Below, piece by piece: positions 1 to 64,000 of a stretch of 64,000 nucleotides of DNA. Position numbers and translations under genes: made by a program. The notes beneath the pieces were generated by a model. The model saw nothing but the letters and a program-made list of their open reading frames with translations. It had not been told where the DNA came from and did no database searches. The first letter of the stretch is position 1. Every line of letters starts with the position of its first letter. This DNA comes from Candidatus Sulfomarinibacteraceae bacterium. GTDB lineage: Bacteria > Acidobacteriota > Thermoanaerobaculia > Thermoanaerobaculales > Sulfomarinibacteraceae. The DNA lies in assembly GCA_963796455.1 (NCBI GenBank), contig CAWCLO010000001.1, positions 1,088,001 to 1,152,000 on the forward strand. The letters run 5' to 3'.

Positions 1-1394
1 TCCGGTGTCGCGGGCAGATCGGTCGACCACTCGGAAACCGGATCGTTCCCCTCCATGATCTTCTCGGCTTCGCGATGATCGGGCAGCAGCGAATAGTCCT
101 TCGAGGACCGGATGAACTTCTCGATATCGTGACGATAGGCGCGGAAATAGATCTTCTTGAAGTTGCGGTGTTCGATCCGGATCGACCGCCTGCCTGCACC
201 ATCCGTCGCCATCATCGCCATCGAATAGGTGGGGGCCTCGATTACGGCCGCGTGGTGGGCACAGCGGCGCCCGCCGATGGATTCGGGGTGACGGTCGCGA
301 CCCTTGATCGCGATATCACGGGCACGCACCAGGGCGTCGCTCTCCGCTTCAGTCTGCACGAACTCGGCCAGGACAGCCTGACCCATGGACCACCACCCGA
401 GGCTGTTGTCGAAGGCCTGCTGCACCGATTCCAGATTCCGCCGGACCGCCAACTTGTCTTGGGTGCTGGGCAGAGCGGTGTGAAGCCGTCGCAGGCGCTC
501 GAGTCGCGCCTCCAAAGCGGATTCGGGGCGACTGGAGTCTTCGTGCCAGGCCTCGAGATCGTCGAGCAGGGCGCCGACCTTGATCAGAGGATGTACATCC
601 GAATCACCGAGATCGGCCTCGGCCGACCCGTTCGCCTGGCCTTCGATCAGCGCCTGTACCGGAAGCCTGAAGACTTCATTGGACTCGGCTGGGCTCCACA
701 ACGACGAGTCAGACAGGAGTTCCGCCCACAAATAGGTAACTGCGTCGCGGAGGGTTCCGCGAATGCGCGGCGGAAAGTTGTTCTGCGCGATATACCGGGA
801 GAGTTCTCCGAGGCTTTCACTCCCCCACTCGCCGCGCTTCGTCCAAAGCTCGAGAAACGCGCGATCGGATTCGGCCACGATCTGCTCGAGGTCCCACTTC
901 TTGAGGTCCAACTCATCCGTGGTTTCGACCCGTTCGCGCTGGCGGATTTCCCACGAGTAGACCCTTGCGTAGGTGGCCAGGGCCTTGGCGTAGTAGAGCT
1001 CCAAAACCGCCTGGGAGACCGCGTCCTCGGGCCAGGGCTGCTCTTTGAGATAGCGCACCGCAGTCTCGTAGCCGTGCAGGGCCATCCGCAGCTTGGTTTC
1101 TTCGACCAGGGCGCGAGTCCACGTCTCGGAGTCATCCGCCTTACGGGCACGTACCAGAATTCCATCCACCGCCTTCGAGGCGGCCTCGAACTTCTGCTCC
1201 GAGATCAGTTGATCAACATCTTTCCAGTTCAAGGGTTCTCCTGCAGCGATGGTAACTCCTTCGTCCGGATCGGCACCATCTGCGCCGGGATCACCGCTCA
1301 ACGCCTGCAGCGCCGCCGCCGACACCAGCACCACGAGAAGGGTGGTCAGGAGAACAATCGAACGCGAACTGGACGAAAATCGTGTTTTTCGCAT
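1..1394 (-). CDS. Large secreted protein, probably alpha-2-macroglobulin (MG2) family; N-terminal part only, runs off the window start
   Basis: Not in the ORF track because it has no stop inside the window. My minus-strand translation from ATG 1394 is open: MRKTRFSSSSRSIVLLTTLLVVLVSAAALQA (signal peptide)...ALHGYETAVRYLKEQPWP...EWSTDLPATP. TAAACT lies 6 nt upstream. Family call is by resemblance. Confidence 0.6.
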   Translation of the reverse strand, partial: MRKTRFSSSSRSIVLLTTLLVVLVSAAALQALSGDPGADGADPDEGVTIAAGEPLNWKDVDQLISEQKFEAASKAVDGILVRARKADDSETWTRALVEETKLRMALHGYETAVRYLKEQPWPEDAVSQAVLELYYAKALATYARVYSWEIRQRERVETTDELDLKKWDLEQIVAESDRAFLELWTKRGEWGSESLGELSRYIAQNNFPPRIRGTLRDAVTYLWAELLSDSSLWSPAESNEVFRLPVQALIEGQANGSAEADLGDSDVHPLIKVGALLDDLEAWHEDSSRPESALEARLERLRRLHTALPSTQDKLAVRRNLESVQQAFDNSLGWWSMGQAVLAEFVQTEAESDALVRARDIAIKGRDRHPESIGGRRCAHHAAVIEAPTYSMAMMATDGAGRRSIRIEHRNFKKIYFRAYRHDIEKFIRSSKDYSLLPDHREAEKIMEGNDPVSEWSTDLPATP

Positions 1395-1511
1395 GGCACC
1401 AGTTTAGACACGGCAGCCGCTCAGAAGTTCCATCTTCGCGCTCAAACCGATCCCGTTCCCGACGGCGAGCAGCGAAACCAGCCAGCGAAAGCAAGCAGCG
1501 GCGACAGATAT

Positions 1512-1566
1512 TAGCCCCCGGGTACGGCGTCAACCTCGCACGAAACAGCCCCGGCGGGGCGGCAGA
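1512..1566. repeat. Degenerate REP-like palindrome
   Basis: AGCCCCGGCGGGGCGGCA resembles the reverse complement of TGTCGCCCCTTCAGGGCT at ~32938. Confidence 0.35.
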
Positions 1567-1739
1567 CGGCGGTCGTCTGTAATGGCGAGGCCGTCCTCAG
1601 CGACCAGATCGCATTGAGTTCAAGGGTGGGCGGGTGGGACGTGCGTCCTGAGACCTGTATCTGGAGGGTGGAGAAAAGAACTGGGCGCGTGGCGCCGGGC
1701 GGACCTTCGGCCCGGTAGCGCCTCACCACCGAGGTGATG

Positions 1740-3053
1740 TCAGGGGATTTTGAGCGACCAACCGACGAAGTTTCCGTACTCGAACGTACTCGCCGTGATG
1801 TAGTCGTCGATGATCCGGCCGCGGATATCCTGATACGCGGGGGAGGTTCGTGTGTGTTCCCAGGCAATAAGCCAGTCCCTCGTGCCGGCAGCGACAGCTG
1901 GTTGTGAACAGGCTGCCAGCTGGCCGGCGATGGAAAGCCTCACCCCCCACTCCGCCCCTAACTGATTCGCTGTCGTCAGGACGCGCGCACCTATCCCGTA
2001 GTCTCCGTTGGTGGGGTTGCTGTACTGCCTTTCGAACGCGACGAGAAAGTCGCCCCTGGCGGGGTGGGCCGCAATATCGGGATGGGACTCGTTGGTGTGC
2101 CAGTTCGCGATCGTGACCACATCCTCCATCTGAACCGTCCCGGTCTCATCGACCCTCACCAAACGGGCGAAGACATCCTTGTGGTCCTGTGCCACTTGGC
2201 TGTGCCAGGCCACTGCCCAGCAATTGCCGTGTTGAGACGCGGCAACACTGGGGGCCGTTTCGGCGTCCGGCCATCCAGCGATCCCGAAGTCACCGCCGCC
2301 GAGGATCGCTCCGTTTCCGGCCAGGCGGACCCCAGAGATGTCGCCTCCACCCGCCTCCATTTTTTGATAGACGACGAGGTATTCATTTCTCGCCTGGTTA
2401 TAGGCGATGTCCGGAACGACTCGTTCCTCGGTCTGGTGGCTGGTGACACCGATGACGGTTCCCACGAGGTTGCTGGCCGCCGCCACCCGCTGCGCCGAAA
2501 TGGAACCGGCGTTGCCGCCGTACGCTTCATTCCACCACGTCACCATGAACTCCTGCACCGTGCCGCCGAAGGCGACTCGGGGACGCCACTGTTTGCTGGC
2601 CGCATTGTTGATGGTAAAGGCCGACAAACCAGCGATCGGTCCATTCCACGGCACGAACCTGCCGTGGATGTCGTAGTCTCCGCCGAACCCGTCAGAGTCG
2701 TGGGACCAGACCACCAGATACCGTTTGTTCACCGGGTCGTAGGCGACCGCAGGCTGCGCGTTGTCGCGTTGTGGACTGTCTTCGAACGCGATGACATATT
2801 CGCCGATCAGGGTCCCGTTATCGGTGTACCTTCTCCCCATGATCGAGCGCGCCTGCCATCCCGTGTTGTCGTGCCACACGACGAAGTATTCGTCACGATC
2901 GGTGTTGTAGGCCACGTCAGGCAGGTATTCGTTGAAATCCTGTGCCGTGATCGTGAATTCTTCACCCATGTCGGCCTCGACGGGGCTGCCGGCGACCACC
3001 AGCAAGACACACACCGCGAAAGCAGCCGAAGAGATTGTCAAATTTCCGCGCAT
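1740..3053 (-). CDS. Secreted beta-rich repeat protein with a C-terminal FESG-like tail
   Basis: GGAGG precedes ATG 3053; signal peptide; repeated PDVAYN...EYFVVW-type units; ends DYITASTFEYGNFVGWSLKIP. Confidence 0.75.
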   Translation of the reverse strand: MRGNLTISSAAFAVCVLLVVAGSPVEADMGEEFTITAQDFNEYLPDVAYNTDRDEYFVVWHDNTGWQARSIMGRRYTDNGTLIGEYVIAFEDSPQRDNAQPAVAYDPVNKRYLVVWSHDSDGFGGDYDIHGRFVPWNGPIAGLSAFTINNAASKQWRPRVAFGGTVQEFMVTWWNEAYGGNAGSISAQRVAAASNLVGTVIGVTSHQTEERVVPDIAYNQARNEYLVVYQKMEAGGGDISGVRLAGNGAILGGGDFGIAGWPDAETAPSVAASQHGNCWAVAWHSQVAQDHKDVFARLVRVDETGTVQMEDVVTIANWHTNESHPDIAAHPARGDFLVAFERQYSNPTNGDYGIGARVLTTANQLGAEWGVRLSIAGQLAACSQPAVAAGTRDWLIAWEHTRTSPAYQDIRGRIIDDYITASTFEYGNFVGWSLKIP

Positions 3054-3357
3054 GATAGCCTCCTGCCCGCCCACTCAATTAAAAATTTCATGACGCGTGG
3101 ATCATCAACTGAACAAAGACACCTCATCCGATTCGAGGCGGCTGCTATGGATTGACCGCAAAGCATCGTTTCCATGTCGTTTCGGTTTCCCTGTTTCGTT
3201 GATATCAATAAACCTGGTCGATCATTTCATGATCCACCTAACCATGTTAACCTATAGAGTTTTTCTCGAAATATTTATTGATATTGAGATCTTTTCTCGA
3301 AACTCAAACCGGGAAAATTCAGCCAAAAACCCAAATAGCCTCGCTCCATGATTCCGC

Positions 3358-3509
3358 CGCGCCATGACCTGGCGGCTTTTACACCCGAAGAAGTGAGCCG
3401 TTTTGGCTGTCGCTGATCGCTGACGCTGTTGACCGAACTCTGCCGCTGACTCCTGGTCGCTGCCGCTGTCCCTGAACGCTTTCCGAACGATTGTCTTGGA
3501 CCTGAGTGA
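3358..3509 (+). mobile_element. Four-helix-bundle element, 3' remnant (copy A)
   Basis: 3358-3396 encodes RAMTWRLLHPKK*, matching the C-terminus of the 15274 gene. It is followed by CGCTG hexamer arrays and the terminal TGTCTTGGACCTGAGTGA motif. Confidence 0.8.
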
Positions 3510-3511
3510 TC

Positions 3512-3560
3512 CAGCATCCAGCATCGAGCATGGAGCATCGAGCATCGAGCATCGAGCATC
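3512..3560. repeat. Heptamer tandem array (C/G)AGCATC x7
   Basis: Read directly; abuts the right end of the element. Confidence 0.95.
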
Positions 3561-3649
3561 AAGTGATTGTCTTCTGCGGTTAGCTATTCTCACAGAAAAA
3601 AACCGGGCGCATGCGCGCCCAGTGTCGGGGTCAATTCGGCAGCCGCTAC

Positions 3650-4753
3650 CTACTGATTTGCCGGCACCGCCCACTCCTTGATTTGGTTCTCGTCAAGAGA
3701 ATTATCGCGGCTCCAGCGGGCCGCTCCCGCGATCACCGGTTCGTCGGCGGAGGCCAGGACCTCCAATGCCTCGACAGCCCGAGAACTTTCTTCGGGGGTT
3801 CCGAGGTCCTTGGCCATATTGAGGCCGAGGATCGCCTCGAGGCGGAAGCGCCGGTCGGGAGCATTCCGGGCAGTGTCGATCACAGTATCGAGCCGGCCCG
3901 GCTGCATTTTGAAATCAATTTCGCCGTCGTCATCCAACCGCATGGACTGCATGAGATCGGTGGAGGTCAATCGCTGCTTTGTACCGAGGCGTTGAGCGGG
4001 AACCTCACCGAGAACCACAGACGCGAGCAGGGCCAGCTCGAGGTCGCCGTCAGCCAATGCCCTTTCATAAACCGCCCTTGTGCCGAGATGGATGCACGCA
4101 AGACCGACCAGATCGGAGATGATCACAGTGTCTTCCTGACGAAGCAGACGACCAAGGCGGATGGCGCGGCGGAAGTCCCCCATCGCAATCTCGGCATTGT
4201 CTGCAGCAACCCCTCGCGCGATCCAGGACCTCACGAGTTTGATAGCGAACAAGAGATTGGTGATGCGCGTGCTGTAGCCCTCGAGTTCGAAAACGTCGGG
4301 ATAAAAGGACATGGTTGCCTGATCCACCCATGGTTCAGCTTCGAGCAGCAACGGATCGTCCGGTGGGAGAACCGTGCCTAACCATTCGGGGCCCTCGATT
4401 CCTCTCTTCGCGGCATCAAGAGCTTCTTCCGAACGTGGACCGATCTCTTTGGCAAAAAGCCCGAACCACTCCGCCGCGTTGGCGGTGCCGGACCCGAGTG
4501 GCGCCAGAAGGTCGAGGTCGGTCTGGAAACGCAGCGGCCAGTCGTTGGCAGACGGGCAGCTCCAACACGGCACCTCGAGATCTACAATCACCAGCGCCTC
4601 GGGCTCCGCCACAAACGCAGATGGTGCAGTAATCGTCGGCGCAGGCCGTCCGCGCGAAATCAGGCGCGCCCCAAGCGAGCCCGCAAGCACGATGATCAGT
4701 GCGGTGGCCAGGATCACCGGGATCATCTTCGATTTTGTTATCGGTGTGGTCAT
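3650..4753 (-). CDS. Membrane-anchored hypothetical protein with a CxxC motif
   Basis: 367-aa ORF; N-terminal TM helix; VPCWSCP; 4-nt overlap with the upstream gene. Confidence 0.7.
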   Translation of the reverse strand: MTTPITKSKMIPVILATALIIVLAGSLGARLISRGRPAPTITAPSAFVAEPEALVIVDLEVPCWSCPSANDWPLRFQTDLDLLAPLGSGTANAAEWFGLFAKEIGPRSEEALDAAKRGIEGPEWLGTVLPPDDPLLLEAEPWVDQATMSFYPDVFELEGYSTRITNLLFAIKLVRSWIARGVAADNAEIAMGDFRRAIRLGRLLRQEDTVIISDLVGLACIHLGTRAVYERALADGDLELALLASVVLGEVPAQRLGTKQRLTSTDLMQSMRLDDDGEIDFKMQPGRLDTVIDTARNAPDRRFRLEAILGLNMAKDLGTPEESSRAVEALEVLASADEPVIAGAARWSRDNSLDENQIKEWAVPANQ

Positions 4754-5157
4754 AAGACTTCTCCTTGAACCTCGAGATCGGTCGGGTCTTCAAAACTCGC
4801 AAAGAGCCCGACGATCGGTTGCACGTTGTCGACTATCCGGATGGGGCGGAGGAACTCGACGGCGGGTTCAGCGATCTGGTTCTCAGCCTCTCTCGCCACA
4901 TCGGGTCTCGGGCCGAATCCTTCGCCCGCGAAGGACACCACGAAATGGCCTGCGAGGAGGAACGCCACACTTGCCGCCCACGCCAACCGGACGCCACGCT
5001 GCCCCCAGATCGTCCTCCACAGGTCCACGGGCTCTTCCGTTGTCACCGCGTCACGAGCCGCGCCGAGGACTCGTGAGCGCAGATCGGTCGGCGTCGGCGG
5101 CGGCTCGACGCCTTCGAAGAGGCGCTCCAACACTGGATCTCGTTCATTCGTCGTCAT
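4750..5157 (-). CDS. Probable single-TM anti-sigma factor
   Basis: Starts MTTNERDP, overlapping the end of the ECF sigma gene; PPPTPTDLRSRVL followed by one TM segment. Confidence 0.6.
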   Translation of the reverse strand: MTTNERDPVLERLFEGVEPPPTPTDLRSRVLGAARDAVTTEEPVDLWRTIWGQRGVRLAWAASVAFLLAGHFVVSFAGEGFGPRPDVAREAENQIAEPAVEFLRPIRIVDNVQPIVGLFASFEDPTDLEVQGEVL

Positions 5158-5782
5158 CGGATCTCTCCATGAGGTTTTTGAGCTTTTGAATGCCGCTACG
5201 GTAGCGGCTGGCGGCGGTGAATTTCGGCACGGAGAGTATCTCGCCGATCTCCTCATAAGTGCATCCGGCGAAATTCCTCAAATAGATGACCTCACGGTGC
5301 GCATCCGTGAGACCGGACAGAAGAACAGAAACCTGGGCCGCATCCACCATCCGCTGGCTGTCGCCTTCGGCAGCAGTCAAAAAAGGGTACTGTTCCACGG
5401 GCTCGGCAAAATGACGGCGGCGGCGACGGGACACGTCGATGGCCCTGCGGTGGGTCACGGTCATCAACCAGCCTTTTGGGTTCTTGATCTTTGCCAATCG
5501 CGGTCCCTGTTCCACGACCTTGACGAAGACATCCTGCACGACGTCGGCGGCATCTTCTTCCGAACCGGTGCGCCACAAGGCGAGGCCATAGAGCTTTTGT
5601 GCCGCTTTGTCGTAAAGCGTGTCAAGCGACGCAAGGCGACCGGCAGCGAGTTCCGCAAAGAGACCCCGCCAATCATCCCGTGGCGGGTGGACCGGGGATT
5701 TTACCTCGGTCAATCTGGTCGGCGGTAGGTCGGTCACGGCTTCCACAATAGTCGAGACGAACGAGCATCGCTTTTTTGTCAC
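5144..5782 (-). CDS. ECF RNA polymerase sigma factor (start uncertain)
   Basis: DAADVVQDVFVK and WLMTVTHRRAID (region 2); REVIYLRNFAGCTYEEIGEIL (region 4). Confidence 0.9.
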   Translation of the reverse strand: MTKKRCSFVSTIVEAVTDLPPTRLTEVKSPVHPPRDDWRGLFAELAAGRLASLDTLYDKAAQKLYGLALWRTGSEEDAADVVQDVFVKVVEQGPRLAKIKNPKGWLMTVTHRRAIDVSRRRRRHFAEPVEQYPFLTAAEGDSQRMVDAAQVSVLLSGLTDAHREVIYLRNFAGCTYEEIGEILSVPKFTAASRYRSGIQKLKNLMERSDDDE

Positions 5783-5813
5783 TCTCGACCCGACCGTTTG
5801 TTAGGATGAGCCC

Positions 5814-6452
5814 ATGTTCACGACCGTTTTCCTCGCCTCGATCATGATCGGTGCCGCCACCAGCCTGCTTTACGCGATTCGATTCGAGGATCGGGAATTG
5901 GAGATCATCTCGAAGACCGCAGCCTCGTTTGTCTTTGTCATCCTCGGTATCGTGCGATGGTCCGCCGGCGACATTGTTGGAGGTTGGCTCGTTGCGGGGC
6001 TGATTCTTTGCGCAGTAGGTGATTTCTGTCTGCTCTGGGACCGTTCATTCGATATCGGTTTGCTCTCTTTTCTTCTCGGTCACCTCGCCTACGGCGCCGG
6101 TTTCGGTGCCGCCCTGGCCGTTCGCCAGTGGCCGCTGATGGTTCTGATACCGCTCCTGGTTGCAGGTGGAGCTGCTTCGAGCTGGTTGTGGCCGCACCTC
6201 GGGAAACGGAGAACCCCCGTCACCGCCTATGTTGTCGCGATCACCTTCATGTTGTGGGGTGGACTCTCGACTTCGATCTCCGCCGCCCTACCGTGGACCG
6301 CGGCCGCTGGAGCATTCCTTTTCTACCTGTCGGATCTGGCGGTCGCCCGCCAGCGCTTCATCCACCAATCGTTTATCAACCGGGGCCTCGGTCTCCCGAG
6401 CTACTACCTCGGTCAATTCCTGATCGCGATGACAGTCGGCGCCGGCCGGTGA
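5814..6452 (+). CDS. YhhN/lysoplasmalogenase family membrane protein
   Basis: GDFCLL, SFLLGHLAY, GAFLFYLSD and YYLGQFLIA motifs. Confidence 0.85.
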   Translation: MFTTVFLASIMIGAATSLLYAIRFEDRELEIISKTAASFVFVILGIVRWSAGDIVGGWLVAGLILCAVGDFCLLWDRSFDIGLLSFLLGHLAYGAGFGAALAVRQWPLMVLIPLLVAGGAASSWLWPHLGKRRTPVTAYVVAITFMLWGGLSTSISAALPWTAAAGAFLFYLSDLAVARQRFIHQSFINRGLGLPSYYLGQFLIAMTVGAGR

Positions 6453-6486
6453 CCCACTTGTCGTCTCGTTCTGCAGGGGGAATCCC

Positions 6487-7785
6487 ATGACCCAGCGCGC
6501 CACCGCCTTTTTAATGATTGTCCTTGTAGCCACCGTCGGAGCAACCCAAAGCAATTGGAACACCCACACCACCGGAGGGGAATACGCCTTCGCAAGGGGC
6601 GACTTCGCAAGGGCAGAGCGGGAATTCCAGACTGCTCTCGAGATCGCCAACGGTTTTCCCGAGGGCGACAAACGGCTCGAGACCAGCCTCGAGAACCTCG
6701 GCAGGCTCTACGAACACGATTCGGACTTCGACAAGGCCCAACCCATGTACGAACTCCTTCTCGCGGCTCGCGAGCACCGGCTCGGACCGGACCACCCCGC
6801 GCTCATGGATGTCCTCTTTGCCGTAGCTCGCGTCAGCCAGCCAAGCGGCGATCTGCCGACGGTCACCGCCAGCCTCAACCGCTATGCCGAGATCGCCGAG
6901 TCCAGCGGCAAGGGCGATCCGCGGAAAAACTGGCAGGCTTTTCAGCTCCTTTCCCGCAACCTGCTGCTCCAGGACGACGAAGTGCAGGCGCTTCGATGGC
7001 AGCGATCTGCAGCCGAAGCCATAGCCGAAGACCTCCGCGCGACCGATGAGGAGCGCGCCAATGTCATCGAATCGGCCGCCAACCTCGAAATCACCGCCGG
7101 CGAAGGTGCCGCGGCCGAAATGCTCCTGGCAGAGGTCGCGCGCCTGAGAATCAGCGAGGGACTGCCCACCACGATCGCTGAGACCATGAATCGGGGCGCG
7201 GCGACCGCCTTCGGTGCCGGAAGATTCGAAACCGCAGAGGTGCTCGCCGAGCGCGCACTGAAGAGTGAACCCGAAGGACAGACCGAGCTCGGCGCTCTCA
7301 CGATGCTCGCCGACGTCTCGTGGGCACGGGTCAACCGCGGCACCGACGATCTCGAGATACTGCTTTCCGGAGCCCAGGACGACGAAGATCTGGTAACCGC
7401 TTCGGCGCGACTCACGAGTGTCATCGAGGCCAAGGAAGAACCCGACATCAAGTCGATGCGGCGGCTGGTTCAGGTCGAGGCCCTCCGGGGTAGACCCGAG
7501 GCGGCCCTTTCATGGCAACGACAAGTGATTGCCTCGGGGGCTTCAGGGGACGCCGCCATGGTGAGCGCACGGAAGGATCTCGTGACCCTGCTCGCGGCTG
7601 CCGGCAAGACCGACGAGGCCCTGACCGAAAACACCTCTGCGATGACCGCCGCCGAGGCACGTTATGGGGAGACATCCGCTCAGATTCTTCAGCTTCTCGA
7701 GCAGCGCGCCCGGATCGCGACGGCCGCCGGGAACAAAAAGGAAGCCAAGAAGGCAAACAAGCAGATCAAGAAGCTGAGTAGATAG
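6487..7785 (+). CDS. Secreted tetratricopeptide-repeat protein
   Basis: Signal peptide; TPR-like SLENLGRLY...LGPDHP. Confidence 0.75.
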   Translation: MTQRATAFLMIVLVATVGATQSNWNTHTTGGEYAFARGDFARAEREFQTALEIANGFPEGDKRLETSLENLGRLYEHDSDFDKAQPMYELLLAAREHRLGPDHPALMDVLFAVARVSQPSGDLPTVTASLNRYAEIAESSGKGDPRKNWQAFQLLSRNLLLQDDEVQALRWQRSAAEAIAEDLRATDEERANVIESAANLEITAGEGAAAEMLLAEVARLRISEGLPTTIAETMNRGAATAFGAGRFETAEVLAERALKSEPEGQTELGALTMLADVSWARVNRGTDDLEILLSGAQDDEDLVTASARLTSVIEAKEEPDIKSMRRLVQVEALRGRPEAALSWQRQVIASGASGDAAMVSARKDLVTLLAAAGKTDEALTENTSAMTAAEARYGETSAQILQLLEQRARIATAAGNKKEAKKANKQIKKLSR

Positions 7786-7903
7786 TTCGGAGTTCGGTGT
7801 TCGGAGTTTGGAGTTTGGAGTTTCCGCACAGTTCGGCCGGAGAATTGGCGGGTATATGGTCAAAGTTTATAATTCCGAATTCCGAATTCCGAATTCCGAA
7901 CTC
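7784..7903. repeat. Inverted pair of heptamer arrays (AGTTCGG)n ... (AATTCCG)4
   Basis: The array at 7784-7822 is approximately complementary to the array at 7871-7903. Confidence 0.85.
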
Positions 7904-7948
7904 ACCAATCGGCTTGCGGCATTGACACGTGTCGGCCATCATGTCCCC

Positions 7949-9514
7949 ATGAGTCATCGCCTGCCGCCGGGAAAGGTACCGTGGGACATCGTTGGTCCGT
8001 TGCTCTCCGACGCACTTCCGCCGGAGGTCAAGCTCGGACCGGCGATCGGTGAAGACGCCGCCCTGGTCGAGATCGGCGGAGAAATGTGGGCGGTAGCCTC
8101 GGACCCGGTTTCCTTCACGGCCGCCGATGCCGGCCGATTGGCCGTGATCATCAACGCCAACGATGTGGCCGTCCGGGGCGCCCGACCGCAGTTTTTCCTC
8201 GCGGTCGGTCTGATTGCTCCGCACGAAGCCTCGGAGGATCGTGTACTGGATCTTCTGGGACAGGTCCGCGATGGCTGCCGGGAGGTGGGCGCCACCCTCA
8301 TCGGAGGGCATACTGAGGTCACCCCCGGTCTTCCCCACAGCATGGTCATCGGTACCATGCTCGGCAGAGTCGTGGACCGGCCTCTCACAACAGGCGGGCT
8401 GCGTGCCGGTGATCTCGTGGCCATGACCCGGTACGCGGGGCTCGAGGGCACCGCCATTCTTCTCGCCGAACACGGTCCGCGGCTGCGTGAGCTCTACGGC
8501 GAAAAAACGATGACGCAAAGTTCCGAGTCCTTTTCGGGTAACTGGCTGTTGGTCGCTCCCGAGGCGCTGAAGGCGGCGGCCTGCAGCGGTGTCACCGCTC
8601 TCCATGATGTGACCGAAGGAGGCGTGGGTGAAGCGCTGCACGAGATGGCGCGGGCCTCCGGCCTGTTGATCGAGGCCCGGCGAGATGATGTTCCCGTTCT
8701 GCCAGTGACCCGGTTGCTCAGTTCCGACCTCGGGATCGATCCTCTCGGGTTGATCGGTTCGGGAGCCGTGCTCATCGGTTGTAACCCATCGGGAAAGGGC
8801 GAGGTCGAAGAGGTCTTTTCAGAGCTCGGTGTTCCGCTGGCCTGGCTGGGACGAGCCATCCCCGCAGATCAAAAACCGACCTCCACACTCCCCCGCTTCT
8901 CACGCGATGAACTGCTCAAGACCGCCGTCATGAATGGCCTTCGCGCGGTCGTTTTCGATATGGACGGCACCCTGGTGGACTCCCACTACGATTGGCCGGC
9001 GATCCGCACCCGACTCGGGGTCGACGGGGCCTCCATCATCGATGACCTCAATACCCTGCCGGAGCCCGAACGCAGCAGCCGTTGGGCCGAACTGAGGTTG
9101 ATCGAGGACCGGGCGACCGCCGAGGCGACAGTGCACGACGGCGCTCCCGAACTGCTCGAACTTCTGGCGCAACACGGAATCAAGACCGCCCTGGTCACCA
9201 ACAACACCGATACCAACACCGAGGCGCTCGTCAAAAGATTCCAGCTTCAGTTCGACGTTATCCTGACCCGGGATTCCGGTCTGTACAAACCCTCGGGGGC
9301 ACCGATCAGCGAAGCGGTGCGCCGGCTCGGCTGCGAGCCCGGAGAGTGCCTCGCGGTCGGCGACTCACACTTCGACATTCTCGCCGCTCGCGAAGCCGGT
9401 CTGGCAGGAATCTGCGCCCTCAATGAAGGAGCAACGTACCACGCCGAAAAGGCTGATCTGAGCTTCTCCGATATCCCAGCCTTCGTCCGGTATCTCCAGA
9501 TCGTGCTCACCTGA
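7949..9514 (+). CDS. AIR-synthase-related (PurM/HypE-like) protein fused to a HAD hydrolase
   Basis: N-terminal GEDAA, NANDVA, IGGHTE and LHDVTEGG; C-terminal FDMDGTLVDS, KPSG and VGDS. Confidence 0.85.
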   Translation: MSHRLPPGKVPWDIVGPLLSDALPPEVKLGPAIGEDAALVEIGGEMWAVASDPVSFTAADAGRLAVIINANDVAVRGARPQFFLAVGLIAPHEASEDRVLDLLGQVRDGCREVGATLIGGHTEVTPGLPHSMVIGTMLGRVVDRPLTTGGLRAGDLVAMTRYAGLEGTAILLAEHGPRLRELYGEKTMTQSSESFSGNWLLVAPEALKAAACSGVTALHDVTEGGVGEALHEMARASGLLIEARRDDVPVLPVTRLLSSDLGIDPLGLIGSGAVLIGCNPSGKGEVEEVFSELGVPLAWLGRAIPADQKPTSTLPRFSRDELLKTAVMNGLRAVVFDMDGTLVDSHYDWPAIRTRLGVDGASIIDDLNTLPEPERSSRWAELRLIEDRATAEATVHDGAPELLELLAQHGIKTALVTNNTDTNTEALVKRFQLQFDVILTRDSGLYKPSGAPISEAVRRLGCEPGECLAVGDSHFDILAAREAGLAGICALNEGATYHAEKADLSFSDIPAFVRYLQIVLT

Positions 9515-9545
9515 GCCAATCGCCAGACGGAGAAAACGGAGATTC

Positions 9546-9719
9546 GGAGAAACCGCAGATCACGCAGATGAACGCAGATAAACCACCACGTTCGCTATCG
9601 GAACCGATCGTGCGCCATTGTTTTTTTGAGTCAGCAAGCGAAAAATTGCAGGTGAAGCACTGCATCCCGACGTCGACGGAATTGCTCTCGTTTCTGCGTT
9701 TATCTGCGTGATCTGCGGT
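9546..9719. repeat. Inverted 9-mer element: CCGCAGATCACGCAGATGAACGCAGAT ... TCTGCGTTTATCTGCGTGATCTGCGG
   Basis: Arms at 9546-9579 and 9693-9719 are reverse complements; single arms recur at 10578-10611 and 51690-51722. Confidence 0.85.
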
Positions 9720-9745
9720 CTGCAGCTGGCGACGAGCGCGAGTAT

Positions 9746-10534
9746 TTACTGAGCCGACTCGGCGCCGAGCGCCGCACGGATTTCCCCCAGCTTGGCCTGT
9801 ATCAAACTCACATTCTCAGGGCCCATGCGGAGAAAATGGCGCTGAGCGTCGGAAAGCGCTTCCAGTTCGTCGTCGGACCAGGCGTAGGTCAGCACCAACT
9901 GGGTCACTTGCGGCGGCTGTTCCAGAACCGGGACCCCAAGGAGCTGATCAAAAGCGGCGTCGAGCCTGGAATCAAAGCTTCGGTTGGGAGGGCCGATCTC
10001 GGCATAAGCCTCGTCGATCAACGGTTTGAGCTCCCGGTAGAGGGCCACCGTGCCTTCGGTATCGAGGGAGGCGACGACCTGTGCGATCCGATCGTAACGT
10101 TGATAACTCGAGGACTCGATCACGAGGGTACCGTCGCTCTTTTCATCGACTTCGAAACCCTCTTTCGGGCGCAGAAAATCGAGCTGTGAACGAGGGCTCC
10201 GACCGGCGGCGATGTTGTCGACGGATGACGTGAATCGACGGACCAGATCCTCGTTGACGAGCCACGAGGCAAGCTGCGGATTGGACGAGAGAGCCGCCAT
10301 GAGCTCTTGGACCACCGCGTCGGAAGTGCTCAAGGTCGTGCCGGAGAGCCTCGACGAGAGCCTTTCCTCGAGACCCGGTGTCGGGGACGGTTCCGGCAGT
10401 GGAGTGGCAACCGTCATCACTTCATCAGGAGCATCGGTCCCATCCCGGTTCGAAAACCACCAGGCGACAAATCCTGCCACAACCAATAACAGCGCAAGGA
10501 AGATCGCGACGATGATACGTATATTGCCGGACAT
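9746..10534 (-). CDS. DUF3014-family membrane-anchored protein
   Basis: N-terminal TM helix; DLVRRF..VDNIA, YQRYD, PLIDEAYAEIG and LLRMGPEN-like motifs. Confidence 0.8.
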   Translation of the reverse strand: MSGNIRIIVAIFLALLLVVAGFVAWWFSNRDGTDAPDEVMTVATPLPEPSPTPGLEERLSSRLSGTTLSTSDAVVQELMAALSSNPQLASWLVNEDLVRRFTSSVDNIAAGRSPRSQLDFLRPKEGFEVDEKSDGTLVIESSSYQRYDRIAQVVASLDTEGTVALYRELKPLIDEAYAEIGPPNRSFDSRLDAAFDQLLGVPVLEQPPQVTQLVLTYAWSDDELEALSDAQRHFLRMGPENVSLIQAKLGEIRAALGAESAQ

Positions 10535-10577
10535 GGGAGACCTCCACTACCCAGGATACACGTCTCACCAGAACAAC

Positions 10578-10611
10578 GGAGAAACCGCAGATCACGCAGA
10601 TGAACGCAGAT
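10578..10611. repeat. 9-mer repeat arm GGAGAAACCGCAGATCACGCAGATGAACGCAGAT
   Basis: Identical to 9546-9579. Confidence 0.9.
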
Positions 10612-10671
10612 CAACCATCACAATCGCTTCTGGGAGCGAATGTCCGTCCGCGTGATTCGTGAACGAACCCT

Positions 10672-11003
10672 AATTGCAGCGGCAGCGACAGTGTCCAGCG
10701 TCAGCGAGCAGCGACAGAGAACAGCAATCAGCGGCAGCGTTCAGGAGTCCAAGCGACGAAGTGGCCACCTCCGGATGGTTCAACAGAAGGAACAGCCGTT
10801 GTGGTGTAGGCGTCTCGCCTGCACACAGTGCGGCCGAGACGGCCGCACCACAAAGTCCGGAGCCCGAAGAAGTGAGTGCTGTTCGCTGTCCCGGCCGCTG
10901 ATAACTGATTGCTGCCGCTGACTCCTGATCACTGTCGCTGTCCCTGTCCCTGTACGCTATCCGAGACTCTGTCTTGGACAACAGTGATCCAGTATCCAGT
11001 ATC
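10672..11003 (+). mobile_element. Four-helix-bundle element without its ORF, carrying a REP doublet instead (copy B)
   Basis: In order: left end AATTGCAGCGGCAGCGACAGTGTCCAGCG; 5' arm of the leader hairpin; REP doublet; CCGAAGAAGTGA (last ORF codons); CGCTG arrays; terminal GGACAACAGTGA; CAGTATC x2. Confidence 0.8.
10799..10853. repeat. REP doublet (REPIN-like)
   Basis: TTGTGGTGTAGGCGTCTCGCCTGCA...TGCGGCCGAGACGGCCGCACCACAA: two self-palindromic arms in inverted orientation. Confidence 0.8.
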
Positions 11004-11067
11004 TGTCCCGGGTAACTTGATTGTGGCAAGCTGCCAATACGGTGCAAGCAACGGAACAGGAGCCCCG

Positions 11068-12597
11068 ATGATCGACCCCAAACTGAACCTGGCGCCCGCG
11101 GACGAACACAACCGGAAACTGGTTGCCAATGTCCATCCCTCCGACTGGCGCAATCCGAAACCGGATGGACGGTACAACATGGTGGTCCTCGGCGCCGGAA
11201 CCGCCGGTTTGGTGGCGGCCGCAGGAGCTGCAGGGATGGGCGCCAAGGTTGCTCTCGTTGAACGTTCTTTGATGGGGGGCGACTGCCTCAACGTCGGGTG
11301 CGTGCCGTCCAAGGCAATGATCCGGTCGGCCCATGTGGTACACGATCTTCGCACCGCCCATCGTTTGGGCGTCCGCCATTCCGGTGAGATCGAGGTGGAT
11401 TTTGCGCAGATCATGGAGCGCATGCGGAAGATCCGTGCCGGGATCTCGCCCCACGACAGCGCACAACGATTCAGCGACCACTACGGCATCGACGTCTTTT
11501 TTGGGTCCGCCGGTTTTACGAATCGCGCAACGATCGAGGTCGAGGGCACGGAACTTTCGTTTGCTCGGGCGGTGATCGCCACCGGTGCCCGCGCGGTGGT
11601 TCCGCCGGTACCCGGTCTCGAAGAAGCCGGATTCGTGACCAATCACAACGTTTTCAACCTCACCGAACTACCGCGCCGATTAGCGGTCATCGGTGGCGGC
11701 CCGATCGGTTGCGAACTGGCTCAGACCTTTGCTCGCCTCGGGTCCTTGGTCTCCATCATCGAGATGGGTGATCAATTTTTACCGCGCGAGGACCCTGATG
11801 CCGCTGCTCTGCTTCGAACCTCCCTCGAACGGGACGGAATCGATGTCCGGCTCTCGACCCGACTCGAACAAGTGATTTCAGCGGCAGCGGGCAAGGAACT
11901 GCAGATCGCCACTCCCAAGGGATTAGACCGGCTGGCTGTGGATGAAATACTGGTTGCCGTCGGGCGAAGACCGAATATCGAAGGCCTCAACCTCGAGGCG
12001 GCGGGCGTCGATTTCGACCACACAGGGGTCAAGATCAACGACTTCCTCCAGACCAGCAATCGCCGGATCTATGCATCCGGTGATATCTGCCTGCCCTACA
12101 GATTCACCCACACGGCCGATGCAAGCTCGCGGGCGGTGATCCAGAACGCGCTATTTCCGGGACCAAAGAAACGCCTCAGCCGACTCGTCATCCCCTGGTG
12201 TACCTACACGGATCCTGAAATTGCCCACGTCGGGATCTATGCCAGCGATGCAGAAGCCTCCGGCACCGAAATCGACACCTTTGAGTTCGCGATGAAGGAT
12301 GTGGACCGTGCCATCACCGATGGTGAAGAAGAAGGTTTTCTCAAGGTCCACGTCAAAAAAGGCTCGGACAGAATCCTCGGAGCCACGATCGTCGCGCGTC
12401 ATGCCGGCGAGCTCATCTCCGAGATCACCACCGCCATGGTCGCCGGCATGGGTCTCGGCGGTTTTTCGAGCGTCATCCACCCCTATCCGACCCGGATGGA
12501 AGTCATCCGCCGAGCAGCTGATATCTACAACCGCAACAAGTTGACGCCGCGGGTGGCAGGAATCCTCGATCGCTGGTTTACGTGGAAACGGAGATAG
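11068..12597 (+). CDS. Pyridine nucleotide-disulfide oxidoreductase (mercuric reductase-like / Lpd family)
   Basis: GAGTAG, GGDCLNVGCVPSK, GGGPIGCE and IHPYPT; lacks the C-terminal CC of MerA. Confidence 0.9.
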   Translation: MIDPKLNLAPADEHNRKLVANVHPSDWRNPKPDGRYNMVVLGAGTAGLVAAAGAAGMGAKVALVERSLMGGDCLNVGCVPSKAMIRSAHVVHDLRTAHRLGVRHSGEIEVDFAQIMERMRKIRAGISPHDSAQRFSDHYGIDVFFGSAGFTNRATIEVEGTELSFARAVIATGARAVVPPVPGLEEAGFVTNHNVFNLTELPRRLAVIGGGPIGCELAQTFARLGSLVSIIEMGDQFLPREDPDAAALLRTSLERDGIDVRLSTRLEQVISAAAGKELQIATPKGLDRLAVDEILVAVGRRPNIEGLNLEAAGVDFDHTGVKINDFLQTSNRRIYASGDICLPYRFTHTADASSRAVIQNALFPGPKKRLSRLVIPWCTYTDPEIAHVGIYASDAEASGTEIDTFEFAMKDVDRAITDGEEEGFLKVHVKKGSDRILGATIVARHAGELISEITTAMVAGMGLGGFSSVIHPYPTRMEVIRRAADIYNRNKLTPRVAGILDRWFTWKRR

Positions 12598-12631
12598 CAA
12601 AGGCTCCGGCGATGCAGTTGGATGGGCGCCG

Positions 12632-13159
12632 TCAGAAACCCTCGAGGACAGCGGTAACCAATGCGCTGGAAAACTCACGCGATAGCTCGGTCATGGCGAG
12701 ATTCTGGCGATCAAAGAAATCGACCGCCGAAGGATCGACCCGATACGAGGTGCGCCGGGAGAATGCCTTGTCTTCCCACAGAATCACGGCCTCTTCTCCG
12801 CGAATGTCCTTGAGCTGGACCAGGGCCTGCAGACTCATCTGATACTCGTTGGCACGCCCCTGCTCATCATAAGAGACCGGGATGATCGCCAGGCGTTGAA
12901 TAACGCCAGCCAACACCACATCGGCCTGTTCCGGGTTGTCGACCAGCCGCAGACGGCGGCGACGAACCCATTCCAGGGTCAATGCCTCCATCAGCCGCTG
13001 ATCAATATCGACCCATCGGGTCTGGTTCTTGAAGTTCTCGACGTAGAGGGTGTCGATCTCCTCGGGGAGAAATGAGGTCGTTCCGACAAGGTGATAGCCG
13101 CAGCCTGAAAGCTCGGCGATCAGCAGAATCATCACGATCAAACGGGCGGCGATCTTCAC
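12632..13159 (-). CDS. lptE: LPS assembly lipoprotein LptE family
   Basis: Lipobox LSGC-GYHL; TLYVENFKNQT; ADVVLAGVI; start re-called to GTG 13159. Confidence 0.7.
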   Translation of the reverse strand: MKIAARLIVMILLIAELSGCGYHLVGTTSFLPEEIDTLYVENFKNQTRWVDIDQRLMEALTLEWVRRRRLRLVDNPEQADVVLAGVIQRLAIIPVSYDEQGRANEYQMSLQALVQLKDIRGEEAVILWEDKAFSRRTSYRVDPSAVDFFDRQNLAMTELSREFSSALVTAVLEGF

Positions 13160-13235
13160 ACGCGAAAGGTACCACATGCGGGGCACAGGGAAAGGGAGAG
13201 AGGGAGAAGGACAGGTCCTAGGAGAGGGTCCGGGC

Positions 13236-14567
13236 TCAGCGCTTCTTCCGCTTTGTTTCCCGGATCTGCCGTATCTCCTGCAGGCGTTCGCTGATGCGAC
13301 GCTCCCAGCCGTATTCGGTTGGATCGTAGAATCGCTCATCCGCCAACTCGTCGGGCAGGCACTCGAGATCCGCCACCCCGCCTTCGTGGTCGTGGGCATA
13401 ACGATATCCCTCCCCATACCCGGCATCCTTCATCAGAGCGGTTGGCGCGTTGCGGATCGCCATCGGAATCGGAAGACCGGGCCGGCGACGGATCTCCTTC
13501 TTGACTCGGCCGTAGGCGGTGTAGAGGGCGTTGGATTTGGCTGCCAGCGCCAGATAGACCGCAGCCTGTGCGAGCGCCAGCTCACATTCCGGCATGCCTA
13601 CATGTTCGACCGAATGAGCCGCAGCAGCCACCTGCTGGAGCGCCCGGGGGTCGGCCATCCCGATGTCCTCCGAAGCCATCCGCAACATCCTCCGAACCAC
13701 GTAACGCGGATCGGCACCGCCCTGGAGCATTCGGCCGAGCCAGTAGAGGGATGCGTCGACATCGGAGTTTCGAACCGCCTTGTGGAGGGCCGAAATGAGG
13801 TTGAAGTGTTCCTCGCCTCCCTTGTCATATACCGCGACCACGTTCTGCGCGGCCCGCTCCACAAACCCGACATCCACGAGTCCGACGTCCTCCGATCGAG
13901 CCACGGCGACCGCGAGCTCGAGCAGATTCAGCGCCTGGCGCGCGTCGCCGGCAGCAATCGTCGCGATCAGCTCGAGGGCCCCGGCATCGACCTCGGGCGC
14001 CACAGCGCCAAGCCCTCGATCCGAGTCGGCCAGCGCCTTTTCCAGTAGCCCGGAGATCTCCGCCGGGCTCAGAGGATCGAGGATATAGACCTTGAGACGC
14101 GAAAGGAGCGCTCGATTGAGCTCGAAGGACGGGTTTTCGGTCGTCGCACCCACCAGCACGATGTCCCCCGCCTCCACGAACGGCAGGAAAGCATCCTGTT
14201 GGGCCCGATTGAAGCGATGAATCTCATCGACAAAGAGCACCGTGCGGCGGCCTTCCGCCTGGCGCAGGCGACGGGCATCGGTCATCACGGCTCGAGCTTC
14301 CTTGACCCCGGACAAAACCGCCGAAAAGGTCACCATCTCGGCCCCGGCTGCCTCGGCCAACAACCTGGCAATGGTCGTTTTACCGGTTCCCGGCGGGCCC
14401 CAGAAGACCATCGATGGGAGGTCTCCCCGCGCCAGGAGGGACCGGATCACGCCCTCGTTGCCGACCAGCGCGGGTTGTCCCACGACCTGATCGAGATCGC
14501 GCGGTCGCATACGCTCGGCGAGGGGGCCTACGGAGGGATCATCCGGAAACAGCGTCGATTGTCCCAA
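13236..14567 (-). CDS. rarA: Replication-associated recombination protein A
   Basis: [39 protein letters not shown] and ISALHKAVR. Confidence 0.95.
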
Positions 14568-14570
14568 GCT

Positions 14571-14879
14571 TCATCCCTGCGCGCGTTCCGATTCCATCTT
14601 CGATCGGTGCTGACAGTGCTCGCTGCAAAAGACACGGCGGTCGCCGCTCGTCAGCGCCCGGCCGGCCGGCACAAAGGTCCCACACGCGGAGCACTCGACG
14701 AGATCTTCAGTAGTCGGCGAAGAGTTCTCGGACCATTTCTGCCGTCGCCGACGGGCCTCGGGAGAATAGCGGCTGAAGCTGTCCGCACCGGGGGAGCGTT
14801 CTGAGAGTCTCCGCCCGATCGCGGCGAGTATGCGCCACACGACCAAAAGCACAGCGACGACAAGCAGAATACGTTGCAT
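14571..14879 (-). CDS. Small TM/zinc-ribbon protein (PP0621-like)
   Basis: N-terminal TM; LVECSACGTFVP...FCSEHC. Confidence 0.7.
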   Translation of the reverse strand: MQRILLVVAVLLVVWRILAAIGRRLSERSPGADSFSRYSPEARRRRQKWSENSSPTTEDLVECSACGTFVPAGRALTSGDRRVFCSEHCQHRSKMESERAQG

Positions 14880-15134
14880 GAATCGTTCCTCCGAAGACGG
14901 GGAGGTTGAGTATACGCCAACATCAATACTCGGATCTGAAATCTCGAATCACTGTTGTCCGAGAACACGGGCGGCAACGTCAGTGTCCAGCGACAGGGAC
15001 AGGGACAGGGACAGGGCAGTGTTCCGTGTTCAGCGATCAGCGGCAGCGGCAGCGGCAGCGGCAGTGAGCAGCGACAGGGAACAGCTGTCAGCGATCAGTG
15101 TTCATCGGCAGCGATCAGGTGTCCAGTCGGCGAA

Positions 15135-15275
15135 ATGGCCACCTCCGGGTCGTTCAACAGGAAGGGGTAGCCGGTGGGCGGCCGATGTCAAGGACAGGCA
15201 GGGTGCAGGGCATCCTTGACATCGGCCACCACACCGGCATGTGGGAATGGGCATGAACGACCCGGAGGTGACCAT
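15135..15275. ncRNA. Conserved nested stem-loop (leader of the four-helix-bundle gene); RNA versus ssDNA function unknown
   Basis: 22-bp outer stem 15135-15156/15254-15275 with 1 mismatch, covering GGAGG and the AT of ATG. Inner perfect 15-bp stem GGCCGATGTCAAGGA/TCCTTGACATCGGCC, extended by GCCGGTG/CACCGGC. Confidence 0.6.
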
Positions 15276-15627
15276 GTCCTCAGCCGCCACGAACACCAAC
15301 CTCGTTGCCCACTCGAAAGCCCTCGAAGCAGCAGGAATCGCGATCAAGCTTGTAATGAGGGTTCCATCGCCGCTGAAGTCCATAGCCGATCAGGTAATCC
15401 GTTCGGCAAGTTCAGTCCCAGCGAACCTGGCAGAAGGGCACGGTCGATTCGGTAGAGACCGGTCCAACCACTGGAGAATCGCCTACGCCTCGGCGAAGGA
15501 GGTCGACAGTCACCTGAAGCTCCTCGCACAGGCCGGGGCGATCAGCCGAACAGCCGCCCGTGAAGCGATGAAAGCCTTCGATGAGGTACGTGCCATGACC
15601 TGGCGGCTATTGAATCCGAAGAAATGA
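15274..15627 (+). CDS. Four-helix-bundle protein (23S rRNA IVP / TIGR02436-like), 117 aa
   Basis: DQVIRSASSVPANLAEGHGR and IAYASAKEV family motifs; GGAGGTGACC precedes the ATG. Confidence 0.9.
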   Translation: MSSAATNTNLVAHSKALEAAGIAIKLVMRVPSPLKSIADQVIRSASSVPANLAEGHGRFGRDRSNHWRIAYASAKEVDSHLKLLAQAGAISRTAAREAMKAFDEVRAMTWRLLNPKK

Positions 15628-15767
15628 GCGCTGTTCGCTGTCGCTGACTTCTGTTAGCTGACCCTGTCCGCTGTCGCTGCCGCTGGACTCTGCCGCTGCC
15701 GCCGGTCACTGAACGCCGTCCAGGACACTGTCCAGGGGAATGGTGAATTCGAATTTCGGAATCGGCG

Positions 15768-16367
15768 CTAACCGCCGAGGACCTCGCTTTCGAGACCCGA
15801 GAGATCGGGGATCGAGGGATTGTTTGTTTTCAGTTCTTTCAAACGGGCGAGTGCGGCTGCCGCCGCTTCGTGATCGTGGGTGTCGAATTGGTAGATGATG
15901 ACCTTGTTGTACCAGGCCTGCCAATGCTCGGGATGGATCTCGATCGCGCGATCAAGTTTCTCGACCGCAATCTGAGGCTGCTTCAAGTTCCGATAGACCA
16001 CCGCCAGGTCCGTCAGGACATTCGCGTCATTCGGTACAATTTGCAGAGATTTCTCGTACCAACTCCGGGCGTCCTCCCAACTCGAGGCATCAAAGAAGGC
16101 ATTGCCCATTGCCGCCATCAATCCAGGGTCATTGGGATTCGAGGCCATCAATCCCTGAATCTCCGAGATTTGTTGCTGTAATCGCTGTGCTTCGGCGGCT
16201 GCCGCCTGATCGATCGGTGGGTGTCCATCGGGCAGAGCCTCTCCCTGCGCGGCCGCAGGCGCGAGGGCCTTGTTCGGGGGTACCGGCTGCCTTTCGGCAA
16301 AGACGTAGCCCAGGACGAGACCGACCATCAACCCAATTACAAGCGTGAACCACGGATTTCGAAACAT
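15768..16367 (-). CDS. Membrane-anchored TPR protein
   Basis: TM helix; LPDGHPPI; TPR motifs (VLTDLAVVY). Confidence 0.8.
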   Translation of the reverse strand: MFRNPWFTLVIGLMVGLVLGYVFAERQPVPPNKALAPAAAQGEALPDGHPPIDQAAAAEAQRLQQQISEIQGLMASNPNDPGLMAAMGNAFFDASSWEDARSWYEKSLQIVPNDANVLTDLAVVYRNLKQPQIAVEKLDRAIEIHPEHWQAWYNKVIIYQFDTHDHEAAAAALARLKELKTNNPSIPDLSGLESEVLGG

Positions 16368-16467
16368 CTGAAAAAACCTCCTCCGGCCGGAATCGGCCAG
16401 GAACGGGGAATTTAGCACGAATCGGCGAAAGATGTCCCGCCCGGCATTCGAAAAATGGTGATGGCCC

Positions 16468-17187
16468 CTATTCGGTGTCGACGACCCGTGTCGCTGTCCA
16501 GGTGCCGGAGGAAGGAAGACCACTCGCCAGTTGAGTCGCTTCCCAACTGCCCTGAAGACGCTGACCGCTGCCGGTGCCGACCAGGCGTCCATAAAAAATC
16601 GCCGCAAAACCGATCTGCGAATCGATTCGTTCCAACCGGACCTTGCCAGCAACGAAGGTACCGCGGAAGGACCCGGAAAAGCCTCCCGACAAAGCGTAGG
16701 TACCGCTGACAAGGGTGCCCTGCTGTTGCAGGAAGATCAGACCCTCCTGGCCGGGGTCGACATTAACCTGCCAGGTTCCGGAGAGAGGAGCCGATCCGCC
16801 GCCGACCGCCGCGTTGAGCCGCTGAATCTCCTCGTTGATGGCCGCCAACATCGTCGCGTTCTCGAGCAACGAGCGCCGCAATTGTTGCGCCTTGAAAAGA
16901 CCATCGAGCATGGCGCTCTCGATCTGCCGGATATCGTCATCCCGAAGACGAAGGCTTTCGGCCGTCTCACCCTGTTGCTGGGCCCTGAGGAGATTGCTCG
17001 ACTGCATATCCAATCGCGACCAGATTTCGGTCAGGTTCTCTCGGACTTCAACCAGTTCCTGCATCTGCCCGGCCAGAATGCCTTCTCGAATCTTGGCCTG
17101 TCCGCGGAGGCTCTCGACCACCTGAGAGTTCGCAACTATCGGTTGCAGCAGCGCGACGACTCCAACGAGAAGTGCGGCTCGTTTCAT
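16468..17187 (-). CDS. Secreted hypothetical protein (coiled coil plus beta domain)
   Basis: Signal peptide MKRAALLVGVVALL; LSGTW...GTWTATR. Confidence 0.7.
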   Translation of the reverse strand: MKRAALLVGVVALLQPIVANSQVVESLRGQAKIREGILAGQMQELVEVRENLTEIWSRLDMQSSNLLRAQQQGETAESLRLRDDDIRQIESAMLDGLFKAQQLRRSLLENATMLAAINEEIQRLNAAVGGGSAPLSGTWQVNVDPGQEGLIFLQQQGTLVSGTYALSGGFSGSFRGTFVAGKVRLERIDSQIGFAAIFYGRLVGTGSGQRLQGSWEATQLASGLPSSGTWTATRVVDTE

Positions 17188-17222
17188 CCGGCGCTCCCCT
17201 TCCGCCCTTTGATGGACCCTGC

Positions 17223-18446
17223 TCATTCACCCTCAAAACGATTGACCACCGCGGTGCCAACCAGATCGCTCCACACGTTGGTAGCGGTTCGCATCATATC
17301 GAGCACGCGATCGACGGCGATGATCGTGCCGATTCCCTCGAGGGGCAGTCCAACCGCCTGGAGCACGACAACCAACATCACCAAACCGGCCATCGGGATA
17401 CCGGCCGCTCCGACCGATGCCAGGAGAGCTGTCAACAAGACCAACGCCTGCTGCAGCAGGCCAAGATCCACTCCGTACATCTGGGCAATGGTCAAAGCCG
17501 CCACCGCTTCATAGAGCGCCGTCCCATCCATGTTCACAGTTGCGCCAAGCGGCAGCACAAAACTCGACACGCCCCTTCGGTTGCCTGACTTCTCGGAGCA
17601 ATCCATGCTCAGCGGCAAGGTAGCCGACGACGAAGCGGTGGAAAATGCGGTCGCGACCGCAGGCGCCATCGCACGCGCATAGTCGATGGGTTTTCGCCGC
17701 GCGAGCACCGTAAGAATCAACGGCAAGGTCACGGTGGCGTGGATCAATAGGCCGAGACCGACGGTCAGAAAATAATAGCGAAGGTCCCAGATGATCCCGG
17801 GCCCGCTCCGTGCGACTTCTCGCGCGAGCAGGGCGAAGATGCCCACCGGAGCGAACTTGACGATGGCAAGCGTCAAGGCCTGGATAATCTCGAGAACCCC
17901 GTCCACCACCCGTTTTACGGTGTCGACGTTCGACCCGTTGAGACGGGTCAGAAACAGACCGAACAACAATGCAAAGACGATGACCGGCAGCACTTCTCCA
18001 GAAGCCATGGCTGCCACGATATTGTCCGGCACCATACGAATCAAAAACTGGGGAAGAGTCTGGGTTGCGGTTGTAAAACCTTCCGGCAGCTCCGATGTGC
18101 CCGCCAGATCAAGATATTTGCCGGGACGAATGATGTTGACCAACGTCAGACCGACGGCAATCGCCAGGGTTGTCGAGGCGGTGTAATAGATCATCGTCCG
18201 AATTCCCACGCGACCCACCGAACGGGCGGTTCCGAGGCTGGAAATTCCGCTGACCAATGAGGTGAAGATCAATGGAATGATGATCATCTTGAGCGCACGG
18301 AGAAAAAGATCACCGAGAAAACCGATGCTCTCGGAGGCCGCCGGCGCCAGCCAACCAAAGGCGACACCGGTTACGAGAGCGATCAGCACCTGCCAATGCA
18401 GTTTGAGGTACCAGGGCTTTGAGGTCAGGTTGTTTTCGGTCATCAA
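17223..18446 (-). CDS. Dicarboxylate/amino acid:cation symporter (DAACS, GltP-like)
   Basis: FSTASSSATLP, LPLGATVNMDGTALY and DRVLDMMRTATNV. Confidence 0.95.
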   Translation of the reverse strand: MMTENNLTSKPWYLKLHWQVLIALVTGVAFGWLAPAASESIGFLGDLFLRALKMIIIPLIFTSLVSGISSLGTARSVGRVGIRTMIYYTASTTLAIAVGLTLVNIIRPGKYLDLAGTSELPEGFTTATQTLPQFLIRMVPDNIVAAMASGEVLPVIVFALLFGLFLTRLNGSNVDTVKRVVDGVLEIIQALTLAIVKFAPVGIFALLAREVARSGPGIIWDLRYYFLTVGLGLLIHATVTLPLILTVLARRKPIDYARAMAPAVATAFSTASSSATLPLSMDCSEKSGNRRGVSSFVLPLGATVNMDGTALYEAVAALTIAQMYGVDLGLLQQALVLLTALLASVGAAGIPMAGLVMLVVVLQAVGLPLEGIGTIIAVDRVLDMMRTATNVWSDLVGTAVVNRFEGE

Positions 18447-18665
18447 TCCTCCGTTGTCATCGCGCAGAGGATACCATCGGCAGCCGCAAGGTCTCAGCTT
18501 TTTGACGATCGGTCATGCCGGTTTTCGGGAGAATTCGTCTCCGGAAACCAAGGTGCTGATTTCGGCCGTACAGAGGGAGAGGATAGGGCGATGGCCGCCG
18601 AGCCGCAGCGAAGATCTCGGTGCCTGCGAGACGGGCTCCGAACTCGAGTCGAAAAGTCGACCGAT

Positions 18666-19169
18666 CTACTCGTCGTCCTGACTGACGACGTGACCGAGCG
18701 CATCCTCGACCTGAGCTTCGACCTTTTCAACTGGTCGACCTTCCACCTCTGCGACCTCGTTCACCAGGAGCTGCCGGGCGTGGTCATACATTTTGCGTTC
18801 GCGAAAACTCAAGGTCTTGCGGCTCGCGACCTCGGCCAGACACAGAAGAACATTGACGATTTCGTCCAGGTCACCGGTCTTGATGCGTTCGAGATTCGCG
18901 CGGTAGCGATCTTTCCAATCCTCGGCATTCTCGCCTTCAGAGGATTTCAGACGCTTCATGGCCCGACGAACCAGCTTCTTTTCTGAAAGAGGCCGCAACC
19001 CGACTCTCTCCGAGTTACTCACGGGCACCATCACCTTGGAATCGGAGTTGATCAGGCGCAGGTGGTAGCATTTCATATCGGTGCCGGCAAAGACCTCATT
19101 CGCGATGGTTTCGACTTCCGACACGCCTTGACTCGGATAGACGACCTTGTCCCCGACCTTGAACTGCAC
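18666..19169 (-). CDS. carD: CarD-family transcription regulator
   Basis: FKVGDKVVYP, VGLRP, WKDRYR and LSFRERKM. Confidence 0.9.
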   Translation of the reverse strand: MQFKVGDKVVYPSQGVSEVETIANEVFAGTDMKCYHLRLINSDSKVMVPVSNSERVGLRPLSEKKLVRRAMKRLKSSEGENAEDWKDRYRANLERIKTGDLDEIVNVLLCLAEVASRKTLSFRERKMYDHARQLLVNEVAEVEGRPVEKVEAQVEDALGHVVSQDDE

Positions 19170-19233
19170 TCGTGCCCCTTTCGTGAACGACTCAGAGTAA
19201 CACGGCCAAATCGCCGATTCCTACCTTTTCGCT

Positions 19234-19878
19234 TCAAGCCAATTCGGCACGGCAGTGGGGGCACACGAGAGCACCGCTGCGAATTGCTCCTCCACAGTGT
19301 TCGCAGACCGCGCGCGGTCGATCCGCTGCCCGGATGACAACCGCCGACACTGCAACCAGGCCACCGAGGGCCAGGATCGACAACGGTGGCGCCACCAGCG
19401 CGGTGCCGGACAGGGTCATGGAGGCGCCGGCCTCACCCACCGAAGCCATCTTTCCGACGGCCTCGTGGGCATCCTCCGCAAGATTACGGAACGGTCTCCG
19501 GACCTGGTTGCGCATCCAGTGGACACCAGCCGCGGTGCCGCCACCAAGAACCCCCGAAGTTCCAAGCTGAACCAGGTCGTTGTCGAGGCGCCCGGTCACC
19601 GCCGCGAAAGCGAGAAAACCAGCAACCATTTTCGGCAAATAGGCGATGACATCCGAAAAGCGACCGAGGTCCGGGTGCGCATCGACGATGATTTCGGCCA
19701 CAACCAGGACTCCGAGCACCACCATCACAATCGGGTCGGCAATCCAGGCAAAACGATCGGCGATTTCAAAATAAGGTGTGTAGCTGAACGCACCAAGGGC
19801 CAGGATCGGAATAAAGGCCTTGGCACCGGCACCAGCTGCGAGCCCGAATGCGGCCATATACGTCATCAACGATTCCAT
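19234..19878 (-). CDS. DUF4126-like membrane protein with a C-terminal zinc ribbon
   Basis: FGLAAGAG..FIP; CEHCG...CPHC. Confidence 0.65.
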   Translation of the reverse strand: MESLMTYMAAFGLAAGAGAKAFIPILALGAFSYTPYFEIADRFAWIADPIVMVVLGVLVVAEIIVDAHPDLGRFSDVIAYLPKMVAGFLAFAAVTGRLDNDLVQLGTSGVLGGGTAAGVHWMRNQVRRPFRNLAEDAHEAVGKMASVGEAGASMTLSGTALVAPPLSILALGGLVAVSAVVIRAADRPRAVCEHCGGAIRSGALVCPHCRAELA

Positions 19879-19894
19879 AACAAACTCCCTTCGA

Positions 19895-20533
19895 TCATGA
19901 TGATTGCAGGCTCTCGACGATGGCCATGACCGACCAACCAAAAAAAGCCGCAACACCAATCAGTATCAACAGCAGGCCGATACTGAGGACGGCCAGCACG
20001 ATGGGGATCACCTTTTCCCACGGAGCCAGCCGACGACCCTCTCGCTCGCGCTGCAAACTGACCAGAGTCGACACGTGAACAACAGTTGTCAGCACCACGA
20101 AGGTGCCGGCACCGATCAGGGCCCCGACAAACGGGACCGTCATCGCACCATAACCCGGGATGCCCAGCCACAAAAATCCGAATCGGGCCAACCAGCGGTT
20201 GAGCAACCTGCGAACGGGTCCTAGCAATCGCTGTGCATCCCTGACCAGAAATACGCGCGTCACCACCAGATGAACGGCGACCACGAGCGGAACGACGGCC
20301 AGAGCGCCAAAATGCAACAAGGGCACGCCGAACCCAAGGACCGCCGCGATCGGGGCCCCCCACGCGAGCAAAAGGCGATAGCGCGCACATTGAGCGGCCT
20401 CTACCCTGTCGCAACGCACCCGAAAGGCCTCCGGTTCTCCATCATCCCCGATCGCCCGCCCACAAAGCGGACAATCGGCCGCATCAGAAAGCAGCGGCAG
20501 GGGTTCCAGACACCAGGGACAGGAGCGCTTCAT
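19895..20533 (-). CDS. Membrane protein with an N-terminal zinc finger
   Basis: CPWC...CPLC followed by several TM segments; TATACT 6 nt upstream of ATG 20533. Confidence 0.7.
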   Translation of the reverse strand: MKRSCPWCLEPLPLLSDAADCPLCGRAIGDDGEPEAFRVRCDRVEAAQCARYRLLLAWGAPIAAVLGFGVPLLHFGALAVVPLVVAVHLVVTRVFLVRDAQRLLGPVRRLLNRWLARFGFLWLGIPGYGAMTVPFVGALIGAGTFVVLTTVVHVSTLVSLQREREGRRLAPWEKVIPIVLAVLSIGLLLILIGVAAFFGWSVMAIVESLQSS

Positions 20534-20684
20534 TGCCAAAGTATACGTAGGTCGGGCACTTCAATTCCGTTCAGGACTGGTGCACGGGACAAGACTCAGG
20601 ATTACTGCCGCCCAAAACACCAGCGATCAGGGGCGGTGTTCAGCGACGGCGACAGTGTCCAGCGGCAGCGACAGGGAACAGCGC

Positions 20685-21038
20685 TCAATTCTTCGGATTC
20701 AATAGCCGCCAGGTCATGGCACGGACCTGATCGAAGGCCCTCATCGCTTCACTGGCTCCATTCCAACTAACCGCCCCGGCGTGGGCGAGGAGCTGCAAGT
20801 GGCTGTCGACCTCTTTTGCCGAGGCGTACGCGATTCTCCAGTGGTTCAACCGGTCTCTACCAAAACGGCCGTGGCCTTCCGCAATATTCGCTGGGACCGA
20901 ACTTGCCGACCGAATCACCTGATCTGCTATGGACTTCAGCGGAGCTGGAACCCTCATCACGAGTTTGATCGCGATGCCTGCTGCTTCGAGGGCTTTCGAG
21001 TGGGCAACGAGGTTGGTGTTTGTGGCGGCGTTGGACAT
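20685..21038 (-). CDS. Four-helix-bundle protein (IVP-like), 117 aa
   Basis: 14 differences in 117 aa from the 15274 protein by my alignment. Confidence 0.9.
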   Translation of the reverse strand: MSNAATNTNLVAHSKALEAAGIAIKLVMRVPAPLKSIADQVIRSASSVPANIAEGHGRFGRDRLNHWRIAYASAKEVDSHLQLLAHAGAVSWNGASEAMRAFDQVRAMTWRLLNPKN

Positions 21039-21177
21039 GGTCACCTTCGGGTCGTTCATGCCCATGCCCACAAGCCGGTGTGGTGGCCGATGTCAAGGAT
21101 GCCCCGCACCCTGCCTGTCCTTGATATCGGCCGCCCACCGGCTACTCCTTTCTGTTGAACGACCCGGAGGTGGCCAC
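21037..21177. ncRNA. Conserved nested stem-loop, second full copy
   Basis: Same length as and near-identical to 15135-15275, in the opposite orientation. Confidence 0.6.
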
Positions 21178-21429
21178 GTCGTCGTTGCACCTGATCGCTG
21201 ACCCTGAACACTGATTGCTGCCCCCTGTCCCTGTTAGCTGTTGCCTGTCGCTGACGCTGGACACTGTCGCTGCCGCCGCAATTCGGGATCGGGCTCGGGC
21301 AACCGCGAACCGGATACGCCGACATCCAACCTGGAAACCACGTGTTGTCAGGTGGGTAACTTCACGTGGCGAGCAGTATTGGACAGCAGTGATGCAGGAT
21401 GCAGCGAGATCGGAATCTCGTCCTCGAAC

Positions 21430-22554
21430 TCAGCCCTTTGCAGCCTCGAGGATCTGGGCGGCACCTCTTTCGATTTCTTCGTCGGTGGTAAATCGTCCGA
21501 CCGAGAGCCGGATCGTCGAACGTGCCGTCGCCTCATCAACGCCCATCGCTTCAAGGACGTGGGACACCGAGACCCCCTCGGCGTGGCAGGCTGCACCGGC
21601 TGACGCCGCGACCTGCTCGCTGAGCCGGTCGAGCAGCGCCGAGGAATCGACGCCCTCAAGGGCGACACTCAGGGTGTTCGGGAGCCTGTTCGCGGTGTCC
21701 CCGTGCACCACCAGCTCACGGTGTCCAGCGGCGAGCAGTTGCAACAGCCGATATCTGAGTTCAGACAGACGATCGTTCTCCGCGGCGGTTTCGGCCGCGA
21801 CGATTTCGCAGGCGACTCCCAAACCGACACCAAGGAGCACGTTCTCGGTCCCTGCGCGCAGCCCACGCTCGTGCCCTGCGCCCCGGATCAGGGGCTCGAC
21901 CTCGAGGCCCTTTCGAATAAAGAGAACACCGACACCTTTGGGAGCATAGAGTTTGTGTCCGGCCACCGATAGGAGATCGACGCCGAGCTCCGGCACCTTG
22001 ACCGGTATCTTGCCCACCGCCTGCGCCGCATCGGTGTGGACGACCACACCGCGCTGCCGGCAGAGCTTCGTGATCTCGGCAATCGGTTGCACGGTTCCGA
22101 CCTCGTTGTTGGCGAGCATTACGGTGACCAGGATCGTTTCGGGGCGGAGAGCGGCCTCGACCGCTGCCGGGTCGACCCTGCCGGCCGAATCAACACCGAC
22201 GGTGGTGAGATCGATCTGCCCCTCGCGCTCCAGACTCTTGACCACCTCGAGCACCGCCGGGTGTTCGATCGTCGACGTGACGACGTGGCCGCCCCCACGG
22301 GAGGCGACAAGACCACGAATGGCAAAATTGTTCGACTCCGTGCCGCCGGAGGTCAGTACGATTTCCTCCGCCGCGCATCCGAGACACCCGGCAACCTGCC
22401 TCCTGGCACCCTCGACGGCATCGCGAGCCTCGCGACCGAGACGGTGGGTCGACGAGGGGTTGCCATAACCACCGCTCAAAAAAGGCATCATCGCTTCGGC
22501 CACCCGGGGATCGATCGGCGTGGTGGCGTTGTAATCGAGATAGATGAAATTCAT
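21430..22554 (-). CDS. Cysteine desulfurase (IscS/NifS-like)
   Basis: YLDYNATTP, SGGTES, HTDAAQAVGK, GHKLYAPKG and SAGAACH. Confidence 0.92.
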   Translation of the reverse strand: MNFIYLDYNATTPIDPRVAEAMMPFLSGGYGNPSSTHRLGREARDAVEGARRQVAGCLGCAAEEIVLTSGGTESNNFAIRGLVASRGGGHVVTSTIEHPAVLEVVKSLEREGQIDLTTVGVDSAGRVDPAAVEAALRPETILVTVMLANNEVGTVQPIAEITKLCRQRGVVVHTDAAQAVGKIPVKVPELGVDLLSVAGHKLYAPKGVGVLFIRKGLEVEPLIRGAGHERGLRAGTENVLLGVGLGVACEIVAAETAAENDRLSELRYRLLQLLAAGHRELVVHGDTANRLPNTLSVALEGVDSSALLDRLSEQVAASAGAACHAEGVSVSHVLEAMGVDEATARSTIRLSVGRFTTDEEIERGAAQILEAAKG

Positions 22555-22698
22555 GGCGGAAGTGTACCTTGACGCCGAACGGGCGCCGCGAACAACTCCG
22601 CGCTTCAGGCCGTTGCGGATACCCGCCAAGCCCGCTACTATGACCCGGCGGCTAGCGATCCGCACACACCACCCAATCAACGCCCCTGGAGGTTCTCA

Positions 22699-24330
22699 AT
22701 GGCCAATGGAATCGTCTCCGTTCCGCCGCCGATCAACGACCCGATCAAATCCTACGCCCCCGGCTCGCCCGAAAAGGCTCCGTTGAAGGCCGAGATCAAA
22801 AGGATGCTCAGCGAAGAAATCGAGATCCCTCTGATCATTGGCGGTCAGGAGGTTCGCACGGGGAACACCGCCAAGGCAGTCTGTCCTCACGACCACAAAC
22901 ACGTGCTCGGCACCTATCACAAGGCCGGCGAGGCCGAGGTCAATATGGCAATCGAAGCGGCCGCGGCGGCCTGGAAAGAGTGGTCGGAGACGCCCTGGGA
23001 GCACCGCGCCGCTGTGATGCTCAAGGCGGCCGAACTGCTGCAGGGCCCGTGGCGCGACCGCCTCAACGCCGCCTGCATGCTCAACCAATCGAAGAGCGTC
23101 TTTCAGGCCGAGATCGACGCCGCCTGCGAGTTGGTGGATTTCTGGCGCTTCAATCCCTACTACATGCGTTTTCTATACGAGCAGCAGCCTGAGTCTGCCC
23201 TCGGACACTGGGACCAGGTCGAGTATCGGGCCCTCGAGGGATTTGTTTTTGCGGTCACCCCCTTCAATTTCGCATCGATCGCGGGCAACCTCCCGACCGC
23301 TCCCGCGTTGATGGGCAACACTGTCTTGTGGAAACCGGCCTCATCGACAGTATTCACCGGATGGCATCTCATGAAACTGATGGAGGCCGCCGGGTTCCCG
23401 CCGGGTGTGATCAACTTCATCCCCGGATCCGGTGGCCAGGTGGGCAACCCCGTCATGGCCAGCCCGCACCTGGCAGGCATCCACTTCACCGGCTCGACAC
23501 CGGTTTTCCAAGGCATGTGGAAATCGATCGGCGACAACATCGCCAACTATCGGACCTACCCCCGGATCGTCGGCGAAACGGGTGGCAAGGACTTCATTTT
23601 CGCTCATCCCTCGGCCGATCAGGAGGCGCTCGCCACGGCCATGGTACGGGGCGCATTCGAATACCAGGGCCAGAAATGCTCGGCCGCCTCGAGATCCTAT
23701 GTCCCACGCTCCATCTGGCCGAAGGTCCGGGACTACGCCCTGTCACAGATTTCGGAGATCAAGATGGGACCACCCACCGATTTCCGGAATTTCTTCAATG
23801 CGGTGATCGATGCCGGTGCTTTCTCCGATATCACGGCCTATATCCAGCACGCCATCGATTCGCCGGAAGCCAAGATACTGTGCGGAGGTACCTGGGACGA
23901 TTCCGAGGGTTTCTACATCCAGCCAACCGTCGTCGAAACCACGAATCCCCGCTTCAAGCTCATGGAAGAGGAGATTTTCGGCCCCGTCATGACGGTCTAT
24001 GTCTATGACGATAAGGACCTGGACGAAACACTCGAGCTTTGCGACTCCACCTCCCCTTACGCTCTCACCGGTGCGATCTTCGCCCACGACCGATCCACCA
24101 TCGTCAAGATGGCAAACCGGCTGCGCCACGCCGCCGGCAATTTCTATATCAACGACAAACCCACCGGTGCCGTAGTCGGTCAACAACCCTTTGGTGGTTC
24201 CAGGGCCTCCGGCACCAACGACAAGGCGGGGTCCTACCTCAATCTCATCCGTTGGACGTCGCAACGAACCATCAAGGAGAACTTCATCCCGCCCACCCAC
24301 TTTGCCTACCCCTTCATGGGAGAAGAGTAA
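22699..24330 (+). CDS. pruA: L-glutamate gamma-semialdehyde (P5C) dehydrogenase
   Basis: AEIDAACELVDFWRFN, GETGGKDF, FEYQGQKCSA and GTNDKAGS. Confidence 0.95.
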   Translation: MANGIVSVPPPINDPIKSYAPGSPEKAPLKAEIKRMLSEEIEIPLIIGGQEVRTGNTAKAVCPHDHKHVLGTYHKAGEAEVNMAIEAAAAAWKEWSETPWEHRAAVMLKAAELLQGPWRDRLNAACMLNQSKSVFQAEIDAACELVDFWRFNPYYMRFLYEQQPESALGHWDQVEYRALEGFVFAVTPFNFASIAGNLPTAPALMGNTVLWKPASSTVFTGWHLMKLMEAAGFPPGVINFIPGSGGQVGNPVMASPHLAGIHFTGSTPVFQGMWKSIGDNIANYRTYPRIVGETGGKDFIFAHPSADQEALATAMVRGAFEYQGQKCSAASRSYVPRSIWPKVRDYALSQISEIKMGPPTDFRNFFNAVIDAGAFSDITAYIQHAIDSPEAKILCGGTWDDSEGFYIQPTVVETTNPRFKLMEEEIFGPVMTVYVYDDKDLDETLELCDSTSPYALTGAIFAHDRSTIVKMANRLRHAAGNFYINDKPTGAVVGQQPFGGSRASGTNDKAGSYLNLIRWTSQRTIKENFIPPTHFAYPFMGEE

Positions 24331-24364
24331 ACCACTTCGAATCAATAGATTCCATACTTCACCA

Positions 24365-24390
24365 CCCCCGCTTCATGCGGGGGTTTTTTT
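24365..24390 (+). terminator. Rho-independent terminator of pruA
   Basis: CCCCCGC-TTCAT-GCGGGGG-TTTTTTT. Confidence 0.9.
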
Positions 24391-24431
24391 CCGTCCAACA
24401 CCTCTCCAAACACCAGTGCCCGTCGCAGCAG

Positions 24432-24470
24432 CGTGATAAAAATGTGAGAAATCCGTGACGTGTCCGTGAG
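24432..24470 (+). promoter_or_regulatory. Putative OmpR-family operator (four GTGA boxes at 11-bp period)
   Basis: GTGA at 24433, 24444, 24455 and 24466, upstream of the spondin gene and the adjacent two-component system. Confidence 0.6.
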
Positions 24471-24535
24471 CTTTGCGCCTCATCTTGAATACAGACATCG
24501 GTTCACACCGAAAATTTGTCGAGAGGAGAGAAAGC

Positions 24536-25189
24536 ATGAAACGGACATTTGTGATCGGACTTCTGGTGGTTGTGGCTGCGACGGTTTCGGTACCGGCGAT
24601 GGCCCAGGAAATGGTGGAAACGGTGACGGTGAGGATCACCAACGTGAGCAAACAGATCATCAGCCCGCCGGTGGTGGCAAGCCACTCGTGGAAGGCGCGG
24701 ATCTTCATCCCCGGGCTCGTCGCCTCGACCGAGCTCTCGATGTTGGCCGAGGACGGTGATCCCTCGGCTCTCGCCGACTTGTTGGCCGCGAACGAAGACG
24801 TCATGGATTTTGCCGTAGCGGACGGCCCCCTGCTGCCGGGAGAGACCCTGGTCGTCGAACTCGCGAGTCAGGGCCCCTTCGATCGAATCAGTGCGGTCGG
24901 AATGCTGGTGACCACCAATGACGCCTTCTTCGGCCTCGACAATTTTGTGGTCGTGAGGGACAACCAGAACCAACGTGTTTCGGCTCCCGCGTGGGATGCA
25001 GGCACCGAGTTCAACAGCGAACTCTGTGGATTCATCCCGGGCCCGCCCTGCGGCAGCCCCTTCGTCCGCGATACGACCGATGCCGAGGGTTTCATTCATA
25101 CCCACCCCGGGCTCCATGGAGACGGCGATCTTTCGCCCGCCAACTGGGATTGGCGGAATCCCGTGGTCGACATTCTGGTGATCAAGTAG
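24536..25189 (+). CDS. Secreted spondin-domain protein
   Basis: Signal peptide; SPPVVASH, LAEDGD, MLVTTNDAF and WDAGTE. Confidence 0.85.
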   Translation: MKRTFVIGLLVVVAATVSVPAMAQEMVETVTVRITNVSKQIISPPVVASHSWKARIFIPGLVASTELSMLAEDGDPSALADLLAANEDVMDFAVADGPLLPGETLVVELASQGPFDRISAVGMLVTTNDAFFGLDNFVVVRDNQNQRVSAPAWDAGTEFNSELCGFIPGPPCGSPFVRDTTDAEGFIHTHPGLHGDGDLSPANWDWRNPVVDILVIK

Positions 25190-25314
25190 TAACCATTTTC
25201 GGTTGACGGTGCAACAATTGATGGTACGAGCCGTCTGGCGCACAAATCACCGAATCGCCTCGAGAGGAGGAGATCTTGTGCCCGGACGGCGACCGGCCGC
25301 CGCGGAGGGGGGAC

Positions 25315-26025
25315 ATGGACAAAGAAATACTGGTGATCGAAGACGAGCCGCAGCTCGCACGGCTGGTGGAGATGCACCTTCGCGACGCGGGCTGCACGGT
25401 CGAGATCGCGCCGACTGGCGGAGAGGGGCTCACCAAAGCGGCAAAACGCCCCTTCGATCTTCTGGTCCTCGATCTCATGCTCCCCGACATGGACGGCCTC
25501 GATGTGTGCCGCGAATTGCGCGGTCGGAAGAACTACACACCGATCCTCATTCTCACTGCGCGATCGGGTGAGGTGGATCGGGTCCTCGGTCTCGAGATGG
25601 GTGCGGATGATTATCTGACCAAACCCTTCAGCGTTCGCGAATTGGTGGCCAGGGTCAAGGCGATTCTTCGCCGAATCGATCGTATGGCTGAAGAAAAGGT
25701 CGAGTCTCTCCCGTTGGAATACGAAAAGCTCACAATCGATCGCGAAAAGCGGCGGGTGTCGATTGCCGGCGACGATATCAACTTGACCGCCAAAGAATAT
25801 GATCTCTTGCTGCAGTTCGCCCACAACCCCGGGCGCGTCTACACCCGAAGCCAGCTGCTCGATCTGGTCTGGGGCTACGGTGAAGGCACCTACGAACACA
25901 CTGTCAATTCGCACATCAACCGCTTGCGCGCCAAAATCGAAGACGACCCCTCCAACCCTCAGTTCATTCGCACCGTGTGGGGCGTCGGCTACCGATTCTT
26001 CGACCCCGCGGTCGCCGGCGGTTGA
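25315..26025 (+). CDS. OmpR-family response regulator
   Basis: LDLMLP, GADDYLTKPF, VNSHINRLRAK and TVWGVGY. Confidence 0.95.
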   Translation: MDKEILVIEDEPQLARLVEMHLRDAGCTVEIAPTGGEGLTKAAKRPFDLLVLDLMLPDMDGLDVCRELRGRKNYTPILILTARSGEVDRVLGLEMGADDYLTKPFSVRELVARVKAILRRIDRMAEEKVESLPLEYEKLTIDREKRRVSIAGDDINLTAKEYDLLLQFAHNPGRVYTRSQLLDLVWGYGEGTYEHTVNSHINRLRAKIEDDPSNPQFIRTVWGVGYRFFDPAVAGG

Positions 26026-26083
26026 ATACTTCGAACGGGCCGGGCGGCGAATCTCGGCGTGCGCCGATCAAACGGAGATCACG

Positions 26084-27592
26084 ATGAATAGCCTCTATTC
26101 CAAACTTTCCGCCGCACTTTTCGGTCTGTTCCTGGTCGTCGGTGGCGTCACGCTCGCGGTGACCCTGGTGACCAGCTATTTCTATCAGCAAGAGGTGCAG
26201 CAACGCATTCACCGCGACCTCGCCGCCCACATCGTGCAGGAGGAGTTGCTCATCGAAAACGGTGAAATCGCCGAGGAGGCGCTGGAACACGTTTTTCACA
26301 TGATGATGGTGATCAACCCCACCATCGAGCTCTACCTGCTCGATCCGACCGGCCATATCCTGGCCTATTCGGCGCCTCCCGGAAAGGTGAAGCTCGCCCG
26401 GGTGAGCCTCGATCCGGTGGCAGACTATGTCGGCGGAGAACCCCGGCTGCCGATCAGGGGCGATGACCCGCGCCATCCCGACAGCCAGAATATCTTTTCC
26501 GCGGCCCCGATCCTCCGCGACGGCAATCTCGAAGGCTACCTCTACATCGTCCTGGCGAGCGAGCATTTCGTGTCGGTGGCGGAGATTCTCCGCGGCAGCT
26601 ACATCCTCCGCGCCGGCGCCGTGGCGGTGGTCGGAATCACGATCCTCGCATTGATCGGCGCCGTCTTGTTGTCCCGTCGACTGACCTCGAGGCTGACCCG
26701 ACTCACCCGCGACATGGCGGACTTTCGCTTTGGATCTCTGGAGACTGACCCGGGAAGCCCCGGGGCCGGCAGATTACCGCCAAACAATGACGAGGTCGAT
26801 GAACTGAGGGTGACATTCGACCAGATGTCGGCTCGAATCGAGGATCAGATCGTCAAGTTGGAGAGTCAAGATCGGTTGCGCCGCGAAATGGTCGCCAATG
26901 TTTCACACGATCTGAGAACCCCTTTGACCCACCTCCACGGCTATCTCGAAACCTTGATGCTCAAGGAGGATTCCCTCGCGCCCGACCAGCGTCGAGAGTA
27001 CCTCGATATCGCTCTCCAGCATGCCAAACGCCTCGGTCGCCTGGTCACAGACCTCTTCGAATTGGCCAAACTCGACGCCCTCTCAGAACCGATGGATCGC
27101 GAACGCATGCCCATCGGGGAGCTGGTCCAGGACATCGCCCAGAAATACCGTCTCCCCGCGGAGGACCGCGGCGTCTCGCTCCAGGCCGAGTTGGCAAACG
27201 AACTGCTCTGGATATCTGCAGATGTGGGCTTGATCGAACGAGCCCTCGAGAACGTCCTCGACAATGCCCTTCGTTACACCCCGGAAGGGGGAAAGATCGA
27301 TATCAGATTGGAACCCCTCGGCGAATGGCTTCGGATCGAGGTTCGCGACACCGGTCCGGGGATCGCAGCAACCGATCTGCCTCTGGTATTCGACAGATTC
27401 CACCGGGTGCAACGATCGGAGGACGAGAGTGGAGATCGGGGCGCCGGTCTGGGTCTGGCCATCGCCAAGCGAGCCGTCGAGCTGCACGGAGGAAATATCC
27501 ATTGCCAGAGCACGGTCGGTGAGGGCACCACCTTTCGCTTCGATTTGCCGACCGAAAACCCCCTCGGGAGCTTACAAACCGCTCCGGCCTGA
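26084..27592 (+). CDS. Sensor histidine kinase (HAMP-HisKA-HATPase)
   Basis: Two TM segments; SHDLRTPL, NALRY, DTGPG and GLGLAI. Confidence 0.95.
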   Translation: MNSLYSKLSAALFGLFLVVGGVTLAVTLVTSYFYQQEVQQRIHRDLAAHIVQEELLIENGEIAEEALEHVFHMMMVINPTIELYLLDPTGHILAYSAPPGKVKLARVSLDPVADYVGGEPRLPIRGDDPRHPDSQNIFSAAPILRDGNLEGYLYIVLASEHFVSVAEILRGSYILRAGAVAVVGITILALIGAVLLSRRLTSRLTRLTRDMADFRFGSLETDPGSPGAGRLPPNNDEVDELRVTFDQMSARIEDQIVKLESQDRLRREMVANVSHDLRTPLTHLHGYLETLMLKEDSLAPDQRREYLDIALQHAKRLGRLVTDLFELAKLDALSEPMDRERMPIGELVQDIAQKYRLPAEDRGVSLQAELANELLWISADVGLIERALENVLDNALRYTPEGGKIDIRLEPLGEWLRIEVRDTGPGIAATDLPLVFDRFHRVQRSEDESGDRGAGLGLAIAKRAVELHGGNIHCQSTVGEGTTFRFDLPTENPLGSLQTAPA

Positions 27593-27643
27593 CCAAGAGC
27601 CTCAGCGCCCTGCGTTACGACGACGGCGAAGGGTTGTGCTCAG

Positions 27644-30600
27644 CTATCTCATCCGAAAGGGCTCGGGAGCCTGATCCTCAAAACGCAGGAGATCACGCCG
27701 TGCGCGCTCGGCCAGTGGATCGCCGGTTGCCAAATAGACATCCAGGCGTCTCACGAGAACGCTGTACTCCCAGGGAACGTGCGGCTCGAGCTGATGAAAG
27801 ACCTCCGCCGTCACGTGTGGGCCGAGCATCGAGGCCATGAACAACAGGGCTTGCCGACGATCCTCATTGGCGACCGAAACTGCAAATTCCGACGTCAGCA
27901 CGTCAAAAAAGGCCGGGGCATATTCCGGCCGCTCCTCGGCAATCTCACGAGAGAGGTCGAGGGCGGCTTGAAGAAGGCCTGTCTGAATCCAGGGGTTGCT
28001 TTTCAGCTCGGCGAAAACAGCAATGAGTTGATCCACTGCGGCATCGGCTTCACCCATTCGCCACAGGTAGCGACTGGTGATACTTGCGGACTCGAGGGGC
28101 CACCAGGGTTCGAGCTGGCGCACGAGATCCATCGTGAGGAGGTCGCCCACATCTGCGCTGGCCAGTGCGAGAGCGGCAAGATCTATGAGAAATCGTGGAG
28201 CGACCTCACCCTCTGCCCGCTTCTGGCGAAGGGTTTCCAGATCGCCGGCGAGAAACGACTGGTAGAGATGGCGGGCAGAGTCGGCAGCGGATCCAAAACG
28301 AATATCCGCAGGGACTCCTCCATGAACCACGGCGTGCATCATGACCCGACCCGCATCCACAGCCTCCCAGTCGACGGCACCACCGGCGACACGCGGTCGA
28401 TCGAATCCCTTTTCTTGTGCTGCGGAGCGGAGATCTTCGATATTGAAAACCATTCTGCGCCCGACGGTTCGGGCAAAACCGAACTCCACGAGCATCCGGT
28501 CATCGGTGTTGATCCGGCTCTGACCTTCGGCAATCGCACGAGTGAAGGGCGCTGCGGCCACGAAGTGTGACAGAAAACCCTCCGCATCGTGGGTGCCCCA
28601 CGCCATCGCAAAGGCTGTTCGGAGCGGTTCCATGGCGAGACGCGATCGAAGACGGTCGATGCGCAGGGGGCTCGGGTCCGACATCGAGCACAAGAACATC
28701 ATGTCCACACCATTGGTCTGCCAGATCTCGATAAATGGAAAAACCGACCCGAGAGTCGCGACGACGGTACGAACCGTCTGGGTATCCACCTCGTAGGCCT
28801 GCATCCACTGGGTAAAGATGCCCCCCGGACGCAGTCGATTCGCGACCGCCCGGTAGAATTCGGATGTATACAGGCTGGCGATCCCGGCGCGATAGGGATT
28901 CGACGGCTCCGAAACGATGAGATCGTATTCCTGGCGATTGGCGAGCAGGACTTCGCGCCCGTCCGCGAGAAAGATCTGGCTCTTCGGGTTTTCCAGCACA
29001 TCGGCGTTGACCGGAGTGCAGATTCTGGCGACGTTGACGATCGCCGGTTCGAGCTCGACTGTGTCGACCCTTTCGATGGATTCAATCCGAGCGAGCCAGC
29101 CCGATGTGCTGCCGGTGCCGAGACCGACAACCAGGGCATGACGCGGTTCCGGGTGGATCGCTGCGCTGATCAGACCGGATCCGACCTGGGTCGATGCATC
29201 GGTCTTCGCGTTGCCGTCGTTCTTGCCGTTGACGATGAATGAGATACCGTTGGTCGCCAACAGGGCAACGCTCATTTCAAGGCCCTCTGCCTCCCAACTG
29301 ATGGTTCGCCGTATCTTGTTCGCCCATCGTTGCAGATCGTTTTTCTCCATCCCGATCAGGGTCGCGCGGCCCGCTCCGATGCCGCTGTGGCGCCACACCG
29401 CGGTGGGCCCCTGAAAACTGACGCTGGCAATGGCAGCGACACAGACAAGCGAGGTTCCCGCCAACCCGACGAATCGGCCTCTGTTCCTCATTGCGATGAC
29501 CATTCCGCCGAGCGAAAGCACCACCAGCAGCCAGACGACCAACCGCCAGGAGCCGGGTGCGGTGACAAAGGGCAAGATCAGGAAGCCGCCGAAAATCGAC
29601 CCCGCGATCGCCCCAACCGTGTTCCACGCGTAGGCTGTCCCGAGGTGACGGCCCACATCTTTTCGCCCGGAGCCAAGGAGCCCGATGAGCAGGGGGAACT
29701 GGTAGCCGGCAATCAGGGCAGCCGGAAAGATGACGACCGAGGCCACCACGAACCAACCTGCGAGCAACCCGGTGAATCCCATGACGCCCAGTGCTCGGAG
29801 CAATCCGGCAATCACGGCGATGTCGTCGCCAAAGGCGAAAGGCAGGCCGATCAGCAGGGCTTCGAGGGCGCAGGTGACGGTAAATAAGGCCACAGTCGGC
29901 CGAATCTTCTCTCGACCAACGGAGTACAGTCCCCCTCCTATACCCACTCCGAGAAGTGCCACAACGAGGATCAGGCCAAAGGTGTAGGTGGTCCCACCGA
30001 GAATCGGACCGAGCATTCGGTACCAGACGAGCTCCATGAGAAGGAACGCGAAGCCGACCACTCCGGCGGCGACATAGACAAACGAGGCCGGCACCGTCTC
30101 GGTGTCGGACGAAGGGGTGTTTTGCACCGCTATTTCATCCGAAATCTGCAAAACCGGCATCGTTCGGTTCATCTCTCGTGCCTTGAGGGCTATCAGCACG
30201 TTGATCGCGCACGCCAACCAGAGGGTATTGCGGGTCCCGAATACCTCGAGCATCCAAAAGGTCGAAACAAAGGCACCGAGAACGGCGCCGAGGGTGTTGG
30301 CGCCATAGAGCACCGCAAGATTCCGACGCGAGAGATCCTCCTCGGTCACTACCGATCGGCTTGCCGCCGGCAGGGTCCCCCCCATCAGAAAGGTCGGCAC
30401 CCCAAGGACGAGGGTCGAGAGGAGAAGCCGGACCAGGGTCGCCCCGACCAGGCCGAGGCTGACCGACCCACCCGTTGCGAGGTAAACCATCCTCGAACCG
30501 GCGATGATGAATGGCGTCAACGCGGCGATCACGGCGATCGAGAGCTCGAGCTTCGAATAAAACCCCAACGGCGTTTTCATGCGATCGACCCGGCGCCCGA

Positions 30601-30778
30601 GAATCGCTCCACCGAGACCGAGCCCGCCCATGAAGATCCCCAGAACGGTCGCGGTCGCGGCTGACGACGCGCCAAAAACGAGTCGCAATTCACGCAACCA
30701 GACCACCTGGTAGACCAGCGCACAGGCACCGGATCCAAACAAAAGTAATGCCACGCTCAGCGTGCGTCGGGTCGTCAT
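27644..30778 (-). CDS. Fused MFS-like/spermidine synthase-like protein
   Basis: SGACALVYQVVW, LYGANTLG, GLGTGST, DGRE and IVSEPSNP. Confidence 0.9.
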   Translation of the reverse strand: MTTRRTLSVALLLFGSGACALVYQVVWLRELRLVFGASSAATATVLGIFMGGLGLGGAILGRRVDRMKTPLGFYSKLELSIAVIAALTPFIIAGSRMVYLATGGSVSLGLVGATLVRLLLSTLVLGVPTFLMGGTLPAASRSVVTEEDLSRRNLAVLYGANTLGAVLGAFVSTFWMLEVFGTRNTLWLACAINVLIALKAREMNRTMPVLQISDEIAVQNTPSSDTETVPASFVYVAAGVVGFAFLLMELVWYRMLGPILGGTTYTFGLILVVALLGVGIGGGLYSVGREKIRPTVALFTVTCALEALLIGLPFAFGDDIAVIAGLLRALGVMGFTGLLAGWFVVASVVIFPAALIAGYQFPLLIGLLGSGRKDVGRHLGTAYAWNTVGAIAGSIFGGFLILPFVTAPGSWRLVVWLLVVLSLGGMVIAMRNRGRFVGLAGTSLVCVAAIASVSFQGPTAVWRHSGIGAGRATLIGMEKNDLQRWANKIRRTISWEAEGLEMSVALLATNGISFIVNGKNDGNAKTDASTQVGSGLISAAIHPEPRHALVVGLGTGSTSGWLARIESIERVDTVELEPAIVNVARICTPVNADVLENPKSQIFLADGREVLLANRQEYDLIVSEPSNPYRAGIASLYTSEFYRAVANRLRPGGIFTQWMQAYEVDTQTVRTVVATLGSVFPFIEIWQTNGVDMMFLCSMSDPSPLRIDRLRSRLAMEPLRTAFAMAWGTHDAEGFLSHFVAAAPFTRAIAEGQSRINTDDRMLVEFGFARTVGRRMVFNIEDLRSAAQEKGFDRPRVAGGAVDWEAVDAGRVMMHAVVHGGVPADIRFGSAADSARHLYQSFLAGDLETLRQKRAEGEVAPRFLIDLAALALASADVGDLLTMDLVRQLEPWWPLESASITSRYLWRMGEADAAVDQLIAVFAELKSNPWIQTGLLQAALDLSREIAEERPEYAPAFFDVLTSEFAVSVANEDRRQALLFMASMLGPHVTAEVFHQLEPHVPWEYSVLVRRLDVYLATGDPLAERARRDLLRFEDQAPEPFRMR

Positions 30779-30935
30779 GATGTGGCCTCCAACGGGGTGT
30801 GGCAGTGCCGCTCGGGTCGGCTCGATGTTCAATCAATAGTAGCACCAGCCCTGAGAAATCAGATGAATCCCGGACCACGGATCCCGGACTCCACGCTCCC
30901 GCCGAAATCAGAATGGACGAGGTTAGAATGTCCCC

Positions 30936-31775
30936 ATGAGTTCCGGAATTGACACCGATATCGACGCTGCCGCCCGGGCGATATCCGGCGCCGATGCTCT
31001 GTTCATCACCGCCGGGGCTGGGATGGGGGTCGACTCCGGGTTGCCGGATTTTCGCGGCAACACGGGGTTCTGGAGGGCCTATCCACCGATGAAGCGGCTC
31101 GGCATCTCTTTTGTCGACATGGCGAATCCGGCCTGGTTCTCCCGAGACCCGGCGTTGGCGTGGGGTTTCTACGGCCACCGATTGAAGCTCTACCGACGGA
31201 CCGTGCCGCACCGGGGTTTTGCCCTGCTCAAAAATTGGGCTGCATCGATGAAAGACGGCGGCTTCGTATTTACTTCGAACGTGGACGGGCAGTTCCAACT
31301 GGCCGGTTTTGCTCGCGACGAGGTCTCGGAGTGCCATGGTTCGATCAATCACCTTCAGTGCGCCACACCCTGCCACGAGGATATTTGGAGCGCCGCAGAA
31401 ATGGAGATCGCGGTCGATGAAGAATGTTTTCGGGCGGAAGATCCACTGCCGACCTGCCCGCGTTGCGGGTCGCTGGCCCGTCCCAACGTTCTCATGTTTG
31501 GCGATTGGCATTGGATTCCCAACCGTTGTTCAGCGCAGGAGCGCCGGCTCGAGGACTGGCTCGCCAAGGCCCGCGGAGAACGCCTGGTGATCGTGGAGAT
31601 TGGCGCAGGCTCGGCTGTGCCGACAGTCCGCATGACCTCCGAAAGGGTCGCAACCACGACCGGGGCGACGCTGGTTCGCATCAACCCGCGCGAAGCGCAG
31701 GCGCCTCATGGTCAGATCAGTATCCCGCTCGATGCGCTCGAAGCTCTGCAGTCGATCGACAACCGGCTCGGATAG
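30936..31775 (+). CDS. Sir2-family NAD-dependent deacylase
   Basis: AGAGMGVDSGLPDFRG, TSNVDG, ECHGS, zinc-binding cysteines and RPNVLMF. Confidence 0.92.
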   Translation: MSSGIDTDIDAAARAISGADALFITAGAGMGVDSGLPDFRGNTGFWRAYPPMKRLGISFVDMANPAWFSRDPALAWGFYGHRLKLYRRTVPHRGFALLKNWAASMKDGGFVFTSNVDGQFQLAGFARDEVSECHGSINHLQCATPCHEDIWSAAEMEIAVDEECFRAEDPLPTCPRCGSLARPNVLMFGDWHWIPNRCSAQERRLEDWLAKARGERLVIVEIGAGSAVPTVRMTSERVATTTGATLVRINPREAQAPHGQISIPLDALEALQSIDNRLG

Positions 31776-31885
31776 TGATCACTGTTCCCAGTCGCTGGTC
31801 TCAGCAGCTGACGCTGAAATTCGGGTACCGTGACGGATTCGGACTCCAAGGCCGGAACAGGTATGATGTCGCTGCGGAGGAAACA

Positions 31886-32230
31886 ATGGCAAAGATTTGG
31901 ATTCTACGGGGCCCACACGAGGCCCCCGGTTGGAATGTATTGCGAAAGAAATACGAAGACGAGGAGGTGGAAATCATCCATCTCGATGCCAAGGTCTGGG
32001 CCCTGATCGACGCCGAAGACGAACCCACCGGTTTTGAGGGTCTTCAGGCGGCAGAACCGACCGATGGTATGTATATCGATCCCAATGGGTCGCCGCTCTA
32101 TCTCCTTGGCGGGTTGGTCGTGAAAACGCCGGAGGAGCTGATCGAGGGCCTTGGAGATGCCGCGAAAGAGCTGCTGGCTTCAACGGGAGACACCGAAGTG
32201 ACCCTCCAGCGTCTCGGAAGAATATTCTGA
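31886..32230 (+). CDS. Hypothetical protein
   Basis: GGAGG precedes ATG; acidic 114-aa ORF. Confidence 0.65.
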   Translation: MAKIWILRGPHEAPGWNVLRKKYEDEEVEIIHLDAKVWALIDAEDEPTGFEGLQAAEPTDGMYIDPNGSPLYLLGGLVVKTPEELIEGLGDAAKELLASTGDTEVTLQRLGRIF

Positions 32231-32233
32231 CCG

Positions 32234-32878
32234 ATGCTGCGACGCTCGATTCCAGCCCTGTTGTTTGCCCTGATCGCGGTACCAGCGATGTCAATCGCCC
32301 AGACGTCGGAGTGGCGTCTCGGCGGTCGCGTCCTCTACGTTTCGGCGGAAGCGACCAGTGAAATCGTTGGCGACACCGGTTATCAACTCAAGCTCGACTC
32401 CGGACCGGGAATCGAATTCGACGCAAACGTCATGTTTTCGGAGCGCTTCGGAGCCGAATTCTCGATTGGCACATCGGCTCACCGCCTGAAGGCCATCGAG
32501 ACCGACTGTTGCAGTCTGGACGGCGGTCGGGTCTGGCTTGTGCCGATCACCGCGATCGCCCTCTACCACCATCCGATCTATGGCGAATGGGATCCCTACA
32601 TCGGCCTCGGAGTCGGCTGGTATCCGCCCTTCTACTCGATTTCCGGCGATCTTCAGAATACCGATGTCGAACGGCTCGACTTCGATGGAGAAGTGGGTCT
32701 CGCCTTTCAGATCGGTGTCAATTACCAGCTCGACAACCGGTGGTACGCCAATTTCAACCTGCGTTCGACACAGGTCGCTCTCGAGGCCCGGGTCACTTCG
32801 TCTGGAACCGACTACCCGCCGGTGAAGCTGAATATCAACCCGTTCACCATCGGTTTGGGCATCGGCTACAAGTACTGA
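32234..32878 (+). CDS. OmpW-family outer membrane beta-barrel
   Basis: Signal peptide; PYIGLGV; ends INPFTIGLGIGYKY. Confidence 0.85.
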   Translation: MLRRSIPALLFALIAVPAMSIAQTSEWRLGGRVLYVSAEATSEIVGDTGYQLKLDSGPGIEFDANVMFSERFGAEFSIGTSAHRLKAIETDCCSLDGGRVWLVPITAIALYHHPIYGEWDPYIGLGVGWYPPFYSISGDLQNTDVERLDFDGEVGLAFQIGVNYQLDNRWYANFNLRSTQVALEARVTSSGTDYPPVKLNINPFTIGLGIGYKY

Positions 32879-32881
32879 AGA

Positions 32882-33215
32882 AGGCCAGAGGCTAAAGGCT
32901 TTAGGCTGTAAGCTATAGGCTGTTGTGGCTTTGATTCTGTCGCCCCTTCAGGGCTGGTTATTCGGGGAGGGCACGGTACCTGGGGCTCGCGCCCCAAGGG
33001 TGCCGCGACGGACAATTCCAATTCTCTGATCCGGAGGCTGTTCGGTCACAGCCTTTGTCCTAAAGCTGAAAGCTCATAGCCCATAGCTCATAGCCCATAG
33101 CCCATAGCTCATAGCCCATAGCCCATAGCTCATAGCCCATAGCCCATAGCTCATAGCCCATAGCTCATAGCCCATAGCCCATAGCCCATAGCTCATAGCC
33201 CATAGCCCATAGCCC
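32882..33215. repeat. Inverted heptamer arrays (AGGCTNN)6 ... (ATAGCYC)20 enclosing a degenerate REP-like hairpin
   Basis: Left array 32882-32923; right array 33076-33215; GCCCCTTCAGGGC and TGGGGCTCGCGCCCCA lie between them. Confidence 0.9.
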
Positions 33216-33239
33216 ATAGGCTTTTTGATTGCCCTCGAG

Positions 33240-33761
33240 CTACTGAGCGACTCCCTCGTCGGCAAAATCACCCGGATCGTACGAATCGCCGTCGCCGGCC
33301 CTTTTCATCTGTTCGCGGACCATCTGCATATGCTCGACTTCTTCCTGCCGGAGTTCGGTAAAAAGCTCCCGAACCTCCGGGTCCTCGACTTCCGGCAACG
33401 CGCCATCGAAGAACTCGAAGGCCTTGGTTTCAGCCGCGAGCGCCACCGCGAGCGCATCCTGGATGGTCATGAAGGTCTTCGCCACCTCGTATCCGGGTGC
33501 CTCCACGTCCCACAGCAATGAGCTATCGACGTTGGTTTCCTGGTCGCCAAAGAGCTCGTTTCGTTTGGCCCGCAGTTCCTCGCCGTGCTTGGCCTCACAC
33601 CCGACCATGAAGCGGAAGAAGCGTGCCGCGTCGGCGGTGTTGTGAAGCTCGAGATTGTCCGCCAGTTCGCTATACCGCTGCTCAGCCTCGTCCTCGACCA
33701 GAATCGCCAGATCGAGGGCATCTTTGATCGACAAATTCGCGAATTCGATGTCAACGCTCAT
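33240..33761 (-). CDS. Rubrerythrin/ferritin-like di-iron protein
   Basis: LAILVEDEA..Y, EAKH, ALAAE...FF and EEVEH. Confidence 0.85.
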   Translation of the reverse strand: MSVDIEFANLSIKDALDLAILVEDEAEQRYSELADNLELHNTADAARFFRFMVGCEAKHGEELRAKRNELFGDQETNVDSSLLWDVEAPGYEVAKTFMTIQDALAVALAAETKAFEFFDGALPEVEDPEVRELFTELRQEEVEHMQMVREQMKRAGDGDSYDPGDFADEGVAQ

Positions 33762-33835
33762 TTTCCTGCCTACTCCCTTGAAGCTGTCCCGAACATGAAT
33801 GACTCTTCCTCTTCACCCCACCGACCTCAGCCTGA

Positions 33836-34621
33836 TCAGCCGAGGATGACTCCCCGCTTGGAAGTCGCGATGAATTCCAACACGAAATCAACATCCTTCT
33901 GACCCGCAAGCTCCTCATGGGCTTTTTCGACGGCTTGTGAGAGGTTGAGCTTCGGACTGTGAAGCAGCCGCCAAAGCTGTTTCAGCGCCTTCCGGCGGTC
34001 CTCCGAAAAACCCTTGCGTTCGAGACCGATGGTATTGGGCCCGTAACATTTTGGAGGACGGTTGCCGACTGTGCTCATGAACGGTAGACAGTCCTTGGCG
34101 GCGGCCGTAAAACCACCCAGGAACGCGTATTCGCCGACTCTGGTGAATTGGTGAATCGCAGTGATTGCACCTATTGTCGCGAAGTCGGCGACATCCACGT
34201 GTCCGGCCAAGGTGGCGTTGTTGGCGAAGATGGTGTTCGAACCCACGTTGCAGTCGTGCGCGATGTGGACGTAAGCCATGAAGAGGCTCGAACTGCCGAT
34301 ACGGGTCAGCCCACCACCACCGGGCGTGCCCCTGTGGAGCGTGACAAATTCGCGAAATGTATTGCCGTCACCGATTTCGAGGCGGGTCGCCTCACCTTCG
34401 TATTTGAGGTCCTGAGGCGGTGCGCCGACCGAGCAATGGCTTTCGAATCGATTGCCCACGCCGACGGAGGTCCCGGTACCGAACCTGCAAAACGGTCCGA
34501 TCTCGCAATCGGCACCGATCTCGACTCCATTCTCGATGACAGTGTAGGGGCCCACCGACACGCCATCGGCGATGACCGCGCCGGGATCAATGACCGAGCT
34601 CGGATGAATATGCGCCGGCAT
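33836..34621 (-). CDS. lpxA: UDP-N-acetylglucosamine O-acyltransferase
   Basis: PQDLKY, HRGT, HIAHDC, LAGHV and HQF. Confidence 0.95.
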   Translation of the reverse strand: MPAHIHPSSVIDPGAVIADGVSVGPYTVIENGVEIGADCEIGPFCRFGTGTSVGVGNRFESHCSVGAPPQDLKYEGEATRLEIGDGNTFREFVTLHRGTPGGGGLTRIGSSSLFMAYVHIAHDCNVGSNTIFANNATLAGHVDVADFATIGAITAIHQFTRVGEYAFLGGFTAAAKDCLPFMSTVGNRPPKCYGPNTIGLERKGFSEDRRKALKQLWRLLHSPKLNLSQAVEKAHEELAGQKDVDFVLEFIATSKRGVILG

Positions 34622-35049
34622 CAGCGGTCCGCCACGGCGCACATCAGTTCAGCTTCGCACACTACGTCACCATCAACCGTGGCACGTCCTCGAATCTTGG
34701 CGAAGCCTCGTTTTTTTGCCATGAGTTGGATCTCGAAGGTCAATTGATCCCCCGGCACGACCGGTTTTCGGAATCTGCATTTGTCGATGCCGGTGAAATA
34801 GATCAACTTATCTCCGCGATCCTCCATAGCGCTCAGGAGAAGAAACCCTCCCGCCTGCGCCATCGCCTCGACGATCAGGACCCCAGGCATCACCGGCACA
34901 CCGGGGAAATGACCCAGGAAATGGGGTTCGTTGAACGTCACGTTCTTGATGGCCCGAATGGACTCCTCGTCCATCTCGACAATCCGGTCGATGAGCAGGA
35001 ACGGGTAACGATGGGGCATCACCGCAAGGATCTCGCCGATATCTCTCAT
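34621..35049 (-). CDS. fabZ: 3-hydroxyacyl-ACP dehydratase
   Basis: [10 protein letters not shown] and [19 protein letters not shown]. Confidence 0.95.
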
Positions 35050-36077
35050 GATTTCTCCTCCAACTCGGTGAGACGCCTCTCGAGCATTTTGACCGTGTCG
35101 CGCAATTTGCCGATACGCTGCACGTTGGCCTGTGTCTTGAGCCATTCGGCATGGGGCCGTCCCGGGTACCCGGAAAGTGTCACGCCGTCGGGCACGTCCT
35201 TGATGGCTACAGCACGGGCCGCGAGCACGACGCCGTTGCCGATCTTGAGGTGTCCCGAACACCCGGACTGACCGGCAAAAACCGTATGGTGCCCGATCTT
35301 GCTCGAACCCGAGATCCCGACCTGCGCCACCAACAGACAATGTTCGCCGATCTCGACGTTGTGGGCGATCTGGACGAGATTGTCGACCTTTGTGCCGCGA
35401 CCGATCCGGGTCTCGCCGAGCGCTGCGCGATCGACACAGACATTGGCGCCGAGCTCGACATCATCTTCGATCACGACGATGCCAACCTGTCGCACCTTGT
35501 GATGCACGCCCTCGACGGTGGCAAATCCGAAACCGTCGGCGCCGATCACCGTCCCGGAGTGGACGATGCATCGGTCGCCGAGTCGGCAGTGGTCCTCAAC
35601 GACCACCCTTGGATGGAGCCGGCAGTCTGAACCGACGACCACACCGCGGCCCAATATACAGCCCGCAGAGATGACGGTGTTGCTTCCGATGGAGGCACCA
35701 CCGCCAACGGTTGCGAGCGGGCCCACGGATGATCCATCGCCAACGACCGCATCTTCGGCCACAACCGCCGTTGGGTGAATTCCCGCGGGCGGCCGTTCGA
35801 TCGGATGGAAGACATCCACGGCCCTTGCCAAGGCCATGTACGGCTCCTTGCACACAAGAAGGTTGCGGTCCGGGAGCACGGCCGGATCCGCCACCAGAAT
35901 GGCGCCCGCCTTCGAGGCTCGAGCCTCCTCCACATATTTCGGATTGTGAAGAAAACTCAGATCATGAGCTTCCGCCGAATCGAGGGGACGCACCCCTCGA
36001 ATCAACACATCTCCATCACCGACCACCTCGGCCCCGAGATCGACCGCGAGGTCGCCAAGCCGAACCGACTGTGTCAC
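35046..36077 (-). CDS. lpxD: UDP-3-O-acylglucosamine N-acyltransferase
   Basis: Hexapeptide repeats; GADGFGF and [12 protein letters not shown]. Confidence 0.95.
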
Positions 36078-36592
36078 TGGACGGTGTTGAACCTCTGAAT
36101 GACCTCGTCCGTGATATCGACCGTCTCATCGGCATACACCAGACCGGACTGGAATTTGTTGAAGATCATCGTGATCCCCTTTTCCTGACCGATCTGATTG
36201 ATGATTGGCAGAATCCTCTCTTCGAGTCCACCGAGCTCTCGCCGGCGTGCCTCTTCGAGCTCTCGCTTGGCATCATCCTCGAAACGACGGATGGCGATCG
36301 TCTTGTCCTCGAGCTCTTTGTTCATTTCCGCCAGGCGTTCCTCGGAAACGGTGAAACGCTGTTTGTTGAACTGGTCCTGAAGGTTGGCGAGGTCCTGCTG
36401 CAGGCCCTGGCCTTCCTGGACCTTGGCGTCGGACAGCACCTTCAGCTTCTGGATGGCTTGTTTGCCGGGATCGGACTCGGAAACTACCCGCTGAACATCG
36501 ATGACGGCGAGGCTGCCTTGCGCCGCCGCCGGAATCGCTATCGCCATCACGAGCGCGGCCACTGCCGCCACAAAACATTTCGAACGATACAT
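36074..36592 (-). CDS. skp: OmpH/Skp periplasmic chaperone
   Basis: Signal peptide; LAVIDVQRV; DITDEVI; located after bamA. Confidence 0.9.
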   Translation of the reverse strand: MYRSKCFVAAVAALVMAIAIPAAAQGSLAVIDVQRVVSESDPGKQAIQKLKVLSDAKVQEGQGLQQDLANLQDQFNKQRFTVSEERLAEMNKELEDKTIAIRRFEDDAKRELEEARRRELGGLEERILPIINQIGQEKGITMIFNKFQSGLVYADETVDITDEVIQRFNTVQ

Positions 36593-36608
36593 GAGGTCCT
36601 CCATATGC

Positions 36609-39029
36609 TTAAAATGTGGTCCCGATCGAGAACTGGAAATCACTCTGTTTCTCGTCCGGGTACGGGTCAAGATTGTAACCATAAATAAACCGAATGGGAG
36701 CCTGGAAGATGGGGAGGAAGATCCGGATCTCAGCACCGGTGGTCCGTCGCCAGAGACTGAAATCCCAGCCCTGCTCATCAACATAGGTATTGCCTGTATC
36801 AAAGAAGAGCACCAACTTGACCGGCCCGCCGATACGAAACTGATATTCGAAATTCAACTGCCAGTATCGATCTCCACCGATGCGAGATCCCCCGGGCGAG
36901 AGGAAGTAAAAACCCTCCTCGGTTCGGGGCAGGACCGAGTAATAGGGAATGCCGCGCAGCGATCGGTCACCGCCGAGGCGATACCGTTCGTAGATCGGGA
37001 TCTCCGAATTGTTGTAGGTGAGGAACTGTCCCGCCTCACCGTGGAAGGCCAGGGTGGCCTTTTTGCCCCACGGATGGAAAATCGTATAGCCGATCTCCGG
37101 TCGCACATAGTCGTAGTCGCCACCGAGGATTCCACCGGCCAGCCTCATCCTCAAATGGTAGGCTTTTCCCCTATTGGGGTCGAAAGGGTCATCCTTCGAG
37201 TCGAAATTGTATCCCGGGGTGAAGGAATGGGTCTTGCCGGTGAATTCCTCGAAGGCATATTCGAAGGACTGACCGTCGATCGGTGGGATGCTCGACGGCC
37301 GGTTGTGGCCGGAAGTCGGGTCGCCGATGGTTCCCCCCTGACTCACCACGAAGCGGGAATAATCATCCTGAAAGGACAGGATGCCAGACACCGACGAAAA
37401 GGGGCCGACCCCGAGACCGGTGGAGAGCGAAAAGCCCCTGGTGGTGCGTTCGTAGTCCGAGCGACCGGCGTTGGTCACTTTGATGCTGCTTTGATAGATC
37501 GAAGCACCCAGAAGAATCCGGCGATCCAGGAAATAGGGTTCGGTGTAACTCAGTGAATACAGGTCCGTGCGACGACCCAATTGCAGGGACACGCCGAGGG
37601 TGTTGCCCCGTCCCATGAGGTTCCGGGTGTTGAACTGCCCCTGGATGAAGAAACCGTCAAGCTCGGAGTAGCCGGCCCCGAACTGAATATCGTTGCGACC
37701 GACCTCATTGCCTCTGACCTTGACATTCACCTTTCGGTTCTCATCGTCAAAATCAAATTCGAGAGGCTCTTCTTCGAGTTTCCAGTAACCGAGGGCATTG
37801 ACCTTGAAAACCGAGGCCCGGAAAATGGCCATATTCATGTACTGACCCTCGGAAATTCGAAATTCACGGCGTAGAACCTTGTCACGGGTCGTCGTATTGC
37901 CGACGAACTCGAGCCGACCCAATCGGAACCGTTCACCCTCGAAGACATCGACGACCACATCGACGACATAGTCCTCGCCCTCACGCCGCGCGAAGGTCTG
38001 GTTGGTATATGCGTAGACGTAGCCCGAGTTGTGATAGCCCTCGCGGATCTTCTCCATTCCTTCCTCGATCACCTTGCGGTTGTACAACCCCCCTTCCTGG
38101 ACCGGGAAGACCGACTGGGTGAACTCGGGTCGGAAAATTTCCGCACCCTCCACCTTGAAAGACCCCAACGTATAAGCGGGGCCCTCCTCGACGGGAATGG
38201 TGATGTTCATTTGGTACTTCTTCTTTTTCAGGGTTTCGGCGTCGGGCTTTTTGGCAATCAACTCGATAACGGGCTCGCCGATCTTGACATCGATATAGCC
38301 CTTGTTGCCATAGAAGTTTCGCAGGTTGTCGCGATCTGTATCCCAGTTTTCCCGGGTGTAGATCAACTTCCCACCAAAGAAGTTGCGGAGGCTTTTTTGC
38401 TTGGTCTCCTCGAGCACCCCTCTCAGCTTCGAGTCCTTGAACACGGTGTTTCCAGCAAAATCAATGGAACTGATCTTGACCTTGCCACCCTCGTCGATGA
38501 AATAGGTGATCTGCTTTTTGTTGGCCGCCGCATCCGCCACTTCGTACCGGACCTGAGCCGAACGAAATCCGTCGGTATCGTAGACCTCCTTGATCGCAGA
38601 TTGGATGCGCCCCAATTGCGCCATCTTGAGCGGCACATTGCGTGGGATCTCCACACCTTTTTCATCGAGCTTGTCTTTGAGGTCGGCCGTCTTGATCTTC
38701 TTGTTGCCCTCGAAAAGAACGGTTGTGACAAAGGGCCGCTCGATGACCACGATGTACAAGTTGACCGTCCCGTCGCCGTTGTCCTCGGCATCAACCTGAA
38801 TGTCCTCGAACAGCCCTGAGTCCCACAGCCGCCGATAGCCGTCGGTGATCAACTCGATATCCACCGGATCCTCGGGTTCCAGCCCGAGATAGTAGGAAAC
38901 CGTATCGACAGTCAGGGTCACGCCGCCCTCGACAACGATGTCGCGAATGATCATCTCGCCCTCTTGCGCGGACGCACCGACCGCACCGAGGCACAGAAGA
39001 CAGACGAGCAGGGCAGTGGAAAGCCTCAC
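36609..39029 (-). CDS. bamA: Outer membrane protein assembly factor
   Basis: POTRA-like repeats; TRDKVLRRE; LGGDRSLRG; ends FQFSIGTTF. Confidence 0.95.
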   Translation of the reverse strand: MRLSTALLVCLLCLGAVGASAQEGEMIIRDIVVEGGVTLTVDTVSYYLGLEPEDPVDIELITDGYRRLWDSGLFEDIQVDAEDNGDGTVNLYIVVIERPFVTTVLFEGNKKIKTADLKDKLDEKGVEIPRNVPLKMAQLGRIQSAIKEVYDTDGFRSAQVRYEVADAAANKKQITYFIDEGGKVKISSIDFAGNTVFKDSKLRGVLEETKQKSLRNFFGGKLIYTRENWDTDRDNLRNFYGNKGYIDVKIGEPVIELIAKKPDAETLKKKKYQMNITIPVEEGPAYTLGSFKVEGAEIFRPEFTQSVFPVQEGGLYNRKVIEEGMEKIREGYHNSGYVYAYTNQTFARREGEDYVVDVVVDVFEGERFRLGRLEFVGNTTTRDKVLRREFRISEGQYMNMAIFRASVFKVNALGYWKLEEEPLEFDFDDENRKVNVKVRGNEVGRNDIQFGAGYSELDGFFIQGQFNTRNLMGRGNTLGVSLQLGRRTDLYSLSYTEPYFLDRRILLGASIYQSSIKVTNAGRSDYERTTRGFSLSTGLGVGPFSSVSGILSFQDDYSRFVVSQGGTIGDPTSGHNRPSSIPPIDGQSFEYAFEEFTGKTHSFTPGYNFDSKDDPFDPNRGKAYHLRMRLAGGILGGDYDYVRPEIGYTIFHPWGKKATLAFHGEAGQFLTYNNSEIPIYERYRLGGDRSLRGIPYYSVLPRTEEGFYFLSPGGSRIGGDRYWQLNFEYQFRIGGPVKLVLFFDTGNTYVDEQGWDFSLWRRTTGAEIRIFLPIFQAPIRFIYGYNLDPYPDEKQSDFQFSIGTTF

Positions 39030-41464
39030 GCGTTCCGCCCCTGGGTAACCACATCCCGACCCTTGGCTCGAACAACCGGCCGGTCTTCTTCAACCAGTAC
39101 CCGGATGTCGACATGATCCGTTGTCCGGTTCTGAATCAGGTAGTCCGCAACAGCGTCTTCGACCCACAACTTGACCAAACGGCGCAGAGGTCGCGCCCCC
39201 GCCTGCGGGTCCAGTCCGCATTGCGAGAACAACCAACCCGCCACCTCGGGCGCGAACTCGATCACCACGTTTTTCTTGGCCAGCACAGTCGCCGTCTCCT
39301 CGAGCAGGATGCGCGCCACATCCAGCATGCTTTTTTCATCGAGCGCTCCAAAGACAATGACCTCATCCAGACGATTGATGAACTCCGGCGGAAAGTGCCG
39401 TCGCAGTTCCCGGTCGACCAGATCGCGCACCTGAGAGCTTTCGATGCCGGCGCCGTCACCGGCAAATCCCATCCGATCACCTTCAACCAGCTCTCGCCCA
39501 CCGAGATTCGAGGTCATGATGATCAGGGCGTTTGTGAAATCGATGACGTTGCCGTAGTTGTCCGTCAATCTGCCGTCTTCCAGGACCTGGAGGAGCAGAT
39601 TGTAGACGTCGGGGTGCGCCTTTTCGATCTCGTCGAGCAGAACGACCGAATAGGGGTTGCGACGAACCTGCTCGGACAGCTGGCCTCCCTCTTCAAAACC
39701 GACATAGCCGGGGGGCGACCCGATCAGTCTCGAGACTGTATGTTTTTCCATGTACTCCGACATATCGAATCGCACGAAGCGCCGGGGATCCTGAAAGAGA
39801 AAACCCGCCAGTTGTCGCGCGACCTCGGTTTTGCCCACACCCGAAGGCCCAAGGAAAATAAAGGACCCGATCGGGCGATTCGGGCTCGCAACCCCGAGAC
39901 GGCTGCGGCGAATCGCCTTCGCAACCGCCTGGATCGCATCATCCTGACCGACAACCCGCTGACGAAGGATCTCCTCCATCCGTTGCAGGCGATCAGCCTC
40001 ATCTTCACCGATCGAACTCACCGGGATTCCCGTCCAGGACGCCACCACGTCTTCGATGTCGGCTCGTTCAACGACAATCTGCTCGGGCGGCTCATCGGCA
40101 TGGGTGGTCTCGAGCATCTCGAGCTCTTCGCGAAGCCGCAGTTCCTCTTCACGAAGATCGACGGCGCGCTCGAAATCCTTCAGCGAAATGGCCTCCTTCA
40201 TGCGGGCCACTACTTCGCGTATTTCGTGTTGCACCCGTCGCAGCGACGAGGTCGACGAGACCTGACGCAGTTTGACCCGTGCCCCCGCCTCGTCCAACAC
40301 ATCGATAGCCTTGTCGGGAAAGGCGCGGTCGGTGATATATCGACCGGCATGGGTCACGGCGGCCTTGATCGATTCCGCGGAGTAGCGGACGCCGTGAAAC
40401 TCCTCGTATCGACTCTGGACTCCTTCGAGAATGTTGACGGTTTCGTCTTCGCTTGGCTGTCGAATATTGACCGCCTGGAATCGGCGCGACAGCGCGCGGT
40501 CCTTTTCGACATACTTTCGGTATTCACGGACTGTGGTTGCACCGATACAGGTGATCTCGCCCCGCGACAGGGCCGGTTTGATGATGTTGGCCGCATCCAG
40601 GGATCCTTCGGCCGAACCGGTCCCGATCAAGGAGTGGATTTCATCGATGAAAATGATGATCTCGGGATGATCTTGAAGCTCTTTGAGCAGGCCTTTCAGC
40701 CGTTCTTCAAACTGACCACGATATTTGGTGCCGGCAACCAACAGCGACAGATCAAGGGCCAGAATCCGGCGATCGGCAAGCAGCATCGGGACCGATCCCT
40801 CGACGATACGGGTCGCCAGACCCTCGACGATGGCGGTCTTGCCGACTCCTGACTCTCCCAACAAGAGCGGGTTGTTCTTGGTCCGCCGGCTGAGAATCTG
40901 CACCATCCGTTCGACTTCCTGCTCACGACCGATCAAAGGATCGAAGGAACCGTCAACGGCGAGTGTCGTCAGATCACGCGAGTACTCGGCCATGTGCGGG
41001 GTGGCCTGGGCAGTGGCCTCGGCTTCGAGTTCGCGACCGCGGCGAACGACATCCTCCCGCAATTGGAAAAGGTCCAGACCGCGGGCATTGAGATACTGAG
41101 CCGCCGTCGAGCCTTCGACCCGCAGGAGGCCGAGGACGAGGTGCTCGGACCCAACGTTTGCGTGACCCATGCTCTCGGCTTCGTGAACCGCGAAGGCCAA
41201 CGCCTTCTTGGTTTCTTCGGCCAGGGGTAGATCCGGTGAAGTACTCACCCGCTCCAAGCTGACCCGGTCGCCGAGCAGTTCGTCGCGCAGTTCTCGAGCC
41301 ACAACGCCTTTGTCGGCGAGCAACTCGCCAAATTCAGGATCAGCCTCACGCAGCATACCCAGAAGGACGTGCTGCGTTCCGATCGACCGACTGCTCGAGC
41401 GACTCGCCTCGTAGCGAGCAAAGAACAGACTACGCCGTACGTGTTCGTTGAATCGTTCAAACAT
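39026..41464 (-). CDS. clpC: ATP-dependent Clp protease ATP-binding subunit (ClpC-type)
   Basis: Clp-N repeats; GESGVGKT; UVR-like coil; GPSGVGKT; RMGF loop. Confidence 0.9.
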   Translation of the reverse strand: MFERFNEHVRRSLFFARYEASRSSSRSIGTQHVLLGMLREADPEFGELLADKGVVARELRDELLGDRVSLERVSTSPDLPLAEETKKALAFAVHEAESMGHANVGSEHLVLGLLRVEGSTAAQYLNARGLDLFQLREDVVRRGRELEAEATAQATPHMAEYSRDLTTLAVDGSFDPLIGREQEVERMVQILSRRTKNNPLLLGESGVGKTAIVEGLATRIVEGSVPMLLADRRILALDLSLLVAGTKYRGQFEERLKGLLKELQDHPEIIIFIDEIHSLIGTGSAEGSLDAANIIKPALSRGEITCIGATTVREYRKYVEKDRALSRRFQAVNIRQPSEDETVNILEGVQSRYEEFHGVRYSAESIKAAVTHAGRYITDRAFPDKAIDVLDEAGARVKLRQVSSTSSLRRVQHEIREVVARMKEAISLKDFERAVDLREEELRLREELEMLETTHADEPPEQIVVERADIEDVVASWTGIPVSSIGEDEADRLQRMEEILRQRVVGQDDAIQAVAKAIRRSRLGVASPNRPIGSFIFLGPSGVGKTEVARQLAGFLFQDPRRFVRFDMSEYMEKHTVSRLIGSPPGYVGFEEGGQLSEQVRRNPYSVVLLDEIEKAHPDVYNLLLQVLEDGRLTDNYGNVIDFTNALIIMTSNLGGRELVEGDRMGFAGDGAGIESSQVRDLVDRELRRHFPPEFINRLDEVIVFGALDEKSMLDVARILLEETATVLAKKNVVIEFAPEVAGWLFSQCGLDPQAGARPLRRLVKLWVEDAVADYLIQNRTTDHVDIRVLVEEDRPVVRAKGRDVVTQGRNA

Positions 41465-42149
41465 ATTCGAAACGTTCGCCCGCAGGCGCTAGGCGAAAGA
41501 CGCCATCACACATGCGGGCCATCTCCTCGTCGTGGGTCACTATAATTGATGTCAATCCGGCCAGCAAATGCAGCTCACGGACCAGAGCGAAGACCTGCTC
41601 AGAGTTGGCGCGGTCGAGGTTGCCGGTGGGTTCGTCCGCGAGCAACAGTCTCGGCTTCATGGCGAGGGCCCTGGCAACTGCCACCCGTTGTTGCTCCCCG
41701 CCCGATAGCTGGTCGGGAAAGTGATGGGCACGAGCCTCGAGAGACACGGCCTCCAACAGCTCATCCGCCCGCGCACGCGCCGGCCCGGCGGCCTGGCCGT
41801 TGATGCGAAGAGGAAGCGCGATATTGTCGCGCGCATCGAGTTCGTCGAGCAGATAGTGGTGCTGAAAGACAAAACCGATCATCTCGTTGCGCAGCCGGGC
41901 TCGTTGTTCGCCGTCGAAATCACCAACTTCGCGGCCATCGAGGATCAGACTGCCTTCGTCCGGCCGGTCGAGCAGACCGACGATGTGGAGCAGGGTGCTC
42001 TTACCGACGCCGGACGGCCCGACCACTGCCAGAAGCTGACCCGATTGAAGATCGAAATCGAGCTTCTGCAACACCTCGACACGGGTGCTTCCCACGCCAA
42101 AGCCTTTTGTGACTCCACGCATCTCGACCAGCGGTCTGGACTCACTCAT
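41457..42149 (-). CDS. lolD: Lipoprotein-releasing ABC ATPase
   Basis: GPSGVGKST, GFVFQ, LSGGEQQRVA and ADEPTGNLD; adjacent to a LolC/E-like permease. Confidence 0.85.
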   Translation of the reverse strand: MSESRPLVEMRGVTKGFGVGSTRVEVLQKLDFDLQSGQLLAVVGPSGVGKSTLLHIVGLLDRPDEGSLILDGREVGDFDGEQRARLRNEMIGFVFQHHYLLDELDARDNIALPLRINGQAAGPARARADELLEAVSLEARAHHFPDQLSGGEQQRVAVARALAMKPRLLLADEPTGNLDRANSEQVFALVRELHLLAGLTSIIVTHDEEMARMCDGVFRLAPAGERFEYV

Positions 42150-43323
42150 ATCTCAGCCCATCTGCCGGTTCGCGCCGTGCAATCAATCGAGAGGGCAGCC
42201 ACGACGCAGTGGCGGCCAAAGTGAGCGCCAAAGCCATCACCATTCCGACCATCAACGGATCGACCCGGAAGGGCACCGAAGAAACGACAAAAATGCCCCG
42301 CGGCAGGGGCAGCGCACCGGTGCGATCGAGGATGAGCGCCGTGGCGATTCCGAGTGAAGCACCAATAATCGAGCCGACCATGCCGATCCCGACGCCGAGG
42401 AAAAGAAACAGCCGGCGGAGCGCACTCGGCGACAAACCGATCCCGGCAAGGACCGAGAGATCAATTCTTTTTTCGGCCGCTATCATGGCGACATTACAGA
42501 GGAGATTGAGGGCGGCGACCACCAGCATCAATCCGACCGCAAGAAAAATCATCACTCTTTCAAGGGCGAGCGCCAGCAGGAGCGGTCGATGCAGCTCCTC
42601 GAGGTCAAGGACCCGTGCAGAGATACCCTCGTTTTCGATGACGGTTCGAAGCCTGGAACCAAGACGCCACGGATCATCGACATCGCGAAGCTCGAGGGCC
42701 TCGACGCGACCACCCCCCCACAGCAAGCGCTGCGCCGCTTCGAGCGGCAGCCGGATTGAACCGGCCTCCGCGCCGGGTTCAGTGGTCTGGACTGCAGCGA
42801 CCTCGGTCCGCACTCTGACCGGCAGCGGACCCATCGGCGTCAGACGGTGACGAGGAGAAATCACCTGAAGAATGTCGCCGCGGCCGACTCCCAGCCTCGC
42901 CGCCAAAACCCGGTCGATCGACACATCCAACGCGTCAGACCGGCCGACCACCGATGCCGGAACGGCATCCATGGCCGACGAAACAAGGCACGTACCGCGT
43001 ACAACCTGCACCATTTCCATCTGGCCGAACTCTTTTTGCAAGACCGAGGCCAACTTCTGCGGATCCTCGAGAAGACGGCCCTCGGCCGGGACAATCCGCG
43101 CGTGAGCCGCTTCGTTGACAATCTCCTGACGGATGCTGGATTGGAACCCATCCAGAAGCGAGAGGGTCACCACCAGGGCGAGCACTCCGAGACCGAGGCC
43201 CACCATAGAGATCAGGGTCACCGTTGCAACGTGGGTCCGGCGCCGGAGCCCGACCAGGTAGCGGCGTGCGAGGTGGAGCTCAGCGGACAAACTCACCACC
43301 AAACTGTCCGATTGCCCGGACAT
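42142..43323 (-). CDS. LolC/LolE-family ABC permease (start uncertain)
   Basis: LARRYL; four-TM FtsX topology; ends PADGLRYE. Confidence 0.85.
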   Translation of the reverse strand: MSGQSDSLVVSLSAELHLARRYLVGLRRRTHVATVTLISMVGLGLGVLALVVTLSLLDGFQSSIRQEIVNEAAHARIVPAEGRLLEDPQKLASVLQKEFGQMEMVQVVRGTCLVSSAMDAVPASVVGRSDALDVSIDRVLAARLGVGRGDILQVISPRHRLTPMGPLPVRVRTEVAAVQTTEPGAEAGSIRLPLEAAQRLLWGGGRVEALELRDVDDPWRLGSRLRTVIENEGISARVLDLEELHRPLLLALALERVMIFLAVGLMLVVAALNLLCNVAMIAAEKRIDLSVLAGIGLSPSALRRLFLFLGVGIGMVGSIIGASLGIATALILDRTGALPLPRGIFVVSSVPFRVDPLMVGMVMALALTLAATASWLPSRLIARREPADGLRYE

Positions 43324-43394
43324 CCGTCCGCCCGCACGGACATATCGAGGCGAGCCGGAAACCCGGCCCTGATTTTGGAATCAACTTCCTCACC

Positions 43395-44879
43395 TCAATC
43401 CCGCGGGCGCAGCTGCGGGAAGAGGATGGCATCGCGAATCGATTGCTGATTGGTCAATAACATGACCAAACGATCGATACCGATCCCTTCGCCACCGGCC
43501 GGGGGCATGCCATGTTCGATAGCAAGCACGAAATCCTCGTCCACCATGCCGTCTTGCTCGGCCGCCTGGGCTTCGAGCCGACGTCGCTGCTCGACGGGAT
43601 CGTTGAGCTCGGTAAAAGCATTCGCCACCTCGAGGCCACCGATAAAGAGCTCGAATCGTTCAACCACATCGGGATCGTCCGGGGTCGATTTGGCAAAGGG
43701 CGAGATCTCGCGCGGGAAATCCATGATGAAGGTGGGATTGATCATCAGCGACTCGGCGGTCATCTCGAAGAGCTCGGCGAAGAGATTGCCGTCGGAACGC
43801 TCATCGATGCGCTGCACTTCAAGCTTGCGCGCCGCCGCTTCCATCTTTGGCCGATCGGTCAGGTCATCCGGGCTCAAGTCAGAGTACTCGAGGATGGCAT
43901 CGCGCATACGCAGCCGGCGCCACGGTCGGTTGAAATCGATGGTGTGCTCGCCCCACTCCACCACCAGCCCACCGGTCACCTCTTCGACGACGCCGGTCAC
44001 CAGCTCTTCAGTGAGATCCATCATCATTTCGTAGTCCGCATATGCCCAGTAGAACTCGAGCATCGTGAACTCGGGATTGTGGCGAGTGGAGATCCCCTCG
44101 TTGCGGAAGTTTCGATTCAACTCGAAGACCCGCTCGAAGCCGCCGATCGTCAACCGCTTGAGGAAGAGCTCGGGTGCGATGCGGAGATAGAGCTCCAGAT
44201 CGAGGGTGTTGTGATGCGTCACGAAGGGCCGCGCAGTGGCGCCGCCCGGTATCGGTTGCATCATGGGCGTTTCGACCTCCATGAATCCCTTGTCCTCGAG
44301 CCGCCTCCTGATGGACGAAATCGTCCTCGATCGAGTTTCGAAGACCTCGCGGGAAGATGGGTTGGACAGAAGATCGAGATACCGTTGCCGCGCTCGCGCC
44401 TCGCGATCGGTCAAGCCATGATATTTCTCCGGCAGGGGCCGAAGGGACTTCGACAATATCTGGAGCTTTTTGACGGCGACGCTGAGTTCTCCGGCCCGGG
44501 TCCTGAAGACCGTCCCTTCAACACCAAGAAAATCGCCAAGATCGAGCAGCTTGAAGATCTGCCAGTCGAGTTCGTCGAGATCGTTCTTTCGCAGATAGAG
44601 CTGGATCTGACCGGCACCGTCCGAAAGATCACAGAACGAAACCTTTCCGTGGCCCCGAACCGCCACCAGACGACCGGCCAGCCGGACCTCAGGTTTCGCC
44701 GCCTCAAGCTCATCGGCGGTCTTTTCCTCGAACCGGGCACGCGATTCACTGACGGATTCCTCGACCCGATAACGACGGGGATAAGGATCCTGACCGAGCT
44801 CATAAAGAGCATCGAGCTTGGCTCGGCGGTTGGCTATCAGCTGTTCAACCGGTTGTTGGGCATCATCCTTGCTGTCCAC
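43395..44879 (-). CDS. lysS: Lysine--tRNA ligase (class II)
   Basis: RQRYLDL, YLRIAPEL, FRNEG, HNPEFTMLE and GIGIDRL. Confidence 0.97.
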   Translation of the reverse strand: MDSKDDAQQPVEQLIANRRAKLDALYELGQDPYPRRYRVEESVSESRARFEEKTADELEAAKPEVRLAGRLVAVRGHGKVSFCDLSDGAGQIQLYLRKNDLDELDWQIFKLLDLGDFLGVEGTVFRTRAGELSVAVKKLQILSKSLRPLPEKYHGLTDREARARQRYLDLLSNPSSREVFETRSRTISSIRRRLEDKGFMEVETPMMQPIPGGATARPFVTHHNTLDLELYLRIAPELFLKRLTIGGFERVFELNRNFRNEGISTRHNPEFTMLEFYWAYADYEMMMDLTEELVTGVVEEVTGGLVVEWGEHTIDFNRPWRRLRMRDAILEYSDLSPDDLTDRPKMEAAARKLEVQRIDERSDGNLFAELFEMTAESLMINPTFIMDFPREISPFAKSTPDDPDVVERFELFIGGLEVANAFTELNDPVEQRRRLEAQAAEQDGMVDEDFVLAIEHGMPPAGGEGIGIDRLVMLLTNQQSIRDAILFPQLRPRD

Positions 44880-44965
44880 GCATCCTCCAACTGCTTCGTG
44901 CGGCGCGCTATTTTACCTCAGCATTTCGCCTTCGGCGAATTGCAGGGACCAATTTTTTCAACAAT

Positions 44966-45796
44966 TTACCGCTTGTTCTTTGCGTGCGCTGAGGCGCTGC
45001 CTTTTTTTGCCTTCGGGTCCTTCGGCGTTGGCCGCCGGCGTCGGGGAGGCCTGGGACGGCCCGGTTTTGCAGACGAGCGCCTCAATTCCTCGATTTCTTT
45101 TGCGCTCAAGGTGCGGAACTCACCAGCCTTCAGCGATTTGTCCCGCAAAGGGCCGATCGCGGTCCGCCGCAATCGTTGCACGTGGTGACCGGCGTGAAAA
45201 AACAACTCGCGAACCTCGTGGGTACGGCCCTCGCTGACCTCGACCCGCCACCAACTGCTCGATCCACCACGCCTCTTGGATTCGCAGCGCGCCGACAATG
45301 GCTTGACCCGACACCCTTCGATGACGGTGCCGGCCATCAACTTTTTGTATTCGGAGTCGCTGAGATCGCCGCGGATCTTGACCAGGTACTCGCGCACGAT
45401 CCCATGCCGCGGGTGGGCGACTTTTGCCGCCAGATCCCCATCGTTGGTGAGTATGATCAGGCCCTCGGAGTGATAGTCGAGCCGGCCGACCGGATAGACC
45501 CGCTCTCGGATCACTGGTCTGACGATGTCGATCACCGTGCGGCGCTGTTCGGGGTCATCACAGGTGGTCATCACCTCGCGGGGTTTGTAGACGAGAAAGT
45601 ACCGCAACTGCTCGGGAGCCTTGATTGCCCTGCCGTCAACCTTGATGTGAACCTCGGTCAGTTCGACCTTTTCCCCGGTCACAGCGACCCGCCCATCGAC
45701 GGTCACCCTGCCATCGGCGATCATCCGGTCGGCGTCGCGACGAGAGCACAGACCGGAACGCGCAATGATTTTCTGTAATCGTTCTTCTGCCATCAT
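44966..45796 (-). CDS. rRNA pseudouridine synthase (RluB/RsuA family)
   Basis: S4 domain ERLQK..SRR; PVGRLD; EGR. Confidence 0.92.
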   Translation of the reverse strand: MMAEERLQKIIARSGLCSRRDADRMIADGRVTVDGRVAVTGEKVELTEVHIKVDGRAIKAPEQLRYFLVYKPREVMTTCDDPEQRRTVIDIVRPVIRERVYPVGRLDYHSEGLIILTNDGDLAAKVAHPRHGIVREYLVKIRGDLSDSEYKKLMAGTVIEGCRVKPLSARCESKRRGGSSSWWRVEVSEGRTHEVRELFFHAGHHVQRLRRTAIGPLRDKSLKAGEFRTLSAKEIEELRRSSAKPGRPRPPRRRRPTPKDPKAKKGSASAHAKNKR

Positions 45797-45867
45797 TCCC
45801 TCACACTGGGATTCTCCACCTCGCGGCGGGGTTGGTGATTGTAGCGCGAAGTCGGCGGGAAGGCTAT

Positions 45868-46009
45868 GGGGCTTGGGGCTTGGGGCTTGGGGCTTGGGGC
45901 TTGGGGCTTGGGGCTTGGGGCTTGGGGCTTGGGGCTTGGGGCTTGGGGCTTCAATGGATCGATCGCGTATCTGAGCATGTCAAGCCCCAGGTCCCGGGTC
46001 TCGAGCCTC
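45868..46009. repeat. (GGGGCTT)12 perfect array with a degenerate inverted partner
   Basis: 45868-45951 is perfect; CAAGCCCCAGGTCCCGGGTCTCGAGCCTC lies at 45981-46009. Confidence 0.95.
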
Positions 46010-46031
46010 TTGGCGTGGAATCGACTATCCT

Positions 46032-47297
46032 GTGATGGTCATGCCCTCCATCGACATCAACGCTCTCGACGGCGATCTGCTCTTGCGCGGCGTGTGGGAG
46101 GGTCTGGGCCGCCCGGAAATCCATCTGACGGGCGGGTATCTCCGCGACCGGCTGCTTGGCGGAAACAACTCGGACCTCGATCTCGTACTGCCCGGCACGA
46201 TCGACGACACCCACGGCCCCGCGAAGCGCCTGGCGGCCAGGCTCGACACATCGGCCCACATCCTCGGACGTGGAGAAAAGAGCGTCTGGAGGATTGAGAC
46301 CTCGGAAATCAATATTGAGCTCTGGCCCCTGGGCGACCTGAGCCTCGACGATGACATCAGGAGACGGGATTTCTCGATCAATGCGCTGGTTCGACCGCTG
46401 CCGGATGGGGCCATTGTGGATCGGGTTGGAGGCCTCGATGATCTTGGTGGCGGCGTGCTGCGAGCCATCTCAAAAAAGAATCTCGAGGAGGACCCCGTCC
46501 GGTTGCTGCGCGCGCCGCGCTTCCTCGCACAGCTCGACGGCTTCGAAATCGATAGCGAAAGCGCTCGGTGGATTCGGGATCTGACTCAACGACTCCATGA
46601 CGCGCCACGCGAAAGGGTCGGGACCGAACTCTCCAAGCTGGTGCGGGCGCCGGGAGCCGCTCGCGGTCTGCAGACCCTGGGTCAACTCGGTCTCCTGCTG
46701 CCGGCTGCTCCCGAAGGCTCGTCATGCGACGTCCGATGGCTCGACCGGAACCTCGATACGGTGCATCGATTGGTCATTCCGAAAATGCACCCCGTCCCCG
46801 CAGCCCTGCTCCAGGCCGGAGACTCCGCCCGGCTGGCACCTCTTTTTTTGGCATGGGGCACTCCCGATGAAAAATCATTAGCACCCTATGCGTGGCCGCG
46901 GGAGATTCGTCGACACGCCGTCCAGGCAGCAGAACTCCTCCAGCAGGCCCTCGCGACGGTCGGTGCCCCGATCAAGGACCGGAGGGCTATGATCCACATG
47001 GTTGGAACCGGTTTTCCGGCCGTACTGGCATTTGCCGCTGCCGTCCAACCCGACCATCCATGGCGCAGGTGGTGGCGGCTGTGGTTGGAGCGTGGGGCCG
47101 AACTGGTGTGTCCCTCAGCAATGCTCACCGGAAATGAAATCGCGGAGATCGTCGGTCTGAAGCCGGGGTCCGAGCTCGGCCGCGTGGTCAGATCTTTCAT
47201 CGAAGCCCAGGTGAGGGGCGAGTTTCGAAGCCGCGCGGGGAGTATCCGATGGCTGCGCGGCATGCTCGGAGAGCTTGGCCGACCAGGATCTCCATAA
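46032..47297 (+). CDS. CCA-adding enzyme / poly(A) polymerase family nucleotidyltransferase
   Basis: GGYLRD, DLD, RRDFSINAL and EDPVRLLRAPRF. Confidence 0.9.
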   Translation: MMVMPSIDINALDGDLLLRGVWEGLGRPEIHLTGGYLRDRLLGGNNSDLDLVLPGTIDDTHGPAKRLAARLDTSAHILGRGEKSVWRIETSEINIELWPLGDLSLDDDIRRRDFSINALVRPLPDGAIVDRVGGLDDLGGGVLRAISKKNLEEDPVRLLRAPRFLAQLDGFEIDSESARWIRDLTQRLHDAPRERVGTELSKLVRAPGAARGLQTLGQLGLLLPAAPEGSSCDVRWLDRNLDTVHRLVIPKMHPVPAALLQAGDSARLAPLFLAWGTPDEKSLAPYAWPREIRRHAVQAAELLQQALATVGAPIKDRRAMIHMVGTGFPAVLAFAAAVQPDHPWRRWWRLWLERGAELVCPSAMLTGNEIAEIVGLKPGSELGRVVRSFIEAQVRGEFRSRAGSIRWLRGMLGELGRPGSP

Positions 47298-47318
47298 AAA
47301 ATACGCAAATCACCAGGA

Positions 47319-48632
47319 TCAGAGCGGGCTGACCCCTCTCAAAGAAGCCTGATCAGTCTCCGAGAGCCGGTTTTCGAATCGTCGCTTCTGCCTCTCGAAC
47401 CTCCGGGCCAGAACTCGAGCCACTGTTCGGTGTCCCGCCACCGAGAGGTGGTCGTCATTCTCCCGGATGACATTCTCGGCCCCGAGCAGCCTCATTTCGG
47501 CGATCGGATCAACGCAGATGATGCCGAGATCACGACAGATTTCGGCCACCCGGCGCGCGGGCTTACGAAAATCCAGATCCTGTTCCGATTCGATGACACC
47601 GAAATCGCGCATCTCCGCCAGTGCGTCCGGATAGGCAAACATCTGAAGCCGACCCGCGATATCGGAGCTCGTTGGAATGGTCACGACGACGAATTGAAAA
47701 CCCCGTTCATCCGAAAGATCCTTGAATCGGGAGAATACTTCCCGCAAAAGATCGAATGCCTCGTTCATCTTCGCCGAGTATTCCTTCCGGTACGTCGCGA
47801 CCTCGCCATCACGGTAGTGAAGCAGATCGACGCCCTGATCATCAAAGAGGGGCGGCCAGACACCAAAGGCCCCTCCATTGGATCCTGATTGCGCAAAGAA
47901 ATTGATCGATCGCCTGACCGACAATCCCTGGAGGTACGCGAAATGCGCCAGGGCGGAGCGCTGGCGGAGAATCTCCGATCCCCGTTTCAATGAGAGCGGT
48001 GAAACCCGCAGCAGGTGCTCATGAGCGATATTGAAATTGATGTCGTTGGCCATGAAAACACCCACGACGACGATGTCCGGCTTCATTCGCAGCAGTTGAT
48101 CCGCTACCAGGCGATATTCGCTCACGGTCGACATTCCGATGACACCCGCGTTGAGAACCTCGATGCCGTCGGTCTCGCCGACGAGCTCCCCGAAAACTGC
48201 AGGGAACGCCTCGTCGACAGCGACCCCGGCACCGTATGTCCCTGAATCACCGGCAAATATGACCCGCGTACAACCCGGTGATTTGGCGAAGGCCATGCGT
48301 TGACCCCTGATCTCGACCCCATCAGACAGGTCGGGGTCGAAAAACACGTCGTGGACCCAACTTTCCCTGGGAATTTGTCCGAGATTGCAGTCGAAAACCG
48401 TTCGTAGTCGTTCGTGTTCTCCCTGATACCCGACGATTCGCAACCCCAGTTCAGCGGCCAGAAGCCCGGCTGTCAGGCCCAGCATCGAGAGCGCGGCGAT
48501 GCCCACCGGGCCTGCCCGGCTTGCCTGTGAACCTCGCGCCCTGGTCCTCTTCCGCATGCCAGGCAGAGGAACACTGGTCGGCGCAGGTGAGGCCAACTCA
48601 GGTTCCTGCAATCGCTGATAGCGAGTATTCAT
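47319..48632 (-). CDS. Membrane-anchored SGNH hydrolase (start uncertain)
   Basis: AELGLR, GDSGTYG, NAGVIG, ND and DDHLS. Confidence 0.8.
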   Translation of the reverse strand: MNTRYQRLQEPELASPAPTSVPLPGMRKRTRARGSQASRAGPVGIAALSMLGLTAGLLAAELGLRIVGYQGEHERLRTVFDCNLGQIPRESWVHDVFFDPDLSDGVEIRGQRMAFAKSPGCTRVIFAGDSGTYGAGVAVDEAFPAVFGELVGETDGIEVLNAGVIGMSTVSEYRLVADQLLRMKPDIVVVGVFMANDINFNIAHEHLLRVSPLSLKRGSEILRQRSALAHFAYLQGLSVRRSINFFAQSGSNGGAFGVWPPLFDDQGVDLLHYRDGEVATYRKEYSAKMNEAFDLLREVFSRFKDLSDERGFQFVVVTIPTSSDIAGRLQMFAYPDALAEMRDFGVIESEQDLDFRKPARRVAEICRDLGIICVDPIAEMRLLGAENVIRENDDHLSVAGHRTVARVLARRFERQKRRFENRLSETDQASLRGVSPL

Positions 48633-48815
48633 CTCTGAAAGACGGGCCGTCGAGCGAAAAAACGGCGACGTTACATCATGGGCACTACATGTGCTCCTTC
48701 GCTCAATTGTTCATTTTATCAGGTAAAAATCGGATCACGAGGGTTTTGCAACCGGGGAGAGCCGCCCTGTGAGCGACTACCAGCGCGGTTCCTGCGGATT
48801 CTCCGAGACAGAGCG

Positions 48816-49190
48816 TCAGGAAAACTCGAGTAATTCGACCGGCATGCCGTTGTGGAGAATCATCGCGACTCGCACTCCGCCCATCGGTGACGTGAGATCC
48901 CCGATCAGCTCTTTGCCCTCGATCGCCGCGTCGATGTCATCCACCTCGAAGGCGAGGTGAGGAACCGTCCGGACCAGTTCTGAAATCGGGCTATCCGGCT
49001 CGAAACGCATCCACTCCACCCCGTAGGGGCTGGAATCAAAACCGACCACGTGCATTCCGTACTCTTCAAGAAAGCGTTCCCCGGGCCGTACCTCGTCGGT
49101 CGGGATGCCCATGTGGTGGTATCGCCAACCCCACTCGGCGGTAGCCTGGGGCAATTCGTGCTCACGACGCGCTTTTTTTGATGCCGTCAT
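48816..49190 (-). CDS. VOC/glyoxalase-like small protein
   Basis: YHHMGIPT, PHLAFEVDD and PVELLEF. Confidence 0.75.
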   Translation of the reverse strand: MTASKKARREHELPQATAEWGWRYHHMGIPTDEVRPGERFLEEYGMHVVGFDSSPYGVEWMRFEPDSPISELVRTVPHLAFEVDDIDAAIEGKELIGDLTSPMGGVRVAMILHNGMPVELLEFS

Positions 49191-49251
49191 GTCGACAATG
49201 ATGCCACAGGCGGCAGACTTTCTCCCCTTCCCCTGTCAGTCTCGGCGCCCG

Positions 49252-49697
49252 AGTTGCAGCGGCAGCGACAGTGTCCAGCGTCAGCGTCAGCGACAGCGGC
49301 AGCGGTCAGGAGTACAGGCGGCGAAGTGGCCACCACCGGGTCGTTCAAAAGAAGGGGTAGCCGGTGGGCGGCCGAGTCGGTAGAGACCGGTCGAATCACT
49401 GGAGAATCGCCTACGCCTCGGCGAAAGAGGTCGACAGCCACTTGCTACTCCTCGCCCACGCCGGAGCGATCAGCCCTAACGGAGCCAGTGAAGCGATGAA
49501 CGCCTTCGATCAAGTCCGTGCCATGACCTGGCGGCTGCTGAACCCGAAGAAGTGATTGCAGTCGCTGTCCCGGCCGCTGGTCGCTGCCGCTGACTCCTGT
49601 TCTCTGACGCTGTTCCCTGTCGCCGTCCCTGAACGATAGCCGACACCCTGTCTTGAACAAGAGTGATCCAGCATCTAGCATCCAGCATCGAGTATCG
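49252..49697 (+). mobile_element. Four-helix-bundle element with an internal deletion (copy E)
   Basis: Full left end and 5' half of the leader fused to the 3' half of the ORF; right arrays; GAACAAGAGTGA; then AGCATC heptamers. Confidence 0.8.
49376..49555 (+). pseudogene. 5'-deleted four-helix-bundle gene
   Basis: GRDRSNHWRIAYASAKEV...RAMTWRLLNPKK* lacking the N-terminal half and the RBS. Confidence 0.9.
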
Positions 49698-49700
49698 AAG

Positions 49701-49773
49701 GGCCGGACGGCTCTCCCTTTCCCCCCTTCTCCCTTTCTCCCTTTCCCTTTCCCCCCTGCCCTCTGCCCCCCTG
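49701..49773. repeat. Pyrimidine-rich 8-mer array (CCCTTTCY / CCCTGCC)
   Basis: Read directly; approximately complementary to 51555-51652. Confidence 0.8.
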
Positions 49774-49799
49774 AACGGGGCGCGGGTAAAATACTGCGC

Positions 49800-51488
49800 A
49801 TGACATCCATACTCGCCGTTCTGGTGTGCTTCGCGGTCTATTTCGCGGGCTATCTCTTCTACTCCCGCTATCTGGCCGAAAAGCTCTTCACGCTGCGGCC
49901 CGATGCCGAAACACCGGCCCACGCGCTGCGCGACGGGATCGACTACGTCCCGACACCGCCATTGGTTCTCTTCGGCCACCACTACGCCTCGATCACCGGT
50001 CTCTCGCCCATGCTCGGACCGGCTATCGCCGTCGTCTGGGGCTGGCTCCCAGCCATGATCTGGGTGGTCTTCGGCTCGATCCTGATCGGCTGTGTTCACG
50101 ATTTCGGCGCGTTGGTGATCTCGGTGCGCGCCAAGGGACTCTCGATCGGCTCGATTGCCGAAGGCCTGATGGGCAAGCGCGCCAAGTCGCTGATGCACGC
50201 GATCATCTTTTTTGCCATTGCCCTGGCGATGGGCGTCTTCGCCTACGTGGTCGGGCTCTTGTTTTCAGCCTCCTACTACCCGGAATCGGTGGTCCCGTCC
50301 GGAGTGATCCTGGTCGCGGCGTTGATCATCGGGTGGCTGGTCCGGCGCAAGGGATTCCGCCTCGGCACATTGATCTCCATCGCCTTTGTGATCATCCTCG
50401 CAGTGGTCGTCGCCTCGCCCCACATGCCCGTCAAATGGGCGTCCTCCGGCGGTTGGACCTGGATTCTGCTCGCTTACGCCTGGCTCGCCTCGGTGCTCCC
50501 GGTGTGGTCCCTGCTCCAACCCCGTGATTTTCTCAACTCGCTGCTGCTCTACGTCGGTCTCGGTCTGACTTACATCGGCTTCTTTATCCTTCGTCCCGAG
50601 TTCGCCTCGCCCGTAATCGACACTCACCCGGTCGGTGCGCCACCGATGTACCCCTTTGTGTTCATCGTCATTGCGTGCGGCGCCGCCTCGGGCTTCCACT
50701 CGCTGGTTTCATCCGGAACCACCGCGAAACAGCTCGACCGCGAGCCCCAGGCGCGCCCCATCGGTTATGGGGCCATGATCGGAGAATCACTGCTCGGTCT
50801 GGCGGCGGTTCTCGCGTGTACCGCAGGTTTTGTGTCACCCACCGCCTGGCGCCACCACTACGCGGATTGGGGCTCGATCCAGGGTCTCGGCAACAGCATG
50901 TCGGCTTTCATCGAAGGGGCGACCCGGTTCGTCTCGGTAGTCGGCCTGCCCGAACAGACCGCCCGCACCCTGATCGCCGTAGTGGTGGTGAGTTTCGCGC
51001 TGACGACCCTCGATTCGGCCACCCGCCTCCTGCGCTACAACATCGAAGAAATTGCCACATCCATCAGATTCCAACCACTCCGGAACCGCTACCTCTCATC
51101 CACCCTGGCGGTGGCGGCGATTTCCTTTTTCGCCTTCTATCGAATTGAGGGGCAGTCGGCGGGACTGGTCCTGTGGCAACTGTTTGGATCGACCAACCAG
51201 CTCCTGGCCGGTCTTGCGCTGCTCACAGTGTCGCTGTATCTCCTGCAACGCGGCCGCCCGGCCCTCCCCTATCTGATTCCGATGTTCTTCATGATGATCA
51301 CGACCCTCATCGCCATGGCGATCAAGCTCCGCTCCTTCTGGGAGCAGGGCAATCAGACCCTGCTCGTTGTCGGTGGCATCATCACGGTCATCGCCTTGTG
51401 GTTGGTCGTTGAGGCGGTGCTCGCGATCCGGCGGTTCTCGCGCACGCCTCCGGTGGAAAGTCTGGATATCGAGCTTCCGGGGATGTAG
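49800..51488 (+). CDS. cstA: Carbon starvation protein A family transporter
   Basis: TPAH...DGIDYVP, FGHHYASI, LLQPRD, IACGAASGFH, TTLDSATRL and LFGSTNQ. Confidence 0.93.
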   Translation: MTSILAVLVCFAVYFAGYLFYSRYLAEKLFTLRPDAETPAHALRDGIDYVPTPPLVLFGHHYASITGLSPMLGPAIAVVWGWLPAMIWVVFGSILIGCVHDFGALVISVRAKGLSIGSIAEGLMGKRAKSLMHAIIFFAIALAMGVFAYVVGLLFSASYYPESVVPSGVILVAALIIGWLVRRKGFRLGTLISIAFVIILAVVVASPHMPVKWASSGGWTWILLAYAWLASVLPVWSLLQPRDFLNSLLLYVGLGLTYIGFFILRPEFASPVIDTHPVGAPPMYPFVFIVIACGAASGFHSLVSSGTTAKQLDREPQARPIGYGAMIGESLLGLAAVLACTAGFVSPTAWRHHYADWGSIQGLGNSMSAFIEGATRFVSVVGLPEQTARTLIAVVVVSFALTTLDSATRLLRYNIEEIATSIRFQPLRNRYLSSTLAVAAISFFAFYRIEGQSAGLVLWQLFGSTNQLLAGLALLTVSLYLLQRGRPALPYLIPMFFMMITTLIAMAIKLRSFWEQGNQTLLVVGGIITVIALWLVVEAVLAIRRFSRTPPVESLDIELPGM

Positions 51489-51522
51489 AGGATGCTGGAT
51501 GCGGAATCCGCCACCCAACCCA

Positions 51523-51776
51523 TCCGATCCCGTTCCCGATCCCGCAAGCACGCAGGGGAGAAAGGGGGAAAGGGGGAAAGGGAGATCCATCTCAGACATG
51601 GCAGAGGGCAGAGGGGCAAGGGGGCAGAGGAGAAAGGGAGGCCGTCGGTCCGTTCTGTGGTTCACCTTCACATCGACAGCGATGTCCTCTCTGCGTTCAC
51701 CTGCGTGATCTGCGGTTTCTCCTGGGTTGTTCGGCGAAATCCGAAATCCGAAATCCGAAATTCCTAATTCCTAATC
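51523..51776. repeat. Stack of repeats: CCCGAT 6-mers, GAAAGGGG and GCAGAGGG 8-mers, a 9-mer arm, and GAAATCC 7-mers
   Basis: Read directly; each unit recurs elsewhere in the window. Confidence 0.85.
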
Positions 51777-51810
51777 AAAGGGCTCCGGCGACGACCGAAA
51801 TCTTCCGTCG

Positions 51811-52230
51811 TTACAGATCTGACGTTTCGGCGGTCTCCGGATCCGTCTGCCAACGATCCCAGAATGCGCTGCGCTCCGCGCCATCGTCGCCTTGAGCCAC
51901 GAGATCGTGCACGACATCGAAGGTTGCGGCCCAGCCGCCCGGGGGAAGCTCGTCACCGATCACCAGTGCGGTCGCCCGATTGGGGTTGGCGGGCTCTCCC
52001 ACCAGGACCACCGGATCATCGACCTCCCCGATCTCAGGGGCCCACAGGATGTGGGGGACAAAGGCGAGTTTTTCGTAAGTCCACAGATAATCATCGAGGA
52101 TCTGGCGTCGGCCGGCGTCAGCCACCCACACCACCACCCGGTCGTGTTCGCGGTGCAGTTGGTCGAGCAGATCGGCCAACTGCCGCGCACGCTTGGGACC
52201 ACGCAATGGATGGAGCACGAGACGGGTCAC
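51811..52230 (-). CDS. holC: DNA polymerase III chi subunit-like protein
   Basis: LDDYLWTY...FVPH and DPVVL. Confidence 0.7.
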
Positions 52231-52300
52231 AATTCGAGATTCTACAGCAGCGCCATTTTTTCACCTCTCCAGCGCCATTATTCGGTGTTATGTTTTGATC

Positions 52301-53611
52301 ATGAGCAGCACGAAAGACGACAATTTTGCCTACGTCATCCGCGGCGGGCAGCCTATTCACGGCACCCTGATCCCCGGTGGAAACAAGAATGCGGCCCTGC
52401 CGATGCTTGCAGCAACCCTGCTCGGCAACGGCCCGGTGGAACTCGGCAATGTGCCCGAGATCCGAGATGTGGGCGTCATGGTCGAGATCCTGGCCGAACT
52501 CGGCGCCACGGTCGAGAAAAGAGGGCCCGGCGTATGGTCGATCGACGGATCAACGGTGAAAATTCAAGCTGTACCGGCCACGCTGGCGTGCGAGATCCGC
52601 GCGTCATTCCTTCTCGCCGGCCCCTTGGTAGCGCGCCACGGTAGGGCTGAACTTCCTCGCCCGGGCGGCGATCGTATCGGCCGGAGGCCACTCGACACCC
52701 ACATCCACGCACTGGAAGCCCTGGGTGTCGATATCGAGATCTCGCCGGATCGATATCGGCTCCACGCCCCGGCCGGTCTGACCGGCACCGATATCTTCCT
52801 CGACGAAATGAGCGTGATGGCAACCGAAAACACCGTCATGGCGGCATCGGTGGCCAGCGGTACGACCACGATTCGAAACGCCGCATCCGAACCCCATGTG
52901 CAGGAGCTCTGTCACCTCATCAACGCCATGGGAGGCATGGTGCGTGGTGTCGGCACCAACACGCTCCTGGTGGAGGGACGACCGGATCTCGGCAGCTGTT
53001 CAGCGAAGATCGGCCCCGACCCGGTCGAGGTCGGGAGTTTTATCGGGCTCGCCGCAGTCACCGGAGGCGAACTCCGCATCGTCGATGCCGAACCCGAGAT
53101 CCACCATCGGATGACTGAACTGTGTTTTGGCCGCCTTGGCATCAAGTGGCGGGTGGTCGGCAACGATATCGTCGTCCCTGCTGATCAGGACCTCGTGGTA
53201 CAGGATGACGTCCATGGCGCCATCCCAAAAATCGACGACGGTCCCTGGCCGGCCTTCCCGGCCGACCTGACGTCGATCTCGGTGGTGCTTGCGACCCAAG
53301 CGCGGGGCACGATCCTGATCCACGAAAAAATGTTTGAAAGCCGTCTTTTCTGGGTCGACCGGCTGATCGCCATGGGCGCCCGGATCGTGCTCTGCGACCC
53401 CCATCGCGCGGTGGTTGTCGGACCGAGCAAACTCCACGGCCAGAACCTGGCCAGCCCGGACATCCGCGCCGGCATGGCCTTGGTGATCGCCGCCCTGGTG
53501 GCGGAGGGCGAAAGCGTCATCCACAACATTCGCCAGGTCGAACGCGGCTATCAGAATCTTCACCACCGGCTGCAGGGTCTCGGCGCGGACGTCGAGCGCA
53601 TCGAAGAATAA
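52301..53611 (+). CDS. murA: UDP-N-acetylglucosamine 1-carboxyvinyltransferase
   Basis: [34 protein letters not shown] and RGY. Confidence 0.95.
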
Positions 53612-53617
53612 TCGCCC

Positions 53618-55351
53618 TCACTCCGGAGAGTAGATCTCCGGTCGATCGGGATAGAAGCTCCGAAGCCTGTCGCTGAGTGCCGCGACCTCCTCCCTGCTGT
53701 TGTGGCGCCGCCGCTGAAAGACCGTCACCGTCACACCATCATCGAGCACAAAGCGCTCCGGCAATGGAGTGAATGCGAGCGCGATATCGGTCCCAGCGAG
53801 GAAACTGGCCGCCGGCTCACCCACCGTACGCTGATCTTCGGGGCGAAGATGGTATTGCACCGGGTGAGCAACCAGCACCACATCGGCCAACAACAGACCG
53901 CGCGGAAAACCGTCTCTGCGATCCACATGCGAGGCGCCGAGAATTTCACTCGGCGATCGGTAGGAGGTGCCCATGGAGAGATTCGAAAAACCGAGCACAT
54001 GGTCCGACAGTTTTTCGGAACTGGAAAGAACGTAGAGATGTCCTGTGCGGCCCGCAAAAACCTGATCCAGATAGGACAGCAGCCGTTGCACCTCGGCCAG
54101 ATCATTTCGGATTTGCGGACGGATGACATCAGCCGGCAGCATGGGAGTCAAATGCTTTCGCCAGCCCGATTTTGCGGGCGCAAAGACCGCAACGACCGTC
54201 ACCAGACCAACAGCAGTCAATGCAACGAGAAACGCCCGTTTTCTCTTTCGTCTGACTTGGGAGGCGATCTGGACGAGAGCAAGACCGATGATCAGGAGAA
54301 TCTGCGGCGAGTAGAGATACCAATGTTGCGGAGAATGATCCTGAATCCGCACCATGATGGCAAATGTGCACACAAGATGTGCCGCCAGCAGAATGCCTGT
54401 TCGCCGCATTTTCGGGTGCATGAGCAAGACCGCGAGACACCCCGCCAGCACCACCAGACCGACCAGACCGAATCGACCGACAATGGACGCCAACCGTTCC
54501 GAGAAGCCTTCGTGGCTGTAGGCGCTGAACCGATCGGAGTAGTCGGTCCGCATTCGGCTCACGACAATCGGCGCGGCCAGAGCCACTACCGTCAACCCGG
54601 TGCTCATCAGAACGATGGTCAGACCCCGAACCGCTTGCCAAAACCCTCGCAGGTCTTTCTCCGGGGATCGCGAGAATCTCCAGAGCGCATCGGCCGTCAA
54701 GACCACGATGAAGGCCAGACCCCAGATGCCCCACCAGCGACGGAACAGCACCAGGACCGCGAGCAAAACCCCGGCGAGCATCAATGTCCGGTAGCCCTGG
54801 GAAATGAGCCCCTTCTGCCAGATCAATCCGATCACCACCAACGCCAGCGCCACCCCCCCGATACCGAGATAGCCGATGTAGATCGGCTGCCACACGGTGG
54901 CCAGCAACCCGAAGGTCAATGGCGCAACCCAGGGTGGCGGACGCGGCCCGATCCGGGCCAGCGCAAAGATGAGGGCTGCCGCCGCGGCGAAGCCATAGAT
55001 GAGGACGATGGCCAGGAGGTAGACCAATCGCGATCCACCAAAAACCACCATCATCAGCGAAATCGGGACGGCCGGCAGAAGATTCACGTCATCGTTGGCA
55101 ATGGTATGGAGAACCGCCCCGACAGATGCTATGGGATCGTCTCGCATCAATTGGGCCAGGCTTCGGGAGTAGGACCAATAGGCCACCTGATCGGCGTGAT
55201 ACAAGGTCCGTTCAGTTTGCATGAACCAGACGCTGAAGACCGCGACCACGAGGATCATCGCGAGAATCGGAATCAGGAGATCAACCGCCGGTCGTCGAAA
55301 GCAACCGCCCAATCCAATTTCAGCGCGCTGTTCGCTCGCTAAACTCATCAT
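53618..55351 (-). CDS. Polytopic membrane protein, possibly a GT-C glycosyltransferase
   Basis: Many TM segments; DQVAY in the first loop; soluble C-terminal domain. Confidence 0.6.
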   Translation of the reverse strand: MMSLASEQRAEIGLGGCFRRPAVDLLIPILAMILVVAVFSVWFMQTERTLYHADQVAYWSYSRSLAQLMRDDPIASVGAVLHTIANDDVNLLPAVPISLMMVVFGGSRLVYLLAIVLIYGFAAAAALIFALARIGPRPPPWVAPLTFGLLATVWQPIYIGYLGIGGVALALVVIGLIWQKGLISQGYRTLMLAGVLLAVLVLFRRWWGIWGLAFIVVLTADALWRFSRSPEKDLRGFWQAVRGLTIVLMSTGLTVVALAAPIVVSRMRTDYSDRFSAYSHEGFSERLASIVGRFGLVGLVVLAGCLAVLLMHPKMRRTGILLAAHLVCTFAIMVRIQDHSPQHWYLYSPQILLIIGLALVQIASQVRRKRKRAFLVALTAVGLVTVVAVFAPAKSGWRKHLTPMLPADVIRPQIRNDLAEVQRLLSYLDQVFAGRTGHLYVLSSSEKLSDHVLGFSNLSMGTSYRSPSEILGASHVDRRDGFPRGLLLADVVLVAHPVQYHLRPEDQRTVGEPAASFLAGTDIALAFTPLPERFVLDDGVTVTVFQRRRHNSREEVAALSDRLRSFYPDRPEIYSPE

Positions 55352-55475
55352 CGAAGCCTAATGCACAAATTCCGAAATACCTACCATCCAGCAACGGTCC
55401 TGAGCGCCGCGGGCAGCCTTGCGGCGCGAGGAAAAATCTCTGTTCCGTCGCTCGATTCAACAGGACCCACCGATC

Positions 55476-56615
55476 TCACGCACCCTTGAGGGCCGCCAGA
55501 AACTCTGCTCCGAGCTCCTCGAAACGCCAGCCTGAGAGGCCGCCGGCAACCAAATCCTCCGCTGTCGAAGAAGTCGTGCAGGACACAGCGAGCTCGTTCA
55601 GACACCCGCGCGGGCACAGAAGACCGGGTTGGATTTTGAGCGCCTCCGCCTTGGCGTCGCGCACTGCGGTCAGATCTTTGAGGCGCTGTCTGACCTCGGC
55701 CTTTGGCGACGGCGATCGCGGCGCCCTGACGAATTCCGGGGCGCGATCGGGACTCCCCACGAGGCGCAGGAGTTCTCTCCCCCAACGACGAACGGCCCGA
55801 GGTCCCAGGCCATCCATGTCCGCCAGCGCGTTCATATCAGCCGGCGGATCGGTTGCCATCGCCATCAAGACTTTGTTGCCGAGAATCTTGAAAGGCGGCA
55901 CGTCCTTCGACTGCGCCATACCATCCCGCCACTCGAAGAGAGAGAATATGCGGTCGCGGTCCGCCCCGCGCAACGCGCGTGCGCCTTTGATCCGCTCGAA
56001 AGCTGCAGGATCGGCCACCACCGGGGTATGGCGAACATCCTCCTGCCGACGGGATTCATCAACAGCCCAGTTCCAGCGATCCAATTCCTCGAGCCGAAGA
56101 CGAAGCCGTTCAACCAAGCTTTCGAGGTAGGCGGTGTCGGCGGCGGCATATTCCAGGAGTGGAGCGTTGAGAGGCCGGCGGCCCCAGTCGGCGCGTTGGT
56201 ATTTTTTTTCGAGAGCAACGCCCAGTTCTTTTTCGAGCAGTGCGGCCAGCCCGGTCTTCTCTTCGCCAAGCAGTTGCGCCATGAGCTGGGTATCGAGGAG
56301 GCCGGCGACGCGGGCGCCATAGTCGCGGTCGAGAATCCGCACGTCGTAGTCAGATCCGTGCATCAAGATCGGTATCGAACGGTCGCCGACAATCTCCCAC
56401 AGAGGCTGCAGATCACCCGCTTCGAATACCAGCGGATCGATGATGAAATGCTCATCGTCTGCCGAGAGCTGAATCAGACACACCTTGTGAAAATAGGAAT
56501 GCATCGAATCGGCTTCGGTGTCGAGGGCAAAGCGGCCGGCGCGCACGCAGCGCTCCACAGCGCGCCGGACACCCGCGGTCGAATCGATCCACTGGGGACG
56601 AATCCTGTCGGACAT
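55476..56615 (-). CDS. rnd: Ribonuclease D (DEDD exonuclease plus HRDC)
   Basis: LDTEAD, CLIQ, DWGRRPL, YAAADT and WRD...DVPPFKIL. Confidence 0.9.
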   Translation of the reverse strand: MSDRIRPQWIDSTAGVRRAVERCVRAGRFALDTEADSMHSYFHKVCLIQLSADDEHFIIDPLVFEAGDLQPLWEIVGDRSIPILMHGSDYDVRILDRDYGARVAGLLDTQLMAQLLGEEKTGLAALLEKELGVALEKKYQRADWGRRPLNAPLLEYAAADTAYLESLVERLRLRLEELDRWNWAVDESRRQEDVRHTPVVADPAAFERIKGARALRGADRDRIFSLFEWRDGMAQSKDVPPFKILGNKVLMAMATDPPADMNALADMDGLGPRAVRRWGRELLRLVGSPDRAPEFVRAPRSPSPKAEVRQRLKDLTAVRDAKAEALKIQPGLLCPRGCLNELAVSCTTSSTAEDLVAGGLSGWRFEELGAEFLAALKGA

Positions 56616-56760
56616 GGAGGGGGATGGTAGCAGACCGGTCCCCATCTCGATGCTGGATGCTCGAACCGCCACATAGCAGAGGGGCGGAGGGGCAAGGGGG
56701 CAGAGGGAAAAAGGGGAACCTTTCGGCACCGGTTTCGCACGCACGCGAATGCCGCCTCCC

Positions 56761-56882
56761 GATGTCATCCTGAGCGGAGCCCCAAAGGGGCGCAGTCGAA
56801 GGATCTACGGCGCACACGGGAGAGACCCAAGACCGCAGATCCTTCGACTCGGCCGTCGGACGGCCTCGCTCAGGATGACATC
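56761..56882. repeat. Palindromic repeat element GATGTCATCCTGAGCG...CGCTCAGGATGACATC
   Basis: Perfect 16-bp outer and 13-bp inner (AGTCGAAGGATCT/AGATCCTTCGACT) inverted repeats, with side hairpins. Confidence 0.9.
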
Positions 56883-56921
56883 TTGAACGACGGTTCCGAT
56901 CCCGAGCCCGATCCCGTTCCC

Positions 56922-57001
56922 GAAAGGGAGAAAGGGGGAAAGGGAGAAAGGGAGAAAGGGGAAAGGGGGAAAGGGGGAAAGGGGGAAGGGGAAGAGGGAG
57001 A
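56922..57001. repeat. Purine 8-mer array (GAAAGGGR)n
   Basis: Read directly. Confidence 0.9.
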
Positions 57002-57040
57002 ACCGTACCGGAAGCTCTGTACATGATAAGGAGCGGGTGT

Positions 57041-57160
57041 CCTCTGCTCCTCTGCTCCTCTGCTCCTCTGCTCCTCTGCTCCTCTGCTCCTCTGCTCCTC
57101 TGCTCCTCTGCTCCTCTGCTCCTCTGCTCCTCTGCTCCTCTGCTCCTCTGCTCCTCTGCT
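57041..57160. repeat. (CCTCTGCT)15 perfect array
   Basis: 120 nt perfect; approximately complementary to the GCAGAGGG units at ~56676-56710. Confidence 0.97.
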
Positions 57161-57215
57161 CGACGAACCCATCTCGATCACGGTCTCTTCAAGGGAATTC
57201 CGCTATGCTTCGGGC

Positions 57216-57980
57216 ATGGGCAAGGCCGATTGGGGAGTCGATCCGGAGTTTTTCGGACCAAGGCACGCACACCGTGAGAACCGCATCATCAGGCGTTTGG
57301 CAGCGGATGTACAACCCGGCCTCCACCTCGAATGTGCAGCCGGAGTCGGTTCGCTCTCGCTCTCTCTCGCCGAGAGAGGTCATACCGTCGTTGCGGTGGA
57401 CAGCTCCTTGAGATCTCTCGCCGCCGCCTTCGAGCGCGCACGGAGGGCAGGTCGGGGCAATCGGGTGCACCCCGTGGTGGCCGACATAACGAATCTCCCT
57501 TTCAAATCCTCGGTCTTTCCGACCGCCACATCAGCCGAGACTCTCGAACACATCGAGGCGGACGGCGCCGCTGTTGCCGAGATGGCCCGTGTTCTCTTCA
57601 CTGGAGGGTGGCTACTCGGGACCGTGCCCGCGGGAAAGACCCAGTGGTCCGAGTGGGATGACTGGGCCGGACACATTCGCCGCTATTCGCCTAACCAGAT
57701 GAAATCGCTGCTCGAAGGAGCGGGCTTCGAACCCGAGGTCACGATGTGGGGTTGGCCGACGCTCCGACTCTACGACACCGTCTTCCTCAGGAGGGTCAAT
57801 CGCAGACGATTGCAGGAACCCGGCTCGATCGAAGAGGACTCTTCTCTGAGACGAATTGCCCGCCTCGGCGAGCAACGATGGCTGGTGGGAGTCACCCGGG
57901 CGTTGTTCTCGCTTGATCGCCTCTTTGACGGCTGTCGGTGGGGAGTCGGGATCCTGTTCGCCGCGCAGAAGAAAGGCTGA
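57216..57980 (+). CDS. Class I SAM-dependent methyltransferase
   Basis: LECAAGVG, ADITNLPF, ETLEHI, TVPA and GHIRRY. Confidence 0.85.
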   Translation: MGKADWGVDPEFFGPRHAHRENRIIRRLAADVQPGLHLECAAGVGSLSLSLAERGHTVVAVDSSLRSLAAAFERARRAGRGNRVHPVVADITNLPFKSSVFPTATSAETLEHIEADGAAVAEMARVLFTGGWLLGTVPAGKTQWSEWDDWAGHIRRYSPNQMKSLLEGAGFEPEVTMWGWPTLRLYDTVFLRRVNRRRLQEPGSIEEDSSLRRIARLGEQRWLVGVTRALFSLDRLFDGCRWGVGILFAAQKKG

Positions 57981-57982
57981 TC

Positions 57983-59548
57983 TCAGGGCGCAGGTCTGTA
58001 TCTGGAGGTCGGCCGCCGCACCCGGAGACCGCCGCTCTCGACCCATTGGCGACCGACCAGCGATCGACCCCAGGTATCGGTGAGCACGATCCGCAAAAGA
58101 TAGTCCGTGGCCGGATCCGCCCCCGACCAGGACGCGAACTCCTCTCCCTCTTCATTCGAATCGCCACGGCCGATTTCCTCCGGGTCTCCAGATCGTCGCG
58201 GCACCGCCTGCAACCGCCACAAAGCCATCTCCGGGCCGCCGTCCAGGCTGAAGAGCGCGGCCGTACCGAACAAGGAGACCGGTACGGACGAGGGACGAGA
58301 CGGTGGATTAACGAGAAAGAACACCCCGATGAGCCCGTGACCAGCCAGGGCCGGTGTCGTCGTGACCGCGGTCTGATCGGCAAACAGGCGGGCCCTGTCG
58401 TAGGCTCCAAAACGCGTGAATGCACCCGTGGGATCTTGAGGATAGGGCAGAACTTCGCTGTGATGGAGCTCGATCGTGCTGTCGTGGGTGGCTTCGATCG
58501 TCGAAGTGATCGTGGAGTCGTAGACAACGATCTGTGACTGGTCGCGCGATCCGAAGAAACCACCACTGCCATCGATGATTGAGTCCTCGACCCGGACCCT
58601 TGAAGATCCCAGACTGAGGATTTCGCCGACAACCGAATCGAGGACCACGATCCGCGCCTCGTCTTCCGGATACAGATTCCAGGTATCGATGGAGGCATCG
58701 ACGAGATGCAGTTCGCGGTCAAACTCGATCACTTCGTTCTGATAGTGGGCACCGTTGACAAGATCCGCGATCACCGCATCGTTTGGCAGGAAGAACCCGA
58801 CCACGACCCAGTTGTCCTCGGAGATATCACGGAGAGTAAGCTTGCTGCCGCTGCGGATCAGCATCGGCCACAGCAGGGTTTTACAACGGTCGAGAGTTAC
58901 CCGCTGCAGGATGCCCGACGAGCCCTCGGGGGGAAAGCTCCAGTGGTCGATCATACCCGGCATCGGCGGCGTGTAGATCGCCTCCGAATCCGCCGGGAAC
59001 TCCACCCAGACCCAGAGCACGCCGCCATCGTCGTCGCGTGGAACATCGGCCAGAACCATCACGGAATCATTCTGCACGATAACTTCGAAATTCCCGTTGA
59101 GCCGCCGTGCCTCGATGCGTGCTTTGTCGGCCGACACCAGTTGAACATCCCCGAAATCAGAGTCCTCGATCACCAACTCGGCGTCGCCGGCGACCACCAG
59201 AGCGTGTTGCACCTGATTGGGTACGCGATAGTCGCAATCAACGATTTCGACCGTCGCCCGATCGACAGCGGCCAGGGCGAACTGACCGTGGTAGATGTTC
59301 ATGAATTGGATGACCGAGTTCTCGAGGTGTATGGACGAATCCGCCACCGCCCAGATATTTCCGGTCACCCTCAGACCGGGATCGGCCACATCTCGAACCG
59401 TCAGCGATCCACCCGCGGCGACGATGACATTCTCCACGTCCGTCGGTTCGGTGATGACCACGTCGGTGACGATGATCCATAGGTCATCCGCGGAGGAATC
59501 ACCGGCGCCAACCAACGCGAGCACGGCCAACAAGAGATACTTTTTCAT
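57983..59548 (-). CDS. Secreted beta-helix-like hypothetical protein with a basic C-terminal tail
   Basis: Signal peptide MKKYLLLAVLALVGAG; ends RVRRPTSRYRPAP. Confidence 0.7.
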   Translation of the reverse strand: MKKYLLLAVLALVGAGDSSADDLWIIVTDVVITEPTDVENVIVAAGGSLTVRDVADPGLRVTGNIWAVADSSIHLENSVIQFMNIYHGQFALAAVDRATVEIVDCDYRVPNQVQHALVVAGDAELVIEDSDFGDVQLVSADKARIEARRLNGNFEVIVQNDSVMVLADVPRDDDGGVLWVWVEFPADSEAIYTPPMPGMIDHWSFPPEGSSGILQRVTLDRCKTLLWPMLIRSGSKLTLRDISEDNWVVVGFFLPNDAVIADLVNGAHYQNEVIEFDRELHLVDASIDTWNLYPEDEARIVVLDSVVGEILSLGSSRVRVEDSIIDGSGGFFGSRDQSQIVVYDSTITSTIEATHDSTIELHHSEVLPYPQDPTGAFTRFGAYDRARLFADQTAVTTTPALAGHGLIGVFFLVNPPSRPSSVPVSLFGTAALFSLDGGPEMALWRLQAVPRRSGDPEEIGRGDSNEEGEEFASWSGADPATDYLLRIVLTDTWGRSLVGRQWVESGGLRVRRPTSRYRPAP

Positions 59549-59573
59549 GCAGGAACTCGTGCTCTTTATGGTA

Positions 59574-60299
59574 TCAGCCGTTTCGAAGCTCCCGAAGAAC
59601 TGCCTGCTGGTCTTCGGTCAGGCGTCTCGCCCCCTCGCGAAAGGTGAGAGCCGACAGCTGGTGGATATGCTTCTCGAGGAAACCATAGGTGAGCTGCGGC
59701 CGTTTCTTGCTGACATCACGCAGGATCCATCCTATGGCCTTTCGGATAAAAAACTCACGTTCGTGCAACATGGTTTCGGCAAAATCAGCAAAGAGCGAAA
59801 AATCTCCGCGGCCGGCCCGGAGCATCGGCAACTGAGAGAGCATCGAAGCTCGCCGGATCCAGAAATCTCCGTCCCTCGACCACCTCCGCAGTATTGAAAC
59901 CGCCTCCTCTGGATCTCCTTCGACCAGGGGCGCCGCAACCTTGGTACACAACCAGTCAACCAGGGCCCAGGTGTGGGAACACCGCAGCAGTTCTTCCACG
60001 AAAACGAGATCCGCCAATTCGAGACTGCCCGTTCGAGCCTCGAGCAGCGCAACCGCAACCGCCCTCAGCTCGTAAATCGGACGCTGCCACAGTCCTCGCG
60101 CCACCTCGATCAATAGACGCCGATCCAGCTCCGGATGACGATCGAGAAACTGGCGGCCCACCGTTCTCAGAGGTTTGGCCGCGACACCCACAAACTCGAG
60201 ATCACTCTTGAGGTACGCCTTGGCGCCGCTTGCTCTGGTTTTGTTTCCGACAGCCCTCAGTGCAGCAAGAAGTTCGTCAACCAGGAGTTCGGTATTCAT
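59574..60299 (-). CDS. DNA alkylation repair protein (AlkD-like)
   Basis: AYLKS..F.GV, WALVD, FWIRRAS and FFIRKAIGWILRD. Confidence 0.88.
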   Translation of the reverse strand: MNTELLVDELLAALRAVGNKTRASGAKAYLKSDLEFVGVAAKPLRTVGRQFLDRHPELDRRLLIEVARGLWQRPIYELRAVAVALLEARTGSLELADLVFVEELLRCSHTWALVDWLCTKVAAPLVEGDPEEAVSILRRWSRDGDFWIRRASMLSQLPMLRAGRGDFSLFADFAETMLHEREFFIRKAIGWILRDVSKKRPQLTYGFLEKHIHQLSALTFREGARRLTEDQQAVLRELRNG

Positions 60300-60302
60300 C
60301 CA

Positions 60303-61154
60303 CTACAGTCCGATCGAGCCAGCCCAATCGACAATCAACCTCGCCACCACCAGCGGCCGCTCCATCGGTACGAAGTGGCTGCTCTCGGACACCTCGATCA
60401 CCTGCGCGGTGGGTAAAATACGGCGCACCCGCTCGGCCGCTGCCGGGAGGAAGGTGTCGGATCGGGCACCTCGAATAAAAAGCATCGGGAGGTCGATTTT
60501 CCGGAGCTCGGGCCAGAGGTCGGCCGGCGTCATTTGGAAGATCCTGGTCTCCCAGGCCTTTGGATAACGGAGCTTTACTTCGCCACGACCGGTCGCTGCA
60601 AATGCTGACTGGATGTAGTCTTCAAGCACCTCCGGGTCCCAGCTCGAAAAAACCGGTTTCCCGGACCACGACCCGCGAACCTCGTCGAGATCGGCATAGG
60701 ACTCTCGTCGCCGCTGGGCGCCCCGGATCAAAGGCAGGCGGTGGCTGAATCCGAGTCCTTTGAAGACTCCCCAGAAGAGCGAGTGGAAACCGGTGAAAAC
60801 GACGGGGTCCACGAGAACCAGGGCGCGATACGGCCCCGGATCAGCCGCCGCGCCCAGGAGATGCAGGACACTTCCGAGGCTGTGCCCGACTGCCAGGGCG
60901 CCACCGATTTCGCGGCGCCTCATTTCAAGCATGAGATCCCCGGCAAGCTCCCGCCACGAGCTCACTGCCAGGGGATCGCTCCCGGGCCAGAGGGGACGGG
61001 CGGCAAAGCTTGCAACCGAAAAGGAACGGCCAAGCTCTTCGAACAGGAGTCGATAGGTTCCGGGTGGAAAACCGTTGGCGTGCCCGAACACGATCTGCCG
61101 CCCGCTCCCGGCCCAGTCGGTCCAGGCCTCGCGTGGAGCTGCGGTCTTCTGCAT
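60303..61154 (-). CDS. Alpha/beta hydrolase
   Basis: HANGF, GHSLG and HFVPMERP. Confidence 0.9.
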   Translation of the reverse strand: MQKTAAPREAWTDWAGSGRQIVFGHANGFPPGTYRLLFEELGRSFSVASFAARPLWPGSDPLAVSSWRELAGDLMLEMRRREIGGALAVGHSLGSVLHLLGAAADPGPYRALVLVDPVVFTGFHSLFWGVFKGLGFSHRLPLIRGAQRRRESYADLDEVRGSWSGKPVFSSWDPEVLEDYIQSAFAATGRGEVKLRYPKAWETRIFQMTPADLWPELRKIDLPMLFIRGARSDTFLPAAAERVRRILPTAQVIEVSESSHFVPMERPLVVARLIVDWAGSIGL

Positions 61155-61171
61155 GGGTGCCTCGCCTCGAT

Positions 61172-62356
61172 TCAGATCACACCGAGCTCACGACCGACCT
61201 TTGCAAAGGCCGCAACCGCACGATCGAGGTGCTCCACCTCGTGGGCGGCAGAAATCTGGACCCGGATCCTCGCCTGGTCCCGCGGCACCACGGGAAAACT
61301 GAAGCCGATGACGTAGATGCCCTCCACGAGCATGGCGTCTGCGACCTGGGCGGCAAGGCGGGCGTCGTAGAGCATGACCGGCACGATCGCGGTCTCGCCA
61401 TCGAGCACGTCATAACCGAGTTTCGAGAGCTTGTCCCGGAAGTACCGGGTGTTCTCCATCAATTTGTCACGCAGGGCGGTGGTGGCCGAGAGCATCTGGA
61501 AGACCGCGATTCCGGCTGCCGCAAGCGACGGTGTCAGGGTGTTCGAAAAGAGGTATGGCCGCGAACGCTGGCGCAGCAGATCGATGATCTCCTGGCGACC
61601 CGTCGTATAGCCTCCCGATGCTCCTCCCAAAGCTTTGCCGAGAGTCGAGGTGATGATGTCGACCCTCCCCTGTACACCGCAGTGCTCGGGGGTTCCCCGA
61701 CCCGTTTCGCCGATATAGCCGGTTGCGTGAGAATCGTCCACCATGACCATCGCGCCGTAACGATCCGCCAGATCGCAGATCTGATCGAGCTTGACGAGAT
61801 AGCCGTCCATCGAAAAGACCCCATCGGTGGCAATGAGCCGGCGGCGGTGTCCCTGGGTCTTTTTCAAGATCTCTTCGAGCTCGGCCATATCGGAATTGGC
61901 ATAACGATATCTTTCCGCCTTGCACAGACGCACACCATCGATGATCGACGCGTGGTTGAGCTGGTCGGAGATGATGGCGTCTTCCGCACCCAGGATGGTC
62001 TCGAAGAGCCCAGCGTTGGCATCAAAGCACGATGAATAGAGGATTGTGTCCTCGGTCCCGTTAAAGGTCGAGATCTTGTCTTCGAGCTCTTTGTGGAGAT
62101 CCTGGGTACCGCAGATGAAGCGCACCGAGGCCATTCCGAAACCGCGTTCGTCAAGGGCCTTTTTGGCAAAATTGATGATCTCGGGGTTGTCGGCCAGACC
62201 CAGGTAGTTGTTCGCGCAGAAGTTGATCACCTCGCCCTGAGGGACCGAAATGGCAGCACTCTGGGGTGAAGAAATAACCCGTTCTTCCTTGTAGGTCCCC
62301 GCCTCCCGAATGCCGTCGAGCTCGTCCCGGAATCCATCCCGAAAGGTGTCAAACAT
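61172..62356 (-). CDS. kbl: Glycine C-acetyltransferase (2-amino-3-ketobutyrate CoA ligase)
   Basis: [30 protein letters not shown] and [10 protein letters not shown]. Confidence 0.95.
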
Positions 62357-62450
62357 CAGTGATCCTCCTCGCACGATTCATTGCAGGTGACGATGCCTCC
62401 ACGGATGGCGGCGAAAAACTCAGTTGCGGCGGTGCGACTGAATCGATGCC

Positions 62451-62795
62451 TCAGTTGGTCTGAAAACTCGCGACTGCCTCCGCCTCGTCGTCAAAGACCT
62501 CGAGCAGCGGCAACAACTGGGTCAGGAGCAGTGTCCGCTGCACCTGCGGCGCCGGGCGAAGCAGTTTGACCTCCGCGCCGAAGCGGTGGGCGAGTTTCCA
62601 GCTCGATACAACCTCGCCGATCCCGGAGCTGTCAATGATGGTGACCAGACGAAGGTTGAGCAGGATCTTTTTCCAATCCTCGGCAACCAGTTCGTTCATC
62701 ACATCGCGCAGGAGTTCGTCTCCCACGCCCATCACCAACCGTCCTTCGAGATCGACAATGATGACGTCTTCCACGTGGCGTACATCGACTTTCAT
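62451..62795 (-). CDS. STAS-domain anti-sigma factor antagonist
   Basis: IDSSGIG; 114 aa. Confidence 0.9.
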   Translation of the reverse strand: MKVDVRHVEDVIIVDLEGRLVMGVGDELLRDVMNELVAEDWKKILLNLRLVTIIDSSGIGEVVSSWKLAHRFGAEVKLLRPAPQVQRTLLLTQLLPLLEVFDDEAEAVASFQTN

Positions 62796-62921
62796 GGTCG
62801 GTATTCTAGCTTGGATTCACCGGAAGTTGCCCGATTGACAACACGAGTCTTACGGGTCGGTCTTTGGTTTGTCCGAATCTCGGTTGGCCCGTGCCCGCGT
62901 CCGCGTCCGCGTCCGCGCCCG

Positions 62922-63042
62922 AATTGCAGCGGCAGCGGCACGATGCAGCGACAGATAGCAGCGTCCAGGAACGGCGAACAGGGGCGGTTATTCGGAGGCA
63001 GTTCGCTGTCGCAATCCGAGACTCTGTCCCGAACAAGAGTGA
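62922..63042 (+). mobile_element. Minimal (ends-only) derivative of the four-helix-bundle element (copy F)
   Basis: Left end AATTGCAGCGGCAGCG and right end ATCCGAGACTCTGTCCCGAACAAGAGTGA, matching copies B and E. Confidence 0.65.
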
Positions 63043-63079
63043 GCTCCGGTGAACGGGATTTCTGCGATCGACTCGAAGG

Positions 63080-64000
63080 TCAGCCCGGATTCAGCCCAGA
63101 TTCTTCCGCCCGATCCACCCGGTTGCGACCGGCAACCTTCGCGCGGTAGAGCGCCTCGTCCGCGACCCGCAACAGCTCGACGCTGTCCTGCGCGTCATTC
63201 GGGAAGCACGCAACCCCACCGCTGATCGTCACCTTGCCGAGTGGTTGGGTGCTACCCCCTTCAAAGGGGAACTCCTCGATCCTCTTGCGAACCATTCCCG
63301 CTGCTGTCATCGCCTGAGCCCGCGTGCGGCCCGGCATCACCAGGAGGAACTCTTCACCACCGAAACGGCCGAACACATCGTCGGTACGGACCGATTCCTT
63401 GACCAGCCCCGACAATTGCGACAACAGCCGATCGCCGGCCAGATGGCCGTTGGTGTCGTTGTAGACCTTGAAGTTATCAAGATCGAACATGAAGACCGAA
63501 ACAGGCATGCTCTTTTCACGGCCCTGGTGAATGGCGAGACCAAGCCGGGCCAGCAGGGCCCCCTTGTTGAAAATCTGAGTCAGCTTGTCGATATCGGCCT
63601 CGACCTCCTTCTTCTGATAGGCCTTGACGTTGACCCAGGTCAGGGCGCCAACCCGGGCAATCATCTCGAGGACGTCGCGCTCGGTATTGTGGTGTCGCTC
63701 GGGCCGGGAGATCGCGAGCACGCCGATGGTTTCATTTCCTGCCACCATGGGTGCGATGATGTCGTACTTGGGCTCGTTTGTGATGCGCGAGCGTTCGTAG
63801 CTCCACATCTGGTCTTCCTCGAAATCCTTGCGAACCATGACCTGCTGGCGTTCGGCCACGATTCCGACCTGACCCTCTCCAAAACGAAACTCCATGCCAT
63901 CCCGCAAGGTTCCTCGAGTCGATTGCAGCGCGGCAATTGTCAAACGCAGGGGATCGTCGGCGTCCGTCGAGGAGCCGCGGCGGACCAGAACGGCGGCCAC
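63080..64000 (-). CDS. GAF-GGDEF diguanylate cyclase (5' end outside the window)
   Basis: DKLT, DLDNFKVYND..GH, RTDD I-site, RFGGEEF and ALYRAK. Confidence 0.93.
   Translation of the reverse strand: MAAVLVRRGSSTDADDPLRLTIAALQSTRGTLRDGMEFRFGEGQVGIVAERQQVMVRKDFEEDQMWSYERSRITNEPKYDIIAPMVAGNETIGVLAISRPERHHNTERDVLEMIARVGALTWVNVKAYQKKEVEADIDKLTQIFNKGALLARLGLAIHQGREKSMPVSVFMFDLDNFKVYNDTNGHLAGDRLLSQLSGLVKESVRTDDVFGRFGGEEFLLVMPGRTRAQAMTAAGMVRKRIEEFPFEGGSTQPLGKVTISGGVACFPNDAQDSVELLRVADEALYRAKVAGRNRVDRAEESGLNPG

Follow-up and report, generated by a model that had tools for sequence, protein, structure and literature searches.

A dispersed, transposase-free cassette with IS4-type ends and a four-helix-bundle passenger gene in a Sulfomarinibacteraceae genome

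The window, a 64,000-nucleotide stretch of the genome under study (G000, assembly 90.5% complete; other G numbers denote related genomes), contains six intergenic segments belonging to one family. All six segments listed in the initial annotation are present, the derivatives sharing blocks with two intact copies (Table 1). The latter are 89% complementary across 519 nt, and each carries, as claimed, a 117-aa ORF that is open throughout. The boundaries required revision. The motif AATTGCAGCGGCAGCG, initially taken as the left end, is internal; the true terminal repeat, CACTGCTGTCCAAAACAG, lies approximately 110-125 bp farther outward and is the inverse of the right end. Because this repeat sits outside the earlier left end, copy 2 reaches position 21391 instead of 21283; likewise, the 62.9-kb derivative begins near 62817 once the outer left end is counted. 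The left-end motif thought to be shared is not found in copy 1, which lacks both AATTGCAGC and the left subterminal segment and opens straight with a terminal repeat at 14950. Right ends are decayed in both intact copies, and the 9-bp flanks of copy 1, ATCTCGAAT (14941-14949) and AATTCGAAT (15746-15754), are alike at 7 of 9 positions. In the 10.7-kb derivative, whose class numbers 35-40 copies, a REP doublet (about 10798-10852) replaces the hairpin and the ORF. The junction between the hairpin arm and codon ~57 in the internal-deletion derivative recurs exactly at three loci.

Table 1. Segments of the cassette family in the window and parts of the two intact copies.
Feature	Position	Strand	Remarks
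Fragment	3358..3508	+	Final ORF codons, 3′ array, right terminal repeat, then ATCCAGC-type target array
ORF-less derivative	10664..10986	+	5′ array, hairpin arm, REP doublet, 3′ array, right terminal repeat
Copy 1	14950..15745	+	ORF intact; both termini worn but present; no left subterminal segment
Copy 1, left terminal inverted repeat (IS4-type CAC... end)	14950..14967	+	
Copy 1, 5′ degenerate CAGCG(N)/CAGGGA hexamer array	14968..15131	+	Sequence, predicted fold
Copy 1, nested hairpin	15132..15278	+	Folding, covariation
Copy 1, 117-aa four-helix-bundle ORF (TIGR02436/PF05635)	15274..15627	+	Profile matches, structure model
Copy 1, 3′ complementary (N)CGCTG array and decayed right terminal repeat	15628..15745	+	
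Copy 2	20575..21391	-	ORF 20685-21038 intact; right end decayed, position approximate
Copy 2, left terminal repeat	21374..21391	-	
Copy 2, subterminal segment	21284..21373	-	
Internal-deletion derivative	49248..49665	+	Hairpin arm fused to ~codon 57; right terminal repeat
Short derivative	62817..63041	+	Partial left subterminal segment, collapsed arrays, right terminal repeat

A complete element measures about 850 bp and is bounded by 18-bp terminal inverted repeats (CAC…GTG), which gave 161 matches against none for the reversed control. Comparison of duplication lengths from 4 to 13 at four offsets identified 9 bp with CAC/GTG ends as the best fit, lengths of 7, 11 and 13 at other offsets representing the same register. 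The target site, a consensus derived from 155 ends, is the palindrome ATSCWGSAT. Among 78 inward-facing end pairs less than 1 kb apart, the 9-bp flanks match at 8 or more of 9 positions in 40 and fall below this value in the remaining 38; in 2000 shuffles, the mean was 8.9 pairs and the maximum 18. For the 24 end pairs outside arrays, flank identity is 0.69 versus 0.33 expected by shuffling (0/2000). The family comprises about 230 loci, covering some 100 kb or about 2% of the genome, and includes 59 near-full-length ORFs (PF05635/TIGR02436); both recognisable ends are kept in only 26 of these 59 full copies. This agrees with the earlier description of a dispersed, transposase-free family having full-length and MITE-like forms: a passenger gene, and no transposase, lies between the ends, and at least 35 ORF-less copies exist beside the 59 ORFs, which implies that a copy can do without its own protein in cis. 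In the ORF-less REP class, 35 of 40 junction matches are embedded in a full element, and of 28 paired copies, 15 show a duplication matching at 8 or more of 9 positions, a proportion similar to that in full copies (13/29). A related genome, G006, contains a 28-copy burst at 98.2% identity, with many copies flanked by perfect 9-bp duplications.

Neither of the intact window copies occurs in the orthologous spacer of any relative checked. The gene of copy 1 is missing from the syntenic stretch in 20 of 20 relatives; at the position of copy 2, the spacer is gene-free and 76-430 bp long in all 14 measurable relatives versus 893 bp in G000. No exact pre-insertion site could be rebuilt, since the relatives are only about 70-75% identical.

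The terminal repeats point to an IS4 element. An intact IS4 of a congener (L028, in G017) is 1411 bp long and specifies a 401-aa product that scores 251 bits against NF033592 IS4 (cut-off 115) and contains a YREK motif. Its right end is identical to the left end of the cassette (18/18), and it shows no target duplication. The left end of a second IS4, in G054, matches the right end of the cassette over about 30 bp. In G021, G008, G012 and G020, the same shell surrounds REP cargo instead of the gene (9/9 loci retrieved there). Judged from end signature, element size and duplication length only, the ends would fall into the IS4Sa subgroup, for which PMC2266710 gives the signature CA------T and direct repeats of 8-10 bp. 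The cognate transposase was found neither in G000 (tblastn, E<1; assembly 90.5% complete) nor in G006, and just 6 of the 119 genomes from the order yielded a matching transposase; PF13006 (Nterm_IS4) has no match in 25 genomes. The sole DDE_Tnp_1 gene of G000 was considered as mover and discarded, its ends being different from those of the cassette. ISL3 was likewise discarded in G000, where no ISL3 transposase and only scattered end-like matches are found.

We favor, with a probability of roughly 0.78, a two-layer element in which an IS4-type MITE shell surrounds a passenger module and which a cognate IS4 DDE transposase probably mobilises in trans. The shell would consist of the 18-bp repeats with their 9-bp duplication, and the passenger of repeat arrays, hairpin and four-helix-bundle gene. 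Mobilisation in trans, already suggested in the initial annotation, gains support from the terminal repeats, the duplications, the empty sites and the cognate IS4 of the congener. While present in the lineage, the transposase would have cut-and-pasted the cassette into ATCCAGC-type heptamer arrays; it may since have been lost, or may lie in unassembled sequence. Deletions and replacement by the REP doublet would have produced ORF-less MITEs that stayed mobile. For transposition of the shell, the protein is dispensable in cis. Weighing against this reading are the failure to find a matching transposase in G000 and G006 and its rarity in the order, the intact IS4 of L028 without a duplication, the small share of full copies with both ends recognisable, the 38 end pairs with poorer flank matches and the lack of an exact pre-insertion site.

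The hairpin has a folding energy of -92.6 kcal/mol (z -8.8; 0/200 shuffles as stable). In the predicted fold, its outer stem covers the GGAGG ribosome-binding site and extends to the ATG, and its inner stem contains an inverted TTGACA pair. An invertible promoter at this position can be set aside, as none of 59 copies is inverted. Covariation is seen at 14 of 45 pairs in 23 sequences, and changes are nearly all double (42 cells versus 5 single-sided), a pattern that fits DNA-level arm correction as well. The 5′ and 3′ arrays are predicted to pair around the hairpin and the ORF (z -6.8, 0/20 shuffles). No sigma-70 promoter or terminator was detected in copy 1, and an Rfam search gave seven weak matches, all far under the gathering score. 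Possibly, the hairpin holds the gene translationally off within read-through transcripts.

Membership of the ORF in the IVP family, proposed from the motif QxxRSxxSxxxNxAEG, is confirmed by profile searches: both ORFs score above the cut-offs for TIGR02436 and PF05635. The structure model (pLDDT 93.8) has a TM score of about 0.8 to 2GSC and 2RLD, and by homology the protein is likely a nucleic-acid-binding pentamer. Purifying selection acts on the ORF (dN/dS 0.14). A passive passenger should be neutral after a burst, yet private changes in the young G006 burst give a pN/pS of 0.24, purifying selection there too; this speaks against the two-layer element. The explanation we prefer for this selection is that missense subunits would poison shared rings, whereas null copies would be harmless. 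Copies group by host genome and are recombinant mosaics, with multi-base haplotype blocks that show no linkage past 50 bp (r2 about 0.02); ORF alleles may have been shuffled through recombination between copies. Four other four-helix-bundle genes in G000 are each boxed by a short-repeat family of their own, dispersed genome-wide.

The inner module (arrays, SD-burying hairpin and ORF) also gives strong matches in G004 (26) and G040 (33). IS4 ends are absent at all 30 loci checked in these two genomes, another observation at odds with the two-layer element; one ISL3-like end matches at 2 of the 30, and no flanking 14-mer is common to four or more of 15 loci in G004. In sister species, ISL3 ends with 8-bp duplications enclose this module at 9 of the 24 loci parsed (one locus counted twice). 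The original idea that the protein and its own structured sequence form the mobile unit finds no support in G000: the ends are those of IS4, the same shell carries unrelated REP cargo in four relatives, and ORF-less copies have multiplied with duplications of their own. One level down, it retains some ground, since G004 and G040 have many copies of the inner module but no IS ends around them, and selection acts on its ORF. The array-hairpin-ORF-array module might then be the true selfish unit. It would copy itself, with help from its protein, into hexamer arrays that were already dispersed, through array-primed recombination or template switching, and IS4 and ISL3 shells would be incidental containers that it colonised. 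Besides the loci in G004, G040 and the sister species, the grouping of copies by host, the unlinked haplotype blocks, the purifying selection and the four paralogues with their own repeat families agree with such a unit. However, boundaries and duplications in G000 and G006, like the G006 burst, agree with the shell transposing as a whole; ORF-less copies roughly equal intact ones in number; the fold is without known catalytic activity according to PMC4990558; and the ends in G004 and G040 may be decayed or derive from an IS other than those compared. We consider the selfish module improbable. The broader proposition that PF05635 genes supply the protein of a separate class of selfish cassettes is speculative and rather unlikely. 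If true, such modules would spread between dispersed short tandem arrays via recombination assisted by the protein, with a particular repeat family for each paralogue, and would hitch onto IS4 or ISL3 MITEs when available, and ORF-bearing rRNA intervening sequences (IVS) would be modules landed in rRNA.

Movement via a hairpin-processed RNA, as initially suggested, is not supported for G000. Excision by RNase III, as described for the Coxiella IVS (PMC4990558), followed by reverse transcription would accord with the predicted pairing of arrays around the ORF, reminiscent of IVS ends, with the left end missing from many copies and with the resemblance to the Avd fold; but the ends belong to an IS4 element, which explains repeats and duplications, the double changes in the hairpin equally fit arm correction in DNA, and G000 (90.5% complete) yields no PF00078 match to reverse transcriptase. 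We hold this route to be very improbable. G000 has six Y1_Tnp matches, but a REPIN-like element moved by a HUH (RAYT) nuclease acting on its hairpins is the least probable reading of all: although the REP doublet of the 10.7-kb derivative agrees with sequence beside two RAYT genes at 22-24 of 26 positions, it is an internal insert confined to one derivative class, no cassette terminal repeat was seen by eye beside five Y1 loci, and the 9-bp duplication, the palindromic target and ends that match IS4 rather than REPs indicate DDE chemistry.

The cassette, in the favored two-layer form, is a mobile insertion cassette (MIC/MITE), a kind already known. MIC231 of Bacillus cereus is reportedly such a cassette, with a passenger gene between IS231/IS4 ends, mobilised in trans. 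As in these cassettes, IS4-family ends here flank a passenger gene and no transposase; unlike MIC231, the ends are of IS4Sa type, there are about 230 loci per genome, and the passenger is an uncharacterised gene with its own hairpin and arrays, found elsewhere in ISL3 shells or in none. Other passenger-carrying IS231/IS4 elements are described as having IS4-family ends and no transposase, and as depending on one supplied in trans (PMC6542083, PMC2266710). A plain MIC leaves a puzzle, namely dozens of copies with nulls tolerated, missense changes purged and alleles shuffled; the swap of vehicle between sister species (IS4 versus ISL3 ends) is likewise beyond it.

No report of multicopy mobile PF05635 cassettes was found in the literature searched, which included few subscription papers; a term search of PMC4679880 returned no mention of PF05635-type proteins, and the paired inverted heptamer arrays of Xanthomonas are reported without such proteins in the available text of PMC4692102. 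BrickBuilt of Porphyromonas gingivalis, likewise an intergenic MITE, has tandem repeats inside it as well as a leader and a tail segment, but is described without a protein gene in the portion available (PMC4596501), whereas 59 cassette copies keep one under selection. The DGR accessory protein Avd has the same four-helix-bundle fold (TM 0.76-0.8) but only 9-12% identity (E>0.05), and G000 has no PF00078 reverse transcriptase match. ORF-bearing 23S rRNA IVS (S23p/23S_rRNA_IVP; Coxiella, Leptospira) share the protein family and fold, and in them, too, complementary arms enclose an ORF that is likely poorly translated (PMC4990558). In contrast to these, the cassette is intergenic and multicopy, the one 23S gene of G000 being without such an ORF; its SD is strong but buried, and its ORF is conserved rather than decaying. 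That the IVS ORF is a remnant of transposition, or a mobility factor, has long been proposed without proof (PMC4990558); both ideas become assayable here, because the mobile unit that contains the gene has defined ends, a defined target and a candidate transposase.

All six segments listed in the initial annotation, two intact copies and four derivatives, were found in the window (see table), which corresponds to C1:1088001-1152000 of the genome under study (G000). Both intact copies encode a protein of 117 amino acids which, as anticipated, scores above the cut-offs of TIGR02436 and PF05635. The closest solved structure by sequence is Xcc0516 (2GSC). An AlphaFold model (pLDDT 93.8; 13-sequence alignment) matches 2GSC and 2RLD with a TM of about 0.8; its match to Avd is weaker (E>0.05). 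PMC10053308 connects PF05635 to Avd, and PMC3936711 describes four-helix-bundle genes of this family as scattered among cas loci. A tblastn search of the whole G000 genome yielded 102 HSPs, 59 of them covering the entire protein at >75% identity and 58 of these 59 lacking an internal stop; blastn with one full copy as query marked 232 loci (100,009 bp).

Cassette copies, other repeats and unrelated four-helix-bundle genes (window positions, unless a G000 contig is named)
Feature	Position	Strand	Remark
Intact cassette	14950..15745	+	
Intact cassette	20575..21391	-	
Derivative	3358		
Derivative	10664		ORF-less, REP doublet
Derivative	49248		
Derivative	62817		
Orphan tandem array	33046-33227		
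Orphan tandem array	45860-45950		
Orphan tandem array	49706-49756		
Orphan tandem array	51543-51641		
Orphan tandem array	56913-57161		
CGCAGATCACGCAGAT repeats	9545-9719		
CGCAGATCACGCAGAT repeats	10577-10646		
CGCAGATCACGCAGAT repeats	51690-51722		
REP-like hairpin	32905-32990		
REP-like hairpin	56770-56880		
Four-helix-bundle gene	C4:1278094		
Four-helix-bundle gene	C1:983149		
Four-helix-bundle gene	C9:2726		
Four-helix-bundle gene	C10:733004		

The left end originally proposed turned out to be an internal junction. In most copies the terminal repeat, CACTGCTGTCCAAAACAG, sits farther out, some 350-400 bp upstream of the ATG; the right end, CTGTCTTGGACAAGAGTG, is the same repeat inverted. 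Of the 59 G000 copies, 32 have a recognisable left end and 48 a recognisable right end, with 26 having both. A genome scan identified 268 ends and 79 inward pairs; 78 of these pairs span less than 1 kb, and no pair has the size of an IS. With CAC/GTG termini, the 9-bp flanks agree at 8 or 9 positions in 40 of 78 pairs, against a mean of 8.9 pairs in a partner-shuffled control, and the 24 pairs that lie outside repeat arrays give the signal too. Agreement is at background for 8, 10, 11 and 12 bp and only slightly higher for 7 bp. The target consensus, ATSCWGSAT, is a palindrome that falls on a heptamer array of the ATCCAGC type, and of 107 such arrays 60 have an end no more than 80 bp away.

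Comparison with the syntenic stretch from 20 congeners revealed the four-helix-bundle gene in none of them. The first spacer measures 64-410 bp in congeners versus 891 bp in G000, and the second 76-430 bp (14 measurable congeners) versus 893 bp; the exact pre-insertion site could not be rebuilt because the relatives are too distant. Congener spacers are mostly filled by other inverted heptamer arrays, that of G020 (second spacer) by CAGCG arrays without the ORF. Since nearly every congener has arrays of its own in these spacers (GAATTTC, AAATCCG, AACGTTC, GAGTTTT), intergenic repeats turn over very fast across the genus. The same loci are about 550 bp longer between rarA and a PP0621-family gene in most congeners than in G000 and G010, probably reflecting a gene lost from these two genomes.

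A candidate for the enzyme emerged among DDE_Tnp_1 loci from 25 congeners. One 1411-bp element (L028, in G017) is bounded by the same ends as the cassette and encodes a transposase of the IS4 family, which exceeds the NF033592 cut-off, has DUF4372 and DDE_Tnp_1 domains and, on inspection of its sequence, shows a Y(2)R(3)E(6)K motif. The right end of the element is identical to the cassette left end across 18 bases, with weak likeness beyond, and the left end of a G054 homologue matches the cassette right end for about 30 bases. End signature, size and 9-bp duplication all fit the IS4Sa subgroup as tabulated in PMC2266710. Only 6 genomes of the order, out of 119, were found to have this transposase; it was not found in G000.

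Shell and cargo can be parted. The IS4-type end motif occurs 161 times in G000, 77 in G006, 68 in G021, 24 in G008 and 11 in G012, and never in reversed controls; all nine loci fetched from G021, G008, G012 and G020 are MITEs of 280-390 bp whose cargo is REP-like and which lack the four-helix-bundle module. Conversely, in sister species the module sits between GG(C/T)TCATCCGG ends with 8-bp duplications. Of 38 loci, 14 could not be parsed, and 9 of the other 24 (one locus being counted twice) had both such ends. The same ends bound intact ISL3 elements found in G022 and G017. In G017 one intact ISL3 (L134, contig C613) directly adjoins a module carrying an ISL3 end.

The main rival explanation is that the module spreads from array to array by its own means. 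This is the simplest account for G004 and G040, which hold 26 and 33 strong matches to the module gene: IS4 ends were absent from 15 loci in each, two of the G004 loci showed one ISL3-like end match apiece, no 14-mer was common to four or more of the 15 G004 flanks, and the module seems bounded by degenerate hexamer arrays alone. The cassette boundaries in G000, however, speak poorly for it, and we consider it unlikely that the inner module represents a new class of selfish cassette. The cassette failed the tests for REP ends, expected of a REPIN/RAYT element, and for a reverse transcriptase.

The protein is dispensable in cis for movement, yet under selection. Derivatives with a REP doublet in place of hairpin and ORF gave 40 junction matches (58 with a looser pattern), 35 of the 40 in full element context, and the duplications around them are no worse than those around full copies (15/28 versus 13/29). 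Two RAYT genes in G000 have flanks that match this REP. Across the 59 G000 ORFs, chosen as full-length copies, dN/dS is 0.14 (shared variants, 0.12-0.18; private variants, 0.61, not significantly below neutral, p 0.08). In G006, private changes comprise 19 synonymous and 14 missense (pN/pS 0.24, p 0.0002) in 28 copies at 98.2% identity, a set taken from best-scoring matches, which favours conservation (36 fetched, 1 unparsed, 7 divergent left out). Discounting states present in other copies leaves 8/147 versus 12/725 (p 0.011). The G000 copies form a single clade (support 0.93) and are mosaic, multi-base haplotype blocks assorting freely and r2 dropping to about 0.02 past 50 bp.

The predicted hairpin covers the GGAGG site and extends to the start codon. 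Both sides have changed in 14 of 45 pairs (23 sequences), more than in controls made by shuffling or sliding. Wobble changes (5 cells) are far fewer than double ones (42), so that DNA-level arm correction could yield the pattern as well as RNA selection. An inverted TTGACA pair is conserved, as is a TA located 16-17 bases out on the antisense side, but a promoter scan found no site. In the G006 burst (L084-L086) the hairpin interior is swapped for another stem-loop, the outer SD-burying stem being kept.

Each of the four unrelated four-helix-bundle genes in G000 lies between inverted arrays of its own short unit (CTCTGCTC, CCCATAG, TAATTCC, ATAGCG), and these units also form 14-60 arrays across the genome. 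Long orphan tandem arrays in intergenic spacers of the window consist of CCCATAG, GGGGCTT, CTCTGCTC and AAAGGGRG, several of which flank four-helix-bundle genes elsewhere. The CGCAGATCACGCAGAT repeats (135 loci genome-wide) resemble in pattern the inverted repeats that flank two genes of the GxxExxY type (PF13366; L173, L174). Of the two additional REP-like hairpins, the one at 32905-32990 resembles the cargo that IS4 MITEs without the gene carry in G021 and G020.

The cassette most likely arose when an older module, made up of arrays, hairpin and gene, was taken up by an IS4 MITE. An IS4 transposase would then have carried the whole into heptamer arrays, deletions and one REP insertion would have generated shorter MITEs that went on moving, and sequence is exchanged between copies. 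Anatomy, ends, duplications, copy counts, empty sites, selection and mosaicism rest on observation; the enzyme at work, the order of capture, translational silencing by the hairpin and the cause of the selection on the ORF are things we infer.

No description of multicopy mobile PF05635 cassettes was found in the literature searched. Unlike an rRNA intervening sequence, the element does not lie in an rRNA gene. Judged by the sequence features that were tested, it is a variant of the mobile insertion cassettes derived from IS4.
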